DNA of 64,000 nucleotides from an uncultured Gemmatimonadales bacterium (GCA_963825055.1 CAWGSK010000011.1:121479-185478); one strand, 5' to 3'; numbered from the stretch's first letter, positions 1 to 64,000 are shown. A program made the numbers and translations. The notes: generated by a model not told the origin, from the sequence alone.

Positions 1-691
1 CCCGCAGCGCGGGGATGACCTCGCTCCAGTAATCCCACGGCACCCCCCGCGTCACGTCCACCCGGAAGCCGTCCACGTCGAACTCCACGAGCCAGCGCCG
101 CATGGCATGGGTCATGGCCTGCCGGAGCGCGGGATTGTCGTAGTCGAGCTCGGCGACGTCGGTCCAGTCGGTCGGGTTGTTGTTCTCGTCCCGCGCGGGA
201 ATGAGGCCACCCTCGGCATTGCGGACGAAATAGTCAGGATGCTCGCTGACCCAGACAGCATCCCAGGCGGTGTGGTTCGGCACCCAGTCGAGAATCACCT
301 TCATACCGCGGGCATGCACGGCGTCCACCAGCGCGCGGAAGTCGTCTTCGGTCCCGAAGTCGGGATTGATCGCCGAATAGTCACGCACAGCGTAGGGCGA
401 ACCGAGCGTCCCCTTGCGGTGCTCCACGCCGATGGGGAAGATCGGCATGAGCCAGAGCGTGTTGGCGCCCGTCGCCGAGATCCGGTCCAGCCCGTTCGTC
501 ACACCGCGAAAGTCGCCCCCGGCGGAGAAATCGCGCACGAAGACTTCGTAGATCGCGCTCCGCGCGACCCAGCCCGTGTCGGAGGCCGTGCCAGTGGCGC
601 TCGTGGCGGCCGGGGAGCGGTGCGGGGGAGAGGCGTTGCAACCCACGGCCAGCAGGAGGACGAGGGAACTGAGGGCGTGACGGGATCGCAT
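1..691 (-). CDS. GH13 alpha-amylase-family lipoprotein (3' end runs off the window)
   Basis: Hand translation from ATG at 691 (GGAG upstream): MRSRHALSSLVLLLAVGC (lipobox), IYEVFVRDF, LWLMPIFP, GSPYAVRDY, MKVILDWVPNH, DVDGFRVD. These are GH13 conserved regions. Absent from the ORF track because it is truncated. Confidence 0.9.
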   Translation of the reverse strand, partial: MRSRHALSSLVLLLAVGCNASPPHRSPAATSATGTASDTGWVARSAIYEVFVRDFSAGGDFRGVTNGLDRISATGANTLWLMPIFPIGVEHRKGTLGSPYAVRDYSAINPDFGTEDDFRALVDAVHARGMKVILDWVPNHTAWDAVWVSEHPDYFVRNAEGGLIPARDENNNPTDWTDVAELDYDNPALRQAMTHAMRRWLVEFDVDGFRVDVTRGVPWDYWSEVIPALR

Positions 692-727
692 GAAACAGTT
701 CTCCCTGCGTGTTGTGGACGGAAAACT

Positions 728-2341
728 TTACGGACGGCTGCCCAGGTCGATCGCGAATGCGGTGCGGGGGGCCAGCTGTAGGTTGATCGCGCCGGAGGCA
801 TCCACGGTTCCCGCGGTCCCGAGGCAGATCCCGGTGCCGGCACCGCCGGTCAGGCGGTCACAATAGGAACCCGGCGTCAAGCCCGTGGGGATGGTGGCCG
901 TGATGACAGTGTCCTCCATATTGATGGCCACGAACCCACGGTCCCCCCGCGAAAAGGCGATGGCATTTCGCCCGTCATCCCACCAGAGACTGACGGCAGT
1001 GCCGGCGACCACCCGCCGGAAAGCCACCATGGACCGGAGGGCCGGGTCGCGATGCTCGCAGACCCACTGCCCGGGGGTCGCACTCTCGAGGCTCGCGGCG
1101 CAGGTGACGTTGTTCGTGTTCCCGAGGCCGTCGGAGGGCGGCCCGACTGCGTTGCCCGCGGGACAGGTGAACGCGTAGCTCGATAGGATGGACGGATAGC
1201 CGTAGGGCTGGGCCAGCATCCACACGTTCGCCAGCCGGAACACATCCCCATCGTGGTAGCCCAGGCCGCAGTTGTGCTGTGTGTCATGATTCTGGAGGAA
1301 GACGACAGCCTTGTCCGCGGGCATCAGCCCCCAGGCGGCGGGCGAGAAGCGGCTGCCGGGAGGACCGTTGGGGTTGAGCTGGGCGATGTACTGCCCGCCC
1401 GTCCCGAGAAACTTGTCGGCGACGCCGGAGAAGGTGAACTCGGTGATGTCCGCCGCCGCCCCGGAGCGATAGCCGGCCCCGTAGTAGTCCGACGGCCCGA
1501 CGGCCTCCCCCGCTCCCCCACTCACCTCGAGATAATAGTACGGGATCGCGTGCCCCTCCGCGGTCATCGTGGAATCGACCGTGGCCAGGATTTCGTCCAG
1601 TTCCGCCTGCTGGATGTGCTTCGCGGCGTCGATCCGGAAGCCTGCCACGCCGAGCCGGGCCAGTCCGCTCAGGTAGGCGGCAATCTTCGCCCGGACAGAG
1701 GGCGATCCGGTGTCGAGGTCGGGGAGGGAGAACAGTTCGCACTCCTGCACCGTCGCGGCGTCCTGGTAGTTGTCCAGGGCACAGGGCGGGTGGAAGTCGC
1801 CGGGACTGTAGAGGCCCGGGTAGGAGTACTTCGAATACGCCGTGCCATTGCTGCCCGTGCCCGGACTCGGGAAGTTGGTCATGTGGTTGATGACCGCATC
1901 CACGTAGATCCCGACCCCCACCGCCCGGCAGCGCTGCACCATGTTTGCAAATTCCGTCCCGGTGCCGGAGCGGCTCCGGGCGAGACTGTAGCTCACCGGC
2001 TGGTAGCGCTCGCTCCAGGGGTAGTTGGGCGGCTCGAGGCTGTGCTCCTGGGGCGGGGAGACCTGCACGGCCGCAACGCCGGCCGGACCGAGGACCTGCT
2101 CGCACTCGGTCGCGATATCGGGCCACTTCCATTCGAAGAGATGCACGAACACGTCCCCGGCCGCGGCATGCCCGCTGGGCCGGTAGGTGGCCGGCAGGGT
2201 CGGCCGTCCGGAAGGAGGCTGGCCCGTAGACGGTGGCCCCCCCGGGTCCCCGCAGGCCAGAAAGGCAGCCGCGAGCAGGGCCCCGGAAAGGCCACAGCCC
2301 CGCCGCCACGAGGGCGGCGGGGCTGCGGGAAGAAGGTTCAT
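728..2341 (-). CDS. Alpha-amylase (GH13, Streptomyces/animal-like type), probable lipoprotein
   Basis: VFVHLFEW, VQVSPPQE, WSERYQPVSY, DAVINH, GFRIDAAKH, YLEV, FLQNHD, C-terminal IAFSRG domain. Lipobox-like AFLAC. Start taken at MNLLP (2341). Confidence 0.9.
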   Translation of the reverse strand: MNLLPAAPPPSWRRGCGLSGALLAAAFLACGDPGGPPSTGQPPSGRPTLPATYRPSGHAAAGDVFVHLFEWKWPDIATECEQVLGPAGVAAVQVSPPQEHSLEPPNYPWSERYQPVSYSLARSRSGTGTEFANMVQRCRAVGVGIYVDAVINHMTNFPSPGTGSNGTAYSKYSYPGLYSPGDFHPPCALDNYQDAATVQECELFSLPDLDTGSPSVRAKIAAYLSGLARLGVAGFRIDAAKHIQQAELDEILATVDSTMTAEGHAIPYYYLEVSGGAGEAVGPSDYYGAGYRSGAAADITEFTFSGVADKFLGTGGQYIAQLNPNGPPGSRFSPAAWGLMPADKAVVFLQNHDTQHNCGLGYHDGDVFRLANVWMLAQPYGYPSILSSYAFTCPAGNAVGPPSDGLGNTNNVTCAASLESATPGQWVCEHRDPALRSMVAFRRVVAGTAVSLWWDDGRNAIAFSRGDRGFVAINMEDTVITATIPTGLTPGSYCDRLTGGAGTGICLGTAGTVDASGAINLQLAPRTAFAIDLGSRP

Positions 2342-2358
2342 ATTCTTGCGTCGCGGGC

Positions 2359-3930
2359 TCAGTAGCCCGGGTTCTGGACCAGGTTCGGATTGGCCGACAG
2401 CTCCGTGACCGGAATCGGGTAGAGCTCGAGATGCGGGTCCGTCGACTGCCCGGCCGCCGTCCCGCCCTTCCAGGCCCACAGGTAGCTGCTGCCGCTGAAC
2501 TGCCCGAAGCGGATCAGGTCGCTCCGGCGCTGAGCCTCCCAGAGCAGTTCCCGCCCCCGCTCATCCAGGACGAACTGCAGGGTCAGCTCGGGCGCGGTGA
2601 TGTCGCCGCTGTTGTCCCCGTACGCCCGCTGACGAAGCGCGTTCACATAGCCGAGGGCCGTGGTGCCGCTCCCGCCACCACCGCGGAGGAACGCCTCGGC
2701 ATAGATCAGGTAAGCATCGGCCAGGCGGAACATCGGGAAGTCCGTGTCCGCGAACGAAATATTGGAGCCAACGCCACCCGTGGACGTCACGTTCTGGTAC
2801 TTCGGTGCCGCGATACCCTCGGCAAAGTTGGAGAGCGAGGTGATCGCGACCGTCTGGTTGGTGGTGAAGAAGTACGACTGGCGCGTGTCACCGGCGGCAT
2901 AGAGGTTGTACGCCTCGGGCCGCAGCCGGATACCCCACCAGCAGCCGTCAATGCCGTAGACGGCCGGGTCCATGGTATTGCCGCAGGAGGCATGAGTCAG
3001 GAAGGTCGTGCCCCCATAGCTCTGCGCGTGCTGGCCGTCCTGGATGATCGGGAAGATGATCTCCGGGGAGGTGTTGTTGTCGGCCAGAAAGATGTCCTGG
3101 TAGTTGTCATCGAGTGTGAATGGACCCGCGATGGCCGCCTGGGCCGCCGTCAGGGCCTCCGCATAGTGCGGCGTCCCGGTGTAGACCTCGGCGTTCAGGT
3201 ACACGTGGGCCAGGAGCATGGAGGCCGCGGCGTCAGTCGCCCGGCCGTACGTTCCCGCTCCGGCAACCGGCAGCTGGCTCTGGATGCTGGTGAGTTCGCT
3301 GACGACGAAGTCGTAAATTTCCGACCGCGTGGCCTGCTCCGGCGGGGTCGACCCCAGCGGGAAGTTCTCGTCCACCAGAGGGATATTCCCGATCAGGTCG
3401 AGCCCGTGCCAGTAGGCCAGGGCGCGGAGGAAGCGGGCCTCGGCGCGGAAGGTGCCGATGTCGGTCCGCAGCTTCCCGCTGACGCCCCGCTCATCGAGCT
3501 TGGCGTCGGTGGTCTGGCGAAGGAACTCGTTCGCCAGGGCCACCTCGAAGTAGATCCGGGAATACATGCCCGAAACAAACGGGTTCGAGGAGCCCCAGAC
3601 CATGGTGTTCAACTCGGGCAGGCCCTGGTCGCCCCAGGCGATCACGGCCTCGTCGGTCGGGAGCTCCTGGAGTTCCCAGTACAGTCGCATGTACTGGGAG
3701 AAGCCCTCGTCGGTGATGCTCTGGATGTCACCATCACCGGCCGGGCCCTGCTGGCCGCTCACGGCGAATCCGGCGTAGATCTTGGCCAGGAAGGCCCGGT
3801 AGGACCCCTGGTCTGTGAAAATATTGGTCTCCGTCACGGTGCTGGTCGGAGCCACCGTCGGGTCGGTACAGGCGGCCAGGCCCAGCAGCAGGGCGGCGCC
3901 GGTGGCGACCATGTGGATACGGCGGTTCAT
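2359..3930 (-). CDS. susD: RagB/SusD-family glycan-binding outer-membrane lipoprotein
   Basis: Lipobox LAAC, ELPTDEA, AEARFLRALAYW, FPMFRLADAYLIYAE, ERGRELLWE, LVQNPGY C-terminus. Directly downstream of the SusC-like gene. Confidence 0.92.
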   Translation of the reverse strand: MNRRIHMVATGAALLLGLAACTDPTVAPTSTVTETNIFTDQGSYRAFLAKIYAGFAVSGQQGPAGDGDIQSITDEGFSQYMRLYWELQELPTDEAVIAWGDQGLPELNTMVWGSSNPFVSGMYSRIYFEVALANEFLRQTTDAKLDERGVSGKLRTDIGTFRAEARFLRALAYWHGLDLIGNIPLVDENFPLGSTPPEQATRSEIYDFVVSELTSIQSQLPVAGAGTYGRATDAAASMLLAHVYLNAEVYTGTPHYAEALTAAQAAIAGPFTLDDNYQDIFLADNNTSPEIIFPIIQDGQHAQSYGGTTFLTHASCGNTMDPAVYGIDGCWWGIRLRPEAYNLYAAGDTRQSYFFTTNQTVAITSLSNFAEGIAAPKYQNVTSTGGVGSNISFADTDFPMFRLADAYLIYAEAFLRGGGGSGTTALGYVNALRQRAYGDNSGDITAPELTLQFVLDERGRELLWEAQRRSDLIRFGQFSGSSYLWAWKGGTAAGQSTDPHLELYPIPVTELSANPNLVQNPGY

Positions 3931-3974
3931 GTTCCTGTCCTTTCTCGAATGCTCGAGAGCCATGGGGGCGTTGC

Positions 3975-6900
3975 CTAGAACCGGAGGGTCAGCCCACCCG
4001 TGAAGGTGCGCGACCGCGGATAGATGTTGTTGTCGATCCCGTTGAGGCCGGACGTCGGGTCGACGCCGCTGTATCCGGTGATCGTTAACGCGTTCTGGAT
4101 GGTCCCGAACACGCGCGCCGGGATCCCGCTGTAGTTGAACGAGTACCCGAGCGTGATGTTGTCCATCCGGAGGAAGGACGCATCCTCCACGTAGACGTCC
4201 GAGAAGTACTGGGGGGTCACAAACCCGGTCTCGAGCACCGAGGCGTGCAGGTTGTACGGCGATCCCCGGGTGACCTCGGAATAGGTCCCGAGGTTGGACG
4301 CCACGTTGTTGTAGACGTAGTTCCCGAAGTAGGCCCGGAGCGTGAACCCGAGATCCCACTTGTTGTACGTAAGGTAGGAGGAGTGGCCGAACTGCCACTT
4401 CGGCGCCGGATCGTGGAACGGCCGGAGGTCGTTCTGGTTGATGATGCCGTCCGCGTTCTGGTCCTTGTACAGGTCCTGCTCGTTGATGGTCCCGTCGTTG
4501 TTCACGTCAGCGTAGATGGGGTTGCCGCTCGCATCGCGGATGTGCTCATATACGTAGAACGAGTTGACCGGCACGCCGGGAGTGAGCACCTGGATGGTGG
4601 AACCCACGCCGCCCGCGATGCCGCCCGTCAGGATCTGCTGGGCCCCACTCCCGAACGGGTTGATGGTGGTGAGTTCGTTGGAGTTGTGGGCCGCGGTGAA
4701 GTCAGCCGTCCAGCCCAGCCGCCCGCCCGTGCCCTCCATCACGCGAGCGCTCAGGCTGAACTCGACCCCGCGATTCCGCATGCTCCCGATGTTGGTCGTG
4801 ACGAAGTCGCCGAGGTTCGTACCGGCGGCCACGGGAACCCGGAAAATCATGTCCGAGGTCTTCTTGTCATAGACGTCGATCGCGCCGGTGAAGCGCTGGT
4901 CCTTGAACCCGAAGTCGATGCCCAGGTTCCAGGACCGGGTGGCCTCCCACTTGATGTTCGGGTCCACCGCGCTGGGGCGGATCGTCGTGAAGAAGGAATC
5001 GGCAAACGCATACTGCGCCTGCGAGTTGCCCACCGTGTAGGTCGAGTACTGCAGGTAGTTGCCGAAGGACTGGTTGCCCGTCCGCGCCCAGGAAGCGCGA
5101 AGCTTCAGGTCCGAGACCGAGGTGTACTTCTGCATGAATGGCTCGGACGACACCCGCCACGCCACGGCAACGGACGGGAAGGTGCCCCACTGCCGGCCTT
5201 CGCCGAAGCGGGATGACCCGTCACGCCGGAGGCTGACATTGGCCAGGTACCGGTCATTGATGTCGTAGTTCACCCGCCCGAAGAACGAGATCAACTTGCT
5301 GTCCTGCACGTTGAGGGCGTTCTGGACCGTGCGGGCTGTCGGGATCCCGTCCGTCCCCAGCAGGTCCGTGCTGAGGCCGCTCTCCAGGAACGTGGGATAC
5401 TCGGCGTGGGCCTTGGAGTAGGAATACCCCGCCGTGAGGTCCAGGTTGCCCGGCCCCACCGTCCGCGGCACTGCGTAGGCGAGGTAGCCTTCCAGCACCG
5501 TGTTGAGCGAGGTGGGGTTTGTCCGGAACAGCGTGCCATCGGAACCGTTCTTGATCTGGCTGTGCAGGACACTCGGCGTGAACGTCGTCTGGTCCACCTT
5601 GGTGACGTCGTAACCCAGGCTCAGGTTTGCCGCGAGCCCGTCCACCCAGGGAAGGCGATACTCCGACTGGATGTTGCCGATGCTGCGGAAAGTCGTGCTC
5701 TTGTCCTTCGCGAGCGCCAGGATGGCCACGGGGTTGTCCGCCGACTGGATGCCGCCGGTCCAGTCGAAGTAGCCGGTGGGGGTGGTCGAGTCGTAGATCG
5801 GCTGGGTCGGCCCCATCTGCGCGGCATTGGACAGCACGCCGCCGGGGGTAAACTCGTCGGCCGACCGTGCTCCGCGCAGGTTGACCTTCAGGCTCAGGCG
5901 GTCATCCATCAGGCGCTGGTTGTAGTTCGCGCCCAGGGTCAGGCGCTTGGCCTCGGAGCCCTGAATAACGCCCCTCTGGTCCAGGAAGTTGGCGGAGAAC
6001 CGGTAGTTGCTGCTGCTGCCGGCACCGGAGACGGCCAGGTTCTGTTCCTGGCCGAAGGCCGTCCGGTCCACCGCCCCGAACCAGTCGGTGTTCGCGGCCT
6101 GCAGCTGGCTCGAGTTCGAAGGGGCATACTGGTCCACCGCGGCCTTGAACTGCGCGGCGTTCAGCATGTCGGGGAGCCGGGTGACGGACGACGCGGAGAA
6201 GCTCCCGCTGTATTCCACCCGCGGCGCCTGGTTGGCCTCGCCCTTCTTGGTGGTGATCAGCACGACGCCGTTCGCGGCGTTCGCCCCGTAGATCGCCGCC
6301 GCCGAGGCATCCCGGAGCACCGTGATGCTGGCAACGTCGTCGGCATTGAGGAAGTTGAGCGGGTCACGGCCACCGGACAGTCCACCCCCGGCGCCGGAGC
6401 CGCCGACCGGCATCCCGTCGATCACGATCAGGGGCTCGCTGCTCGCGTTGATGGAGGTCTGCCCGCGGATCCGGATCGACTTGCCGCCGCCCGGCTCGTT
6501 GTTGTCCACCACCTGCACGCCGGCCACCTTGTTCTGGATCAGCTCGGTGGGGGTAATCACCCGGCCGGTGTTGAACTCGTCCGCCGTCACGCTGGTGACG
6601 GCGCCAGTGATGTTGCCGGCCGCCTGCTCACCATAGCCGACCACCACGATCTCGGCCAGGTTGATCGCCCGGCGCGTGAGGGTGAGGTCGAGCTGGAGCG
6701 CCTGGCCGGACGCCACTGTCACCACCTGGGACATCGGCTCGTAGCCGACCATACGCGTATAAAGCGTGTCTGTGCCGGCGGGAACGCCGGGCAGGACATA
6801 GCCCCCGTCCGCCTTGCTGACGGCCACCCGGCCGGCATATGTGATCGTGGCACCCTGCACAGCCCGCTGCGAGGTGCCGTCCATGACCCGGCCGGAAATG

Positions 6901-6980
6901 CTGGTCGTTTCCTGCGCCTGAGCCGAAGTGATCCAGCATGTCACGAGGATCAACCCGACAAGAATGCGTAGCCGCCTCAT
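3975..6980 (-). CDS. susC: SusC/RagA-family TonB-dependent receptor
   Basis: Signal peptide MRRLRILVGL, N-terminal carboxypeptidase-regulatory-like domain, plug signature LRDASAAAIYGANAANGVVLITTKKG, RRDGSSRFG, YVEDASFLR, YPRSRTF and terminal Phe. Confidence 0.93.
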   Translation of the reverse strand: MRRLRILVGLILVTCWITSAQAQETTSISGRVMDGTSQRAVQGATITYAGRVAVSKADGGYVLPGVPAGTDTLYTRMVGYEPMSQVVTVASGQALQLDLTLTRRAINLAEIVVVGYGEQAAGNITGAVTSVTADEFNTGRVITPTELIQNKVAGVQVVDNNEPGGGKSIRIRGQTSINASSEPLIVIDGMPVGGSGAGGGLSGGRDPLNFLNADDVASITVLRDASAAAIYGANAANGVVLITTKKGEANQAPRVEYSGSFSASSVTRLPDMLNAAQFKAAVDQYAPSNSSQLQAANTDWFGAVDRTAFGQEQNLAVSGAGSSSNYRFSANFLDQRGVIQGSEAKRLTLGANYNQRLMDDRLSLKVNLRGARSADEFTPGGVLSNAAQMGPTQPIYDSTTPTGYFDWTGGIQSADNPVAILALAKDKSTTFRSIGNIQSEYRLPWVDGLAANLSLGYDVTKVDQTTFTPSVLHSQIKNGSDGTLFRTNPTSLNTVLEGYLAYAVPRTVGPGNLDLTAGYSYSKAHAEYPTFLESGLSTDLLGTDGIPTARTVQNALNVQDSKLISFFGRVNYDINDRYLANVSLRRDGSSRFGEGRQWGTFPSVAVAWRVSSEPFMQKYTSVSDLKLRASWARTGNQSFGNYLQYSTYTVGNSQAQYAFADSFFTTIRPSAVDPNIKWEATRSWNLGIDFGFKDQRFTGAIDVYDKKTSDMIFRVPVAAGTNLGDFVTTNIGSMRNRGVEFSLSARVMEGTGGRLGWTADFTAAHNSNELTTINPFGSGAQQILTGGIAGGVGSTIQVLTPGVPVNSFYVYEHIRDASGNPIYADVNNDGTINEQDLYKDQNADGIINQNDLRPFHDPAPKWQFGHSSYLTYNKWDLGFTLRAYFGNYVYNNVASNLGTYSEVTRGSPYNLHASVLETGFVTPQYFSDVYVEDASFLRMDNITLGYSFNYSGIPARVFGTIQNALTITGYSGVDPTSGLNGIDNNIYPRSRTFTGGLTLRF

Positions 6981-7663
6981 ATCCTTCGTCCTTTCAAACT
7001 GGGCTACAACAAAGGCCTCGATCATGGGAGATCGAGGCCTGGGGAACCAGGGATGGCACCGTAACCGACATGCGACACATCCGCCCTGCCGGCAGACCGG
7101 CAACGCGATGGGGGCCCCATGCGTACTGCCCCGAACGGAACATTGAATCCTGCATGGGCAACCGTGGAGAAAGGACGGCCAGCTACGGATGTACCGGGGC
7201 ACACGAGGACGAACACGCCCCCTCGAGCCTCGGCGGTGGCGACTGTCTGGGATCGCGGGACGCCCGGCACCTCCGCCTCCTGGGTGACGCCCGTATGACA
7301 ACATTCTTGCGCCCGGTACCGGACCCGTCAAGACCCTGTCCCAAGCGTTGTACGGGGGAAGGGAAACCCTGATGCGGCTACGCCACAGTGGAATGAACGG
7401 ACGGCGCCCCTGGCGGGAAGCGGCCAGTCGCCCGCCCGCTAGCAAGGGGTGACGGGCGGGCCGCCCGCCCTCGGCCAAACTGCCCTTCATGGGCCACCCC
7501 CGGCGTTACCCCCCGGGACCGGCGGAGCCGGCACCGGGGGGGCTCAACCCTGAAGCGGTTGACTGAGACGGCCCCACCCGGCGAATTGTACGGCATCCAT
7601 CGTCGGACAGGTTGAGATTGGTGAACGCGTTGGAGCACTTCTCCGCCGGGGCCGGTTCCAGAC

Positions 7664-7990
7664 ATGACCGTAACTCGCCAGCGTGACCTGCCGTACTCCG
7701 GCAGTTCCCATCAGTTCGTCGGCGCCGACAGCGGCGATACCGGATCATCTCGCGCCTTTCTCCTCGAGGCGACTCCCCGGTCGCGGCGACCCGGCCGACG
7801 CACCACCATCCCACGACGAGGTACAGTTCATCAGGGAGCCTGCCCCGGGATACGCTCCCGAGTTCGTGGTGCGACGGTCGAGGCGTCGTCACCACGAGGA
7901 ATCCAGGCGCACGGATGACATCCTGACGTCATCAAGGCCGGGAATTCCCCCGCTTTATCGCATGGGATCGACGGAGATGCGAGGCAGGCG
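7664..7990 (+). pseudogene. Degraded cupin-domain gene
   Basis: Pieces in different frames: MTVTRQRDLPYSGSSHQFVGADSGD, then HDEVQFIRE, then DDIL..VIKAG. Together these match the two cupin motifs. The 3' end is approximate. Confidence 0.55.
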
Positions 7991-9231
7991 CCGGTCACGC
8001 GGCGGGTGCTTCTTCCCGGCGAGCCTGCGGGAGCCGCGTCGCACCACGGCCCCCGCCACCAGGACAAGCAGCAGGGGCTGGAAGGCTCGCTCGGCGCGCT
8101 CCGCGTGCGGCAGCGCATGCAGCTGGGTCGCATAGATCAGGATCGCATGATGGGGAGCAGCCGGCGCCGCTCCCTCCAGGGACGGATCACCGCGACCAAG
8201 GCCAGGATCGGGAGCGCGCGCGCCAGCATGACCTGCACGCCGCCCGGGGCCCGACAGCCGGCCTGTCGCAGCGCCCCGAGCGAAAAGCCGTTCATTGCTC
8301 CAATCTGCGTTGGGATCGACGACCCAGAAAGTGACCACCTTCTCGGCGGCGTACCGAAGATTGGTGAACGGTTCACTCCGAATCGACCGGATCGCGCGGG
8401 CGGTCCACCAGCGGTCTCCCTCGACGGTGGTCGGGTTGTGCTCGCGCCAGCCGGGACCGTAGATCACCTCGCCCCATACCGCCGGTACGTGTAGCCCTGG
8501 TCGCGCAACAGGTGGTAATACTCCGGGCTCCCCTGCCAGAGGAAGGCGTTGCTGGTGGCCAGGGGGAACCACGCATCGTACCGAATGCGGTTGCGGACAA
8601 GCCAGGGACTCACGATCAGCAGGGTCGCCGCCAGGATCGGGCCATGCTCGCCGGGCTCCGTGAGGCCGAGGGCAAGCGGTGCTGGAGCACGAGGAAAGGG
8701 GGAGGAACGGGATCTTCGGCGTATGTAGTGCTGATCCTGACAGAGCCCACCCACAGGAAGCGGCCTCTCGTCGGCTCGCAGGCATGCGGAGCGAGCGCAC
8801 GATGAGGACCAGCGGGGTAAACAGGATTTCGCTCAGGAGGTGGAGTGACTGGTGGATGAGGACGTAGCTGAACGCCGCCACCAGGGCGGCCGTCAGGCCG
8901 GCGATGTGCCGAACACCCGGCGACCGAGATGCCAGGTCACACCACTGACCGGCGCCGGGGACGGCCTGGACGTAGCGGAGGGCATGATAGGACGTGCCGG
9001 TCAGCCAGTGGACCGCGGCTACCCACAGGGGGTAGAGCGGCACCCGGCCCACCCAGGTGTAGCCCTGTCCGGCCAGCAATTCCGGCGCGGTGGTGTTGCA
9101 ACCGGGCGCCCCGATGAGCCACGCCGTATTGTCCGGCTGGCGCTGATTGAACCACCAGGCCGCGAAGAGGCGGATCAGCAGCGCCAGCACGACCAGAACC
9201 CCGGCCACCCTGCGGCAGGCGACCGGGTCAT
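7955..9231 (-). pseudogene. Frameshifted GT39/ArnT-like membrane glycosyltransferase
   Basis: RVPLYPLW and LLSEILF in one ORF, LIVSPWLVRN...FLWQGSPEYY in another (8464-8754), MLARALPILALV in a third (8137-8376). At least four frame switches. Confidence 0.7.
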
Positions 9232-9452
9232 GCCGACCTGCTTCACCATGGCCCGGAGATTCACGCAGATCGCCTGCCGGCTGGGATGCGGGAGACTAGC
9301 TGTCGGCCGCGGCCTCGGCAAGCAGGCGGGGCGTCCGTCCGGCTCCTTGCGCCGCCGCCAGGCAGGCATGCCTTGTCACCTGGACCTGATCGTGCCGAGA
9401 TTGCGACCTTGAAGTCCTGCCTTCCTCCGATCCCATCCATGGGGAGAGGACG

Positions 9453-10859
9453 ATGCAGATGGTCAGGCCACCAGCCTCGATTCCCGCCGCCGCCCTGGAT
9501 GCCTTGAGCGCCCGGGTCAAGGGGCCGGTCCTCCCGCCGGGGGACACCGGCTTCGAGGAATCCCGGACGGTCTGGAACGCCATGATCGACCGGACACCGG
9601 CCATCGTCCTACGCTGCCTCGGCAATGCGGACGTGATTGCCGGCATCCACTTCGCGCGGGAGCACGGGCTCCTCCTCTGCATCAAGGGCGGCGGCCACAA
9701 TATCGCCGGGCTGGCCACGGCGGATGGGGCCCTGATGCTGGACCTGTCGCTGATGCGGGGCGTCTGGGTGGAGGCGGAGAAGAGGCTCGCTCACGCGCAG
9801 GGAGGGTGCCTGCTGGGCGACGTGGATCGTGAAACCCAGGTGCATGGCCTGGCCACCGTCCTGGGGTTCGTCTCCGCCACCGGCATCGCCGGGCTCACCC
9901 TCGGCGGCGGGTTCGGTTACCTGACCCGTCGCTGGGGGTGGACGACCGACAATGTGACGGGAATGGATGTCGTCACCGCGGACGGCAGGCTCGTCCGGGC
10001 AAGTGAGAAGGAGAATGCCGACCTCTTCTGGGGCCTGCGGGGCGGTGGCGGCAACTTCGGGGTGGTGACCGGGATCGACTATACCCTCTATCCCGTCGGC
10101 CCCGAGGTCGTCGGGGGCCTGGTCGCGTGGCCCGCCGCCGATGCGGCAGGCGTCCTCGAGCTGTACCGGAACCTCGCCGCCTCGGCGCCCCCTGAACTCA
10201 CCCTCGTCACCCTCATGCGGCCCGCCCCACCCGCGCCCTGGCTGCCGAAGGAGATTCACGGGAAACCCATCGTAGCCATCCTCGCGTGCTACAGCGGCGA
10301 CCCTGCGACGGGTGAGAAGGTCGTGGCGCCGATCAAGGCGTTCGGCACTCCCGTCGGGGATGTGCTGGTCCGCCGGCCCTACGCCCAGCTTCAGGGACTC
10401 CTGGACGGGACCCAGCCGAAGGGGCGGCGCTACTACTGGAAGAGCGAGTACCTTCCGGACATCGCGCCGGAACTGTGCGAGAAGTTCATGGCCCACGCCA
10501 CGAAATTCCGGTCGCCGCACTCGGCTTTGATCCTGTTCCAGATCGAGGGCGCCCTCAACCGGCTCCCCAACGACCACTCCGCCGTCGGCAATCGCGATGC
10601 GCGCTACGTCATCAACATTGGCGGGGCCTGGGAGCAGGCGTCGGATGACGAGGCCAACCTGGCCTGGGCCCGGGACGCGTGGAATGACACGAAGGAATTC
10701 TCGACCGGCGGGACCTACATCAACTTCCTGACCCAGGACGAGGGCCCGGAACGGATCGCGGCGGCGCTCGGCGGGAACATGGCGCGCCTGCAGGAGGTGA
10801 AGGCGAAGTGGGATCCGGAGAATGTGTTCCGGACAAACCGGAACATCCGTCCCGCCTGA
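9453..10859 (+). CDS. FAD-binding oxidoreductase, BBE-domain (6-hydroxy-D-nicotine oxidase-like) family
   Basis: KGGGHNIAG, GIAGLTLGGGFG, LFWGLRGGGGNFGVVT, YINF, KAKWDPENVF. GGAGAGG RBS. Confidence 0.92.
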   Translation: MQMVRPPASIPAAALDALSARVKGPVLPPGDTGFEESRTVWNAMIDRTPAIVLRCLGNADVIAGIHFAREHGLLLCIKGGGHNIAGLATADGALMLDLSLMRGVWVEAEKRLAHAQGGCLLGDVDRETQVHGLATVLGFVSATGIAGLTLGGGFGYLTRRWGWTTDNVTGMDVVTADGRLVRASEKENADLFWGLRGGGGNFGVVTGIDYTLYPVGPEVVGGLVAWPAADAAGVLELYRNLAASAPPELTLVTLMRPAPPAPWLPKEIHGKPIVAILACYSGDPATGEKVVAPIKAFGTPVGDVLVRRPYAQLQGLLDGTQPKGRRYYWKSEYLPDIAPELCEKFMAHATKFRSPHSALILFQIEGALNRLPNDHSAVGNRDARYVINIGGAWEQASDDEANLAWARDAWNDTKEFSTGGTYINFLTQDEGPERIAAALGGNMARLQEVKAKWDPENVFRTNRNIRPA

Positions 10860-10995
10860 GCGGGGCGCCAGCGCCACCCATGGCCGATCTGACCTTCCTT
10901 CGGCGCAGCCGCTCGATTACTGGTACGACAAAGACGATCCGCCCGATCCGCCCGCCATACCCGCGGGTCATCCTTCCACCTGCGGAGCGTGCACC

Positions 10996-12735
10996 ATGCG
11001 GACTCTGACCCTCTCGCTCATCTCGCTCGCCGTGGTCGGTGGGGGAATGGCCCTGGCGTTCGGCGAAGCTTCGCCGGCTCCCGGCGCGGCCACCCCGGCG
11101 GCGGACGGTTTCCAGTGGTTCCTCGCGCTCTCGGGGCCCCACGGAGCCGATGCCGGGGACGACCTGGCCATTGACGAGGAGGGGAACCTGTTCGTCGCGG
11201 GCTATCAGGGTGGGCTCGACATGGACGCCGACGGCACGGTGGACCTGCCTGGCGACCAGGCTGATCCCGTCTTCTTCAAGTTCAGCCAGCGTCCGACGGG
11301 CAAGGGCGTCAAGCTCCAGTGGGTCCGGTCGCCGTCCTCGCCGGGATTCAACATGTCGAATTCGATCGCCCCCGACCGGCAGGGCGGCGCCTATGCGCTC
11401 GGCAGGTTTCGCGAGACCATCACCTTCAGCCCCACCCTGACGTTGCAGGGCGGGGGCCAGAACGACGCGTTCCTGGCGCGCTACGGCAAGGATGGCGACG
11501 TGCTCTGGGCGAGGGCCTTCGGCGGCGCCGGCCAGGACGCGCTGTCACGTGTGGCCAGCGATGCCGCGGGGAACGCCTATGTAGTGGGCTGGGGCGAGGG
11601 CTCCTTCCCCCTCGATGAGCACGGCGCGCGCTTTCGCGCGGGCCGTGGGACGGCCATGGTCATCGCCTCGTACGATCCCGAGGGAACCATTCGCTGGGCG
11701 CACGTGGTGGACGCCCCGGCACACGCCATCATTGTCGAGGTGGCACCCGATGGTGAGGTGGTGGTCACCGGTGAGACGGAGGGAGCAATCGACTTCGATG
11801 GCGACGGGACGGTCGACGTTCCCGCGCCGGCCATGCGTGACGGGTTCGTCGCCCGGTTCGGCCCCGACGGGACATTCCGGGGCGCCTGGGCGCTGGCGCC
11901 CGGCCCGGGGTTCATCGCTTTCGCAGCGAACGGGGACGTCTTCCTGCTGGGCATCATGGGCAACCAGGCCGTGAAGCGGTACGGCCCGGCCGACTTCGAT
12001 GGTGACGGAACACCTGACGTGCCAACGAAGGGCGACGGGAAGGGCGGCGGGTGGATTGCCCGCTACGGCCGCGACGGGACGCTGCGGTGGGTCCGGTCAT
12101 ATGTCCTGGAGCGCCCCACGGACCTGGTGACATACGGAGACCGGCTGGTCATGACCGGCGGATACCACGGCATCCTCGATCTCGATGAGGACGGCGTGCC
12201 GGAGCGGGTCGACCAGACGGTCGACGCCTCGCTCGAATCCGAGATTGCGATCCTCGTCCTCTCGGGGGAGGACGGCACCCCGGAGCAGGTCTTCACGGCG
12301 CCGGGCCCGGGAAGGGATATGGCGGCCGCCGGAGGGTTCCTGCCTGGCCAGCCGGTCCTGCTCGTGACAGGATACGTCCAGCTCACCGCGGACTTTACCG
12401 GCGACGGGAAGGACGGTGAGGGCTGGGCGAAGTGCGAGGCACTGGGAGACATCTTCGTAGCCAGCTACCGGCTGGGCGAGGAGCCCCGGATCCACCTGGC
12501 GGCGACACGGAAGGAGATTTCGGGTACAGGCTTCGAGTCAAGGCTGACGTGGACGGGGCTCACGTCCGCGAAGGTGGACGTATACCGCAACGGCACCCTG
12601 CTGGCCACGGTCGCCGACACCGGCGGCTACGTCGACATGATTCCCCACGGGGCCCAGGGGCGAAAGGCGCCCACCTACCGTGTCTGCGAGGCCGGCACCC
12701 AACGCTGCTCGAGGAAAGCCAGCGCGGAGTTCTGA
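10996..12735 (+). CDS. Secreted SBBP-type beta-propeller protein with DxDGDG repeats and a C-terminal FnIII-like domain
   Basis: Signal peptide, repeated DxxGNxYVxG, DAFLARY and W(A/V)R blades, several DFDGDG motifs, C-terminal LTW...VDVYRNG...YRVCEAGTQRCS. Confidence 0.7.
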   Translation: MRTLTLSLISLAVVGGGMALAFGEASPAPGAATPAADGFQWFLALSGPHGADAGDDLAIDEEGNLFVAGYQGGLDMDADGTVDLPGDQADPVFFKFSQRPTGKGVKLQWVRSPSSPGFNMSNSIAPDRQGGAYALGRFRETITFSPTLTLQGGGQNDAFLARYGKDGDVLWARAFGGAGQDALSRVASDAAGNAYVVGWGEGSFPLDEHGARFRAGRGTAMVIASYDPEGTIRWAHVVDAPAHAIIVEVAPDGEVVVTGETEGAIDFDGDGTVDVPAPAMRDGFVARFGPDGTFRGAWALAPGPGFIAFAANGDVFLLGIMGNQAVKRYGPADFDGDGTPDVPTKGDGKGGGWIARYGRDGTLRWVRSYVLERPTDLVTYGDRLVMTGGYHGILDLDEDGVPERVDQTVDASLESEIAILVLSGEDGTPEQVFTAPGPGRDMAAAGGFLPGQPVLLVTGYVQLTADFTGDGKDGEGWAKCEALGDIFVASYRLGEEPRIHLAATRKEISGTGFESRLTWTGLTSAKVDVYRNGTLLATVADTGGYVDMIPHGAQGRKAPTYRVCEAGTQRCSRKASAEF

Positions 12736-12762
12736 CAGTCCCTCACCATTCAGGAGGACCGT

Positions 12763-13032
12763 ATGCGGCTCAGCCCGAAGGCACTCGCCATCTCCCTCGG
12801 CGTGATGTGGGGACTTGGCGTCCTGTGTGTAGGCCTCGCCCACCAGATCTGGCCCGGCTATGGCGGCGCCTTCCTCGACCTGATGGCCTCGATCTATCCC
12901 GGATACCATCCCGGCGGTATGGGGGCGGTCATCGTCGCGGCGCTTTACGCCCTGGTGGACGGCGCGGTGGGCGGGCTGGTGCTGGCGTGGGTCTACAACG
13001 GGGCGGCCGGGATGGCAGGTTCCGTGGCATAA
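12763..13032 (+). CDS. Small membrane protein with SIYPGY motif
   Basis: AGGAGG RBS, 89 aa, two to three hydrophobic helices, conserved-looking ASIYPGY and DG..GG...AWVYN. Confidence 0.7.
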   Translation: MRLSPKALAISLGVMWGLGVLCVGLAHQIWPGYGGAFLDLMASIYPGYHPGGMGAVIVAALYALVDGAVGGLVLAWVYNGAAGMAGSVA

Positions 13033-13036
13033 ACGG

Positions 13037-13489
13037 TCAGGGCGCGCCATCCAGGAACACGGCGCGCCGCTCCGCCCAGGCGGTGCCGAGCGCTTCGAGC
13101 ACTTCCTCGTCCAGGACTGCCTCCGCCATGGGGAAGGCGACCCGCTCTTCCTTCGCGAAATGCTCGCGGGCTAGCGCGACCGCCTCGAGCAACGCCGCAC
13201 GCGCCGTGTCCTGCTTCGCGCTCACCTGTGCCCGGTCCAGCAACGCGGCGATGCGCTGGTGCTCGTCTTCCATGGTGGCCAGGAGCCCCACGTCCGCCCC
13301 GGCTTCCGCCATCCGGCGGAAGAGTACCTCGTCCTCCAGCCTGGCGTGCGAGATGAGTGCCGCCGCCAGGAGGGCGGCCTGCTCCCGGATCTGGTGCTCG
13401 TCAGTCCCGTGCGGCAGGTCCGCTTCAAGGCGATCGAACTGGGCGTAGAAGGCGCCGTGCTCGCCCAGCAGGGCATCCGTCATTTTCAT
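13037..13489 (-). CDS. Hemerythrin (HHE) diiron-domain protein
   Basis: LLGEH...HARLEDEVLF...MEDEH...HFAKEERVAFP. ATGA overlap with the upstream dehydrogenase stop. Confidence 0.85.
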   Translation of the reverse strand: MKMTDALLGEHGAFYAQFDRLEADLPHGTDEHQIREQAALLAAALISHARLEDEVLFRRMAEAGADVGLLATMEDEHQRIAALLDRAQVSAKQDTARAALLEAVALAREHFAKEERVAFPMAEAVLDEEVLEALGTAWAERRAVFLDGAP

Positions 13490-14508
13490 GGCGTCACCAC
13501 CACGCGAATCGCATTCCCGCCCCGAAGCTCGTCGAACGCCTCCGCGATACGGTCGAGCGGATAGCGGTGTGTCACGAGCTCCTCCAGCCGCACACCGCCC
13601 TGCCGCACCATCTCGATGGCCCGCGGGTAGTCCACCGGCCGGCAACCCAGGGAACCGAGTACCGTGATCTCCCGGAACATCACCCGTCCTGCGTTGAGCG
13701 GCAGCGTCTCGGGGCTGTATCCGACCAGCACGACACGACCGCCGGTCCGGACACCATTGAGCGCCAGTTCCTGGGTCGCCGCCCGGCCCACCGCCTCGAA
13801 CGCGACATCGGCGCCCCCGCCGGTAAGGTGACGGATCTCGCGATCCACCCGGGACGCACCGCCGGAATTGAGGGTCGCCACGGCGCCGAACCGGCGCGCC
13901 GCATCCAGCTTGAGGTCATTCACGTCCACGGCGATCACCCTGCCTCCCAGCGCGGTGGCAATCTGGACCAGGCTCAGGCCCACGCCCCCACACCCGATCA
14001 CCAGCACCCAGTCGCCGGGCACCACCCGGCCACGCCGCACCACGGCGTGGAACGGCGTGGTCACCGCGTCGGCGATGATGGAACCCTCCACCAGGGGCAC
14101 GTCGTCCGGGAGCGGGAACACGTCCTTTGCCGGCACGGCGATGAACTCCGCGAAGCCGCCGTCGATGTGGTTCCCCAGCATCCGGCTGTTTTCGCAGATG
14201 TTCTCCCGCCCGGAACGGCACAGTGTGCAGTACCCGCACGACAGCACTGCGGGGATCAGCACACGATCCCCCTCCGCGAGGGCCGACACGCCGTCGCCCA
14301 CGCCGGCCACCGTGCCGGCCACTTCGTGGCCAAGGATGACGGGAGGCGGCTTGAAGGTCGGCGTGCCGTGGTCGATATAGTGGAGGTCGGTGTGGCAGAC
14401 GCCGCATCCCGCCACCGCAATGAGCACCTCGCCGGGCCCGGCCACCGGCGTGGTGACTTCCTCCAGCTCGAGCGGCTGGTGCGCGGCATGAAACACGGCG
14501 GCCTTCAC
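13486..14508 (-). CDS. had: Zn-dependent alcohol dehydrogenase, probable 6-hydroxycyclohex-1-ene-1-carbonyl-CoA dehydrogenase
   Basis: GVCHTDLH, GHE, CGYCTLC..C, MLGNHIDGGFAE, ADAVTTPFHAV, GCGGVG, GSLGCRPVDYP. GTG start with GGAGG RBS; lies in the bcr operon. Confidence 0.85.
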   Translation of the reverse strand: MKAAVFHAAHQPLELEEVTTPVAGPGEVLIAVAGCGVCHTDLHYIDHGTPTFKPPPVILGHEVAGTVAGVGDGVSALAEGDRVLIPAVLSCGYCTLCRSGRENICENSRMLGNHIDGGFAEFIAVPAKDVFPLPDDVPLVEGSIIADAVTTPFHAVVRRGRVVPGDWVLVIGCGGVGLSLVQIATALGGRVIAVDVNDLKLDAARRFGAVATLNSGGASRVDREIRHLTGGGADVAFEAVGRAATQELALNGVRTGGRVVLVGYSPETLPLNAGRVMFREITVLGSLGCRPVDYPRAIEMVRQGGVRLEELVTHRYPLDRIAEAFDELRGGNAIRVVVTP

Positions 14509-14744
14509 GGCGCCCTCCTGGAGTAGATGATGCGGAACAGGTCGAAGGCGAGGCGGCAGTCGCCGCATTCCTCCCGAAGGTCGGCTGGCCCCGGGCGCTC
14601 AAGGCGCACCTCGAACCCCAACTCCCGGTAGAGCCGTACCGACTCGGCCAGGCGATCCCCCGCGGCCATGAAGCGCCGCGTCCATCCTTCCGCCTCCGGC
14701 CCCGGCGGCTGGAGCGGCTCGAACACCGGCAGCGGCCGGCCCAT
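14505..14744 (-). CDS. Small conserved-looking protein (79 aa) with CxxC
   Basis: MGRPLPVF...EGWTRRF...RLAESVRLYRELGFEVRLE...CGDC...IYSR. Overlaps both neighbours (TGATG upstream, GTGA downstream). Confidence 0.7.
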   Translation of the reverse strand: MGRPLPVFEPLQPPGPEAEGWTRRFMAAGDRLAESVRLYRELGFEVRLERPGPADLREECGDCRLAFDLFRIIYSRRAP

Positions 14745-15553
14745 CAGGCCGCCGCGGTCGCGCCGCGTTTGGCCAGCCGGTCCCGGCCGAGGATGGCCGC
14801 GCCGATCGCGGCGGTGAACTGGGCGAGCGGCTCCGCCGGCACGTTGACCTCGATGCCGAGCTGGTCGTGCAGCACCTGCGCCATGGTGGGGAAACGCAGG
14901 ATCCCGCCGACCAGGGTGACCTCCGGCTCCAGCTTCACGCGCTTGAGCAGCTGGACGCAGCGCGTGACCAGGGACACCATGGCACCGTGCACAATGTCGG
15001 CGGGGAGGCGGCCCGTGGAGACGTGATTGATGACTTCCGACTCCGCGAAGACCGCGCAGACTCCTGAGATTGCCGCCGCGTCCGCGGAGGCAGCGGCCAG
15101 GGCACCGATCTGCGCGGTGCCATAACCGAGGTAGCGCGCCGTCTTCTCCAGGAACGCGCCCGTGCCGGCGGCGCACTTGTCGTTGAGGCGGAAGGACATC
15201 ACCCGGCCACGTCCATCGATCCGGCTGGCCTTCATCGTCTGTCCACCCACGTCCAGGATCGTGTGGGTTCCGGGAAAGAAGTAGTGGGCCCCGCGCCCCT
15301 GCGCGGTCAGGTCGGTGGCCTGAAGGTCGCGGAAGGGAACCTGGTAACGGCCTGCGCCGGTGCTCACCAGGATATCGACGTCGTCCCGGGTGGCTCCCGC
15401 GTGGCGCAGCACCGCCGCCCAGGTCTCGCCGGCGACCTCCTCGAGCTTGAATCCCGTGGGCTGCATGGCCGTGGCCACGAGGGCGCCGTCCGCGCCGAGG
15501 AGTGCTGCCTTGGTATACGTCGATCCGACGTCGATGCCACCGGTGAGGTTCAT
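14744..15553 (-). CDS. bcrD: Benzoyl-CoA reductase ATPase subunit, BcrD-like (ASKHA/BadF-BadG family)
   Basis: [47 protein letters not shown]. Confidence 0.8.
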
Positions 15554-16368
15554 GGCGTCACCCCCGCGCGTGAGGCCGCGGGCACCCCTGCCAGGACACG
15601 GTCCATGGCGAAGAGGGCCGCGCCGAGCGCGCCCATGTAGTGCGAGTCTTCGCCGACCTGCAGCGTGGTCCCGAGCAGTTCGTTAAGCACGGCCACCATC
15701 GCGATGTTCCGTGCCACCCCGCCCGTGAAAGTGACGGTTTCCTCCACCCCGACCCGCGTGAGCAGCGAACGCGAACGTGCGGCGATGGACCGGTGCACCC
15801 CCATCAGGATGTCCTCCAGTTTCTTCCCCTTGGCCGCCCAGGCGAGCACCTCCGACTCGGCGAACACCGTACAGGTGGTGGAGATCTTGACCGGCCGCTG
15901 GGCCCGCAGGGCGATCCCGCCAAGTTCGTCGAGCGGGATCTCCAGCGCGAAGGATGCCGCCTGCAGGAACCGTCCGGTCCCGGCGGCGCACTTGTCGTTC
16001 ATGCAGAAGTCGAGAACGTCCCCATTCTCGCCCACGCGGATGGCCTTGGTGTCCTGCCCGCCCATGTCCAGGACTGTGCGCGTGCCGGGAAACAACTGCA
16101 CCGCCCCGCGGGCATGGCAGCTGATCTCGGTGACCTGGTCGTGGCCGAAGGTCACCTTGTAGCGCCCGTACCCGGTGCCGATCACGTATCCGACCTCCGC
16201 CTCCCGGACCACGGCATCATCGAGCGCGGCCTGGAATGCCTCCTCCGCCGCGTGGACCACATTGGCGCCGGTCATGATCAGCGACCGTCCGCGGATGCGG
16301 CCAGCCTCGTCCACGATTACGGCCTTGGTCTGGGTGGAGCCGACGTCCACTCCGCCTGCGTACGGCAT
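15550..16368 (-). CDS. bcrA: Benzoyl-CoA reductase ATPase subunit, short BcrA-like
   Basis: [66 protein letters not shown]. 272 aa from ATG 16368. Confidence 0.8.
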
Positions 16369-16379
16369 CGTTCCTCCGT

Positions 16380-17669
16380 TCACCCCGCGGCGGCGGTGCG
16401 CAGCCGACGGGAGTTGAGGCCCTCGAAAAAGGCATCGATCCTGTTCTTGAGCTGCGCCTCCGACACCACCCGGCGGTCCATCATGTCCGACTCGATGTAG
16501 AGGCACTGCACGTCCCGCTCCCGCATCACGGCTTTCCGGCTGCCGGCCAGTCCGGTGGAGACGGTGCGGCAGCTCTTGACCGGGTGGTAGACGATGCCGT
16601 CCGCCCGGGCAAGGTCCACCTCCGCGATAAGCTGGCGGTCCTGGAAGAGCATGGCGTCCCCCGCGTGGCCGATGCCCCGGAGGATGCCCTCGGCGAGGCT
16701 CGACAGCGGCCGCTCGAGGTCGTACTGGAAGCCCAGGTCCAGCCCGCCCGCGGCGAACCAGAGGTACGTGGACCCCACGAACACCCCGCCCCGGTCGGCG
16801 AACATCTCATGGAAGCGCCGGAAGATCGGGTAACACGGCACGCCCACGAACAGCAGGCGATGCTGCTCGTCCTCCAGGGCGCCGATGCCCCGGTCGACCT
16901 TGTACTCGATCTCCTCGACCAGCCGCTCGAAATACTCCGCCCCCTCGCGGGTACCACGGAGCGCGTTCAGGACGCCGAGATAGATCGTGCCGTCCACCAG
17001 GGCGTTGAACGGGGCCGGCGTGGCCCGGTTGAGCTCGAGGATCCGCTTCCACGATGTCGCCATCCGGTTGGTGTAGCCCAGCACTTCCACCAGGCGCTCG
17101 AGGTCCAGCGTCCGGCCGGTGAGCGTGGTGCAGGTATCGATGAGCTCGCAGAGCTGGTGCTCGAGGTACTGGAGGTCCTGCTCCCGCGGGGCGGTGGCGC
17201 TGTTCGACTCCCCCGCTGAGCGTGAGCCCGGGATGTCCAGGGTGAACATGGGAATCCGGTAGTGGCGCTCCCAGAACTCGGCCCACTTCACGTAGGTGTT
17301 GCACGCGTTCGTGGCCAGGGCCAGTGAGGGCTTCGGGATCCGCCCCATCGGATGCTGCCCGCCGCGGAGCTGGACCGCCACGTCGGCCTTCACGTATCCG
17401 CAGATGTCCGGCGAGTAGCCGTAGTCCTCGGCCTCGCCGAGGTATTCGTGGGCCACGTGCCGCACCGCGGTCTGGAGCGAGTTGATCTCCGGGAACACCA
17501 GGTGCATCTCGAAGGCGCGCAGGATCTCCGCCAGGCTGCCCATGACAAAGACATAGGCCGCCGGCTCGCCCCGTTCGGCGGCGGCGTCCAGCCGGTGGAA
17601 CCACTCCCGCATGAGCGCCGCGCCCTCCCGCGCCCCGCGTCCCACGGTGTCCAGCGGCCCTGCCGTCAC
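16380..17669 (-). CDS. bcrB: Benzoyl-CoA reductase subunit B (2-hydroxyacyl-CoA dehydratase family)
   Basis: [46 protein letters not shown]...[11 protein letters not shown] start after GAGGAGG. Confidence 0.85.
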
Positions 17670-17679
17670 GACAACCTCC

Positions 17680-18855
17680 TCAGTTGAACAGGATGCTTTC
17701 CACGAAGGTTTCGAGCTGAAGCTGCAGCTGGTCGAAGCCAGACATCTTCTCCTCGAACTCCGTGATGAAGTAGGGAATCCCCTCTCCGTCCAGGGCCTTG
17801 GCGTAGGCCACCTGCTCGTCCAGCCCCGGTTCGCACATCTTGGCCGCGGCCAGGATGGCTGCCTCCGCCTGTGCGCCCCGCAGGCGCCGCAGGAGCATCT
17901 CCTCCTTGGGCTTCCGCGTGTCGTGCTGCACCGGGCTGTACGAGGATCCCTCCAGGTAGGCCGTCGCCAGGGCGCCCAGGGGATCGCCGTCGGGATGCAC
18001 ATCATCGATCAGGAACCGCAGGCCGATCAGCAGGTCGTCATCGACCACGTAGCACGACTGGCTGATCATCGACAGCAGGTCCAGCGGCGGCTGCTCACAG
18101 AACCCGCCCTCCAACACGACCCGGATGCGGTCCTGCTGACGGGCCGTCCGCGCCCGCAGCTGCGGGAGGAGCGACCGGAGCAGGAGATTGTGTTCCTCCC
18201 GGGGAATGAGCCCGCCGATCGAGACGAGGACGTAGGCCTGGTCCACGGGAAGCAGCCACGGCGTCTCCCGCTTGATGGCGTACAGGTCGCGGATCAGGCG
18301 GCGGTTCTCGTTGAAGACGGCGATCGCCCGGCGCAGGTCGTCCCCGCTCGCCCGGCGTCCGGCCACGGCCTCGAGGTCCTGCAGGACGCGAGCATACTCC
18401 TGCCGGAGGTAGGTCGGCGCCCCGGACGAGTTGGGATTCTGCGGCAGGTAGAGGATCTGCGCCGGGTAGGTGAAGTTCCGCGACCAGACACCGGCGAGGT
18501 TCCGCGCTGCGTCGCAGATCGGGTGCGTCACGAAGAAGTCGAGCGGCAGGCGCCCGTCCAGGGCCACCTCCAGCGAACTGCGGAGGATGGAGCAGAGATA
18601 GGAGCCGAAATGGGAGTCGGCCTGCCGCATTTCGACCGGGGCGCCCCGCACCTTCACCGGCAGCATGCCGACGGCGTGCGCGAGTTCCTCCGGGAAGTAC
18701 ACCTGGAAGTGCCCCAGGACCTTCCCGCCCCGCTCCTTCCACGCATGAACGGTCGGGAACTCCGGATCCTCCACCAGGTCGCGGCAGGCACCCAGTGCGG
18801 CATCGAGGGGCAGCGCCGCCACCGCGGCCACGTCAAACACAGTCGTGGTGCTCAT
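17680..18855 (-). CDS. bcrC: Benzoyl-CoA reductase subunit C
   Basis: VYFPEELAHAVGMLP, SYLCSI, ICDAARNLAGVW, LPQN, FCEQPPL, CYVVDDD, KMCEP. These track the Thauera-type BcrC motifs as I recall them. Confidence 0.87.
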   Translation of the reverse strand: MSTTTVFDVAAVAALPLDAALGACRDLVEDPEFPTVHAWKERGGKVLGHFQVYFPEELAHAVGMLPVKVRGAPVEMRQADSHFGSYLCSILRSSLEVALDGRLPLDFFVTHPICDAARNLAGVWSRNFTYPAQILYLPQNPNSSGAPTYLRQEYARVLQDLEAVAGRRASGDDLRRAIAVFNENRRLIRDLYAIKRETPWLLPVDQAYVLVSIGGLIPREEHNLLLRSLLPQLRARTARQQDRIRVVLEGGFCEQPPLDLLSMISQSCYVVDDDLLIGLRFLIDDVHPDGDPLGALATAYLEGSSYSPVQHDTRKPKEEMLLRRLRGAQAEAAILAAAKMCEPGLDEQVAYAKALDGEGIPYFITEFEEKMSGFDQLQLQLETFVESILFN

Positions 18856-19619
18856 CCCGCCTCCTTCCATGCGGGAGCGCGTTTCTCCAGAAACGCTGCC
18901 AGCCCCTCCCGGGTATCGTCCAGTTCCATCAGTTCGTTCCGGTAGATCGCCTCCGCCCCGGCCAGGGCCCCGGAAAGGGAAAGCTCCAGCCCGGCATCCA
19001 CCGCCCGCTTGGCGACGCGGAGGGCGGGCCCGCTCAACGCGAGCAGGTCCTGCACATAGGCGTCGGCCTTCGCGGCAAAGTCGTCCGCCGGCCAGGCCTG
19101 GGTCGCGAGGCCCAGCCGGGCCGCTTCCTCCCCGGTCAGCGTGCGGCCCGTCAGTATCAGGTCGAGGGCGCGCTGGCGACCGACCATGCGGGGGAGCAGC
19201 GCGGCGGCGAGTGGCGGGAACACCGCCAGCCGGATCTCGGGAAGGCCCAGTTTCGCGTCGGCGCGGGCGAGAACGATGTCGCAGGCCAGTGCCAGCTCGC
19301 ATCCGCCGCCCAGGGCGGCACCCTGGACGACCGCCACGGTCGGCATGTCCAGGGCCATGATGACACCGACCACCTGGTGGAACGCCTCGAGCATCCGCCC
19401 GACCCGCTCCGGCGTGTGGTCGGCGACGTCCACCCCGGCGGAAAACGCCTTCCCCGCGCCGGTGATGGTGAGCACACGGATCGCGCGGTCATTTACCACG
19501 GTTCGCAGGCAGGCCGTCACGGCCTCCAGGGTTTCGATGTCGAGCACGTTGACCGGCGGGCGGTCCAGCACCAGCCGACCCAGCCCCCCGTCATGCTCGA
19601 GCCGAACGTTCGCGCTCAC
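18852..19619 (-). CDS. dch: Enoyl-CoA hydratase, probable cyclohexa-1,5-diene-1-carbonyl-CoA hydratase
   Basis: PPVNVLD, FSAGVDVADH, ALGGGCELA, PEIRLAVFPP, EGLAAFLEKR. GTGA and ATGA overlaps within the bcr operon. Confidence 0.85.
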   Translation of the reverse strand: MSANVRLEHDGGLGRLVLDRPPVNVLDIETLEAVTACLRTVVNDRAIRVLTITGAGKAFSAGVDVADHTPERVGRMLEAFHQVVGVIMALDMPTVAVVQGAALGGGCELALACDIVLARADAKLGLPEIRLAVFPPLAAALLPRMVGRQRALDLILTGRTLTGEEAARLGLATQAWPADDFAAKADAYVQDLLALSGPALRVAKRAVDAGLELSLSGALAGAEAIYRNELMELDDTREGLAAFLEKRAPAWKEAG

Positions 19620-20716
19620 GGGAGGGCCGGCACGGCGTCCTGGGCCATGGAGGCTCCACAGGAACCGCAGAAGGCGAACCCCGTGGGAATCCCCTGCGCG
19701 CCGCACGCGGTGCAGTCGGCCTCGTAGGGACCCCAGACGAATTCGCTCGATCCGCCCGCCGCCGCGCGTTCGCGCAACTCGAGGTAGCGGGCCGGGCGCT
19801 TCTCGACGAACGCCCGCATCCCCTCCCAGGGCTCGAACGTGGTGTAATGGGTGGAGAGCCAGTCGCGCGCATGGCCGATGGTCTGGTGCCAGGCGAGTTC
19901 CTTCCAGAAGTTCACCTGCTGCTTGGTGTAGCGCTGGCACTCGGGGAACTGCTGCAGCAGCTGGCGTACCAGGTCTGCCACGGCCTCGTCCAGCTTCGCG
20001 AGGCTGATGCCGTACCCGTCCGTGCCCTTCTCCGCCTTCCTGATCTCCTCCGGCGTGGCGCCGGTGATGAACTCCCCGTTCCGTGTCACTGACGGCGCCA
20101 CCCGGTTGACCAGCCCCCACTCCAGCGCCTGCGGGGCGCTCACCCGGTTGTTGAGCAGCAGCATCTCACGGGCACGGCGGTCGCCGATATGAATCGGGAG
20201 CCACTGGGTCGCCCCCCCGGCAGCGACGCTGCCGACCCGGGTTCCCACCTGGCTGATCCAGGCATGCTCTGCGATGACGGCAAGGTCGCACGCGAGCTGC
20301 GACTCGTTGCCCCCACCCACCGCCATGCCGTTGATCCGCGCGATCACGGGCTTGCCGGCGTTGACGAGCGACTCGATCCAGGCGCGGAAGAGGCCCATGT
20401 ACTTCCAGTAATCGCGCGGCCGGGCGGTGTAGGCCTCTTCGTATTCCTTTACGTCGCCGCCGGTGCAGAAGGCCCGGTGCCCGCTGCCCGTCACCACGAT
20501 GACGCCGACGGTATCATCGAACGCGGCGTCCTGGACCGCCGTGGCGAGCTCGCGCAGGGCGCGCGTGCTGTAGGCGTTGTAGTTGTGCGGACGGTTGATA
20601 GTCACGGTCGCGACCCAGTCCGCCTTCCGGTACTCGATCTCGGCAAAGCCGAAGGAGGCAGGGTCGCGGGATTCGAACTCACGCATGGGCGGATCCTCCG
20701 GGGCGGGACGGACCAT
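19616..20716 (-). CDS. oah: Crotonase-family ring hydrolase, probable 6-oxocyclohex-1-ene-1-carbonyl-CoA hydrolase, with C-terminal zinc ribbon
   Basis: NYNAYST, AFCTGGDVKEY, KPVIARINGMAVGGG, GSVAAGGAT, LDEAV, FPEC. Tail CTAC-x11-CGSC. Confidence 0.83.
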   Translation of the reverse strand: MVRPAPEDPPMREFESRDPASFGFAEIEYRKADWVATVTINRPHNYNAYSTRALRELATAVQDAAFDDTVGVIVVTGSGHRAFCTGGDVKEYEEAYTARPRDYWKYMGLFRAWIESLVNAGKPVIARINGMAVGGGNESQLACDLAVIAEHAWISQVGTRVGSVAAGGATQWLPIHIGDRRAREMLLLNNRVSAPQALEWGLVNRVAPSVTRNGEFITGATPEEIRKAEKGTDGYGISLAKLDEAVADLVRQLLQQFPECQRYTKQQVNFWKELAWHQTIGHARDWLSTHYTTFEPWEGMRAFVEKRPARYLELRERAAAGGSSEFVWGPYEADCTACGAQGIPTGFAFCGSCGASMAQDAVPALP

Positions 20717-21609
20717 CAGGCCGCGTCCAGGGCGGCGTCCCCCTCGCGGCAGACCTCCGCGACGTACCGCTCCGCCGGTTCGGCAAGCACGTCGTGGTAG
20801 GTCTCGAAGAGCTTCGCGGCAGCCTCGCCGTTCCACCCATCGGGCAGCAGGGGACGGGGAAGGAATGGATCATCCATCGGGAAGGCGCGATACTCGTGCA
20901 CCAGCAGGAAGCGACGCCGGAAGCAATCGGCCGGCGCGGTACACGGGCTGTGGATACCGGCGCGCGCGCCGGAGAGTCCGCACTGCCGGCAGTGCTCCAG
21001 GGCCGCGCGCCAGTGGTCCAGGAATGCGGCGTAGCGCCGGTTCAGCGCCGCCAGGTCCCAGCACTGCCTCACCAGGGCCGCCGCGTCGGCAAAGCCCTCG
21101 TGCGAGCCGCGGAACAGCTCGAGATGTTTCTCGACCTTGAGGTCGGTGGCGATAGCGCGAACCTCGGCCCGGACATCATGGGGCGAGATCCATACGCCGT
21201 TCGAGAGGGAACCGAAGCCGAGCCAGGCGAGGCGCGTACGGAGGGAGTCGCGGCGGCGGCGGCGCGATTCGGGGATCGAGAACGTCACGACCGACCACTG
21301 CCCGTCCCAGGCCTCGTGGGCCGAAGGGTGGTAGATCCGCTCCCGGCCCGACTCGAGGAGTGCCCGGCCCTTGCGGGTAAGTCCGTAGGCGCTCCGGGTT
21401 CCGTACCGCTCGACCGTGAGCCAGCCCTTCCGCGCCATGCGCGACAGGACCGTACGCGTTGCCGTGTCAGACAGGCCGAGGCCACCCAGCAGCGTGATGA
21501 GCGCGCCGGTCGAGACCGGCTCATCCCGCCCGAGGAGATAGTCCCCGTAGAGGGTGAACACCAGGTCCTGCGAACGCGGGCTCGACGGGGCGACGGCTGA
21601 TTGTTTCAT
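20716..21609 (-). CDS. paaX: PaaX-family transcriptional regulator
   Basis: LVFTLYGDY, RTVLSRM..KGWL, YGLT, WDGQW, LAWLGFG..NGVWISP, CWDL, LVHEYR, DPFLP..LLP.GW.G. Confidence 0.88.
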   Translation of the reverse strand: MKQSAVAPSSPRSQDLVFTLYGDYLLGRDEPVSTGALITLLGGLGLSDTATRTVLSRMARKGWLTVERYGTRSAYGLTRKGRALLESGRERIYHPSAHEAWDGQWSVVTFSIPESRRRRRDSLRTRLAWLGFGSLSNGVWISPHDVRAEVRAIATDLKVEKHLELFRGSHEGFADAAALVRQCWDLAALNRRYAAFLDHWRAALEHCRQCGLSGARAGIHSPCTAPADCFRRRFLLVHEYRAFPMDDPFLPRPLLPDGWNGEAAAKLFETYHDVLAEPAERYVAEVCREGDAALDAA

Positions 21610-21629
21610 TTTGTGGACGCTCGTCCAGG

Positions 21630-21686
21630 GACAGCTATATAGCACTATTGCTACGACCGAGAATATAGTGACATATTAGCTCTGTC
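21630..21686. promoter_or_regulatory. AT-rich imperfect inverted repeat in the divergent paaX/maoC intergenic region (candidate operator/promoter)
   Basis: GACAG..AGCTA..CACTAT (21630-21648) mirrored by ATAGTG..TAGCT..CTGTC (21665-21686). Confidence 0.55.
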
Positions 21687-21739
21687 AAGAGCGGCCGGCC
21701 CGGGCGCCGTGCCAGCGGTACCGTCATGGAGGGAGTGTC

Positions 21740-22192
21740 ATGTCGCTGTATTTCGAGGACTTCACCGTCGGTCGTGAGTTCACGTCTCCCCCGGTCCAAG
21801 TGACCGACGAGGATATCCGTCGCTTCGCTGACCTGTCCGGCGACCACAATTCGCTCCACCTGGACCCTGAGGCCGCACGCGCCGCGGGCTTTCCCGGCAC
21901 GGTGGCCCATGGCGTGCTCGGCATCGCCCTGGCCACGGGCCTGGCCAGCCGGATGGAGTTGACGCGGCGGTCCCTGGTGGCCCTGGTCGGGATCACGTGG
22001 CGGTTTCGCATGCCGGTATTTCCCGGGGACCGGCTCACGCTTCACCTCCGGGTGGCTGCCCGCCGTCCCACCAGCCGAGCCGGCACGGGAGTGGTCACCC
22101 TCGCCGCCGAGTTGCGCAACCAGCGGGGCGAGGTGGCGCAGGAGGGGGAATTCCGGGAACTGCTCCGGGAGCGCACAACCCGCACTTCGTGA
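21740..22192 (+). CDS. MaoC-family (hotdog) dehydratase
   Basis: LYFEDF.VG, FADLSGDHNSLH, VAHG, RF..PVFPGD. GGAGGG RBS. Confidence 0.9.
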   Translation: MSLYFEDFTVGREFTSPPVQVTDEDIRRFADLSGDHNSLHLDPEAARAAGFPGTVAHGVLGIALATGLASRMELTRRSLVALVGITWRFRMPVFPGDRLTLHLRVAARRPTSRAGTGVVTLAAELRNQRGEVAQEGEFRELLRERTTRTS

Positions 22193-22270
22193 AGCCGCCC
22201 CGCGTCCCACCCGCAGTGGCGTTCCCCGGACACCGCGCTTCAGCCACGATGCCCGGGGGAGCAGGTCACC

Positions 22271-22654
22271 TCAGTCCAGCAGTTCCCGGGGCACATTGCC
22301 GCCGTTGGAGGCAATCCTGGCGAGCACCATCTTGTGCAGCCACATGTTCATCGTGGCCGAATCCTTCATCAACTCCGGCGGACAGCCCATTTCCTTCGCC
22401 AGCTCCTGCCGCGCCTCGTAGCTGCTGTCCATGTCGAGCAGCTTGAGCAGGTCCACGATGGAGGTCCGCCAGTTCAGTTTCTGGGGCGTGTGCGCCGCCC
22501 GCTCCTCCAACTGCGAGACGACATCCACCAGCGGCACCGTCCGGGGGCGCGACGGTTCTGCCGGGGCCGTTGCCGTCGTCCCCGCGGGAGGGGCGACGGC
22601 ATCGTCCTTCTTCTCCAGGCCCAGCTTGCCGAGAATCTTGTCGAATAGTCCCAT
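22271..22654 (-). CDS. DUF3597-domain protein
   Basis: MGLFDKILG, LNWRTSIVDLLKLL.MDSS...R.ELA, SATMNMWLHK, NGGNVP. Confidence 0.85.
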   Translation of the reverse strand: MGLFDKILGKLGLEKKDDAVAPPAGTTATAPAEPSRPRTVPLVDVVSQLEERAAHTPQKLNWRTSIVDLLKLLDMDSSYEARQELAKEMGCPPELMKDSATMNMWLHKMVLARIASNGGNVPRELLD

Positions 22655-22822
22655 GGAACTCTCCCAGGTGTCGTTGCGAATGGCCCGCCGGCCCGCACGG
22701 CCGGCCAACCCTTTCCAGCGAACGATACCGGCCGCGGCCCCGGATCACCGTGACCTGGATTCCCTCCTCCGGGCGGGGGCCTCGTTTGCTCGACACGTGA
22801 TGCCCGGCGATCTTTCCCGGTC

Positions 22823-23521
22823 ATGACACAGCGACGCTACAGCCAAGAAGAAGTCGCCGCGATCTTCGAGCGGGCGGCCGAGGCGCAGCACACCACCCGG
22901 CGGGCCCTTCCACCTGGCGAGGGCATGACGCTGGCGGACCTGCAGGAGATCGGCAGCGAGGTCGGCATTCCGGCGGAACTGGTGGCGGAGGCGGCCCGAC
23001 GCCTCGACCACCCAATGCAGCCCGAGTCGCGCCGGTTTCTGGGCCTGCCCGTCGGGGTCGGGCGGACGGTCGAACTCGACCGCAGGCTCACGGAAGGGGA
23101 ATGGGAGCAGCTTGTCGTGGACTTGCGCGAGACGTTCGATGCGAAGGGGCGGGTGAGTTCCGAGGGCTCGTTCCGGCAGTGGACGAACGGCAACCTGCAG
23201 GTGCTGGTCGAACCGACGGGCACCGGCCATCGTGTCCGGATGCGCACGCTTCACGGCAACGCACGCGGCATGATGATGGGAGGCATAACGATGGCAGGGC
23301 TGGCAGCTGTGCTGTCGGGCGTCACCGTCCTGACCGGCACCCCGGCCACCGACCCCTCGTCGCTCGCGGTCCTGGCCAGCCTCGGGGCCGTGCTCCTGGG
23401 GGGCGGTGCGGTGCGGATACCGGGCTGGGCGCGCCGGCGGCGGCGGCAGATGGACGCCATCGCGGCGCGAATTGAACGGCTGGCATTGGCCCCTCCGGCT
23501 GAAACTGACCGCGGCATCTGA
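22823..23521 (+). CDS. Hypothetical membrane protein
   Basis: RRYSQEEVAAIFERAAE, GMTLADLQEIG.EVGI, two C-terminal TM segments. Confidence 0.75.
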   Translation: MTQRRYSQEEVAAIFERAAEAQHTTRRALPPGEGMTLADLQEIGSEVGIPAELVAEAARRLDHPMQPESRRFLGLPVGVGRTVELDRRLTEGEWEQLVVDLRETFDAKGRVSSEGSFRQWTNGNLQVLVEPTGTGHRVRMRTLHGNARGMMMGGITMAGLAAVLSGVTVLTGTPATDPSSLAVLASLGAVLLGGGAVRIPGWARRRRRQMDAIAARIERLALAPPAETDRGI

Positions 23522-23548
23522 GGAGAGTCGCCAACTCCGGGGGTGGAC

Positions 23549-24096
23549 ATGGAACCGATCCTGAACCGCGACCTCCTGCGGACAACGACTGCTTCGGGTG
23601 CGGCCTGGAAAATCCTGCCGGCCTTCGCATCGAGGTGCGGCGCAACCCCGAGGCGGCAGACCGGCTGGTGGCGAGCTTAACCCCCGCGGCGCACATGGTC
23701 GGCTTTGCGGGCATCACGCATGGCGGAATCCTCTACAGCGCGCTCGATTGCCTTTCCACCTGGACCGCAACGCTGCTGGGGCCCAACCGCCACGCCGGCT
23801 GGCTGCTGCGAAGCGCGCGGACGACGTATCACCGCCCGGCTCACATCGGAAAGCCGTTGAGACTGCATGGATGGATTACGGAGTGCGGCGGGGAATGGGG
23901 TCCTGCCATGGTGCACACCGAGGCCCGGTCGGAAGCCGGCGAGTTGTGCGTCGAGGCGGATTTCAAGGTGGTGCCGCCGGCCTCGGAAAAGCTGGCGCGC
24001 GTGGCCGGCCACGAGACGTTACCGGAGAACTGGCGCGACTTCCTCTCCTCCGGCGCCCGACCAACCGTCAGAACCCAGCCACCGATCGAGGGGTGA
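23549..24096 (+). pseudogene. PaaI-family thioesterase with an apparent 1-nt deletion near 23579
   Basis: ATG 23549 gives MEPILNRDLL. The next motif DNDCFGCGLENPAGL (from 23581) and GFAGITHGG are in the frame of ORF 23635-24096, which has no in-frame start upstream of the Cys motif. Confidence 0.65.
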
Positions 24097-24130
24097 AACA
24101 AGAACCCCCGGCGCAGCTGCGTCGGGGGTG
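24095..24130 (-). terminator. Intrinsic terminator for the desaturase gene (between convergent genes)
   Basis: Minus strand CACCCCCGACGCAGCTGCGCCGGGGGTTCTTGTTT: GC-rich stem followed by a U-rich tail. Confidence 0.65.
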
Positions 24131-24187
24131 TCGGGAAGATACTAACCCTCAAGCACTAATCACGACCCACTAAATCACCAGTCACTA
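24131..24187 (+). repeat. ~57-bp direct repeat, copy 1
   Basis: TCGGGAAGATACTAACCCTCAAGCACTAATCACGACCCACTAAATCACCAGTCACTA; 48/57 identical to 28506-28561 by manual alignment. Confidence 0.8.
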
Positions 24188-25312
24188 TCCCCCCGCCGTC
24201 GCCATCTCCGTCTCCATCTCCACATCGTCCGGCATCATGCCCTCGCCGAGCTGCCGCAGTACCCTCAGGTGCGACCGCACGGCACCAAGGAAGGTCTCGT
24301 TCTCGTGATACGGCATCCCGTGCTTGAGGGCCACGGAACGGACGATTTCGGAAATTTCGGGATAATGAACGCTGCAGACCCTGGGGAAGAGATGGTGCTC
24401 GATCTGGTAGTTCAGGCCGCCGACATACCAGGTAAGGAGACGGTTCTTGCGGCCGAAGTTGGCGGTCGTTTCCATCTCGTGCACCATCCACGCCTGTTCC
24501 ATGTTGCCAGCCTCGTCCGGGGTGGGGTGGGCGGTTTGCTCCACCACATGCGCGAGCTGGAAGACGATACCGAGAATCAGGCCCGCCGTCAGGTGCATGG
24601 CGAGCCATCCCACAAGCACCTGCCACCATGCCACGTTCAGGACCAGCATCGGGATCGCCAGCGACCATCCGTAGTAGAGGGCCTTGAACCCGATGAGAAT
24701 GGCGACTTCGCTCCGGGGGTGCCGTTCCGAGTGGTACGGGCCGCCATCCGAGCGCAGGAAATACTTGAAGTCCTTGATCGTCACCCATACCAAGGTCGAG
24801 AGGCTGTAGGCGGCAAGCGCGTACCACTGCTGGTAGCGGTGGATGGGGCGGTACGCTGAGCGGGGAGAGAGGCGCAGGTATGGGGAGACTTCGAGGTCGC
24901 CGTCCACTCCCTGGATGTTCGTGTAGGTGTGGTGGACGATGTTGTGCGTCATCTTCCACATGTAGCCGTTGGCGCCGAGGATGTCGAACGAAAAGCCGAG
25001 CAGGCGGTTGATCCAGGGTTTGCTCGAGTAGGCACCGTGCAGCGCGTCGTGGGCCACCGCGAAGCCGATGCCCGCCATCCCCACGCCCATCACCAGGCAC
25101 AGGCCAAGCATCCCGAGGGGAGAAAAGAGCCCGGACAGAATGAGGGCGTACGCTCCGAAAAACACGGTGAAAAGCGACACGGTCTTGGTGACCATCCGCC
25201 AGTCACCCCTGGTGCGCCCCCCAAGGGCCTCGAAATGAAGCGCGACCTGCTGCTTCATCTCCCTCATGAATTCTGCGGGATTCCGGTTGGGAAATCGGGC
25301 AGTGGTAGCCAT
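24185..25312 (-). CDS. Membrane fatty acid (acyl-CoA/acyl-lipid) desaturase
   Basis: His boxes HDALH, HNIVHH, QIEHH; FQLAH, TTANF. Confidence 0.92.
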   Translation of the reverse strand: MATTARFPNRNPAEFMREMKQQVALHFEALGGRTRGDWRMVTKTVSLFTVFFGAYALILSGLFSPLGMLGLCLVMGVGMAGIGFAVAHDALHGAYSSKPWINRLLGFSFDILGANGYMWKMTHNIVHHTYTNIQGVDGDLEVSPYLRLSPRSAYRPIHRYQQWYALAAYSLSTLVWVTIKDFKYFLRSDGGPYHSERHPRSEVAILIGFKALYYGWSLAIPMLVLNVAWWQVLVGWLAMHLTAGLILGIVFQLAHVVEQTAHPTPDEAGNMEQAWMVHEMETTANFGRKNRLLTWYVGGLNYQIEHHLFPRVCSVHYPEISEIVRSVALKHGMPYHENETFLGAVRSHLRVLRQLGEGMMPDDVEMETEMATAGG

Positions 25313-25777
25313 GTGTTCGGTTCGCCTGTGGGACATGGCCTGAGATGCACAATGCCCGGTGGTAGAGGAGTGCCGGCAGTATACCGACACGCGGTTAAAG
25401 ATAGCATGCAGTACGCCGATTTGAAGGCGTCTCTCGTCGCGGTGCAGTGGTGGCGAGCTTCACACTATGACGACAACCCATTACGCTCTCATGCGTTATG
25501 GCAACAGCCCGTAAAGACAGCTCCACCCGTTTCGATAAATTCGCCGGCTCCTTAAGCGCTGATGGAGCGGTTGCTGGACAAACTGGAGAACCATCCTTCA
25601 GCACACGCAGGGGGACAACCCTCCAGGCTTCGGCCATGCGTTCAACCTCAGTTACGGTCGGCACTTCACCACGGCGGGCCGCGCCTGGCCGTCCCGCGGG
25701 TGGCCTGTGACGAGGCCACTGCCTGCCGGGACCGGGAGGACCGGGGCCTTGTCTGGCCGCCTGGCCGGGGTTGGCCA

Positions 25778-25806
25778 TTGTGCAAAGGGGCTGGGGTTGC
25801 TATCTT
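25778..25806 (+). promoter_or_regulatory. Sigma70-type promoter upstream of csp
   Basis: TTGTGC (25778-25783), 17-nt spacer, TATCTT (25801-25806) with an extended -10 TG. Confidence 0.6.
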
Positions 25807-25857
25807 GATGTCGCGACCGCACCCATCCGGGTGCACAGTTTCCAGCGGACACAGGCG

Positions 25858-25887
25858 GAGGGCTGGCACACGCCGGCCCTCTTTTGT
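25858..25887 (+). terminator. Intrinsic terminator inside the csp leader (candidate attenuator)
   Basis: GAGGGCTGGC-ACAC-GCCGGCCCTC-TTTTGT. Confidence 0.65.
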
Positions 25888-26031
25888 ATTCGGATCGCAA
25901 CCGGCCTCGGACAAATGTTCCGAGCCGTGGAAACGAGGCCCTGTCGTGAGGCCGAGGTCACGACGCACAGTAGTCGGCACGTACGGCATACGACCGCACT
26001 CCGATTACAACACACCAAGGAGCAGGTCAGT

Positions 26032-26244
26032 ATGCGTACCACCGGCACCGTGAAGTGGTTCAACGACGCGAAGGGTTTCGGGTTCATCACGCCCGAGGAC
26101 GGCCAGAAGGACTGTTTCGTCCATCATTCGGCGATCCAGGCCCAGGGCTTCAAGTCCCTCACCGAGGGCGAGCGCGTCGAGTTCGACATCGTCCAGGGCC
26201 AGAAGGGCCCCGCGGCGGAGAACGTCGTTCGTCTGGGCGCCTGA
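26032..26244 (+). CDS. Cold-shock protein (CspA family)
   Basis: [39 protein letters not shown]. Confidence 0.97.
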
Positions 26245-26279
26245 GCGTTCCCGCTCACTCGTCAGTCGCATGACGATGC

Positions 26280-26310
26280 AGGCCGGCTCGCCCATCGGGC
26301 GGGCCGGCCT
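26280..26310. other. GC-rich hairpin between csp and rpsU
   Basis: AGGCCGGCTCGCCC-ATC-GGGCGGGCCGGCCT; no immediate U-tract. Confidence 0.55.
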
Positions 26311-26340
26311 CATCATTTGGACCGTGCATTGGGAGGTAAC

Positions 26341-26538
26341 ATGATCGAAGTCACCCTGTCCGATTCGGACAAGATCGAATATGCCCTGAAGGCGTTCCGG
26401 CGAAAGGTGCAGCGCTCCGGAATCCTCAAGGAGCTGCGGGCCCGCCGGCATTACCTGAAACCGAGCATGGCCCGCAAGCTCAAGCTGGCGGCGGCGCTGC
26501 GCCGCAAGCGGCGCAAGCCGCGGACGCGGGAGCGCTAG
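26341..26538 (+). CDS. rpsU: 30S ribosomal protein bS21
   Basis: IEYALKAFRRKVQRSGILKELRARRHYLKPS, basic tail. GGAGG RBS. Confidence 0.92.
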   Translation: MIEVTLSDSDKIEYALKAFRRKVQRSGILKELRARRHYLKPSMARKLKLAAALRRKRRKPRTRER

Positions 26539-26541
26539 ACC

Positions 26542-27837
26542 TCAGCCCGACCGCCGCCGGCGTGGACGACGCGCCGGGGCGGCGGACTGCCGGGCGGCTG
26601 CCGCGGCGCGGCGCTCCGCGTTCGCCTTCGCCCGCAACCGATCCTCCGCCTTCCGGGCCCGGATCTCCCTGATCCGCTCGCCGAGCGGCACCTCCAGGCT
26701 CGCACCCGCTGACGGCGTGTAGTCGAAGTCCGGTACCGTCACCCTCGCCAGTCGGCTCCCCACCGCGCGCTCGATCGCCCGCAGCAGGCTTTCCTCGTCC
26801 GCCGCCACCAACGTGAACGCCTCCCCCGTTGCCTCAGCCCGGGCCGTCCGCCCCACCCGGTGGATGTAGTCATCCGGTACCTTCGGCACATCGAAATTCA
26901 CCACGTGCCCGAGCGCCTCGACATCGATGCCGCGCGCCGCGATGTCCGTCGCCACGAGTACCCGGAACTCTCCCGCCTTGAATCCGGCCAGGGCCGCCGT
27001 GCGCTGCGCCTGTGACCGGTTGCCGTGAATACGTTCCGCCCTGACCCCCGCGCGCACCAGCGCCTTCGTGAGCCGGTCGGCCCGGTGCTTGGTCCGGGTG
27101 AAGACCAGGGCCTCATTCAGGTCGCCGCGTTCCAGCAGGTGGACGAGGAGGCCGGCCTTCCGCTCCTGCGGCACCGGATAGACGGCCTGGGTGATGCCGG
27201 TGGCCGGCGCAGCCTTGCGCTGCAGCTGGATGCGCGACGGGTTGCGGAGCAGCTCGCGGGTGAGGGCGGCGATCGGCCCGGGCATCGTGGCGCTGAAGAA
27301 CAGCGTCTGACGCTCCGCGGGCAGGTGCCGGATGATGCGTTTCACATCCGGGAGGAAGCCCATGTCGAGCATCCGGTCCGCCTCATCGAGGACGAAATGT
27401 TCCACCATGTCCAGTTTCGCATAATCGTACTGGAGGTGGTCCAGCAGACGACCCGGCGTTGCGATCAGCACGTTGGCCTGCCGACGGAAGGCGGTCTCCT
27501 GCGGGCCCATGCCCACGCCGCCAAAGATGGCGGCCGCAGTGACGGGCGTGTGACGCGTGAGGTCCTTGAGGTCAGCCAGCACCTGGGCCGCGAGTTCGCG
27601 GGTCGGCGTGAGCACCAGCGCGCGAGTGCCCCGACGGGGGCTGGCGAGGAGCTGGTGCAGGATCGGAAGAAGGAACGCGGCCGTCTTGCCGCTGCCGGTC
27701 ATGGCGCAGGCGAGCACGTCGCCGCCCTGCATCGCAGGCGGGATCGCCTCCGACTGGATGGGCGTGGGTCTGGTGTATCCCAGGTCCTCGATGCCGCGAA
27801 GAAGACCGGGGTGAAGTTCAAGACTGCTGAAAGGCAC
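26542..27837 (-). CDS. DEAD-box RNA helicase (RhlE-like)
   Basis: Q motif PTPIQ, TGSGKT, PTRELA, TPGRL, DEAD, SAT, ARGID, HRVGRTAR. GTG start after AGGA. Confidence 0.95.
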   Translation of the reverse strand: MPFSSLELHPGLLRGIEDLGYTRPTPIQSEAIPPAMQGGDVLACAMTGSGKTAAFLLPILHQLLASPRRGTRALVLTPTRELAAQVLADLKDLTRHTPVTAAAIFGGVGMGPQETAFRRQANVLIATPGRLLDHLQYDYAKLDMVEHFVLDEADRMLDMGFLPDVKRIIRHLPAERQTLFFSATMPGPIAALTRELLRNPSRIQLQRKAAPATGITQAVYPVPQERKAGLLVHLLERGDLNEALVFTRTKHRADRLTKALVRAGVRAERIHGNRSQAQRTAALAGFKAGEFRVLVATDIAARGIDVEALGHVVNFDVPKVPDDYIHRVGRTARAEATGEAFTLVAADEESLLRAIERAVGSRLARVTVPDFDYTPSAGASLEVPLGERIREIRARKAEDRLRAKANAERRAAAAARQSAAPARRPRRRRSG

Positions 27838-28247
27838 AAATATCCTGTCGTCAGGCAGCACGATACGGCCGACGGAATGCCGGGGTGCCGGACTGCTACA
27901 CAGCGCACATATGGTGAAGGGAGTCCTGCGGAACCGCCTGGTGCGCGGGGGCGGTACGGGTCAGAAGCCCAGCCCCCGACTGCGGGGAAGGATAGTCATG
28001 GAGGCCCCCTGGCGCCATGGGTGGGTGTCGGGTGCCGGGGGATCGGGTATCACCGCCACTCCCCACCCCTGCTCCCTGCTCCCCATTTCCTGACTAACTA
28101 ATTATCTCACAGACACTTACACATCCACCGCCGGCCCCGTATGCATCTCCCCACTGGACGAGCCTCCGGCCACAGGTAGGTTAAATCACGAGGCGGCTGA
28201 ATCTACCCGGCCTCCCCACCCGCCTCTCGTGTACCGGACAGGAACAC

Positions 28248-28400
28248 ATGCTCGAACTGCAAGTCCTCGGGACGCTCGACATGTCGGGCGACACGGATCA
28301 CGCGCAAGCACTCGAGCGCTACGCGGGCGATCTCCTCCCCGCGGTGGCACGAGCGTACTCCACCCGGTGGCGGAGTGGCAACTGCAGAAAAAAGAGATGA
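28248..28400 (+). pseudogene. Internally deleted remnant of a SARP/BTAD-type transcriptional regulator
   Basis: 50-codon ORF MLELQVLGTLDMSG...QALERYAGDLLP. The N-terminal LxVLGxL motif and the BTAD-like ALxxYxGDLLP motif sit next to each other. Confidence 0.45.
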
Positions 28401-28464
28401 GAGCAGGATGGTTCAAGGAGGACATCAGGGTGACACTACGGGGCCGCTGATCCCGAGTGGAAGG

Positions 28465-28487
28465 TCCGGCGGTGAAACACCGCCGGA
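28465..28487. other. Perfect 10-bp hairpin
   Basis: TCCGGCGGTG-AAA-CACCGCCGGA, just upstream of repeat copy 2. Confidence 0.6.
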
Positions 28488-28505
28488 ACCGCCGGGAATC
28501 GAGAA

Positions 28506-28561
28506 TCGGGAAGATCCCAACCCCGAAGCACTAATCACTAACCACTAATCACCAGACATTA
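28506..28561 (+). repeat. ~57-bp direct repeat, copy 2
   Basis: TCGGGAAGATCCCAACCCCGAAGCACTAATCACTAACCACTAATCACCAGACATTA. Confidence 0.8.
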
Positions 28562-28594
28562 CTCCCCAGTCACCACCCCCTACCCCTTCCCCGA

Positions 28595-28678
28595 TCACCA
28601 GCCACCGGTCACTATTCACTAGTCACTAGTCACTAGTCACTAGTCACTAGTCACTATTCGCTATTCGCTTCTCGCATT
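28595..28678 (+). repeat. Heptamer tandem repeat (TCACTAG)n
   Basis: Five perfect TCACTAG units at 28616-28650, flanked by in-register degenerate units (TCACCAG, CCACCGG, TCACTAT, TCGCTAT, TCGCTTC). Confidence 0.95.
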
Positions 28679-28692
28679 CTCCGGAGACTCTC

Positions 28693-29643
28693 ATGGCCGG
28701 CCAGAAGACCATCGTCGTCGTCGGCGCCACGGGCGCGCAGGGCGGCGGCCTCGCGCGCGCGATCCTGGACAACCCTGATGGACCCTTCCGCCTTCGCGCC
28801 CTGACCCGCAAGCCCGGATCCGCGCGGGCCCGGGAACTCGCCGGACGCGGCGCCGATGTCGTACAGGCGGACCTGGATGACCAGAACAGCCTTGCGAAGG
28901 CGTTCAGCGGGGCCTGGGGCGCCTACTGCGTCACGAACTACTGGGAACACATGGACCCGGAGAAGGAAACGACACAGGGAAAGCATCTTGCCGCCGCGGC
29001 GGCGGAGGCAGGCCTCCAGCACGCCATCTGGTCCACCTTCGAGGACACCCGCGAGCGCGTCCCCCTCGATGACGACCGGATGCCTACGCTCATGGGGAAG
29101 TACAAGGTCCCCCACTTCGACGCTAAGGCGATGGCGAACCACTTCTTCACCGATGCCGGCGTCCCCACGACGTTCTTGCTCACGTCGTTCTACTGGGACA
29201 ACATGATCCACTTCGGTACCGGACCACAGCGCGGCCCGGACGGGGTGCTGACCCTCACCATGCCCATGGGCGAGGGGAAGCTGCCCGGCATCGCGGCGGG
29301 CGACATCGGCGGCTGCGCGTACGGCATCTTCGGGAAGCGTGACCACTACGTGGGAAAGACCGTGGGGATCGCAGGCGAGCAGCTGACCGGCGCCGCGATG
29401 GCTGCCGGCCTGACCGAAGTCCTCGGTGAGGAGGTCCGCTACAACGCCATCCCGGCCGACGTCTACCGCGGGTTCGGTTTCCCGGGCGCGGACGACATGG
29501 GCAACATGTTTCAGTACAAGCGGGATTTCAACGAGGAGTACTGCCGCGTCCGGAGCGTGGAGGAGTCACGGGAGCTGAACCCGCGGCTCCAGACGTATCG
29601 GGACTGGCTTTCCCGCCACGCGAAGCAAATACCGCTCGGCTGA
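28693..29643 (+). CDS. NmrA/HSCARG-family NAD(P)-binding protein
   Basis: VVGATGAQGG, VTNYWE, KVPHFDAK, SFYWDN. Confidence 0.92.
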   Translation: MAGQKTIVVVGATGAQGGGLARAILDNPDGPFRLRALTRKPGSARARELAGRGADVVQADLDDQNSLAKAFSGAWGAYCVTNYWEHMDPEKETTQGKHLAAAAAEAGLQHAIWSTFEDTRERVPLDDDRMPTLMGKYKVPHFDAKAMANHFFTDAGVPTTFLLTSFYWDNMIHFGTGPQRGPDGVLTLTMPMGEGKLPGIAAGDIGGCAYGIFGKRDHYVGKTVGIAGEQLTGAAMAAGLTEVLGEEVRYNAIPADVYRGFGFPGADDMGNMFQYKRDFNEEYCRVRSVEESRELNPRLQTYRDWLSRHAKQIPLG

Positions 29644-29736
29644 CCGGTGCGCCCGGCGCCGGGCCCTCTCTGGCGCCGGACGCCCCCGGCCCCTACCGTG
29701 CAGCGTTACCCACTCCCCATACCCAAGGATGGCACC

Positions 29737-30153
29737 ATGCGTATCAGGGCCCTGAGCGTTCTCGCCACCGGCGCATGCCTGCTGGCCGGATGCTATCATG
29801 CCACCATCACCACCGGTGCCACGCCGTCGAGCGTGACCATCGACCACAAGTGGGCCTCAAGCTGGATCTACGGGCTCGTGCCGCCCGCCACGGTGGAGAC
29901 GGCACAACAGTGCCCCGCCGGCGTCGCCAGGGTGGAAACGCGACTCAGTTTCCTCAACCAGCTGGTCGGCCTGCTCACCATCGGGATCTACACGCCGATG
30001 GACATCCGTGTCACCTGCGCGGAGGAGGCCCCGATGGAGAGCGCGATTCTCCTCCAGGATGCGGACCCCGCAACGTGGGCAGGTGCGCTGGACGAGGCCG
30101 CGCTGCGGTCACGCGTGGCCCGGCGCCCCGTGTATATCGTGGCTGGAGAGTAA
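29737..30153 (+). CDS. Bor/Iss-like lipoprotein
   Basis: Lipobox LAGC, WIYGLVPP, CP.GVA.VET..SFLN, LTIGIYTPM...VTC. Confidence 0.75.
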   Translation: MRIRALSVLATGACLLAGCYHATITTGATPSSVTIDHKWASSWIYGLVPPATVETAQQCPAGVARVETRLSFLNQLVGLLTIGIYTPMDIRVTCAEEAPMESAILLQDADPATWAGALDEAALRSRVARRPVYIVAGE

Positions 30154-30159
30154 GAAGCC

Positions 30160-33100
30160 CTATGGCGTGGCGGGCTCCCCGGCCAGCCGCGCCATCCGGG
30201 TCTTGACCTGGGTCACCATGGGCTGGAGCTCCGTGTCGGCGTTTTTCCAGAGATCGGTGAAGCGACCGTAGTAATCAAGGGCCTTTGTACGATCGCCGCG
30301 CTGCTCGTGCATCTCGCCCATCCGGCGGAGAATCATCGCACGGTATTGCGCATCATCGCCGAGTCTCCCGGTCGAGGGAACCGTGAGAAATTCCTCATAA
30401 GTGGCAATAGCGGAATCCGGCGAGCCTGCGCGGTCCCAGGCCTCGGCCAGTTCCCAGAGCAGGCAGGTCCCGCAGTGGTTCTCCTCGCGGTACCGCGTGA
30501 TCGTCCGGATGGCGGATTCCGGCCTGCCCTCGGCCAGGTCGATCCAGCTGCCGACCAGTTCCAGGGCCTCCTCTGTCCGGCGAACTGCGGCCGTGTCGGC
30601 AACCCGCCGGTATTCATCCATCAACTGCCGGGCCCGCTCGGGACGGCCAACAGTCGCGAAGAGGTACGCCGCCCCAATGTAGTTGCGGTCTTCGGGCTTC
30701 GTCCTGAGCTGAACTTCCCGGCGCCAGAGATCCTCGAGCCGTTGGTCGGCATCGGCCGGCGCATGTCCCAGGTTCAGCTGCCGCTCGAAGTCATCGAACT
30801 TCCGGCCATTCTCCAGCCACGCGTCGGAACGCTCGACCCCCCGTACCTTGCGGAACATTTCCCCGGCCCGCTCACCCCACTGCCGGCTCTCCTGCAGCCG
30901 CCCCCACGCCTCGTACACGCTGGAGAGCCGGGCATAGAGGCCTGCCTGGATCCCACTGCCCGCCGGAACGGAGTCCCGGACGAGGAGGGCGATCCGCTCG
31001 ATCTCCGGAAAGTCGGAACGGGCCACGGCCAGGGTGATCGGCATGGTCTGCCGCAACGGAGCGGAGGGGAAGGAATCGTCCAGCAACCTGAGGGTTGATT
31101 CCGCGGCCGCGAACCTTCCCTGCCGCGCCTGGACGCTGGCCAGGTTGGCATATGCGAGCGCTCCGGTCCCTCCCGCCGCGATGACCCGCCGTTCGGCCGC
31201 CTCGGCTTCCGCATACCGCCCCTGGTTGCTGTACACCAGCCCGATGTTGTTCAGCGCCGTCATGTCCTCGGGGTATTTATCGAGCAGGCTGCGGTAGGCA
31301 TCGATGGCCAGGACGGGTTCATCAGTCACGAGCCAGTGGTAGGTCGCCACCACCTGAAGCCGTTCCCGCTCGCCCAGCCGGTCACGGAGGGTGTAGGCCC
31401 GGGTCGCCGCCGAGTCCGACAACTCGCCCTGGGCGGCGTTGCTGGCGAAGGCGGCGAGACGGCGCCATGCCATGGCGAAATTGCTGTCGAGCGCCACGGC
31501 CTGGCGCAGCAACTCCACTGCCCGGCGGTAGTCCTGCTCATTCGTGCCGACCTTGGTCGCCTGGGTGTAAAGGCGCAGCGCCTCCGTGGAGCGCGTGGTG
31601 ATACGCTCCAGCGGCGCGTCGGCGCGTACGTCCCGGAGTGATTCGCCAATCCGCTCGCGAAGGGCGGCGGAGAGCCGGTCGACCGCTCCCACCACGTCCT
31701 CGGGCGCATTGGCGGTTTCCCGCCCCGCGAAGAGCGCGTCGCCCGAGCCCGCGGCGACCAGGCGGGTCGAGATGATGAACCCGTTGCCGAGGGTGCGGAC
31801 ATCGCCCGTCACGTAGGCCTTGATACCTTCGCGGGTGGCGATTTCCCGCGCAAGGGGCTCGCCGATGGCGCTGTCGCCGCGCTCCATCCGCCGGAGCACC
31901 TCCAGCACCTGGGACGGCTCCATGAGGTTGATCGCGCGAGACTCCGAGAGGTCGATCCGGAACAGCTCGGTAATCGTGCTGCCGAGGGTGCTGTCGGCCG
32001 TACGATTGTCGAAGTCGGCGAGCAGCAGCCGGTCCTCGCCGCTCAGCACGCCCGAGGCGAGCAGGGTCCCCACCGGGCCGATGCCGAGGAGACGCATGGC
32101 CATGTAGACGCCCGTGGCGAGGGCAAGCACCCCGAAAGCCGCCCCCCCGCCCCACAACGCCTTCCGCCAGGTCGCAAGCCCCGGGAGCCCGGTCGGAGTC
32201 GCGGCGTACGTACCCGTCATCCGCGCCATGGCCCGCTGGCGCTCGTGGCGGGCGGTGATCATCATGATCGGCACACCCGCGGCCATCAGGGCCACCGCGC
32301 CGGGGAAGACCCATCCCGGCAAGCCGAGCTGCATCATCAGGAAGTACGCAACGCCGAGCACCGCGACCGCGGCCAGAGCGTAAAGGCCCAGCACCCGCAC
32401 CGGGTGGCTCTTCCGGTAATCGTGCTCCGCACTCACTGCCGGCACCGGAACCGTGCCCGTGGGAGTCATCCCGCCGGTCGGGGTCATCAGTCCGCCGAGG
32501 GCCGGCATCAGTTCGTCGGCCGTCTGCCACCGGTCAGCCGGGCGCTTCTCCAGGCAGCGCATGACGAGGTCCGCCATGGCGGGCGGCACTGCCGGCCGGC
32601 GCCGGATGAGCGGCTCCGGTGTCTGGGTCACGTGCGCGGCGAGGACGGACTGCGGGGTCGGACCAGTGAACGGCGGCAGTCCGGTGAGCATCTCGTACGC
32701 CAGGGCCCCGACCGCGTAGATGTCGGCGCGGTGATCCGTGTGCGGATCGGCCGCGGCCTGTTCGGGCGACATGTAGGCCGGGGTGCCCAGCGCGACCCCG
32801 AGCGACGTGAGGGAGGAACCGCCCTCGCCGCTCGAGGCGCTGACCGCCTTGGCCACCCCGAAGTCGGTCACCAGGGCGTGGTTGCCCGCCAGCATCACGT
32901 TGTCCGGCTTGATGTCGCGGTGGACCACGCCGCGCTTGTGGGCGGCGGCGAGCGCATCCACGACGTCGCGGAGGATCCTGGCGGCCTCGGTGATGGGCAG
33001 TTCGCCCTCGCGGGCCAGCCGGGCCCGGAGGGACTCGCCCTCGATGTACGGCATGACGTAATACAGCAGGTCGCCGGCGGCGCCGGCGGTGAGGAGCGGG

Positions 33101-33327
33101 ACGATGTGCGGGTGCTGGAGCGACGCCGCCAGCCGGATCTCGCGCTGGAACCGTTCCCGGTTCACCCCCGCGGACATGTCCGGCGGGAGCACCTTGATCA
33201 CCACCTGGCGGCCGAGCTCGACTTCCTCGGCGAGGAAGACACGGCTCATGCCACCGCCGCCCAGCTCCTTGATGAGCCGGTAGGTCGGTGCCAGGGCATC
33301 GTTCAGCCGGGCAAACAGATCGTCCAT
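30160..33327 (-). CDS. Ser/Thr protein kinase with TM segments and C-terminal TPR repeats
   Basis: LGGGGMSRV, VVIK, HRDIKPDN, DFG, GTPAYMSPEQ; three hydrophobic helices; TPR-like helical C-terminus. Confidence 0.92.
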   Translation of the reverse strand: MDDLFARLNDALAPTYRLIKELGGGGMSRVFLAEEVELGRQVVIKVLPPDMSAGVNRERFQREIRLAASLQHPHIVPLLTAGAAGDLLYYVMPYIEGESLRARLAREGELPITEAARILRDVVDALAAAHKRGVVHRDIKPDNVMLAGNHALVTDFGVAKAVSASSGEGGSSLTSLGVALGTPAYMSPEQAAADPHTDHRADIYAVGALAYEMLTGLPPFTGPTPQSVLAAHVTQTPEPLIRRRPAVPPAMADLVMRCLEKRPADRWQTADELMPALGGLMTPTGGMTPTGTVPVPAVSAEHDYRKSHPVRVLGLYALAAVAVLGVAYFLMMQLGLPGWVFPGAVALMAAGVPIMMITARHERQRAMARMTGTYAATPTGLPGLATWRKALWGGGAAFGVLALATGVYMAMRLLGIGPVGTLLASGVLSGEDRLLLADFDNRTADSTLGSTITELFRIDLSESRAINLMEPSQVLEVLRRMERGDSAIGEPLAREIATREGIKAYVTGDVRTLGNGFIISTRLVAAGSGDALFAGRETANAPEDVVGAVDRLSAALRERIGESLRDVRADAPLERITTRSTEALRLYTQATKVGTNEQDYRRAVELLRQAVALDSNFAMAWRRLAAFASNAAQGELSDSAATRAYTLRDRLGERERLQVVATYHWLVTDEPVLAIDAYRSLLDKYPEDMTALNNIGLVYSNQGRYAEAEAAERRVIAAGGTGALAYANLASVQARQGRFAAAESTLRLLDDSFPSAPLRQTMPITLAVARSDFPEIERIALLVRDSVPAGSGIQAGLYARLSSVYEAWGRLQESRQWGERAGEMFRKVRGVERSDAWLENGRKFDDFERQLNLGHAPADADQRLEDLWRREVQLRTKPEDRNYIGAAYLFATVGRPERARQLMDEYRRVADTAAVRRTEEALELVGSWIDLAEGRPESAIRTITRYREENHCGTCLLWELAEAWDRAGSPDSAIATYEEFLTVPSTGRLGDDAQYRAMILRRMGEMHEQRGDRTKALDYYGRFTDLWKNADTELQPMVTQVKTRMARLAGEPATP

Positions 33328-33557
33328 GGGTCCTGGTGGTGGGAGGTCCTGCAAGATACGCGATTCGGCCGGCGGCGCGAACGGCAACTGGCCCCCAGGG
33401 GTCCATTGCCCTATCGTTGACGGGCACCTTTCCCGTACACGATACGACATCCAGCCCGGGACTCGCGCCTCCGGCTGGACGACCCGGCGCCACCGCTGCG
33501 GCCCATGCCGCGGCAAGCTCCGGGCTTTCCTGCACCTGCGCCTCGGGAGAATCGCCA

Positions 33558-36264
33558 GTGTCTGAAACGATCGGCAGGCTTGGGACGGCCCTCGCCGGCC
33601 GGTACGCGATCGAGCGCGAGGTCGGGGCCGGCGGCATGGCCACCGTCTACCTGGCGCATGACGTCCGGCATGACCGCCGGGTCGCCCTGAAGGTGCTGCG
33701 CCCGGAGCTTGCGGCGGTCATCGGGGCGGAGCGCTTCCTGGCCGAGATCAAGACCACGGCGAACCTCCAGCATCCGCATATTCTGGCTCTCTTCGATTCG
33801 GGCGAGGCCGACGGCTTTCTGTTCTATGTGATGCCGTTCATCGAAGGAGAGAGCCTGCGCGACCGGCTCACCCGCGAGACCCAGCTCCCCATCGCCGATG
33901 CCGTCCGGATTACAACGGAGGTGGCGAGCGCACTCGACTATGCCCACCGCCATGGCGTGATCCATCGCGACATCAAGCCGGAGAATATCCTGCTCCACGA
34001 CGGACAGGCCCTGGTGTCGGACTTCGGCATTGCGCTCGCGGTCAGCAGCGCCGGCAGTACCCGGATGACCGAAACCGGCATGAGCCTCGGCACGCCGTTC
34101 TACATGTCGCCGGAGCAGGCGATGGGGGAGCGCGAAATCACCGCGCGGAGCGACGTCTATGCGCTGGGCGCCGTGCTCTACGAGATGCTGACCGGGGAGC
34201 CGCCGTTCACCGGCCCGACGGCGCAGGCGATCATCGCCAAGGTCGTTACCGAAGAACCCCGCCCCCTGATGCCCAAGCGGCATACGATCCCCCCGCACCT
34301 CGAGGCGGCCGTGCTGACCGCGCTCGAGAAACTGGCTGCCGACCGGTTCGCCAGCGCCGCGGAGTTTGCGGCGGCCCTTAAGGATCCGGGTTACCGCGGG
34401 GCGACGGCCACCCTGGCCGTGCCGGCGGCTGCGGCCCGGGCCGCCCGGCGCCCGGCAGGGCACCCGCTCGTGGTGGCCGCGGCACTCGATGGCCGGCCTG
34501 GTGCTCGGCGCCGGGCTCCTCGCGTTACTCCGCCCCCGCCCCCGGCCCCAGGTCATCCGCTATGGCCTGTCCATGCCGGCGTCACAGGCACCCGATCCAG
34601 CCTGGGGTGCCGTCCCTTCACCCGACGGCTCACGGATTGCCTACGTGGGGGCTGCGGACAAGCAGCTCTGGATCAAGGATCGCGACCGGTACGAGGCCCG
34701 GCCGCTCGCGGGCTCGTATGGCGCGGTCAATTTCACATGGTCGCCGGACGGCGAGTGGATCGCCTTCCTGTCCGGGCGCGAGGTACGGAAGCTGCCGATC
34801 ATGGGCGGGGCCCCGGTCACCATCGCCGACTCCGCGTCGGGAAACACCGGGCTGGCCTGGCTGGATGACGGGACCATCGTCTACATCCGCGCCGGGGGTA
34901 CCGGATTCCGGCGCGTACCCGCAAGCGGCGGGGGCTCGACCGAGATCTACGCCGACAGCGGGAACCTCGAGAAGGTCACTCCCCTGCCGGACAGTCGAGG
35001 GGTGCTCTTCATCCGGTGCAGCGGGAGCTGCGTCACCTCGCAGGAACTGTGGGCCCTCGACCTGCGCAACGGAACGGCGCACCAGGTCCTGCCGGGCATT
35101 GCCTTCGGACAGTACCTGCGGACCGGCCATCTCATGGCCATCCGGCGCGACGGCGCGATGTTCGTGGTGCCGTTCGACCGGAAGCGGCTGCTCACGACCG
35201 GATCGCCGATCCCCGTCGTCGACAGCATCTCCGTGGTGAACGGCGTGCTCCCGCTGGTCGCGGTGTCCGCGAATGGCACGCTGGTCATGCGGCAGGGCGC
35301 GGCGCTCTCCCTCCTGCAATGGTACCAGATGGTCTGGATCGACCGCACCGGCCGCGAAACCGATGTCGACCCCTCCTGGCGGTTCCGGTTCACCAACTAC
35401 GGCGCCAACTACGGCTGGTCCCTGTCGCCGGACGGGACTCGACTCGCCATCGGCCTCTTCACCGATGCCGGGGACGACATCTGGGTGAAACAGCTGCCCC
35501 GGGGCCCCCTGTCCCGGGTGTCCTATGACAGCGCCTCGGAATTCCGCCCCCGCTGGATGCCCGACGGACGCAGTGTGATGTTCGGCTCCAATCGCCAGGG
35601 AACACAGGGGATCGGGGGGCTGTACATGCGGCGCGCGGACGGGACGGGAGAGGACTCCCTGCTCCGGCGCGCACCGGCGGGCATCTTCGAGGCCGACTGG
35701 TCCCCGGACCGGACGTGGCTGCTCTTCCGCACCGGCGGCACGATCGGCCTCTCGGGAGGCCGCGACATCGTCGGCCTGCGCCCCGGTATCGACAGTGCAC
35801 CGGTGCCGGTGGTCGCGACCAGATACGACGAAGAAGCCATCGCGATTTCACCGAACGGTCGCTGGCTGGCGTATGAGTCGAACGAGACGGGCCGGACCGA
35901 GATCTTCATCCGGCCGTTCCCGAACACCCAGGCCGGCAAGCGGCAGGTCTCCAACGGCGGGGGCGTGGCGCCGCTCTGGAGCCGGAACGCCCGGGAGCTG
36001 TTCTATCTCAGCCCCACCCGCGACATGATGGCGGTGAGTGTTGCAGGAACGGACGAGCCGCAGCTCGGCGAGCGGCAGACCCTGTTTCACCTGGACGACC
36101 GGATCTACATGTCCAACTCAGAGTTCTACACGCCGTACGATGTCGCGCCCGACGGCCGCTTCATCATGGCCCGCAACGTGACCGAGGCCTCGAAGATCGA
36201 GGTGCCGCTGATCGTGGTCGAGAACTGGTTCGAGGAACTGCGCCAGAAGACCCGCGGCCAGTAG
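33558..36264 (+). pseudogene. Ser/Thr protein kinase + TM + TolB/PD40 beta-propeller, split by a frameshift near 34488
   Basis: Kinase motifs (GAGGMATV, VALK, HRDIKPEN, DFG) in ORF 33288-34868. The TM and SPDG repeats continue in ORF 34366-36264. The TM helix HPLVVAAAL|MAGLVLGAGLL is broken across frames. Confidence 0.75.
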
Positions 36265-36284
36265 ACGCCGCGGCCGGCACGCCT

Positions 36285-36581
36285 TCACCCCCCGGCCACG
36301 GCGCCGACAATCAGGAACGGCTCCTCCCCCCGCACCACCGCTTCCGGCATCGGCGCGTCGGCATCTTCATGCGACAAGTCCCGGGCGCACGCGAAAAACC
36401 GGAGGAACGGCCGGCGCTTTCCGCTGGACTGGTCGCGAATCGTACCCCGCAGCACGGGATAGCGCGCCTCCAGCGCGTCCAGGATGGCGGCGCGGGTGAC
36501 CGGCGCGGCCAGATCCAGTTCGACCTCGCCCTGAATCTGTGCGAGCGCCTGGAGCGGGTAGGGCAGTCCGACCCGGATCAC
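36285..36581 (-). CDS. MoaD/ThiS-family ubiquitin-like protein
   Basis: [27 protein letters not shown]-terminal AVAGG. Confidence 0.88.
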
Positions 36582-37696
36582 GACGGCAGCGTCTGCACTT
36601 CGACCGAGAGCACGGCCGGCAGGTCCCGCACAATCGGCTCCCAGCTGTCCCCGGCGTCGGCGGACGCGTACACCTGGCCGCCGGTAGTACCGAAGTAGAT
36701 CCCGCAGTCATCCAGGGTATCGACAGCCATCGCGTCCCGCAGCACGTTCACGTAGCAGTCCTGCTGGGGCAGCCCCTTCGTGAGCGCCTCCCACTCGTTG
36801 CCTCCCGCCCTGCTCCGGTACACGCGCAACTTCCCTTCGGGCGGATAGTGCTCGCTGTCGCTCTTGATGGGAACGACGTACACGGTCTCGGGCTCATGGG
36901 CATGAATGCCGATGGGGAATCCGAAGTCGCTGGGCAGGTTGCCGCTCACTTCATGCCACGAATCGCCGGCATCGTCGCTCCGCATGACATCCCAGTGCTT
37001 CTGCATGAAGAGCACGTTCGGCCGGGACGGATGCATGGCGATCCGGTGCACACAGTGGCCCACTTCGGCCTCGGGCTCCGGCATGAACTCCGAGCGGAGC
37101 CCACGGTTGATGGGGGTCCAGGTCTTCCCGGCGTCATCCGTCCGGAACGCGCCGGCCGCCGAGATCGCGATGAAGATGCGGTCAGGCCTGGAGGGATCGA
37201 GCAGGATGGTGTGCAGGCACATGCCGCCGGCGCCGGGCTGCCACCGGGGCCCCGACCCGTGCTTCCTCAGGCCGGAGACTTCTTCCCAGGAGGTGCCGCC
37301 GTCCGTCGTCCGGAAAAGGGCAGCGTCCTCCACCCCGGCATAGACGATGTCGGGATCGGTCAAGGCGGGCTCGAAGTGCCACACCCGCTTGAACTCCCAC
37401 GGATGCGGAGTACCGTCGTACCACTGGTGGGTCCCGGGAACGCCATCGTACGCGAATTCGTTACCGACCGTCTCCCAGGTCTTTCCGCCATCGCTCGACC
37501 GCTGCACGACCTGGCCGAACCACCCGCTGCTCTGGGAGGCGTACAGCCGGTCAGGATCAGCCGGAGACCCCTTCACGTGGTAAATCTCCCAGCCGGGAAA
37601 ATGCGGCCCGCTCACCTTCCAGTCCCTCCGCCGTCCGTCCGCCTCCAGAATGAATGCCCCCTTGCGTGTCCCAACCAGCAACCGGACCCGGCTCAT
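36578..37696 (-). CDS. BNR/Asp-box beta-propeller protein (often labelled exo-alpha-sialidase)
   Basis: [15 protein letters not shown], repeated (S/T)xDxGx[18 protein letters not shown]. No signal peptide. GGAGG RBS. Confidence 0.9.
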
Positions 37697-37888
37697 GCTG
37701 CCTCCTGTTCTTTTTGGTGGGCGCCCCGTGGGCGCACGTCGCGCTCGTCCCGCTCCCCTTCGACGATCGGCGGCCTCCCGAATCGACATGGCGCCGCGCG
37801 CGCCGGCCGTGAGGCCAATACGGGGTGCCATGGGCGGGGCCCGGATGATACGTTGCGATGGCCAACCCTGACCAGCAGCCGGGCATGC

Positions 37889-38386
37889 ATGGACGTTCAG
37901 CTCCGCAGTATCCTCCTGGGAACTTCCGGGCTGGGCGTCGTGGCCGCCATCTCCCTGGCCCTGGCCCGATCCGGCCCGCACCCTGAGCACCGCGGGCCAT
38001 TCGCGACCGTGCGACGCCTTGGGTGGCTCGCGGTGGCGGCCCAGGCGCTGCACTTCGGGGAGGAATGGCTCGGCGGGTTTCCCGACCGGTTCCCCGCCCT
38101 GCTCGGGCTTGCCGCGTGGCCTCCGGGATTCTTCGTGACGCTCAACCTGGCATGGCTCGCGGCCTGGATCCTGGCCCTCGTACGGCCCCGCGCGTGGCCC
38201 GGATTCACACTGTTCGCCCTCTGGTTCCTGGCCCTCGCCGGCATCGTGAACGGGGTCGCGCATCCCATGCTGGCTCTGGCCGGCGGCGGCTACTTCCCGG
38301 GCCTCTGGACATCCCTGCTCGTTGGACCAGCCGGGGTGCTCCTCCTGCTGGCCCTCGGCCGGCATCGAAGCACGGTCGCAACCTGA
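37889..38386 (+). CDS. HXXEE-domain membrane protein
   Basis: [25 protein letters not shown]; multiple TM helices. Confidence 0.75.
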
Positions 38387-38437
38387 CCGGTCAGGCCTGA
38401 TCGAGACACCCCCGCAACCCTTACCTGGAGACCAGCA

Positions 38438-39352
38438 ATGAGACGTGTCCCTGCCGCATCCGGGCTCATCCTCGCGGCCTTGGCGACGGCCGCCTGCCAG
38501 TCCACGGATCGTGATGCCGTCGACAAGGCCTCCATGAAGGCCGGGGAGGTCAGTGTGGTGGCAAGGGAGTATGCCTTCGAGGCACCCGATACGATCCCCT
38601 CCGGCTGGACTACCCTTGACTTCGCCAATCATGGGCAGGAACCGCACTTCATGATGTTGACCGAGCTGCCCGACGGACGGACGGCGGAGGACTACCTGCG
38701 TGAGGTCGGCGCGGCATTCGATTCTGCCTGGGCGGCGCTCCAGGCCGGCGCCTCCAAAGCCGATGCCGGCGCCATGATCGGACGGCTCCTGCCCGCATGG
38801 TACGGGGGTGCCAGGGTCATGGGGGGCCCGGGACTCGTTTCGCCAGGGGCCAGTGTCCGGACCACGCTTGACCTCAAACCCGGCACGTACGTGATGGAGT
38901 GCTACGTGAAGACGGCCGACGGACGCTTTCATACCGGCCTTGGCATGCTCCACCAGCTCACCGTCACTGATTCCGCCTCCGGCGCCTCGCCGCCGAAGGG
39001 CGACCTGGCCCTCACCCTGGCGAATGACCGCCTGGACGGACCGGCCTCCGTGACGGCCGGCCAGCACACCGTGGCGGTACACTTCGCCGAGCAGCCGGCG
39101 GTCGGGCTGGGGAATGACGTGCACGTCGCTCGACTGGACTCGACGACCAGTCTGGACACCGTCACGCGCTGGATGGACTGGATGAATGTGGATGGACTGC
39201 GCAGCCCCGCCCCTGTCCCGTTCCTGGGCGGGACCCACGAAATGCCGGCCGGTGACACCGCGTACTTCACGCTGGACCTCTCACCGGGCCGCTACGCCTG
39301 GGTGCCCGAAGCAGGCGACCCGGGGCGAGCAACGGTGTTCACCGTGCACTGA
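38438..39352 (+). CDS. Lipoprotein with tandem cupredoxin-like domains
   Basis: Lipobox ATAAC, EYAF.AP..IPSG, EPH, GTYVMEC....FH..LGM (type-1 Cu pattern). The second repeat is degenerate. Confidence 0.65.
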
Positions 39353-39416
39353 CCGGAAGGCAACCGCGGCGGCAGGCGATCCCGCCTGTCCCCGCGCTCC
39401 GGGTGAGGCTGAAACC

Positions 39417-39896
39417 ATGGAACTGCGTTCACCGGCTTTCCACGAGGGGAACCCGATTCCCGTCCGGCATACCTGTGACGGCGATGGCCGGTCGCCACCC
39501 CTCGACTGGTCCGGCGTCCCTGCCGGAAGCCGGAGCCTGGTACTCATCGTTGACGACCCCGACGCGCCCGATCCGGCCGCCCCGAAGCGCACCTGGGTCC
39601 ACTGGATCCGCTACAACCTTCCGGCTGGTTCAACCGGGCTTCCCGAGGCCGCCGGAAACCATCCCGCGGACCCACCGGCCCTCGACGCGATAACCGATAA
39701 CGGCCGCCGCGGGTATCACGGTCCCTGCCCCCCCGTCGGCCGGCACCGCTATTTCTTCCGCCTCCTCGCGCTCGATACGGTCCTCCCGGACCTGGGCCCC
39801 GACGCGCGCCGCGGCAACGTCGAGCGGGCCGTGCAGGGTCACATATTAGGCCAGGCGGAACTGATGGGAACGTATGGACCCCGGGAAGGCAACTGA
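39417..39896 (+). CDS. YbhB/YbcL (PEBP/Raf kinase inhibitor-like) protein
   Basis: SPPL.W, DDPDAP, WVHW, GPCPP.GRHRY.F. Confidence 0.92.
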   Translation: MELRSPAFHEGNPIPVRHTCDGDGRSPPLDWSGVPAGSRSLVLIVDDPDAPDPAAPKRTWVHWIRYNLPAGSTGLPEAAGNHPADPPALDAITDNGRRGYHGPCPPVGRHRYFFRLLALDTVLPDLGPDARRGNVERAVQGHILGQAELMGTYGPREGN

Positions 39897-39991
39897 CTTG
39901 TCCTGTTTTCCGGAGACTGGACGGGAACGAAGTTTCGGGTATATGCTCGGTCTCCCGCCACTCATCAGCCTTGACCCGGAAGAGCCACCTT

Positions 39992-40393
39992 ATGGAACAC
40001 GCCACCGGCACCTTTGAGCCAACCATCACCCCGCAACCGGGGACTGCACTGGATGGTGACGCCGCGATCGGCCGGCTCGTGCTCAGCAAGACATTTCAGG
40101 GAGACCTGGAGGGGAAGGGCAGCGGACAGATGCTGGCTGCACGGACGGCGGTCGAGGGCTCCGCGGGCTATGTGGCGCTCGAGCGGGTGACGGGAACGCT
40201 CCAGGGCCGTTCGGGGTCCTTCGTCCTGCAGCACCATGGCGTGATGCAGCGGGGCACACCAACCCTCTCCGTCACGGTCGTGCCTGATTCGGGCACGGAT
40301 GGGCTGGCCGGTCTCAGCGGTTCGATGGAGATCATCGTTATGGACGGACATCATTCCTACGAGTTCACGTACACCCTTCCGGCCGCGTCCTGA
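39992..40393 (+). CDS. DUF3224-domain protein
   Basis: KTFQGDLEG, GSAGYVALE.VTG.L.GRSGSFVLQH, VVPDSGT..L.GLSG. Confidence 0.88.
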   Translation: MEHATGTFEPTITPQPGTALDGDAAIGRLVLSKTFQGDLEGKGSGQMLAARTAVEGSAGYVALERVTGTLQGRSGSFVLQHHGVMQRGTPTLSVTVVPDSGTDGLAGLSGSMEIIVMDGHHSYEFTYTLPAAS

Positions 40394-40406
40394 TCCCTGC
40401 TTCCCC

Positions 40407-40925
40407 ATGGCCTTTCCGGAATCCTTCCGCACAGCCCGGCTCTACGCCGAGCGACTCCGCCCCGAGGACGAGGCGGACATCCACCGGATGCACCAGGATC
40501 CGGTGCAGATGGTAATGCTCGGGGGTGTGCGCGACGCGGAGTCCACGGCAGCGTACATGGAGGTCAACCTCCGGCACTGGGACGAGCACGGCCACGGAAT
40601 CTGGCTGCTTCGTGACGCGGAGGGAGAGGTACTGGGACGGGTCCTCCTGCGTCACCTCGAGATCGAGGGGAACGACGAGGTCGAGGTCGGCTACAGCCTG
40701 ATGCCGCATGTCTGGGGACAGGGCCTGGCGCCGGAGGCGTCGGCTGCGTGCCTCCGCTATGGGTTCCACCGCCTGGGACTCGACTCGATCATCGCCATCA
40801 CCCTCGCGGAGAACCAGCAATCGCGCAGGGTGATGGAAAAGCTCGGCATGACGTACGAACGCGACGTGGTCCATGCGGACCTGCCGCACGTGCTCTACCG
40901 GATCCGAAGGGACGCCGGCCGGTGA
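40407..40925 (+). CDS. GNAT N-acetyltransferase (RimJ/RimL-like)
   Basis: TARL, EVEVGY, WGQGLA.E, ENQQSRRVMEKLGM. Confidence 0.88.
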   Translation: MAFPESFRTARLYAERLRPEDEADIHRMHQDPVQMVMLGGVRDAESTAAYMEVNLRHWDEHGHGIWLLRDAEGEVLGRVLLRHLEIEGNDEVEVGYSLMPHVWGQGLAPEASAACLRYGFHRLGLDSIIAITLAENQQSRRVMEKLGMTYERDVVHADLPHVLYRIRRDAGR

Positions 40926-41347
40926 AGGTTCGCCCGTTCGCCGCAACCGACCTTCCCGGGTGGAAGCGGATGCGCACCGCCTTGTGGGCGGACCAGACGG
41001 AGCGCGACATGCACCGCTGGCTGGAGCGGACGGACGCGGTCACGCTGGTGGCGGAGCTTCCCGACGGCGGGCTTGCCGGGTTCGCCGAGGCAGGCGAACG
41101 CTCCTGGGCCGAGGGAGCCGTCGAAGGACCCGTGGCCTACCTGGAAGGGTGGTACGTCGAGCCCGAATGGCGCGGCCAGGGCATCGGCTCAGCCCTGGTT
41201 CGCGGCGTGGAGACATGGGCTCGCAAGCGAGGCTATCGCGATCTCTGTTCGGACACCAGCCCGGAGAATCCGGTGTCATTGCGGTCGCACCTTCAACTGG
41301 GCTTCCTGGAGGTCGACAGGGCCGTCCTCTTTCATAAGGCCCTCTGA
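40922..41347 (+). CDS. GNAT resembling aminoglycoside 6'-N-acetyltransferase type I
   Basis: W..MR.ALW, GFAE...R..AEG....PVAYLEGWYV, SDT...N..S...H..LGF.EV. GTGA overlap. Confidence 0.75.
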   Translation: MKVRPFAATDLPGWKRMRTALWADQTERDMHRWLERTDAVTLVAELPDGGLAGFAEAGERSWAEGAVEGPVAYLEGWYVEPEWRGQGIGSALVRGVETWARKRGYRDLCSDTSPENPVSLRSHLQLGFLEVDRAVLFHKAL

Positions 41348-41439
41348 TACCGGGTGGGTGCAGGATCCCGCACCATGATGGGCATGCCGATTGCGATTCG
41401 GACCCCGGGGACAGCTCATTATTCCGCCCGGGAGCGCCT

Positions 41440-41787
41440 GTGTCTCGAAGGATTTTGCAGTTGCTGTTATTCGCCGCCCTCCTTACGGCCGGCGCCGCGT
41501 TCGCCGGTCCACTGGCAGCGCAGGCAAAACCGAAGCATTATGCCACGACCACGGACCGGGCGATTGCGATCACCCGGGAAGTCCTGGTCAAGCAGGGCTA
41601 CGAGGTCGTGAAGATCGAAACGGACCACGACCGCCAGGTGGTCTGGTACCGGAGCGGGAATCGCGGCCGGGGCAAGGGTAAGGGCAAGCTGGAAAAGATG
41701 ATCATCACGCGGGAGAAGGACCGCGTAATCTTCGTGGAAACGCCGCCGGCGATCATGGTGGATATTGACGTGCGGCTGCGCCTCTGA
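41440..41787 (+). CDS. Hypothetical secreted protein
   Basis: Signal peptide ending LAAQ, VLVKQGYEVV, GRGKGKG. Followed by a terminator. Confidence 0.7.
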   Translation: MSRRILQLLLFAALLTAGAAFAGPLAAQAKPKHYATTTDRAIAITREVLVKQGYEVVKIETDHDRQVVWYRSGNRGRGKGKGKLEKMIITREKDRVIFVETPPAIMVDIDVRLRL

Positions 41788-41810
41788 CGTGTGGTACCGG
41801 TCCGAACCGG

Positions 41811-41844
41811 AGGCCCGGGACGCACCGTCCCGGGCCTTTTCTCT
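41811..41844 (+). terminator. Intrinsic terminator
   Basis: AGGCCCGGGACG-CAC-CGTCCCGGGCCT-TTTCTCT. Confidence 0.8.
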
Positions 41845-41853
41845 GGGGAGTCC

Positions 41854-42306
41854 ATGGAGATTCGTACCGCACGGGCGGACGAGGCCGCCCCCATCGCACA
41901 ACTCGCCGGCCAGCTGGGATACCCCGTGGCCCCGGAAGCTATCCGGGAGCGGCTGACCCGCCTGCTGGTCGACCCTGTCCACTGCGTGCTCGTCGCGGCC
42001 GAGCCTGACGGTACCCTGCTCGGCTGGATCCACGCGGCGGAAAGCTGCCCGCTCGAGTACGGCCCGCGCGCCGAGATCCTGGGCCTGGTAGTCGACGATA
42101 CCGCCCGGAGGCGTGGCATCGGACGCCAACTCGTGGATGCGGTCGAGGCCTGGGCGGCCGGCCGGCGGCTGCCGGAGCTCGCCGTCCGGAGTAACGCGCG
42201 CCGCTCGGAATCGCACCCGTTCTACGCGCGACTCGGGTTCACCCGGCTCAAGACCCAGCACGTCTACCGGCGGCCGATCGCCCCGGAAGGCATCCCGGCG
42301 GCTTGA
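41854..42306 (+). CDS. GNAT N-acetyltransferase
   Basis: QLGYP, LVVD..ARRRGIG, VRSN..R..SH.FY..LGF. Confidence 0.88.
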   Translation: MEIRTARADEAAPIAQLAGQLGYPVAPEAIRERLTRLLVDPVHCVLVAAEPDGTLLGWIHAAESCPLEYGPRAEILGLVVDDTARRRGIGRQLVDAVEAWAAGRRLPELAVRSNARRSESHPFYARLGFTRLKTQHVYRRPIAPEGIPAA

Positions 42307-42377
42307 CCGCTCGACCCGGCCCTCTTCCCACTGTTACGTTCCCGCATGCGCTTTCCCGATACCCCCGCCCCTGACCC

Positions 42378-42788
42378 ATGATCATGTCACTCGGCCACGA
42401 GGTTGCCAGCCTGTTCCTGCTTGCGATCCCCATCGCGTGCATCAGCTGGACGGTGACTCACGAGGAGGTGTTCCGGGAGCCCCGGGAATTCTGCGAACGA
42501 AAAAGCCGTACCTGCCGCCACGTGGTCCAGCGGAAATTCTTCTACGTCTTCACCTGCGAGTACTGCTTCAGCCACTACGTGACGATCCTGGCGCTGATGG
42601 CGACGGATTTTCGCCTGCTCTACGCCGACTGGCGAGGGCTCGTTGCCGGGGGCTTCGCGCTGGTCTGGGTCGCCAACATCTACATGAGTCTTTTCGGGCG
42701 ACTCCGGCTGGACATCAGGCATGAACGGGATGAAATCGCCCTGGATGAAGCGGTCCTGAAGGAGGGTGGGGACGGCGATGTACCATAG
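42378..42788 (+). CDS. Hypothetical membrane protein with CxxC
   Basis: SWTVTHEEVFRE, FYVFTCEYCFSHYV; three hydrophobic segments. Confidence 0.7.
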   Translation: MIMSLGHEVASLFLLAIPIACISWTVTHEEVFREPREFCERKSRTCRHVVQRKFFYVFTCEYCFSHYVTILALMATDFRLLYADWRGLVAGGFALVWVANIYMSLFGRLRLDIRHERDEIALDEAVLKEGGDGDVP

Positions 42789-42832
42789 GGCGGGCCGGGA
42801 ACAAACAAACGTTCTCGATTGTTACTTAGAGT

Positions 42833-43285
42833 ATGAGTGATTCTACGCCTTCATCCCGAACGGGCAGCTCCATCGAGCCCGGAACGATGGTCCTCCTTTC
42901 TACGGAATTTCCGGCGGCCCTGGAGGCCACCAAGTCGGCTCTCAAAGCCGAGGGGTTCGGCGTGCTGACTGAGATCGATCTTCGCGCGGCATTCCAGGAG
43001 AAGCTCGGGCGGGCGTTCCGGCCCTACGTGATTCTCGGCGCCTGCAACCCGCCGCTCGCCTACAAGGCCATCTCGGCGGCACCGGACGTGGGGCTGATGC
43101 TGCCCTGCAATGTGACCGTCGAGGAAAGCCCCGCGGGCGGGAGCATTGTGCGGCTGGTGGACCCGGAGATCATGCTCTCCGCGGGGAACCTCGCGGAACG
43201 CCCCGAGTTGCGGGAAGTTGCCGCGGACGCGGGCAGCCGTCTCCAGCGTGTGGCCGCGCGGCTCAGGCAGGAGGAAACGGTCTGA
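42833..43285 (+). CDS. DUF302-domain protein
   Basis: LKAEGFGVLTEID, YVILGACNP, GLMLPCNV. Confidence 0.9.
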   Translation: MSDSTPSSRTGSSIEPGTMVLLSTEFPAALEATKSALKAEGFGVLTEIDLRAAFQEKLGRAFRPYVILGACNPPLAYKAISAAPDVGLMLPCNVTVEESPAGGSIVRLVDPEIMLSAGNLAERPELREVAADAGSRLQRVAARLRQEETV

Positions 43286-43373
43286 GTACGGGAGCGCGTC
43301 ACCAGCACGGAACTTGCACGATCGTGAGGTCCGTGACGAGTTTTTCTGGCACCACTTCAACCACTGCGAGCGA

Positions 43374-44072
43374 ATGAAGTCTGGACACCTTCTCCGCCTT
43401 TTCCTGGCGGTCAGCATTTTTCCGGTCATGGGCGTGGTATCGGGCGGCCACCCCCCGGCGGAAGCGCCGCCGGAGGTCGCGGGTCACACGGCCACCGATT
43501 CCCTCCCCTCGGATGGGCTGGTGCTCGCCGGCACGCGTGACGGGCTTTCTCCTGAAGCCCTGAAGGCGGGCGTTTCGGCGTGGTGGGAAGCCATGCAGGG
43601 CGGCCTCACCAGCAGAAGCATCCTGACCATCATCGATTACACCCTCCCCAGCGCTGAGCCCCGGCTCTGGGTCCTGGATCTGGACGCCGATTCCGTCCTC
43701 GCCCACGAACTGGTGGCCCATGGACGCGGCAGTGGCAACGCGATGGCCACCCGGTTCTCTAACCGTCCCGGCAGCAACGCAACCAGCCTGGGAGCGTTTC
43801 TCACGGCCTCCACCTATCAGGGAAGCCACGGACTGTCCCTCCGCCTCGAGGGCCTTGAGCCGGGCCGGAACGATCGCGCGATGGAGCGCGCCATCGTGAT
43901 TCACGGCGCCTGGTACGTAAGCCCCGACGTCGTCGCCGCCCAGGGGAGACTGGGCCGGAGTCTGGGGTGCCCCGCCCTCAGTGAAGACGCTGCACCGCGG
44001 GTGATCGACCTCATCCGGGGCGGAACCGTCGTTTATGCGTGGCATGCCCCGGCACCCGCCAGTACCTCCTGA
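43374..44072 (+). CDS. Murein L,D-transpeptidase catalytic-domain (YkuD_2-type) protein
   Basis: IIDYTLPS, VAHGRGSG, FSN, SLG, RAIVIHGA.Y, GRSLGCPA. Confidence 0.88.
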   Translation: MKSGHLLRLFLAVSIFPVMGVVSGGHPPAEAPPEVAGHTATDSLPSDGLVLAGTRDGLSPEALKAGVSAWWEAMQGGLTSRSILTIIDYTLPSAEPRLWVLDLDADSVLAHELVAHGRGSGNAMATRFSNRPGSNATSLGAFLTASTYQGSHGLSLRLEGLEPGRNDRAMERAIVIHGAWYVSPDVVAAQGRLGRSLGCPALSEDAAPRVIDLIRGGTVVYAWHAPAPASTS

Positions 44073-44160
44073 ACGTCTCAACTTGAAACACCTGGCACGA
44101 CATCTCCGTAGGTGAAGGACCGCGGGCCATCCGCCCGACTGTCCTTCACTGGAGGCTGCC

Positions 44161-44430
44161 ATGGAAGACTTCCTGTTCCTGTTCCTGCTGGGCTCGGTCG
44201 TGGTCCTGGCGTTCGGATTTTTCCGTCTCGCCCTCAGGGCACTGGCGTCCAGGCCGGATCGCCTCGAAGAGCGGGAGGCCCTGCGCCGGCTCACCAGCGG
44301 TCTGGAGTCCATGCAGGCCGAAATCACCCGCCTGGCCCAGAACCAGGAAACGCTGACCCGGGTCCTCAGCAACAATGTTCCGTCCCGCCGCCCTCCCGTC
44401 GTGTCGCAGCCCGAAATCACGCCGCACTGA
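44161..44430 (+). CDS. Small membrane-anchored coiled-coil protein
   Basis: GGAGG RBS, N-terminal TM, EITRLAQNQETLTRVL; ends at a terminator. Confidence 0.65.
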   Translation: MEDFLFLFLLGSVVVLAFGFFRLALRALASRPDRLEEREALRRLTSGLESMQAEITRLAQNQETLTRVLSNNVPSRRPPVVSQPEITPH

Positions 44431-44437
44431 AGAAAAT

Positions 44438-44473
44438 GAAGAACCGGCGGGCCACGTGCCCCGCCGGTTCTTC
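44438..44473. terminator. Hairpin terminator between convergent genes
   Basis: 14-bp stem GAAGAACCGGCGGG/CCCGCCGGTTCTTC. Confidence 0.75.
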
Positions 44474-44493
44474 CTGCCCTGCCTGCCGGAAGA

Positions 44494-44946
44494 CTACGGT
44501 GTGATCTTCTGGTTCCTCGGATCGTCCTGGGCCCGGACGTACGTAATGGCAAACGGCCCCTTCCCGTGCACCTGCACGACCGACTTCTCCTGCGCCACCG
44601 CGAAATGGTGGGCCTTCGCCGGGGCGGTCATGAATCCGCCGGCCCCAAGCCTCATCCCACCCGCGACGTTCACCGAGTCTCCCATTCCCAGCACGAGGGA
44701 GCCGGAGAGCACCGTGACGTGCTCGTCCTCGGGGTGCCAGTGCGGCGCAATGGTGTAGCCGGCCGGCATCTCGAGCCGCACGGTGTAGACCCCGTCGGCG
44801 GATGGATCGCCCTGCACTACGGCAAACCGCACGCCCGCGGGGAAGAACGGTGGGCCCGGACCCCATTCGGGGGCGGGGGCGGCCTGCTGGGCCGCGAGGG
44901 GTGCCGCCACCAGCATGGTGGCAAGCGCAAGCCAGGACGTACGCAT
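44494..44946 (-). CDS. Secreted cupin-domain protein
   Basis: Signal peptide, GDP, PAGY.IAPHWHP.DEHVTVLSG, HHFA. Confidence 0.85.
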   Translation of the reverse strand: MRTSWLALATMLVAAPLAAQQAAPAPEWGPGPPFFPAGVRFAVVQGDPSADGVYTVRLEMPAGYTIAPHWHPEDEHVTVLSGSLVLGMGDSVNVAGGMRLGAGGFMTAPAKAHHFAVAQEKSVVQVHGKGPFAITYVRAQDDPRNQKITP

Positions 44947-45106
44947 GGGTCCTCCTTCCAAGTCGAATCCGCCTCCGTCCGGGGCGGCCGGCCGGCGGTG
45001 ATCGGACGATACATATACCCCGTCCTCTCACGGCGGGCAACTCCGGGGAATCCCACCGACAGCCCCGGGCCGTGTATCATCCGGTGGCAGCGCATTGGGA
45101 GGGTCG

Positions 45107-46948
45107 ATGTCGGTGGAAAGCGAAGACGGCACGCCGGGACTGGACAGCTTGCCCGGGCCATGGTGGTTCGTCCCGGCCCTCGCCCTTGCGATGTCCCTCG
45201 GGACCGGGCTCCTCGAGGTTCCCGCCGCCCTGCTGCGGCGGGAGCTCCTGCTCGTGCCCGTCGGCGGAAACGAGCACATCGTCTGGATGGCCCCAGTGGC
45301 CGATCTCGTGCTTCTGGCGTTTCCGGCTCTTCTTATCTGGGGCATCCACCGGCGGTGGCCGGATCGCCGCGTCGAGCGGGTCATCACCCTCCTGTTCTTC
45401 ACGTTCGCCGCGTTTGCGCTGTTGCGCTATTTCTCCCGGGCCTGGACCTGGGCGCTCCTGATCCTGGCAGTCGGCATCGCGACCCAACTCTCCGCGGCCG
45501 CCCTGCGCCGGCGCCGCGGCTTCCACCGACTCGTCAGGCGGCTGGCTGCCGCCCTCGCGGGGGCCGTCCTGCTCGCAGCAGCCGCCGCCTTCGCCTGGGC
45601 CCCGCTTCGCGAATGGCGTATGGAGCGCACGCTCCGCCCCGCGCCTGCGGACGCACCCAATATCCTCCTCCTCGTGCTGGACACCGTGCGCGCCAGGAGC
45701 CTGGGTCTCTACGGGTACGATCGCCCCACCACGCCGGTGCTGGACTCCCTCGCGACCTCGAGTACCGTGTTCGAGAACGCCGTGGCCACGTCCTCCTGGA
45801 CCCTGCCGTCGCATGCCGGGATGTTCACAGGCCGCTGGCCCCACGAGTTGAACGCCGGGTTCCGCACGCCCCTCGATGACCGGTGGCCCACCCTGGCGGA
45901 GGCGCTGGCGCGCCGCGGCTACCTGACGGCCGGCTTCTCCGCCAATACGAAATACGCCAGCTACGAGCACGGCCTGGATCGCGGGTTCGCGCGTTTCGAG
46001 GACTATGCGATTACTCCCGGGCAGGTCATGACCAGCTCGTCGCTCGGCGGCATGCTCGTCTGGCAACCGTGGTTCCAGGACCTGATCGGCTATCATGACC
46101 TCTACGGCCGGCAGCACGCCGGAACCGTGGTGGACAACTTCCTGGGATGGGAGGGGAGGCGCGCTGGCAGGCGGCCGTACTTCGCGTTCATCAACCTGTA
46201 CGATGCCCACCAGCCGGTCCTGGCGCCCGCCCCATGGGACCGGATGTTCATGCCCGACGGCCGGCGGTTCCACCCCTACCCCGCCTGGCCCGACGTCACA
46301 CCGGAAAAGATGCAACTCGCGCATGATGCCCAGGACGGCGTGATCGCATACCTGGACCACGAGATCGGGCGGCTCGCTGCCACCCTGCGCGAACGCGGGG
46401 AACTGGATCACACACTTCTGATCATCACCAGCGACCACGGCGAGCAGTTCGGGGAACACGACATCGCCGGGCACGGGAACACCCTCTACCGCCCCCTGCT
46501 CGACATTCCCCTCCTCATGCGCCTGCCGGGCGCGGTGCCGGCCGGCCTCCGGGTGGCCGGGCCCGTCACCCTGCAGGACCTTCCCGCCACCATCCTCGAC
46601 CTGGCCGGCCTGCCGAACGACACATTCCCGGGGCACTCCCTGGCCGCCCTGTGGCGTGACGGCGCATCGGCGTCGCGATCCCCGATCCTGGCTGAGCTCA
46701 CCTGGCCCAACGGCGAAATTGCCTACGCCCTGCGCATGGAGGGTCGCGTGCTCATCGACTGGTTCGGGGGGAAGCACGAGTTCTATGACCTGCGTTCGGA
46801 TCCGGCCGAAACACGCAACTTGCTGGAAACGGCCGACAGCGCAGCCGTCGGGCGCTGGCGCCTCCGGATGGACAGCCTGGTGGGCGACGTCGCGCGCGGG
46901 TTAGAGGTCGGCAGGCTGCAGGCGTTTCTCACGGGCATCGGGCGGTGA
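45107..46948 (+). CDS. Membrane-anchored sulfatase-like (alkaline phosphatase superfamily) hydrolase/transferase
   Basis: Five N-terminal TM helices, PNILLLVLDTVRA, WTLPSH..MFTG, DAHQP, TSDHGE, GHG. Confidence 0.85.
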   Translation: MSVESEDGTPGLDSLPGPWWFVPALALAMSLGTGLLEVPAALLRRELLLVPVGGNEHIVWMAPVADLVLLAFPALLIWGIHRRWPDRRVERVITLLFFTFAAFALLRYFSRAWTWALLILAVGIATQLSAAALRRRRGFHRLVRRLAAALAGAVLLAAAAAFAWAPLREWRMERTLRPAPADAPNILLLVLDTVRARSLGLYGYDRPTTPVLDSLATSSTVFENAVATSSWTLPSHAGMFTGRWPHELNAGFRTPLDDRWPTLAEALARRGYLTAGFSANTKYASYEHGLDRGFARFEDYAITPGQVMTSSSLGGMLVWQPWFQDLIGYHDLYGRQHAGTVVDNFLGWEGRRAGRRPYFAFINLYDAHQPVLAPAPWDRMFMPDGRRFHPYPAWPDVTPEKMQLAHDAQDGVIAYLDHEIGRLAATLRERGELDHTLLIITSDHGEQFGEHDIAGHGNTLYRPLLDIPLLMRLPGAVPAGLRVAGPVTLQDLPATILDLAGLPNDTFPGHSLAALWRDGASASRSPILAELTWPNGEIAYALRMEGRVLIDWFGGKHEFYDLRSDPAETRNLLETADSAAVGRWRLRMDSLVGDVARGLEVGRLQAFLTGIGR

Positions 46949-47439
46949 GTGATATCCACATCCGGGGGGCCACGGAGGCCGACCTGCCGGCCATTCACGC
47001 GCTCAACGAGGCCGCGGTCCCGAACATGAGCCGTGTGCCCGCAGCCTTCTTCCAGCCGTGGATCCACCGCGCCGCGTGGTTCGCGGTGGCGGAGGTGGAC
47101 CACGCCGTGGACGGATTTCTGCTGGTGATGGGACCGGGCGCTCCGTATGACAGCCCCAATTACCGGTGGTTCGAGGAGCGGTGTGCCGACCACTGGTACG
47201 TTGACCGGATCGCTGTTGCCGACCACCGGCGGAGCCGGGGCCTCGGGCGGGAGTTGTATGCGGACCTGTTCCGCCGGGCCCGGGAGGCCGGGACCGCACG
47301 CATTACCTGTGAAGTGAACGTCCGCCCGCCCAATCCACGGTCGGTCGCCTTTCACCGGCGGGAAGGATTCGTCGAGGTGGGCCGGCTGATGCTGGACCAC
47401 GGGGCCAAGGAGGTCGTGCTGCTCGAGCGCCCGCTCTGA
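46945..47439 (+). CDS. GNAT N-acetyltransferase
   Basis: YDSPNYRWF, YVDRIAV, RGLGR.LY, CEVN.RPPN..S..FH. Confidence 0.85.
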   Translation: MSDIHIRGATEADLPAIHALNEAAVPNMSRVPAAFFQPWIHRAAWFAVAEVDHAVDGFLLVMGPGAPYDSPNYRWFEERCADHWYVDRIAVADHRRSRGLGRELYADLFRRAREAGTARITCEVNVRPPNPRSVAFHRREGFVEVGRLMLDHGAKEVVLLERPL

Positions 47440-47523
47440 CGTTCCACTTGGCGAGAGCTGGCCGGTCGGTGCATACTACTGTCCGGCCCCGACACCACAC
47501 CGCCTCTTCCCCCGGAGACGGCC

Positions 47524-48048
47524 CTGCCCGACCTGCGATTCCCCATTGGCCCGTTCACATTCCCCGGCGCCCTCGCTCCGGAGGCCCGCGCGCGGGCGAT
47601 CGCACGGATTGCCGAGGCGCCGGACCGGCTGCGTGACGCCGTCCGCGGCCTGACGGAGCCGCAGCTCGACACACCATACCGGCCCGCGGGATGGACGGTG
47701 CGACAGGTCGTCCACCACCTGCCAGACAGTCACGTCAACAGCTACGTCAGGCTCAAGCTCGCGCTGACCGAGGAATCGCCGGCCATCCGGCCCTATGACG
47801 AAGCGCGCTGGGCCATGTTACCGGACGCGACGGCTCCCCTGGAACTGTCGCTCGACCTGCTCGAGCACCTGCATGCGCGCTGGCTGTATCTCTGGCGGCG
47901 CCTGACGGAAGGCGAGTGGGCGCGGACGCTCCTGCATCCCGACCTCGGCCCGATGCGGGTGGACGAACTCCTGGCGCTCTACGCCTGGCACGGCGCGCAT
48001 CACGTCGCCCACATCACCTCGCTCCGACTGCGCAAGGGTTGGTCATGA
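47524..48048 (+). CDS. YfiT/BstA-type DinB metal-dependent thiol transferase/hydrolase (apparent CTG start)
   Basis: DLRFPIG, LDTPYR..GWTVRQVVHHLPDSH, KLALTE, YAWHG.HHVAHI. The N-terminal motif lies upstream of the first standard start codon. Confidence 0.82.
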   Translation: MPDLRFPIGPFTFPGALAPEARARAIARIAEAPDRLRDAVRGLTEPQLDTPYRPAGWTVRQVVHHLPDSHVNSYVRLKLALTEESPAIRPYDEARWAMLPDATAPLELSLDLLEHLHARWLYLWRRLTEGEWARTLLHPDLGPMRVDELLALYAWHGAHHVAHITSLRLRKGWS

Positions 48049-51000
48049 CCATGCTCCGCACGTTCCGACATGTCCTGCCGGCCATGGCCGTGTGCGCCAC
48101 GGCCTCCGCGTCACCTCTGGCTGGCCAGGACAGCGCCGCCGCTCCCATCCGGGTGGTAACGGACAGCGCGCTCCCGCTCGAGCCCGCCCGCACGGTGCGA
48201 TTCGACACCGACGAGGGCACCTGGATGTCGGTGGATGTCTCGCCCGAAGGCCGCACCATTGTTTTCGACCTGCTGGGCGATCTGTACACGATGCCGATCG
48301 CTGGCGGAACGGCAACTCGCATCACGTCGGGCATGGCGTTCGACGCCCAGCCACGCTACTCGCCGGACGGCAGCCGGATCGTGTTCGCGAGCGACCGGAG
48401 CGGCGCCGAGAACCTCTGGCTCATCAATGCCGATGGGAGCGAGCCCCACGCGCTCACGAAGGGGGACAAGGGGCAGTACATCTCCCCGGAGTGGACCCCG
48501 GACGGCAAGTACATTGCCGTCTCCCGCAGCACCAGCGACGTACGGAGCAGCACATACAACCTGTACCTCTACCATGTGGATGGCGGCACCGGGGTCAAGC
48601 TGACGGGGCGTGGCGAGCCGGAAGCGGGCTCCTCCGGCGGTGGCGGCAACCCCAACTATCTCGGTGCCGCCTTCGGCCCGGACGGCCGGTACGTCTACGT
48701 CGCCACCAAGCAGGGAGGCTTCGGCTACAACCTGCAGTTCCCCCTGTGGCAGGTCGTGGTGTACGATCGCGAGACGGGAAAAACCCACCCGCGCACCCGG
48801 GCCTGGGGCAGCGGGATGCGCCCGGCGGTGAGTCCGGACGGCCGGTACCTCGTGTACGCGACGCGAGAGGACTCGGCCACCTCGTACCGCCTGCGGGAGA
48901 TCGCGACCGGCGACGAGCACTGGCTGGTGCATGGTGTGCAGCGGGACGACCAGGAGTCGCGCTACACCCGGGACGCCATGCCCGGCGCGAGCTTTACGCC
49001 GGACGGCACCGCCCTGATCGCCGCGTGGGGCGGGAAGATCCGCCGGGTCGCCATCCCCTCGGGTGAAGTGACCGTGGTTCCGTTCACGGCCGGTGTTGAT
49101 CAGCAGCTCGGACCGGTGGTGCACTTCGAGATTCCGTTCGACGACTCGATCCTTACCGTCCAGCAGATCCGCCACGCCCGGCCCTCGCCGGATGGACGAC
49201 GCCTCGTCTTCAGTGCACTCGACCGCCTCTGGATCATGGACCTCCCCGCGGGGTCGCCGCGGCGCCTCACCGGGACCGACGTGGGGGAGCACTCGCCCGT
49301 CTGGTCCCCGGACGGCCAGTGGATCGCCTACGTGACCTGGGATGAGCACGGGGGGGACATCTACCGTGTACGGGCGGATGGCCGCGGCCGCCCGGAGCGC
49401 CTGACGGAGGCGACGGCATTCTACGACCGGCTCAACTACACCCCTGACGGGCACCGCCTGGTTGTCGCGCGCGGGCCCCGCCAGCCGCGCCTCACCGAGG
49501 AAGGGATGTACGGTGTGGAGCTCGCATGGCTGCCCGCCTCCGGCGGCCCGCTCACCACCATCGCACCCCTGACCGCGCCGGGGTATCCGCACTTCACCCG
49601 GGACACCAGCCGCATCTACATCACCGATGGCCGCGAGGGGCTCGTCTCCATGCGGTTCGACGGGACCGACGTGCGGCCCGTCCTCAAGGTGACCGGCTTC
49701 GTGCAGCCGGGAGGCGGCCCCAACGCCCGGCCCGAGCCGGCCGACGAGATCCTGATCTCACCCGACGGGAATCGCGCCATCGCCGAAGTGGGAGACAACA
49801 TTTACCTGGTCGCGGTACCGATGGTCGGGGGCGAGGCCCCTTCGGTGTCGATCCTCAAACCGGGCAATGCCCCGGTCCCGGTCAGGCGGGTGACCCGCGT
49901 GGGGGGTGACTTCCCCGGCTGGTATGCCGGCGGCACGAAGTTCCACTTCTCCCTCGGGCACACGTTCTTCACGTGGGACATCGCCCGCGCCGATTCCGCC
50001 ATCCGCGATTCGACGGCCCTGGCCGACTCGATCCGGGCCCTGCCGAAGGCTGCCCGGGACAGCGCCACGGCCGACAGCAGCGGCCGGAAGGCCGCATGGG
50101 AGGCGGAGCGGCTCGACGTGGTCATCACGACGCAGCGTGACCGGCCCCGCGGGACGGTCCTGCTCCGCGGGGCGCGCCTCATCACGATGCGGGGCGACGA
50201 AGTCATCGAGGGTGGGGAGATCCTGGTCCGGGACAATCGCATCGCCGCGGTCGGACGCGCGGGCTCGCTCACGCTGCCGGACGGCACGAAGGTCATCGAC
50301 GTGAGCGGGACAACAATCATCCCGGGCTGGGTGGACATTCATGCCCACCTCCGGCCGTCGTTCGGGATCCATGCGCCCCAGGTCTGGGAATACCTGGCCA
50401 ACCTGGCCTACGGCGTGACCACCACCCGGGACCCGCAGACGGGCACGACCGATGTCCTGACCTACGCCGACCGGGTCGCGAGCGGCACGCTGCTCGGGCC
50501 GCGCATCTTCTCGACCGGCCCCGGCGTGTTCTGGTCGGAGGACATCAGCAGCCTGGACGAGGCACGCGACGTCCTCCGCCGGTACTCGGACTACTACAAC
50601 ACGCACATGATCAAGCAGTACGGCACCGGCGACCGCAAGGTGCGCCAGTGGGTGATCATGGCGGCGCGGGAACTCGGCCTGATGCCGACCTCGGAGAACT
50701 ACCTCGACTTCAAGAAGAACCTGACCGAAGTAGTGGACGGCTTCCCCGGCGCGGAGCACGCCTACCCGATCGTGCCGCTGTACCGCGACGTCGTCCAGCT
50801 CGTGGCGCAGAGCGGGATCACCTACACCCCCACGCTCCTGGTGAGCTTCGGCGGGCCATGGGGGGAGAACTACTGGTACACCCGGGAGGACATCACCCGG
50901 GATACCAAGCTCACGCGATGGACCCCGCGCAGCGAGATCCTCCAGCGGGCGCTCCGCCGCCCGGCCTGGTTCCACGAAAGCCAGTACGTCTTCGACGACG

Positions 51001-51404
51001 TCGCACGGGAGGCCGCGAAGATCGTCGCCGCGGGCGGACGGGTGGGCCTCGGCGGCCACGGCCAGCTCCAGGGGCTCGGCGTGCACTGGGAGCTCTGGTC
51101 CATCGCCTCGGGAGGCATGCCCGCCCATGACGTGCTCAGGGTCGGAACGATCTTCGGCGCGGAGTCCATCGGGCTCGGACAGCAGCTGGGCAGCCTCGAG
51201 GCCGGGAAGCTGGCCGACCTGCAGGTGCTGGACGGGAATCCGCTGGAGAACATCCGCCAGACGAACACGCTTCGCTACGTCATGAAGAATGGCCGGCTGT
51301 ATGACGCGAGCTCCCTGGCCGAGGTGTGGCCCCGGCAGCGCGAGGTCAGGCGGCCGTGGTGGTGGGACGAGAGCGTCATGCCCGCCGCCGGGGACCAGCC
51401 GTGA
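48045..51404 (+). CDS. Secreted PD40/TolB beta-propeller + amidohydrolase
   Basis: EGTWMSVDVSP, FDLLGDLY, SPDG repeats, IIPGWVDIHAH, GVTT..DP, GGHGQLQG, GSLEAGKLADL. Confidence 0.9.
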   Translation: MTMLRTFRHVLPAMAVCATASASPLAGQDSAAAPIRVVTDSALPLEPARTVRFDTDEGTWMSVDVSPEGRTIVFDLLGDLYTMPIAGGTATRITSGMAFDAQPRYSPDGSRIVFASDRSGAENLWLINADGSEPHALTKGDKGQYISPEWTPDGKYIAVSRSTSDVRSSTYNLYLYHVDGGTGVKLTGRGEPEAGSSGGGGNPNYLGAAFGPDGRYVYVATKQGGFGYNLQFPLWQVVVYDRETGKTHPRTRAWGSGMRPAVSPDGRYLVYATREDSATSYRLREIATGDEHWLVHGVQRDDQESRYTRDAMPGASFTPDGTALIAAWGGKIRRVAIPSGEVTVVPFTAGVDQQLGPVVHFEIPFDDSILTVQQIRHARPSPDGRRLVFSALDRLWIMDLPAGSPRRLTGTDVGEHSPVWSPDGQWIAYVTWDEHGGDIYRVRADGRGRPERLTEATAFYDRLNYTPDGHRLVVARGPRQPRLTEEGMYGVELAWLPASGGPLTTIAPLTAPGYPHFTRDTSRIYITDGREGLVSMRFDGTDVRPVLKVTGFVQPGGGPNARPEPADEILISPDGNRAIAEVGDNIYLVAVPMVGGEAPSVSILKPGNAPVPVRRVTRVGGDFPGWYAGGTKFHFSLGHTFFTWDIARADSAIRDSTALADSIRALPKAARDSATADSSGRKAAWEAERLDVVITTQRDRPRGTVLLRGARLITMRGDEVIEGGEILVRDNRIAAVGRAGSLTLPDGTKVIDVSGTTIIPGWVDIHAHLRPSFGIHAPQVWEYLANLAYGVTTTRDPQTGTTDVLTYADRVASGTLLGPRIFSTGPGVFWSEDISSLDEARDVLRRYSDYYNTHMIKQYGTGDRKVRQWVIMAARELGLMPTSENYLDFKKNLTEVVDGFPGAEHAYPIVPLYRDVVQLVAQSGITYTPTLLVSFGGPWGENYWYTREDITRDTKLTRWTPRSEILQRALRRPAWFHESQYVFDDVAREAAKIVAAGGRVGLGGHGQLQGLGVHWELWSIASGGMPAHDVLRVGTIFGAESIGLGQQLGSLEAGKLADLQVLDGNPLENIRQTNTLRYVMKNGRLYDASSLAEVWPRQREVRRPWWWDESVMPAAGDQP

Positions 51405-51610
51405 AGGAAGCGGCCCGGTTCTGGACCGTCACTGCGGCGCACTCGGCCCGCTTCGCGCTCGAAGGCGAGGGGATCGCGTGCGTGGTCCGGGGCCAGGAAC
51501 TCGCAGGCATGTTCGGCGAGTCCTTTTCGGTCTGGGTCGACGATGTCGACCTTGACCAGGCCCGCGCCACCATCCGGGAACTCGAGGATACCACTGCCGC
51601 GCCGGAATGA
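51401..51610 (+). CDS. Small DUF2007-like (putative signal transducing) protein
   Basis: ARFALEGEGI, VWV...DLDQAR..I. GTGA overlap with the upstream gene. Confidence 0.6.
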   Translation: MKEAARFWTVTAAHSARFALEGEGIACVVRGQELAGMFGESFSVWVDDVDLDQARATIRELEDTTAAPE

Positions 51611-51646
51611 CCGGGCGGTGTCGTCGTCCCTTTTCATCAGGCCCTA

Positions 51647-52165
51647 ATGACCCCGACTCTCCTACTGGTTCTGCGACTGGTTCACGTCGTCCTTGGCGTC
51701 TTCTGGGCCGGCACCGTCCTGTTCATCGGACTGCTCCTGTTTCCCAGCGTGCGCGCGGCCGGACCGGCCGGAGGCCAGGTCATGGCCCGGCTGATGGAAC
51801 GCCGGATGCCCGTCTGGCTCCACTCGACCAGCCTGCTCGTCATCGCCTCCGGGATCTGGCTGTACTGGCGCGCAACGGGAGGTTTCCAGGCCGACCTGAT
51901 GCTGGCGGGCCCCAACCTGGTGTTCGGCACCGGGGGGCTTATGGCGATACTGGCTACCGTCATCGGGCTCGGAATCAATGCCCCGACCGCTGGCCGGATC
52001 GGCAGGCTGTCGGCGTCGATCCAGGGTGGGGGGTCACCCCCCTCACCGGAGCAGGCCGCCGAGATTCAGCGGCTGCAGGGCATTCTCTTCCGGGGCGCAC
52101 AGGCGGCCGCCGCGCTCCTCCTGCTGGCGACGGCTGCCATGGCCGTGGCGCGCTACGTGGCCTGA
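51647..52165 (+). CDS. Hypothetical four-TM membrane protein
   Basis: LRLVHVVLGVFWAG, SGIWLY, AMAVARY. Confidence 0.75.
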   Translation: MTPTLLLVLRLVHVVLGVFWAGTVLFIGLLLFPSVRAAGPAGGQVMARLMERRMPVWLHSTSLLVIASGIWLYWRATGGFQADLMLAGPNLVFGTGGLMAILATVIGLGINAPTAGRIGRLSASIQGGGSPPSPEQAAEIQRLQGILFRGAQAAAALLLLATAAMAVARYVA

Positions 52166-52238
52166 GAGCGGGACTTGCACGGGGCGCACGGGGACTGCAT
52201 GTTGGCGAAACACCCGTCCTCATTCACTGGAGGATTCC

Positions 52239-52703
52239 ATGCGCTCCTTCCCCCTCCTCGGCGGCGCGCTCCTGCTGGCCGCCTGCGGCGGTGCCGACAA
52301 CCGCGAGCCGGCGGCCATGGCGGACACGACCGGCGCCGTACCGGACCTGACGGCCGCCGACCTGGCCGGGACCTGGTCCATGAAGGCCACGACCATCACC
52401 GGCGACAGTACCCTGGTCGACTATACCATGACTGCCACGGCCGATCCCGCCGGCTGGACGGTTACCTTCCCCGGCCGGGATCCCATGCCGGTCAAGGTGG
52501 AATCCCTCTCCCGGGACAGCATCGTCACGGTGATCGGCCCCTATGAAAGCGTCTTGCGCCAGGGCGTCATGGTCACCACCCGGAGCGTCTCCATGCTCAT
52601 GGGCGACCGACTCGCGGGGAGCTTCACGGCGCACTACCAGAACGCCGGAGCCGATTCGGTTCTTCAGGGCCGTTCCACCGGCACGCGCGGGTCGCCTGAG
52701 TAG
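52239..52703 (+). CDS. Hypothetical lipoprotein
   Basis: GGAGG RBS, lipobox LAAC, DLAGTW, GPYESVLR. Confidence 0.75.
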   Translation: MRSFPLLGGALLLAACGGADNREPAAMADTTGAVPDLTAADLAGTWSMKATTITGDSTLVDYTMTATADPAGWTVTFPGRDPMPVKVESLSRDSIVTVIGPYESVLRQGVMVTTRSVSMLMGDRLAGSFTAHYQNAGADSVLQGRSTGTRGSPE

Positions 52704-52792
52704 GCGGCAGCACCGGCCGGGTCACGGGCAGGGGACGGGCGGATCGTACTCTCCTCCCGTCCACTGCGTTCTCACCTGATCCCGGACCGTAC

Positions 52793-53305
52793 ATGCCGCG
52801 CATCGCCTCATCGTTCCTCGCCCTGACGCTGTTCACCATCGGCGCAGCCCGGGCCCACGCCCAGGACGTCCCCTCCCCCGCCCGGTGGCACGTCTCGGGA
52901 GGCTATACTCACTACAAGGTCGGTGGCAGTAACGGCTGGGGTGACGGGGGCGAGGGCATCCTCTATCATGCCTTCGGACCCCGGGTCGGCGGCCAGTTCC
53001 GGGCCACGATCATCGTCTCCTCGGACGGCTTCTACACCTTCAGCGGTGCGGCGGCCGACCTCGGGCCGGCGCTGACCCTGCTGGCGACCCGGACGGGGGC
53101 GGTCATGCTGGGCGCGGGCGCGAGCACCCTGCTCGGTGGGGACAGCGATGGCTCCGTCGGCTTCCTGGTTGGGGGCCACGCCTCGCTGCGCGGTACGTTC
53201 TGGATCGCACCGCGCGTCGGGTTCTACGTCGACGGGACCGCGCGGTTCTGGCACACAGGAGATGGCGCCCCGGCCTTTTCGGGTGGGATCACACTTGGAC
53301 TGTAG
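52793..53305 (+). CDS. Small outer-membrane beta-barrel-like protein
   Basis: Signal peptide ending AHA, alternating amphipathic strands, terminal GGITLGL. Confidence 0.6.
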   Translation: MPRIASSFLALTLFTIGAARAHAQDVPSPARWHVSGGYTHYKVGGSNGWGDGGEGILYHAFGPRVGGQFRATIIVSSDGFYTFSGAAADLGPALTLLATRTGAVMLGAGASTLLGGDSDGSVGFLVGGHASLRGTFWIAPRVGFYVDGTARFWHTGDGAPAFSGGITLGL

Positions 53306-53321
53306 GTTGATGGAGGCAGGC

Positions 53322-53588
53322 ATGTGCAGGAACATCAGGACCCTTCATAATTTCGAGCCACCAGCCACGGAAGACGAGGTGCGCGGCGCGGCCCTTCAGT
53401 TCGTGCGCAAGGTGGCGGGCTTCACACGGCCGTCCGTCGCCAACGCCGAGGCCTTCGAGCAGGCGGTGGGCGAGGTCTCCGACAGCCTCTCCCGACTGCT
53501 TGCGTCCCTCGTGACATCGGCGCCCCCACGTGACCGCGAGGTGGAAGCGCGCAAGGCACGTGAGCGATCAGCCCGCCGGTTCGCCTGA
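53322..53588 (+). CDS. DUF2277-domain protein
   Basis: MCRNIRTLHNFEPPATEDEVRGAALQFVRK. Confidence 0.88.
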   Translation: MCRNIRTLHNFEPPATEDEVRGAALQFVRKVAGFTRPSVANAEAFEQAVGEVSDSLSRLLASLVTSAPPRDREVEARKARERSARRFA

Positions 53589-53623
53589 CACCAACCCGTC
53601 CGCCCATCCCTATCGGATCCTCC

Positions 53624-53968
53624 ATGCGACTGCTGCGTCCCCAGCCCCTGCTCGTCCTGTTGTGCGCCTGCGCGATCGGCCCGTCCAGCTTTCCGCCCAA
53701 TACCTCGGCCCGCCCCGGAGTGGACCTGCCGACACGATTCGAGCCGGAGAACCGGCGACTGCGCGTGCCCGACGCGGACACTCTTGCAGGGAATGGATGC
53801 CTGACCCCGCTGCTCGATCCCCGCAACGGGACCGCGATCGTGCTCACGCGATCCGGCGGGGGTTATGGGGACTACGACGTACCCGCCAACCGCTACGGCG
53901 TGCATGAGGGTGACCTGCTCCGGCTGGACTGCAATGCGGGAACCGCCATCGGTATCGTGCGCCGGTAG
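53624..53968 (+). CDS. Hypothetical Cys-containing lipoprotein
   Basis: Hydrophobic N-terminus with Cys, C..PL.DPR.G, GDY.VP..RYG, LRLDC. Confidence 0.65.
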   Translation: MRLLRPQPLLVLLCACAIGPSSFPPNTSARPGVDLPTRFEPENRRLRVPDADTLAGNGCLTPLLDPRNGTAIVLTRSGGGYGDYDVPANRYGVHEGDLLRLDCNAGTAIGIVRR

Positions 53969-54028
53969 GTCGGCGGCCGGTGGCGGCCACCCCTTACCTT
54001 CAGCACCCGATCACGCCAACATTCCCCC

Positions 54029-54874
54029 ATGGCCAAGAGCGTGGGAGCATCGGCGCGCGAATATGCACGGGGGATGGCGGGCGGCCTGCTCTTCAGCCTG
54101 CCGCTCCTGTACACCATGGAGCTCTGGTGGACCGGATTCCTCGCAAGCCCCCCGCACCTGCTCGTTTTCATGGGAGCGACCTTCCTCCTCCTGATGGGCT
54201 ACAACCGGTACGCGGGGATGCGCCGGGCCGAGAGCTTTCGCGACGTCATCGCCGAATCCGTGGAGGAAATCGGCCTCGGCCTGCTGCTCTCGGCCCTCGT
54301 GCTCTGGCTCACCAGCCGGATCGGCAGCGGGATGAGCACGCGGGAAATCCTCGGCAAGACCATCGTCGAATCAATGGTCGTCGCCATCGGTATCTCGGTG
54401 GGGAAGACTCAGCTGGCCGGCCCGCCCTCGAATGACGGCGGGCAGGATCAGGGCCAGGACGGCCAGGAGCACGAACCCCATTTCCTGGGCCAGTTCATCC
54501 TCGCACTCTGCGGGGCAACGCTGCTCGCCACCAATGTCGCCCCCACCGAGGAAATCGTCGTCATCGCCCTGGAATCAAGCGCGCTGCAGCTCCTACTCGT
54601 CCTGATCGTCTCGCTGGCCCTGGGCGGGGGCGTCCTGTACTACAGTGACTTCCGCGGCTCACGGCGGTGGGTGCGGCACCCCGACCGCCCCCTGGAAGTC
54701 GCCGCCGGCATGGTCATGACCTACGCCGCAGCCATGGCGATGTCGGGCTTCATGCTCTGGTTCTTCGGGCGCTTCCACGGCCTCGCCACACCCACCATGA
54801 TCCGCGAAACCGTGGTGCTTGCCTTCCCTGCGGTACTCGGTGCATCTGCCGGACGCCTTCTCCTCCAGGCCTGA
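54029..54874 (+). CDS. TIGR02587/DUF2391-family membrane protein
   Basis: RGMAGGLLFSLPLLYTMELWW, NVAPTEE, PA.LGASAGRLL. Confidence 0.85.
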   Translation: MAKSVGASAREYARGMAGGLLFSLPLLYTMELWWTGFLASPPHLLVFMGATFLLLMGYNRYAGMRRAESFRDVIAESVEEIGLGLLLSALVLWLTSRIGSGMSTREILGKTIVESMVVAIGISVGKTQLAGPPSNDGGQDQGQDGQEHEPHFLGQFILALCGATLLATNVAPTEEIVVIALESSALQLLLVLIVSLALGGGVLYYSDFRGSRRWVRHPDRPLEVAAGMVMTYAAAMAMSGFMLWFFGRFHGLATPTMIRETVVLAFPAVLGASAGRLLLQA

Positions 54875-54877
54875 CCC

Positions 54878-55273
54878 ATGCCGAAGCCCTCTCCCCAGCA
54901 GAACAAGAACTGGCTCGAAAAGACCGTCCTCGCCATCAGCGTCGTGCTGGTCCTGGCCTCAGCCGGATGGCTCACATGGGAAGCGCTTGCCGGGACGGAC
55001 GGCCCCCCGTCCATCGTGGTGGAAGTGGGCAGTGGTGAGATGCGGGCGGGCCGCTGGACCACCCTGGTCACGGCCCGCAACGAGGGAGGCACCACCGCGG
55101 AGGACGTGCGGATCGCGCTGACCGTGGAAGGCACCGGGGAGCCTGAACGGGCGGAGATCGTCTTCCAGTACCTGCCTGCCCGCGCGACCCGGACGGGCTG
55201 GGTCACCTTCAACACCAGGCCCGGACCGTCGGATCACGTCGAGACCAGGGTCCTCGGTTATACCGAGCCGTGA
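54878..55273 (+). CDS. TIGR02588-like protein
   Basis: KNWLE + TM, NEGGTTAEDV, GYTEP. Follows the TIGR02587-like gene. Confidence 0.75.
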   Translation: MPKPSPQQNKNWLEKTVLAISVVLVLASAGWLTWEALAGTDGPPSIVVEVGSGEMRAGRWTTLVTARNEGGTTAEDVRIALTVEGTGEPERAEIVFQYLPARATRTGWVTFNTRPGPSDHVETRVLGYTEP

Positions 55274-57504
55274 AACGGAGCGGAGCCATCGCGACCTGGC
55301 TGCTCATCGTGCCAGCCATTGCCGTCGCCCGGCAGGATACGCTGCCATCGGTCCAGTTTCGCCCGGGGATGGTCATCACCCATTCGGTCCGCGTCACACC
55401 CGGCACCTACCGGACCCCCGCGGGAGGAGCGGACACCGCCGCCATCATCGTCCGGGGGAATGAGATCCGGCTCGACCTGACGGGCGTCACTCTTGAAGGC
55501 GCCGATCGGGATGCCGATCCGGACCAGGCCGGCGGTATCGCCATCCTGGTGGACGGCGGGGACAACGTGGAGGTCCGTGGCGCCACGGTCAGGGGATATC
55601 GCGTCGGCATCCTCGCGCGCAACACGCGCGACCTCCGCCTGCTGGCCAATACCCTCAGCTACAACTGGAAGCCGCGTCTCTTCAGCCTGGTCGAGCACGA
55701 GAGCCTGGTGGACTGGCTGAGCTACCACCACAACGAGACAGGCGAGTGGGATCGGTTCGGGGCCGCCGTCTCGCTCGTCGGCGTCACCGGGGGGCTCCTG
55801 CGCGGCAACATCGCGGAACAGGGCATGAACGGCCTGATGATGGCCCGGAGCGATTCGCTCGAGATCCGGGACAATACCTTCCGCTTCAATTCGGGTCTCG
55901 GCATCGGCATGTACCGTTCCAGCGGGAATGTCATCGCGGGCAACCGGCTGGACTACAACGTCCGGGGGTACAGCCACGGCTTCTTCCGGCGCGGGCAGGA
56001 TTCCGCCGGCCTGCTGTTGTTCGAACAGAGTTCGGGCAACGTCGTCATCGGCAATTCCGTGACCCATGGCGGCGACGGGCTGTTCCTCTGGGCCGGCCAG
56101 ACCACCATGGACACCGGCGAGGGTGGGTCGAACGACAACCAGTTTGTGGGAAATGACTTCAGTTACGCGCCGACCAATGGTATGGAGGCGACCTTCAGCC
56201 GGAACACCTTCGTCGGCAACATCGTTCGCGAAAGCGATCACGGCCTCTGGGGCGGGTACAGCTGGCAGAGTACGGTGGCCGACAACTGTTTCGCGGGCAA
56301 CCGCATCGGGATCGCCATCGAACACGGGCAGGATATCCGGATTACGGGCAACAGCTTCACCGGCGACGCGACGGCCATCAGTCTCTGGGGTAACCCCATC
56401 GAGCCGGGAGACTGGGGATACCCCAGGCACCGTGATACGCGAAGCCGCGACTACACGGTCACGGGGAACCGGTTCAACGGCATCCTGGCGGGCCTGCGCG
56501 TCGGCCAGACCTCGGGGCTCCGGGTGGAGGGCAACGACTGGGCGGCCGTCGACTCGGTCCTCGTGGTGCGGGATACGGCGGCGTATGTCATCCTCGACGA
56601 CACGACGCAGGCGCTTCAGCGTCATGGCGGCACCCACCCCGAGCCGTGTCCGGGCCCCCCGGCGCTGCCAGTCGGACGACCTTCCGTTCCACTGGTAGAG
56701 GTTCCAGTATCGTTCCCCGTTTCGGACGTCGCGCTCATGCCACGCTCGGCCATCATCATCGACGAGTGGGGACCCTACGACTACCGTGCTCCGAAACTGT
56801 GGCCGGTCGACAGCACGCGGGCCGTGCCCCTGCAGCTGGCGGTGCTGGGGCCTCCCGGCACGTGGCAGGTGATCACGGAGCGGGGGATCACCTCGGTAAG
56901 CAGCCGGAGCGGCAGGACCGGCGACACGATACGGGTTACGCCTGACACCAGGGCGGGCACCGACTGGGAGCTGGGGCTGGAATACCGTGGCGCGGCCACG
57001 CTCTCACCTCGGGGCACGTGGCGGGCGGCGGGGGAATCATACCGGTTCAGCTATGGTCGCTTCGAGCCGGCCGCGCAGTGGAAGGTCCGGTATTTCCGGT
57101 GGGCGGACAGCGCGGCGGTGCGACGGGCGCCCGGCGAGGCGGTGTTCCGCGGCGCTCCCCTCCTTGAGCGTCAGGAGTCCCGGCTGGACTACATGTGGTA
57201 CCGCCCGACCATCCCCGGTGTGCCCGCCGACCATTGGGCGCTCGAGGCCCGCGGGAGGCTGGAACTGCCCGGGGGAACATGGACGATCAGGACAATCAGC
57301 GACGATGCGGTGCGCGTGTGGGTGGACGGTGTGCTCGTCATCGACAGCTGGTCGCCGCACGAGTCCCAGGTCGACCACGCGCCGCTCACCGGTGGCCGGC
57401 ACGACGTGCGGGTGCGTTATGCGCAGGTGGACGGCTGGACCGAACTGCGGTTCGATGTGGTGCGCGGCAGCGAGACGTCACGGGGGTCGCCCGGTCCTCA
57501 CTGA
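55270..57504 (+). CDS. Secreted right-handed beta-helix (NosD-like) protein with C-terminal PA14 domain
   Basis: Repeated N-rich beta-helix turns (SSGNVIAGN), C-terminal SDDAVRVWVDG..VID.W PA14 motif. Confidence 0.8.
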   Translation: MKRSGAIATWLLIVPAIAVARQDTLPSVQFRPGMVITHSVRVTPGTYRTPAGGADTAAIIVRGNEIRLDLTGVTLEGADRDADPDQAGGIAILVDGGDNVEVRGATVRGYRVGILARNTRDLRLLANTLSYNWKPRLFSLVEHESLVDWLSYHHNETGEWDRFGAAVSLVGVTGGLLRGNIAEQGMNGLMMARSDSLEIRDNTFRFNSGLGIGMYRSSGNVIAGNRLDYNVRGYSHGFFRRGQDSAGLLLFEQSSGNVVIGNSVTHGGDGLFLWAGQTTMDTGEGGSNDNQFVGNDFSYAPTNGMEATFSRNTFVGNIVRESDHGLWGGYSWQSTVADNCFAGNRIGIAIEHGQDIRITGNSFTGDATAISLWGNPIEPGDWGYPRHRDTRSRDYTVTGNRFNGILAGLRVGQTSGLRVEGNDWAAVDSVLVVRDTAAYVILDDTTQALQRHGGTHPEPCPGPPALPVGRPSVPLVEVPVSFPVSDVALMPRSAIIIDEWGPYDYRAPKLWPVDSTRAVPLQLAVLGPPGTWQVITERGITSVSSRSGRTGDTIRVTPDTRAGTDWELGLEYRGAATLSPRGTWRAAGESYRFSYGRFEPAAQWKVRYFRWADSAAVRRAPGEAVFRGAPLLERQESRLDYMWYRPTIPGVPADHWALEARGRLELPGGTWTIRTISDDAVRVWVDGVLVIDSWSPHESQVDHAPLTGGRHDVRVRYAQVDGWTELRFDVVRGSETSRGSPGPH

Positions 57505-57526
57505 GGTGTTGAGTGGCCCCGCGACG

Positions 57527-59629
57527 CTACTCGATCAGCACCCTGCCGTCGACAGCCACCGCGCGGTCGCCGAACGCCAGGACCGGGTTCATGTCGAGCT
57601 CGCGGATTTCGGGGAAGTCCACTGCGAGACGCGAGATCCGGAGGAGGATGTCCTCCAGCGCGCGCCGGTCAGCCGGGGGCGCACCCCGCACGCCGTCGAG
57701 CACCGCGCTTCCCCGGATGCCGCGCAGCATGTCGGCCGCTTCGCCGCGGTGGATCGGGACCAGGCGGAAGACGACGTCCTTCAGGGCCTCGACCAGGATG
57801 CCGCCGAGGCCGAACGCCACGAGTGGTCCGAGGGCGGGATCATGTGACAGCCCGATCAGGGTCTCGACTCCCCCGGGCACCATCTGCTGTACCAGCATCC
57901 CGTCAATCACCGCATCCGGGCGGTGGGTGCGGACCCGCTCCTCGATTTCGCCCCAGGCCCGGCGTGCCTCAGACGCGTCGTCGACCCCGACCCGCACCCC
58001 ACCCACGTCGGTTTTGTGTATGATGTCACGCGAGACCACCTTCATCACCACCGGATAGCCGAACCTGTCGCCCAGGACGGCAGCCTCGTCCGGCGTCCGG
58101 GCCAGCCCCGCCCCGGCCGTGGGAATACCGTAGGCGTCCAGCAGTTCGAGCGCCTCGAGCTCGGAAAGCTTCTGCCGGCCCTCCTCCCGTGCGGCGCCGA
58201 GGAGCGCCGCTGCCCTGTCCCGGTCCACGGCCAGGTTCTCCTCGACCGGGGCCGGCCGGTCGAGCCACTCCTGATAGAGGCACAGGGCGTTCAGTCCCCG
58301 CGCGGCCGACTCCGGGAAGATGTACGCGGGGATCCTCACCTCGTGCAGTTCGGCCCGCCCCTGCGGCAACCCCTCCCGGCCCATGAGTACGGCGAGCACG
58401 GGTTTGTCATCCCGGGTCTTGGCGGCGCTCACGACCGCCTCGGCGACGTCGGCCTGGCGGATCCCGAGCGGCGGGACGAAAATCGCAATGGCCGAGTCCA
58501 CCTGCGGATCGGCCAGGATGGCACCGAGGGCGGCGCGATATCCCGCCGGGGTTGCGCTCGCGACCATGTCGAGCGGGTTGCGGAGCGAGGCCTCCTCGGG
58601 GAAAAGCGGCTTGAGCTTCTCGATGGTCTCCGGGGCGAGCGGGGTCAGGTCCACGTTCCGGGCCTCGAGCGCATCCGCGGCCAGGATACCGGGACCGCCC
58701 GAGTTGGTGATCACCGCGGTCCGGCGGGAGCGCGGGAGCGCGGGACAGCCGAACGCCATCGCCAGGTCGAAGAGTTCCTCGACTGACTCGGCCCGGAAGA
58801 CACCGGCCTGCGCAAGAAGGGCATCCGTGGCCGAGTCGCTCGTGGCGAGGGCACCGGTGTGGGAGGATGCGGCCTGCGCCCCGATCTTCGAGCGGCCCGA
58901 CTTCACCACCACGATGGGCTTCTTCCGCGTCACCCGCGAGGCGATCTCGAGAAAGCGCCGCGGGTTCCCGAAGCTCTCCACATACATCAGGATCACCCCG
59001 ATGGTCGGGTCATCTTCCCAGTAGAGGAGGAGATCGTTGCCGCTGACATCCGGCTTGTTTCCCATGGAGACGAACTGCGCGATACCAATTCCGTATTCCT
59101 GGGCGTAGTCCAGCACACTCAGGCCAAGCGCGCCCGACTGGCTCACGAACGCGGCGTGGCCGAACGGCGGCATACTGGGGGCGAACGTCGCGTTCATCGC
59201 GAAGGCGGGGTCGGCATTCAGCACGCCCATGCAGTTGGGCCCGACCAGGCGCATGTCGTACTGGCGGACGATCTCCATCAGGTCAAGCTCGCGCTGCACG
59301 CCCTCGCCGCCCACCTCCCGGAACCCGGCCGAGATGACCACCAGCCCCCGGACACCTTTCTCGCCGCAGTCGCGGGCCACGTCGAGGACGAACTGCTTCG
59401 GCACCACGACGACGGCCGTGTCCACCGGGTCGGGAATGGCGCTGACCGAGGGCCACGCCTTGATCGAGTGGACCGAGGCGGCCTTGGGATTTACGGGATA
59501 GACCACCCCCGAGTAGCCGAACCGCAGCAGGTTGGACAACACCTGGTGTCCGATGGTATTAGTCGAGCGCGATGCGCCGACGACAGCGATGGACCGGGGC
59601 CGGAAGATGGAGTCGAGTGGATGGGCCAT
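57527..59629 (-). CDS. ADP-forming acetate/acyl-CoA ligase (fused alpha-beta, ATP-grasp)
   Basis: PRSIAVVGAS, GPNCMG, SQSGA, SMGNK, phospho-His motif AASSHTG, TNSGGPG, NPLD, HKTDVGGV, ELDMNP. No GNAT domain. Confidence 0.9.
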   Translation of the reverse strand: MAHPLDSIFRPRSIAVVGASRSTNTIGHQVLSNLLRFGYSGVVYPVNPKAASVHSIKAWPSVSAIPDPVDTAVVVVPKQFVLDVARDCGEKGVRGLVVISAGFREVGGEGVQRELDLMEIVRQYDMRLVGPNCMGVLNADPAFAMNATFAPSMPPFGHAAFVSQSGALGLSVLDYAQEYGIGIAQFVSMGNKPDVSGNDLLLYWEDDPTIGVILMYVESFGNPRRFLEIASRVTRKKPIVVVKSGRSKIGAQAASSHTGALATSDSATDALLAQAGVFRAESVEELFDLAMAFGCPALPRSRRTAVITNSGGPGILAADALEARNVDLTPLAPETIEKLKPLFPEEASLRNPLDMVASATPAGYRAALGAILADPQVDSAIAIFVPPLGIRQADVAEAVVSAAKTRDDKPVLAVLMGREGLPQGRAELHEVRIPAYIFPESAARGLNALCLYQEWLDRPAPVEENLAVDRDRAAALLGAAREEGRQKLSELEALELLDAYGIPTAGAGLARTPDEAAVLGDRFGYPVVMKVVSRDIIHKTDVGGVRVGVDDASEARRAWGEIEERVRTHRPDAVIDGMLVQQMVPGGVETLIGLSHDPALGPLVAFGLGGILVEALKDVVFRLVPIHRGEAADMLRGIRGSAVLDGVRGAPPADRRALEDILLRISRLAVDFPEIRELDMNPVLAFGDRAVAVDGRVLIE

Positions 59630-59690
59630 GGTAGGGGAATGCTCCCGGTTGAGGGGTCGGACGCGGGAAAGGTAAGCTACCTTCCGTCCC

Positions 59691-60752
59691 ATGCATGCCC
59701 TGGTGCTCGCCCTCGCCGTCCTCGTGGTCGTCGCCACGGCGCTGCCGCTGCTCCGCCGTGATGACTGGTGGGCCCGGTCGTTCGACTTCCCGAGACTCCA
59801 GGTGGTGGCAGTCGGCCTGGTGGCCCTCACCGGCCTCTTCGTGGACGGCACGGGCGGGATGCTCACGACCGTCGCAGTGGCGCTGCTGGCGGTGGCCCTG
59901 TTGCTGCAGGGATGGCGGATTCTGCCCTACACCGTCTTCTATCCGCGACAGGTTCACGACCGCGGGGCCCCCGATCCTGCCCGAACCCTCAGCCTGATCG
60001 TGGCCAACGTCCTCATGAAGAACCGGCGGGCGGACGACCTGCTGGCCATCATCCGCGCCCGGGATCCCGACCTCGTTCTCCTGCTCGAGCCGGACGCGTG
60101 GTGGGAGGAGCATTGCCGAGCGCTCGAGGAGACCTGGACGACCGTCGTCCGGCAGCCGCTCGACAACCGCTACGGCATGCTGCTCTATTCGCGCCTGCCC
60201 CTGGTGGATGTCGACATCAAGTACCTCATCCAGGACGACATCCCCTCGATCCACGCGCGGGTCCGCCTTCGCTCCGGAGACCTGGTCTGCCTCCACTGCG
60301 TGCACCCGGAACCTCCCTCACCCACCGAAGCGCCGGACTCGACCTCCCGTGACGCCGAGCTCCTCCTGGTGGGTCGGGCGGTGCGGGCGACGCAGGAGGT
60401 GGCGATCGTCGCGGGCGACCTGAACGATGTCGCCTGGAGTTACCGGACCACCCTCTTCCAGCGGATCAGTGGACTGCTCGATCCGCGACGTGGCCGGGGG
60501 ATGTACAACACGTTCAACGCACGCATTCCCTTTTTTCGTTTCCCGCTCGACCATGTCTTCCACAGTGACCGGTTCGAACTTGGCGCGCTCGAGCGGCTGG
60601 GCGCCTTCGGCTCGGACCACTTCCCGATCTACGTCGAACTGGTCTACCATCCCGAGGCCGCGGACCGTCAGGACCAGCCTTCAGCGCGCGACGGCGAGCG
60701 GGAGCGGGCCCGGGAAGAAATCGCCGAGGGTCTGCGCCGGGGCAACGGATAG
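59691..60752 (+). CDS. Endonuclease/exonuclease/phosphatase-family membrane protein
   Basis: N-terminal TMs, ANVL, GDLNDVAWS, PLDHVF, GSDHFP. Confidence 0.9.
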   Translation: MHALVLALAVLVVVATALPLLRRDDWWARSFDFPRLQVVAVGLVALTGLFVDGTGGMLTTVAVALLAVALLLQGWRILPYTVFYPRQVHDRGAPDPARTLSLIVANVLMKNRRADDLLAIIRARDPDLVLLLEPDAWWEEHCRALEETWTTVVRQPLDNRYGMLLYSRLPLVDVDIKYLIQDDIPSIHARVRLRSGDLVCLHCVHPEPPSPTEAPDSTSRDAELLLVGRAVRATQEVAIVAGDLNDVAWSYRTTLFQRISGLLDPRRGRGMYNTFNARIPFFRFPLDHVFHSDRFELGALERLGAFGSDHFPIYVELVYHPEAADRQDQPSARDGERERAREEIAEGLRRGNG

Positions 60753-60811
60753 CGGCTCGACAGGAACCACTTCCCCCGCTCTATTCCCTCCTCCACTCTC
60801 CAGGAGCGTCC

Positions 60812-61183
60812 GTGTTCGCGCGTCAGGTGTTCCGCTGGTCGGGGATCTACGGACTCGTGGTGGTTCTCCCCCTGTTCCTGCTCGAAGCCCGGATCGGGAC
60901 AGACCAGCCACCGGCCATCACCCATCCCGAGTTCTACTACGGCTTTGCCACGGTCACCCTGGCCTGGCAGGTCGCGTTCATGGTCATGGCGACCGACCCG
61001 CTTCGCTACCAGCCCCTGATGCCGGTGGCCGTGATCGAGAAGTGGGCGTATGTGGCGGCCATCGCGGCCCTCGCCCTCACGCGGGGGGTCGCGACCTCGA
61101 CCCTCGTCACCGCCGGAATCGATCTGGTGCTCGGCATCCTGTTCATGATCGCCTGGCGCCGCACCCCGGCCCGTGCCGCCTAG
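60812..61183 (+). CDS. Hypothetical membrane protein
   Basis: GIYG, HPEFYYGF, WQ, DP.RY, EK; four TMs. Confidence 0.75.
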   Translation: MFARQVFRWSGIYGLVVVLPLFLLEARIGTDQPPAITHPEFYYGFATVTLAWQVAFMVMATDPLRYQPLMPVAVIEKWAYVAAIAALALTRGVATSTLVTAGIDLVLGILFMIAWRRTPARAA

Positions 61184-61223
61184 CGGACCGGCCTCGCGGA
61201 CGCCCTCCACCCGGGAGCGACTC

Positions 61224-61661
61224 ATGCCCGTCATCCTGCTGTCCATCATCGCGGGCCTGGTCGCGGGCTCGGCCATCGGTGTCCAGAACCCGCTGGCGAG
61301 CATCATGGGCCAGCGCGTCGGGCTGCTGCAGAGCGCGTTCATCATCCATGTGGGCGGCGCGGTCATCGCCGGGCTGCTCCTGCTGGTGGTGCCCGGCGGG
61401 CACCTCGGCGCCTGGCGCACGGTGCCGTGGTACGCACTCGCCGCCGGCGCCCTCGGCGTCATCCTCATCACGTCGGTGAGCTTCACGATCCCACGGATCG
61501 GCATCGCCGCGACAGTCGGGCTCCTGGTGGCAGCCCAGCTGAGCGTCGGCGCCTGGCTCGACCACCACGGTTACCTCGAGGTAGCCGTGCGGACGTTCGA
61601 CCCCTGGCGCGCGCTCGGCATCGCCTTCCTCCTTGGCGGCACCTGGCTGGTGATGCGGTGA
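61224..61661 (+). CDS. DMT-family (YdcZ-like) transporter
   Basis: AG..IGVQ, PWY...G.LG, PRIG, QL....LDHHG. Confidence 0.85.
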   Translation: MPVILLSIIAGLVAGSAIGVQNPLASIMGQRVGLLQSAFIIHVGGAVIAGLLLLVVPGGHLGAWRTVPWYALAAGALGVILITSVSFTIPRIGIAATVGLLVAAQLSVGAWLDHHGYLEVAVRTFDPWRALGIAFLLGGTWLVMR

Positions 61662-61665
61662 AGCA

Positions 61666-62928
61666 GTGAGCGGGGCCGGACGGGGTGGTTCCGGGGGGCA
61701 GCCGAGCCGGATCGTGGTCGTCGGCGCCGGGGCCGCCGGGCTCATGGCCGCGATTGCCGCTGCCGCGGCGGGGGGCGACGTTCTCCTGCTCGAGCGTACC
61801 CGGGATGGCGGCCGCAAGATCCTGATCAGCGGCGGTGGCCGCTGCAACATCCTCCCCGCCCGGCTCGATGAACGGCGCTTCGTCACCGACTCGAGCCCGA
61901 ATACCCTCCGGAAGATCCTGCGAAGCTGGCCCCTGCGTGAACAGGTGGCCTTTTTCGAGACGGAGCTCGGTCTCATCCTGGAGGAGGAGGTCGAGACCGG
62001 GAAGCTGTTCCCCTCCACCCATCGCGCGCGCAACGTCCGGGACGGACTGGTCGAGCTCGCCGTACGCCGGGGGGTCCGGTTCCGCCCGGATACCAGGGTG
62101 ACTGACCTCCGCCCGATGGGCCACGGCTGGAACGTCATTCCTGAAACTGGAAGGCCGCTCGAGGCAACAGCGGTCATCATCGCCACGGGCGGGCTCTCCG
62201 TCCCCACGACGGGAAGCGATGGCGCCGGCCTGTCGATCGTGGAACGGCTCGGCCACACGATGCACCCGACCTACCCCGCCCTGACACCCATCACCGAGAC
62301 GCCGCCTTCCATGGCCGGCCTGGCCGGGATCTCCCTCACAGTGACGCTCACGGCGCGGAGCGAAACCCGGAGCGCCACCGCGACCGGGGGCTTTCTCTTT
62401 ACGCACCGGGGATACAGCGGCCCCGCCGTGCTCGACGTTTCCCACGTCCTGGTGCGCGCGCGCCAGGAGGGGCGCCCCGCCCGGCTCTCCGTCCAGTGGA
62501 CAGCGCACGATCCGGCCGCATGGGAATCCCTGCTCCGGGCGGACGGAGCCCGGTCCGTGGCGGGCCTCCTGCGGCAGGAGTTGCCGGACCGCCTAGTCCC
62601 TGTTCTGCTCTCCCGTGCCGGTGTCCCGGCGGACCGGACCCTGGCCCAGCTCCGCCGGGAGGAACGTCACAACCTCGTCCGAACACTCGTTGATGCCGAA
62701 CTGCCCTGGAATGGCGATGAGGGATACCGCAAGGCGGAAGTGACCGGAGGCGGGATCAGCCTGGCCGAGGTCGATCCGGCAACGCTCGAAAGCCGTCGGC
62801 TGCCAGGGCTCTATCTCTGTGGCGAGATCCTGGACGCCTTCGGGCCGATCGGCGGCTACAACTTCTGCTGGGCCTGGGCGACAGGCCGGGCCGCCGGCCG
62901 CGCGGCCGCCCTCGCCAGCCGCGATTGA
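61666..62928 (+). CDS. HI0933/YhiN-family flavoprotein
   Basis: GAGAAG, KILISGGGRCN, ATGG.S.P.TGSDG, LFTH.G.SGP, VTGGG, GEILD..G.IGGYN. Confidence 0.92.
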   Translation: MSGAGRGGSGGQPSRIVVVGAGAAGLMAAIAAAAAGGDVLLLERTRDGGRKILISGGGRCNILPARLDERRFVTDSSPNTLRKILRSWPLREQVAFFETELGLILEEEVETGKLFPSTHRARNVRDGLVELAVRRGVRFRPDTRVTDLRPMGHGWNVIPETGRPLEATAVIIATGGLSVPTTGSDGAGLSIVERLGHTMHPTYPALTPITETPPSMAGLAGISLTVTLTARSETRSATATGGFLFTHRGYSGPAVLDVSHVLVRARQEGRPARLSVQWTAHDPAAWESLLRADGARSVAGLLRQELPDRLVPVLLSRAGVPADRTLAQLRREERHNLVRTLVDAELPWNGDEGYRKAEVTGGGISLAEVDPATLESRRLPGLYLCGEILDAFGPIGGYNFCWAWATGRAAGRAAALASRD

Positions 62929-63017
62929 CCTGTCCGCGCGGGATGGTTGCGTCCGTCATGGCTTGCGAATAACTCTCCCTTTAACACACATCGCGCCACC
63001 CACGCCCGGACGGCTCC

Positions 63018-63524
63018 ATGGACAGCGAACGCCGGCTTCTCGAACACTTCCTTGCCGCCATCGCCTACCGCACACAGAAGGCCGTACGCGGGGCCCCTCC
63101 CGAATTCGGTGGCTTCCGTGCCGCGCCCGGGGTGCGAACCCCGCACGAGCTGCTGCGGCACATGAGCGACGTGCTGGGCTACGCGCGCGGACTCTTCTCG
63201 GGTGAACAGTGGCGGGCAACCCTCCTCCCGACGTTCGAGGAGGAGGTCGCGCGTTTCCACGAGGTCCTGGAGGGACTGGCAGGCGAGGTCGTCGCCGCGA
63301 GCTTCGAGGAAGTGACTCCTGCCCGCCTGCTGCAGGGGCCGCTCGCCGATGCCATGACACATGCCGGGCAGCTCGCCATGCTGCGACGGCTCGCCGGATC
63401 GCCCATCCCGCCGGAGAACTTCATCGAGGCGGAGATTGACCCTGCCAACCTCGGCCCCGCCCAGCCGCCACCAGCCCAGCCTGACGAAGACTGGTACGAA
63501 GCCGAAGACGAACCGTGGAGATAG
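63018..63524 (+). CDS. DinB-like protein
   Basis: LAAIAYR, RTP.ELL.HM, LLQGPLADAMTHAGQLAMLRRLAGSP. Confidence 0.8.
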   Translation: MDSERRLLEHFLAAIAYRTQKAVRGAPPEFGGFRAAPGVRTPHELLRHMSDVLGYARGLFSGEQWRATLLPTFEEEVARFHEVLEGLAGEVVAASFEEVTPARLLQGPLADAMTHAGQLAMLRRLAGSPIPPENFIEAEIDPANLGPAQPPPAQPDEDWYEAEDEPWR

Positions 63525-63562
63525 GACAGGCGGACAGGCGGACAGGCGGACAGGCGGACAGC
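63524..63562 (+). repeat. Octamer tandem repeat (GGACAGGC)x4 plus a partial unit
   Basis: Read directly, starting at the stop codon of the DinB-like gene. Confidence 0.95.
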
Positions 63563-63616
63563 GAGGCAAAGACTGCGGCGAACCACTGACGATTAATCGC
63601 TACCAACCAGGAACCC

Positions 63617-64000
63617 ATGAAATTTCCCCTTCTCCTGCTCGCCACTCTCACCCTGCCGGCGGCCATCGCCGCCCAGCAGGCGCACGTCCCCGTCGACTCC
63701 ATCCCGGCCGACCCTGCGGACGTCACAACCCTCGCTGCGGTCATGCGCGCGTTCTACGCCTCGATCTCGGGCCCCGCCGGACAGCCGAGGCAGTGGGCCC
63801 GGGATCGCTCCCTGTATACGCCGGACATGCGCTTTACGGCACTCAGCATGCGGAACGGCCGGCCGGTCCATCGGACCATGACCCATCAGGAGTTCGTCGA
63901 CCGGACCGACGCGGGGCTGGTCGAGCACGGTTTCTTCGAGGAGGAAGTGCACCGGGAGGTGGACCGGTTCGGGAACATGGCAAGCGTGTGGAGCACGTAC
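63617..64000 (+). CDS. Secreted hypothetical protein, NTF2/SnoaL-like (3' end runs off the window)
   Basis: MKFPLLLL signal, DV.T...M.AFY..ISGPAG..R.W, GFFEEE, FGNMASVWSTY. Confidence 0.75.
   Translation, partial: MKFPLLLLATLTLPAAIAAQQAHVPVDSIPADPADVTTLAAVMRAFYASISGPAGQPRQWARDRSLYTPDMRFTALSMRNGRPVHRTMTHQEFVDRTDAGLVEHGFFEEEVHREVDRFGNMASVWSTY

What the first reader, a model, noticed from the sequence alone, without database searches (positions are those of the whole stretch)
13037..21609. Complete class I benzoyl-CoA reductase ring-reduction operon in an unexpected host, with non-canonical accessory genes
Seen: ten co-directional genes (paaX, oah, dch, bcrC, bcrB, bcrA, bcrD, CxxC mini-protein, had, hemerythrin). 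Seven of nine junctions are start/stop overlaps and the other two gaps are 10 and 11 nt. Known: BcrABCD plus Dch/Had/Oah convert benzoyl-CoA to 3-hydroxypimelyl-CoA in Thauera/Azoarcus-type anaerobic aromatic degradation, and BCR is ATP-dependent and very O2-sensitive. Inference: a probable Gemmatimonadota member can dearomatise aryl-CoA anaerobically, using a variant operon whose extra metal-binding parts (separate findings) suit fluctuating oxygen.
Basis: partly seen in the sequence, partly recalled or inferred. Interest (0 to 1): 0.85.

Follow-up and report, generated by a model that had tools for sequence, protein, structure and literature searches.

The report
PaaX-headed MBR-type aromatic ring-reduction operon
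An uncultured Gemmatimonadota bacterium carries an intact ten-gene operon that likely lets it break benzene rings without oxygen, using a known type of ATP-driven reductase; many of its relatives share the operon, together with a small protein of unknown role and a predicted repressor-binding site.

Summary
The operon is real: ten co-directional genes; six overlaps are firm, the seventh depends on the oah start. It is not Thauera- or Azoarcus-bzd-type. All four reductase subunits match the 3-methylbenzoyl-CoA reductase MbdONPQ best (MbdO 50% identity, TM 0.95), with cluster cysteines conserved. The host is not very unexpected: 46 of 300 sampled genomes of the phylum carry the N subunit, and PMC10581226 already reports benzoyl-CoA reductase genes in Gemmatimonadota MAGs. 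The variant features are: PaaX with a 40-bp palindrome found in 47 of 47 upstream regions; an Oah sister clade lacking the canonical Asp and carrying a four-cysteine tail; a conserved 79-aa CxxC protein (42 of 46 genomes); no ferredoxin or ligase gene in the operon. No benzoate-CoA ligase was found in this 87%-complete genome, so the substrate's source is open; tryptophanase-family genes beside 17 of 79 related loci hint at amino acids. Hemerythrin genes in benzoate clusters have precedent (PMC6449761); an oxygen-protective role is untested. This scan has reported the operon before on other genomes. New variant of a known kind; activity unshown.

The parts
21660..21688 (-). sigma70-like promoter (TTGACA, 17 nt, TATTCT), predicted
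   Evidence: Only promoter-like site in 12500-22400, 10 of 12 matches; shuffles give 0.6 on average, so weak alone. The -35 hexamer recurs at the same place in close relatives.
21637..21676 (.). 40-bp palindrome overlapping the -10 element; predicted PaaX operator
   Evidence: 49.2 bits, best hit in the 3.5-Mb genome, with a matrix built without the window's copy; present in 47 of 47 paaX upstream regions.
21601..21640 (.). weaker second copy of the palindrome over the paaX start
   Evidence: 23.5 bits, second-best genome hit; a second copy 36 nt on also occurs in close relatives.
20716..21609 (-). PaaX-family regulator, 297 aa
   Evidence: PF07848, PF20803, PF08223 above cut-off; TIGR02277 225 bits, cut-off 265; in 47 of 54 loci with 3 kb upstream.
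19616..20716 (-). Oah-like ring-opening hydrolase, divergent clade with C-terminal CxxC..CxxC; likely start 20686
   Evidence: Best model TIGR03200 191 bits, cut-off 464; sister to cut-off-passing Oah, 100 SH-aLRT; lacks the Asp of the canonical motif.
18852..19619 (-). Dch-like dienoyl-CoA hydratase, 255 aa
   Evidence: Best model TIGR03189 177 bits, cut-off 293; groups with hydratases of other reductase clusters, 94 SH-aLRT.
17680..18855 (-). reductase subunit N (MbdN / BcrC-like), 391 aa
   Evidence: MbdN 529 bits against HadC 135 and BzdN 104; C88, C114, C253, C268, C341 invariant in 13 sequences.
16380..17669 (-). catalytic subunit O (MbdO / BcrB-like), 429 aa
   Evidence: MbdO 465 bits against HadB 109 and BzdO 96; 50% identity, TM 0.95; C90, C123, C367, E61, Y92, Y302 invariant in 14 sequences.
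15550..16368 (-). ATP-binding activator Q (MbdQ-like, short), 272 aa
   Evidence: MbdQ 385 bits; lacks the long insertion of Thauera-type BcrA; C127, C166 invariant in 22 sequences.
14744..15553 (-). ATP-binding activator P (MbdP-like), 269 aa
   Evidence: MbdP 283 bits; C127, C166 invariant in 24 sequences.
14505..14744 (-). conserved 79-aa CxxC protein of no described family
   Evidence: W21, R24, G43, C60, C63, Y74, R76 invariant in 30 sequences; 779 homologues; follows P in 65 of 69 loci; no Pfam or NCBIfam match.
13486..14508 (-). Had-like zinc alcohol dehydrogenase, 340 aa
   Evidence: Best model TIGR03201 257 bits, cut-off 339; own clade, position against canonical Had unresolved.
13037..13489 (-). 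hemerythrin-like (HHE) protein, 150 aa
   Evidence: PF01814 59 bits, above cut-off; H11, H48, E52, H77, H110, E114 conserved in 24 of 24 homologues kept.
   Evidence: PF01575; divergent from paaX in 27 of 54 loci with 3 kb upstream.

Best explanation
The operon encodes an MBR-type class I aryl-CoA reductase (N, O, Q, P) with three follow-up enzymes, and likely dearomatises benzoyl-CoA or a ring-substituted analogue without oxygen. Inferred steps, by homology to MbdONPQ and BzdNO: the PQ dimer, bridged by a [4Fe-4S] cluster, would take electrons from a ferredoxin encoded elsewhere (probably reduced by the 2-oxoacid:ferredoxin oxidoreductase) and use ATP to drive them through N to the [4Fe-4S] site of O, giving a cyclic 1,5-dienoyl-CoA; Dch would hydrate it, Had oxidise it, and the divergent Oah open the ring to a 3-hydroxypimeloyl-CoA-type product for beta-oxidation. 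PaaX would repress the promoter by binding the 40-bp palindrome and release it on binding an aryl-CoA. The CxxC and hemerythrin-like proteins are probably metal-binding helpers of the oxygen-sensitive reductase. Shown: gene content, order, conserved ligands, kinship to MbdONPQ, conservation of the palindrome. Not shown: any activity, the substrate, the route that makes the aryl-CoA, the role of either helper.
For: Each subunit's best solved relative is the matching MBR subunit, 1.5 to 4 times the score of the next family; O superposes on MbdO at TM 0.95 and 50% identity against 21-24% for HadB and BzdO. Cluster cysteines are invariant and C90/C123/C367 align with BzdO C95/C128/C380 (PMC11971306). 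Two different activator genes, as in class I reductases. In the O tree the window's group (31 of 40 rows, 99) is sister to three Thauera-type BcrB (97), apart from dehydratase-like rows (quick tree). The best models for the three follow-up enzymes are Oah, Dch and Had. Canonical Oah and Had take the same places in other MBR-type loci (L091, L128, L135) and the window-type Oah sits in a Thauera-type cluster (L122), so the types look interchangeable. Related loci hold a benzoate-CoA ligase (L039, L068), a PadB-like molybdoenzyme inside the operon (L086; name recalled from sequence, best models below cut-off) or the oxidoreductase cluster directly downstream (L141). G000 encodes KorAB-like oxidoreductases, two ferredoxins, a glutaryl-CoA dehydrogenase-like gene beside ETF, and clade II NosZ.
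Against: No subunit or follow-up enzyme reaches its curated cut-off (no MBR model appeared in that library's output). The Oah lacks the Asp of the canonical GSAPDGG motif in all 59 window-type copies counted and the tree held no BadI or MenB sequence. Had's position is unresolved. No benzoate-CoA ligase, family III CoA-transferase, Hcr or IOR orthologue was found in G000 (87% complete), and 22 of 46 operon-bearing genomes lack a benzoate-CoA-ligase-family match; 24 of 46 have one against 114 of 254 others, so no clear enrichment. No Nar or Nap was found, so the anaerobic electron sink is limited to N-oxides among what was searched. BzdO His131 is Tyr here (Phe in MbdO).
Confidence: 0.75

Rival explanations
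1. The ring is reduced, but the downstream route differs: the divergent Oah works like BadI on a saturated 2-oxocyclohexane-carbonyl-CoA, or on an amino- or hetero-substituted ring from tryptophan or indole breakdown, so the product is not 3-hydroxypimeloyl-CoA.
For: Missing canonical Asp and a four-cysteine tail; BadI and MenB models score close behind Oah (153 and 152 against 191 bits; 185 against 193 for L122). Tryptophanase/tyrosine phenol-lyase genes lie beside 17 of 79 loci and occur in 39 of 46 operon-bearing against 83 of 254 other genomes (kin not independent); TrpB2 and IOR lie beside two Anaerolineae loci. The divergent MaoC gene is unexplained.
Against: The clade shares the Oah-specific tyrosine-rich helix with canonical Oah and is its sister. 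A zinc Had, not a BadH-type short-chain enzyme, is in the operon. G000 itself has no tryptophanase match.
Confidence: 0.13
2. The operon is intact but idle or rarely used in this genome because the route that supplies aryl-CoA has been lost.
For: No ligase, CoA-transferase III or tryptophanase found; the abm-like cluster that supplies the ligase-family gene in the sister genus has no orthologues in G000.
Against: All frames, promoter and operator are intact; the assembly is 87% complete; the BoxB-like cluster of G000 also lacks a ligase, which points to an unrecognised or unassembled aryl-CoA source; an ADP-forming acyl-CoA synthetase is present.
Confidence: 0.06
3. The four subunits are a 2-hydroxyacyl-CoA dehydratase with activators, serving amino-acid fermentation rather than ring reduction.
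For: Shared Pfam family PF06050; public labels of homologues often say dehydratase; amino-acid catabolic neighbours.
Against: HadB/HadC score 109 and 135 bits against 465 and 529 for MbdO/N; two distinct activators; ring-specific follow-up enzymes; tree position.
Confidence: 0.03
4. The enzymes run in another direction or serve redox balance (aromatising a cyclic dienoyl-CoA or disposing of electrons) rather than growth on aromatics.
For: BzdNO alone catalyses rearomatisation in vitro (PMC11971306); few anaerobic terminal reductases were found in G000.
Against: The same paper says the reverse reaction was not seen for the tetrameric enzymes; the activators and a ring-opening hydrolase are kept in nearly all loci.
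Confidence: 0.03

Closest known systems
3-methylbenzoyl-CoA reductase MbdONPQ of Thauera chlorobenzoica (MBR-type class I BCR; PDB 9G87, 9GAI, 9GAL, 9GBA) and the mbd cluster of Azoarcus (Aromatoleum) sp. CIB
   Same: Four subunits of the same sizes; O 50% identical; N, Q, P about 59, 66 and 53% by my hand count of the match lines; same cysteines; clustered with hydratase, dehydrogenase and hydrolase (MbdWXY; PMC4424350 passages).
   Different: Regulator PaaX instead of TetR-type MbdR; no ferredoxin-like MbdM, no linked ligase MbdA or transporter; order N-O rather than starting with mbdO; CxxC and hemerythrin-like genes. I could not get MbdW/X/Y sequences or the mbd gene map, so whether the mbd cluster has the same Oah type or the CxxC gene is unchecked.
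Thauera-type BcrCBAD with Dch, Had, Oah (TIGR02259-02263, TIGR03189, 03200, 03201)
   Same: Order C-B-A-D and the same pathway logic; members that pass the B, C and D cut-offs occur in other Gemmatimonadales (L122, L125).
   Different: Only 32-36% identity in N and O; BcrA has a long insertion absent from Q; none of three such loci has the CxxC gene; canonical Oah has the Asp motif and no cysteine tail.
Bzd-type BCR BzdNOPQ of Aromatoleum sp. CIB (PDB 8S02)
   Same: Short activators; catalytic cluster ligands and benzoyl-pocket tyrosines of BzdO are kept.
   Different: 21-22% identity in O; only three of the six double-cubane cysteines of BzdN have a counterpart by position offset; bzdM ferredoxin and bzdA ligase are in that operon (PMC6449761).
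PaaX repressor of aerobic phenylacetate catabolism
   Same: Three PaaX domains; a palindromic site of about 40 bp over the promoter resembles the E. coli operator in length (recalled, not from a call).
   Different: Heads an anaerobic reductase operon; different palindrome sequence; below the TIGR02277 cut-off; effector unknown.

Membership tests
MBR-type class I benzoyl-CoA reductase | Two catalytic-type and two different activator subunits, each closest to MbdO, N, Q, P | tested here: met
MBR-type class I benzoyl-CoA reductase | Cysteine ligands for the clusters of O, N and the PQ bridge | tested here: met
   Invariant cysteines, present at the same places in the Mbd chains.
MBR-type class I benzoyl-CoA reductase | One clade with characterised MBR in a tree | tested here: inconclusive
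   No MBR, Bzd or HgdAB reference sequence was held as a file; the tree only separates the group from Thauera-type and dehydratase-like rows. Kinship to MBR rests on scores and identity.
MBR-type class I benzoyl-CoA reductase | ATP-dependent reduction of (methyl)benzoyl-CoA to a 1,5-dienoyl-CoA | not testable with these tools
   Needs an enzyme assay.
Thauera-type BcrABCD | Curated cut-offs TIGR02259/60/61/63 | tested here: not met
   208/578, 199/487, 134/313, 258/421 bits, while L122 and L125 pass B, C and D.
Thauera-type BcrABCD | Long alpha subunit with insertion | tested here: not met
   Q is 272 aa against 423-464 aa.
Bzd-type BCR | Curated cut-offs TIGR03190/91/92 | tested here: not met
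   101/454, 109/449, 194/380 bits.
Bzd-type BCR | Six cysteines for the [8Fe-9S] double cubane in N | tested here: inconclusive
   Three of six match by offset only (C88, C114, C341); no BzdN alignment was displayed.
2-hydroxyacyl-CoA dehydratase (HadBC/HgdAB) | Catalytic subunits closest to HadB/HadC, one activator gene | tested here: not met
   142/750 and 155/700 bits; 23-24% identity; two activator genes.
Oah (TIGR03200) | Curated cut-off and the GSAPDGG aspartate | tested here: not met
   191/464 bits; Asp absent. Sister clade of passing members, so 'works like Oah' stays likely.
Dch (TIGR03189) | Curated cut-off | tested here: inconclusive
   177/293 bits; hydratases beside canonical Oah/Had also fail it (138-201 bits), so the model is narrow.
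Had (TIGR03201) | Curated cut-off, clade with passing members | tested here: not met
   257/339 bits, still the best model; tree unresolved.
PaaX | N-terminal winged helix, central and C-terminal PaaX domains | tested here: met
   Three Pfam domains above cut-off; equivalog cut-off missed (225/265).
PaaX | Operator binding relieved by phenylacetyl-CoA | not testable with these tools
   Candidate operator found; binding and effector untested.
Oxygen-carrying hemerythrin | Five-His, Glu, Asp di-iron motif (motif recalled) | tested here: not met
   Conserved set is four His with Glu, H/HxxxE/H/HxxxE, the hemerythrin-like HHE pattern (recalled).

The most novel reading that the evidence does not exclude
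This is a distinct branch of anaerobic aromatic catabolism, spread through Gemmatimonadota and Anaerolineae, that is fed from aromatic amino acids without a benzoate-CoA ligase, switched by PaaX at a new operator, opens the ring with a zinc-ribbon Oah of different chemistry or substrate, and needs the 79-aa CxxC protein as a fifth component that delivers metal or electrons to the MBR-type reductase.
Probability: 0.2. Interest if true: 0.72.

Novelty: new variant of a known kind. Interest (0 to 1): 0.42.

Why it matters
If active, about one in six sampled Gemmatimonadota genomes, mostly thought of as aerobic heterotrophs, can dearomatise aryl-CoA in anoxic niches, and MBR-type enzymes, characterised only in denitrifying betaproteobacteria as far as the papers I read show, are much more widely spread than cut-off-based annotation reports. 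The operon gives concrete tests: a predicted operator for PaaX, a divergent Oah, and a small conserved partner gene for an enzyme whose structure is now solved. The core chemistry is known and the host has been mentioned in print, which limits the surprise.

Tried and rejected
Fold search for the CxxC protein (model pLDDT 84): no Foldseek match at E <= 0.001, best Z 3.8 among 48,161 chains; no known fold assigned. Atlas search gave only unnamed clusters under 0.9. Idea that it equals the BcrA insertion: the profile found no match in three Thauera-type loci and the insertion has no CxxC; dropped. Complex prediction of the CxxC protein with Q, P and a 4Fe-4S cluster: no verdict, score 0.08, mark 0.32; no evidence either way. 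RNA runs: none was listed. Plasmid search for references gave 9 records at 22-26% identity, none a BCR cluster in the two I opened. Tiedt et al. 2018 (MBR) was not held; MbdW/X/Y and the mbd gene map stayed unseen, and a search of Pseudomonadota genomes for mbd-like loci was not run. First neighbourhood clustering was swamped by shadow frames and redone with a codon model. A first palindrome guess (5-bp arms, 9-nt gap, 23 of 48 regions) was replaced by the 40-bp element. Regulon scan found no site above 17 bits outside this promoter, so it did not reveal the entry route. The ligase-family gene of the sister genus belongs to an abm-like aerobic cluster, so it is weak support. Recent transfer into this genome rejected: GC3 normal, nearest relatives are Gemmatimonadales. 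Nitrite reductases were not searched. The careful O tree did not finish; the quick tree is cited.


Full report
Observation. Ten genes run on the minus strand from 21609 to 13037 without internal stops. The paaX-oah overlap depends on the start at 20716; the start at 20686 has a ribosome-binding site and matches relatives, which would make a 29-nt gap. A MaoC-like gene is divergent from paaX (21740-22192) and keeps that place in 27 of 54 loci with 3 kb of upstream DNA.

The reductase is MBR type. Against solved structures, O scores 465 bits with MbdO, 109 with HadB and 96 with BzdO; N 529 with MbdN, 135 and 104; Q 385 with MbdQ against 211 for the HadI activator; P 283 with MbdP. A model of O (pLDDT 87) superposes on T. 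chlorobenzoica MbdO at TM 0.95 and 50% identity, against 23-24% for HadB and 21-22% for BzdO. Identities of about 59, 66 and 53% for N, Q and P are my hand counts from the printed match lines. Every Thauera-type and bzd-type model is below its cut-off. Thauera-type clusters that pass the B, C and D cut-offs exist in other Gemmatimonadales (L122, L125; L124 was not scanned) and are only 32-36% identical in N and O; their alpha subunit has an insertion that Q lacks. In a quick tree of 40 O-like rows, the window's group of 31 (99 SH-aLRT) is sister to the three Thauera-type rows (97), apart from six dehydratase-like rows (30 of the MBR-like loci were chosen by hand, two fused proteins were cut to their last 400 residues, long branches meet, and no characterised sequence was in it). 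C90, C123 and C367 of O are invariant and align with the BzdO cluster ligands named in PMC11971306; E61 probably answers to Glu65 (by offset). His131 is Tyr here and Phe in MbdO. Both activators keep C127 and C166.

Follow-up enzymes. Oah, Dch and Had are the best models for the three genes, all below cut-off. The Oah is 33-35% identical to cut-off-passing Oah, shares their tyrosine-rich helix and is their sister clade (100; no BadI or MenB in the tree). It lacks the Asp of the GSAPDGG motif in all 59 window-type copies counted, 53 of which show the four-cysteine tail; the 6 canonical copies have the Asp and no tail. Canonical Oah and Had sit in other MBR-type loci (L091, L128, L135), and the window-type Oah sits in a Thauera-type cluster (L122/L123). 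That exchange is the main reason to read it as an Oah. Had forms its own group whose place is unresolved.

Host and spread. G016, listed as the same family, is the record titled Gemmatimonadales in L013. Of 79 loci found with patterns from the window's O, 65 are titled Gemmatimonadota, 9 Chloroflexota and 5 other (biased to close relatives). The order paaX to had occurs in 37 of 79 and all ten genes in 16 of 79. In an even sample of the phylum, 46 of 300 genomes have N at E <= 1e-100, in nine of twelve families. GC3 is native.

Regulation. All 47 of 47 paaX upstream regions examined hold a 40-bp palindrome, consensus ATATGTCACT-N6-ACGATCGT-N6-AGTGACATAT; median 46 bits, lowest 16.5, against a maximum of 10.7 in 940 mononucleotide shuffles (the matrix was trained on these sites, so that comparison is partly circular). 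The window's copy, not in the training set though close relatives were, is the best hit in the genome (49 bits, 21637-21676), with a weaker copy at 21601-21640. It overlaps the -10 element of the only sigma70-like promoter in the region. Among 14 further MBR-type loci, the site is in the 2 with paaX and in none of the 12 without (some may end before their promoter). Against strict linkage, four loci without an adjacent paaX carry it in front of the operon (L050, L058, L077, L086). That PaaX binds it is inference; the likeness in length to the E. coli operator is recalled.

Accessory genes. The 79-aa gene is real: seven invariant residues including C60 and C63 in 30 sequences, 779 homologues. 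It follows P in 65 of 69 loci with enough DNA. In the phylum sample 42 of 46 N-bearing genomes have it and 42 of 44 genomes with it have N; three Thauera-type loci lack it. It stays beside P where had is elsewhere (L086, L088, L091), so it belongs with the reductase; four loci lack it (L032, L043, L044, L065), so it may be dispensable. It has no family or known fold. With two cysteines it could bind a metal only as an oligomer or with a partner (inference). A hemerythrin-like gene follows 40 of 61 loci, 23 of this type and 17 of a second type, and the second type also lies in clusters of other kinds (L123, L127). PMC6449761 already notes HHE genes in benzoate clusters of Rhodocyclales with an unclear, possibly oxygen-related role.

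Genome context. G000 (87% complete, 6% contamination) has several heme-copper oxidase genes, clade II NosZ, a NorBC-like pair (my reading from neighbours; no model matched), tryptophan dioxygenase and a BoxB-like cluster below cut-off: a facultative profile. Electron supply is plausible from KorAB-like oxidoreductases and two FdxA ferredoxins, and L141 has that oxidoreductase cluster right after the operon. Missing is the source of aryl-CoA: no benzoate-CoA ligase above cut-off, no family III CoA-transferase, no Hcr or IOR orthologue. 22 of 46 operon-bearing genomes also lack a ligase-family match. A tryptophanase/tyrosine phenol-lyase gene lies beside 17 of 79 loci and in 39 of 46 operon-bearing against 83 of 254 other genomes (kin are not independent); neither equivalog cut-off is reached, and the C-terminal His seen in most copies points to tryptophanase by a recalled rule. 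G000 lacks it. Aromatic amino acids are therefore a likely but unproven feed.

What is in print. PMC10581226 (passages and two supplement rows; one supplementary file unreadable, two cut) reports benzoyl-CoA degradation genes in Gemmatimonadota MAGs and lists a reductase subunit in many of them. PMC11704145 (passages, one supplement row) counts one Gemmatimonadales MAG among aromatic mineralisers, without my seeing which route. PMC10936416 (passages) found bcrABCD in Krumholzibacteriota and none in 37 representative FCB genomes. PMC11971306 (parts 1-4 of 8 and reference passages) defines the BCR, MBR and BZD types. PMC4424350 (passages) gives the mbd operon and its TetR regulator. PMC10803450, PMC13365417 and bioRxiv 2025.11.25.690425 (passages; preprint supplements not seen) added nothing decisive. 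Nine searches showed no paper on MBR typing, PaaX control or the CxxC gene in this phylum; most hits were seen as listings only, subscription papers are not held, and the MBR paper of 2018 could not be read. Earlier notes of this scan describe the same operon in other genomes; I had reached the MBR reading before.

Verdict. A real, intact, lineage-native operon for a known kind of chemistry, with a different regulator, divergent follow-up enzymes and an undescribed partner gene. New variant of a known kind, interest 0.42.

Noticed in passing
G027:C4:1202000-1238000 (L122, L123); G004 (L124, L126, L127); G028:C125 (L125): Thauera-type bcrCBAD in Gemmatimonadales; L122/L123 adds an Hcr-like molybdoenzyme, the window-type Oah and a second, dehydratase-like pair with its own two activators, one subunit fused to a ketopantoate-reductase domain.
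   Followed up: partly
G000:C13:163152-172536 (L113): BoxB-like epoxidase cluster (375 aa, below cut-off) with crotonases, aldehyde dehydrogenase and thiolase but no ligase or BoxA; the BoxB-like gene is in 12 of 20 genomes searched.
   Followed up: partly
G000:C13:302952-312075 (L101): Tandem duplication of the three-gene 2-oxoacid:ferredoxin oxidoreductase cluster, the first beta gene shorter; may be an assembly artefact.
   Followed up: no
window 12763-13032 +: 89-aa membrane protein convergent with the operon, scoring just over the NF037947 'holin' cut-off; a homologue follows the hemerythrin gene in L079 in the same direction.
   Followed up: no
window 57530-59629 -: ADP-forming acyl-CoA synthetase; a candidate for making aryl-CoA, untested.
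   Followed up: partly
L051, L052, L054, L059, L060, L062 downstream of had: Second hemerythrin type followed by DUF2249/ScdA-like, cytochrome b-FlpD-ferredoxin fusion and Rrf2 genes, which looks like a nitrosative or iron-sulfur stress cluster.
   Followed up: no
L043:8815-14596 and L065: Deeper-branching MBR-like NOQP without CxxC gene, had or oah, followed by an amidohydrolase, a short-chain dehydrogenase and a hemerythrin; may act on another substrate.
   Followed up: no
L090, L138, L139, L140: Same operon headed by a TetR-like gene (label from sequence, not scanned) instead of paaX, and without the palindrome.
   Followed up: partly
G000:C12:25130-28433, C12:126603-129624, C24:23280-26301: Multiheme cytochromes with 17-19 CxxCH motifs, possible further anaerobic electron outlets.
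   Followed up: no
window 7955-9208 -: Region reads like a frameshifted glycosyltransferase-type membrane gene (fragments in several frames); label from sequence impression only.
   Followed up: no
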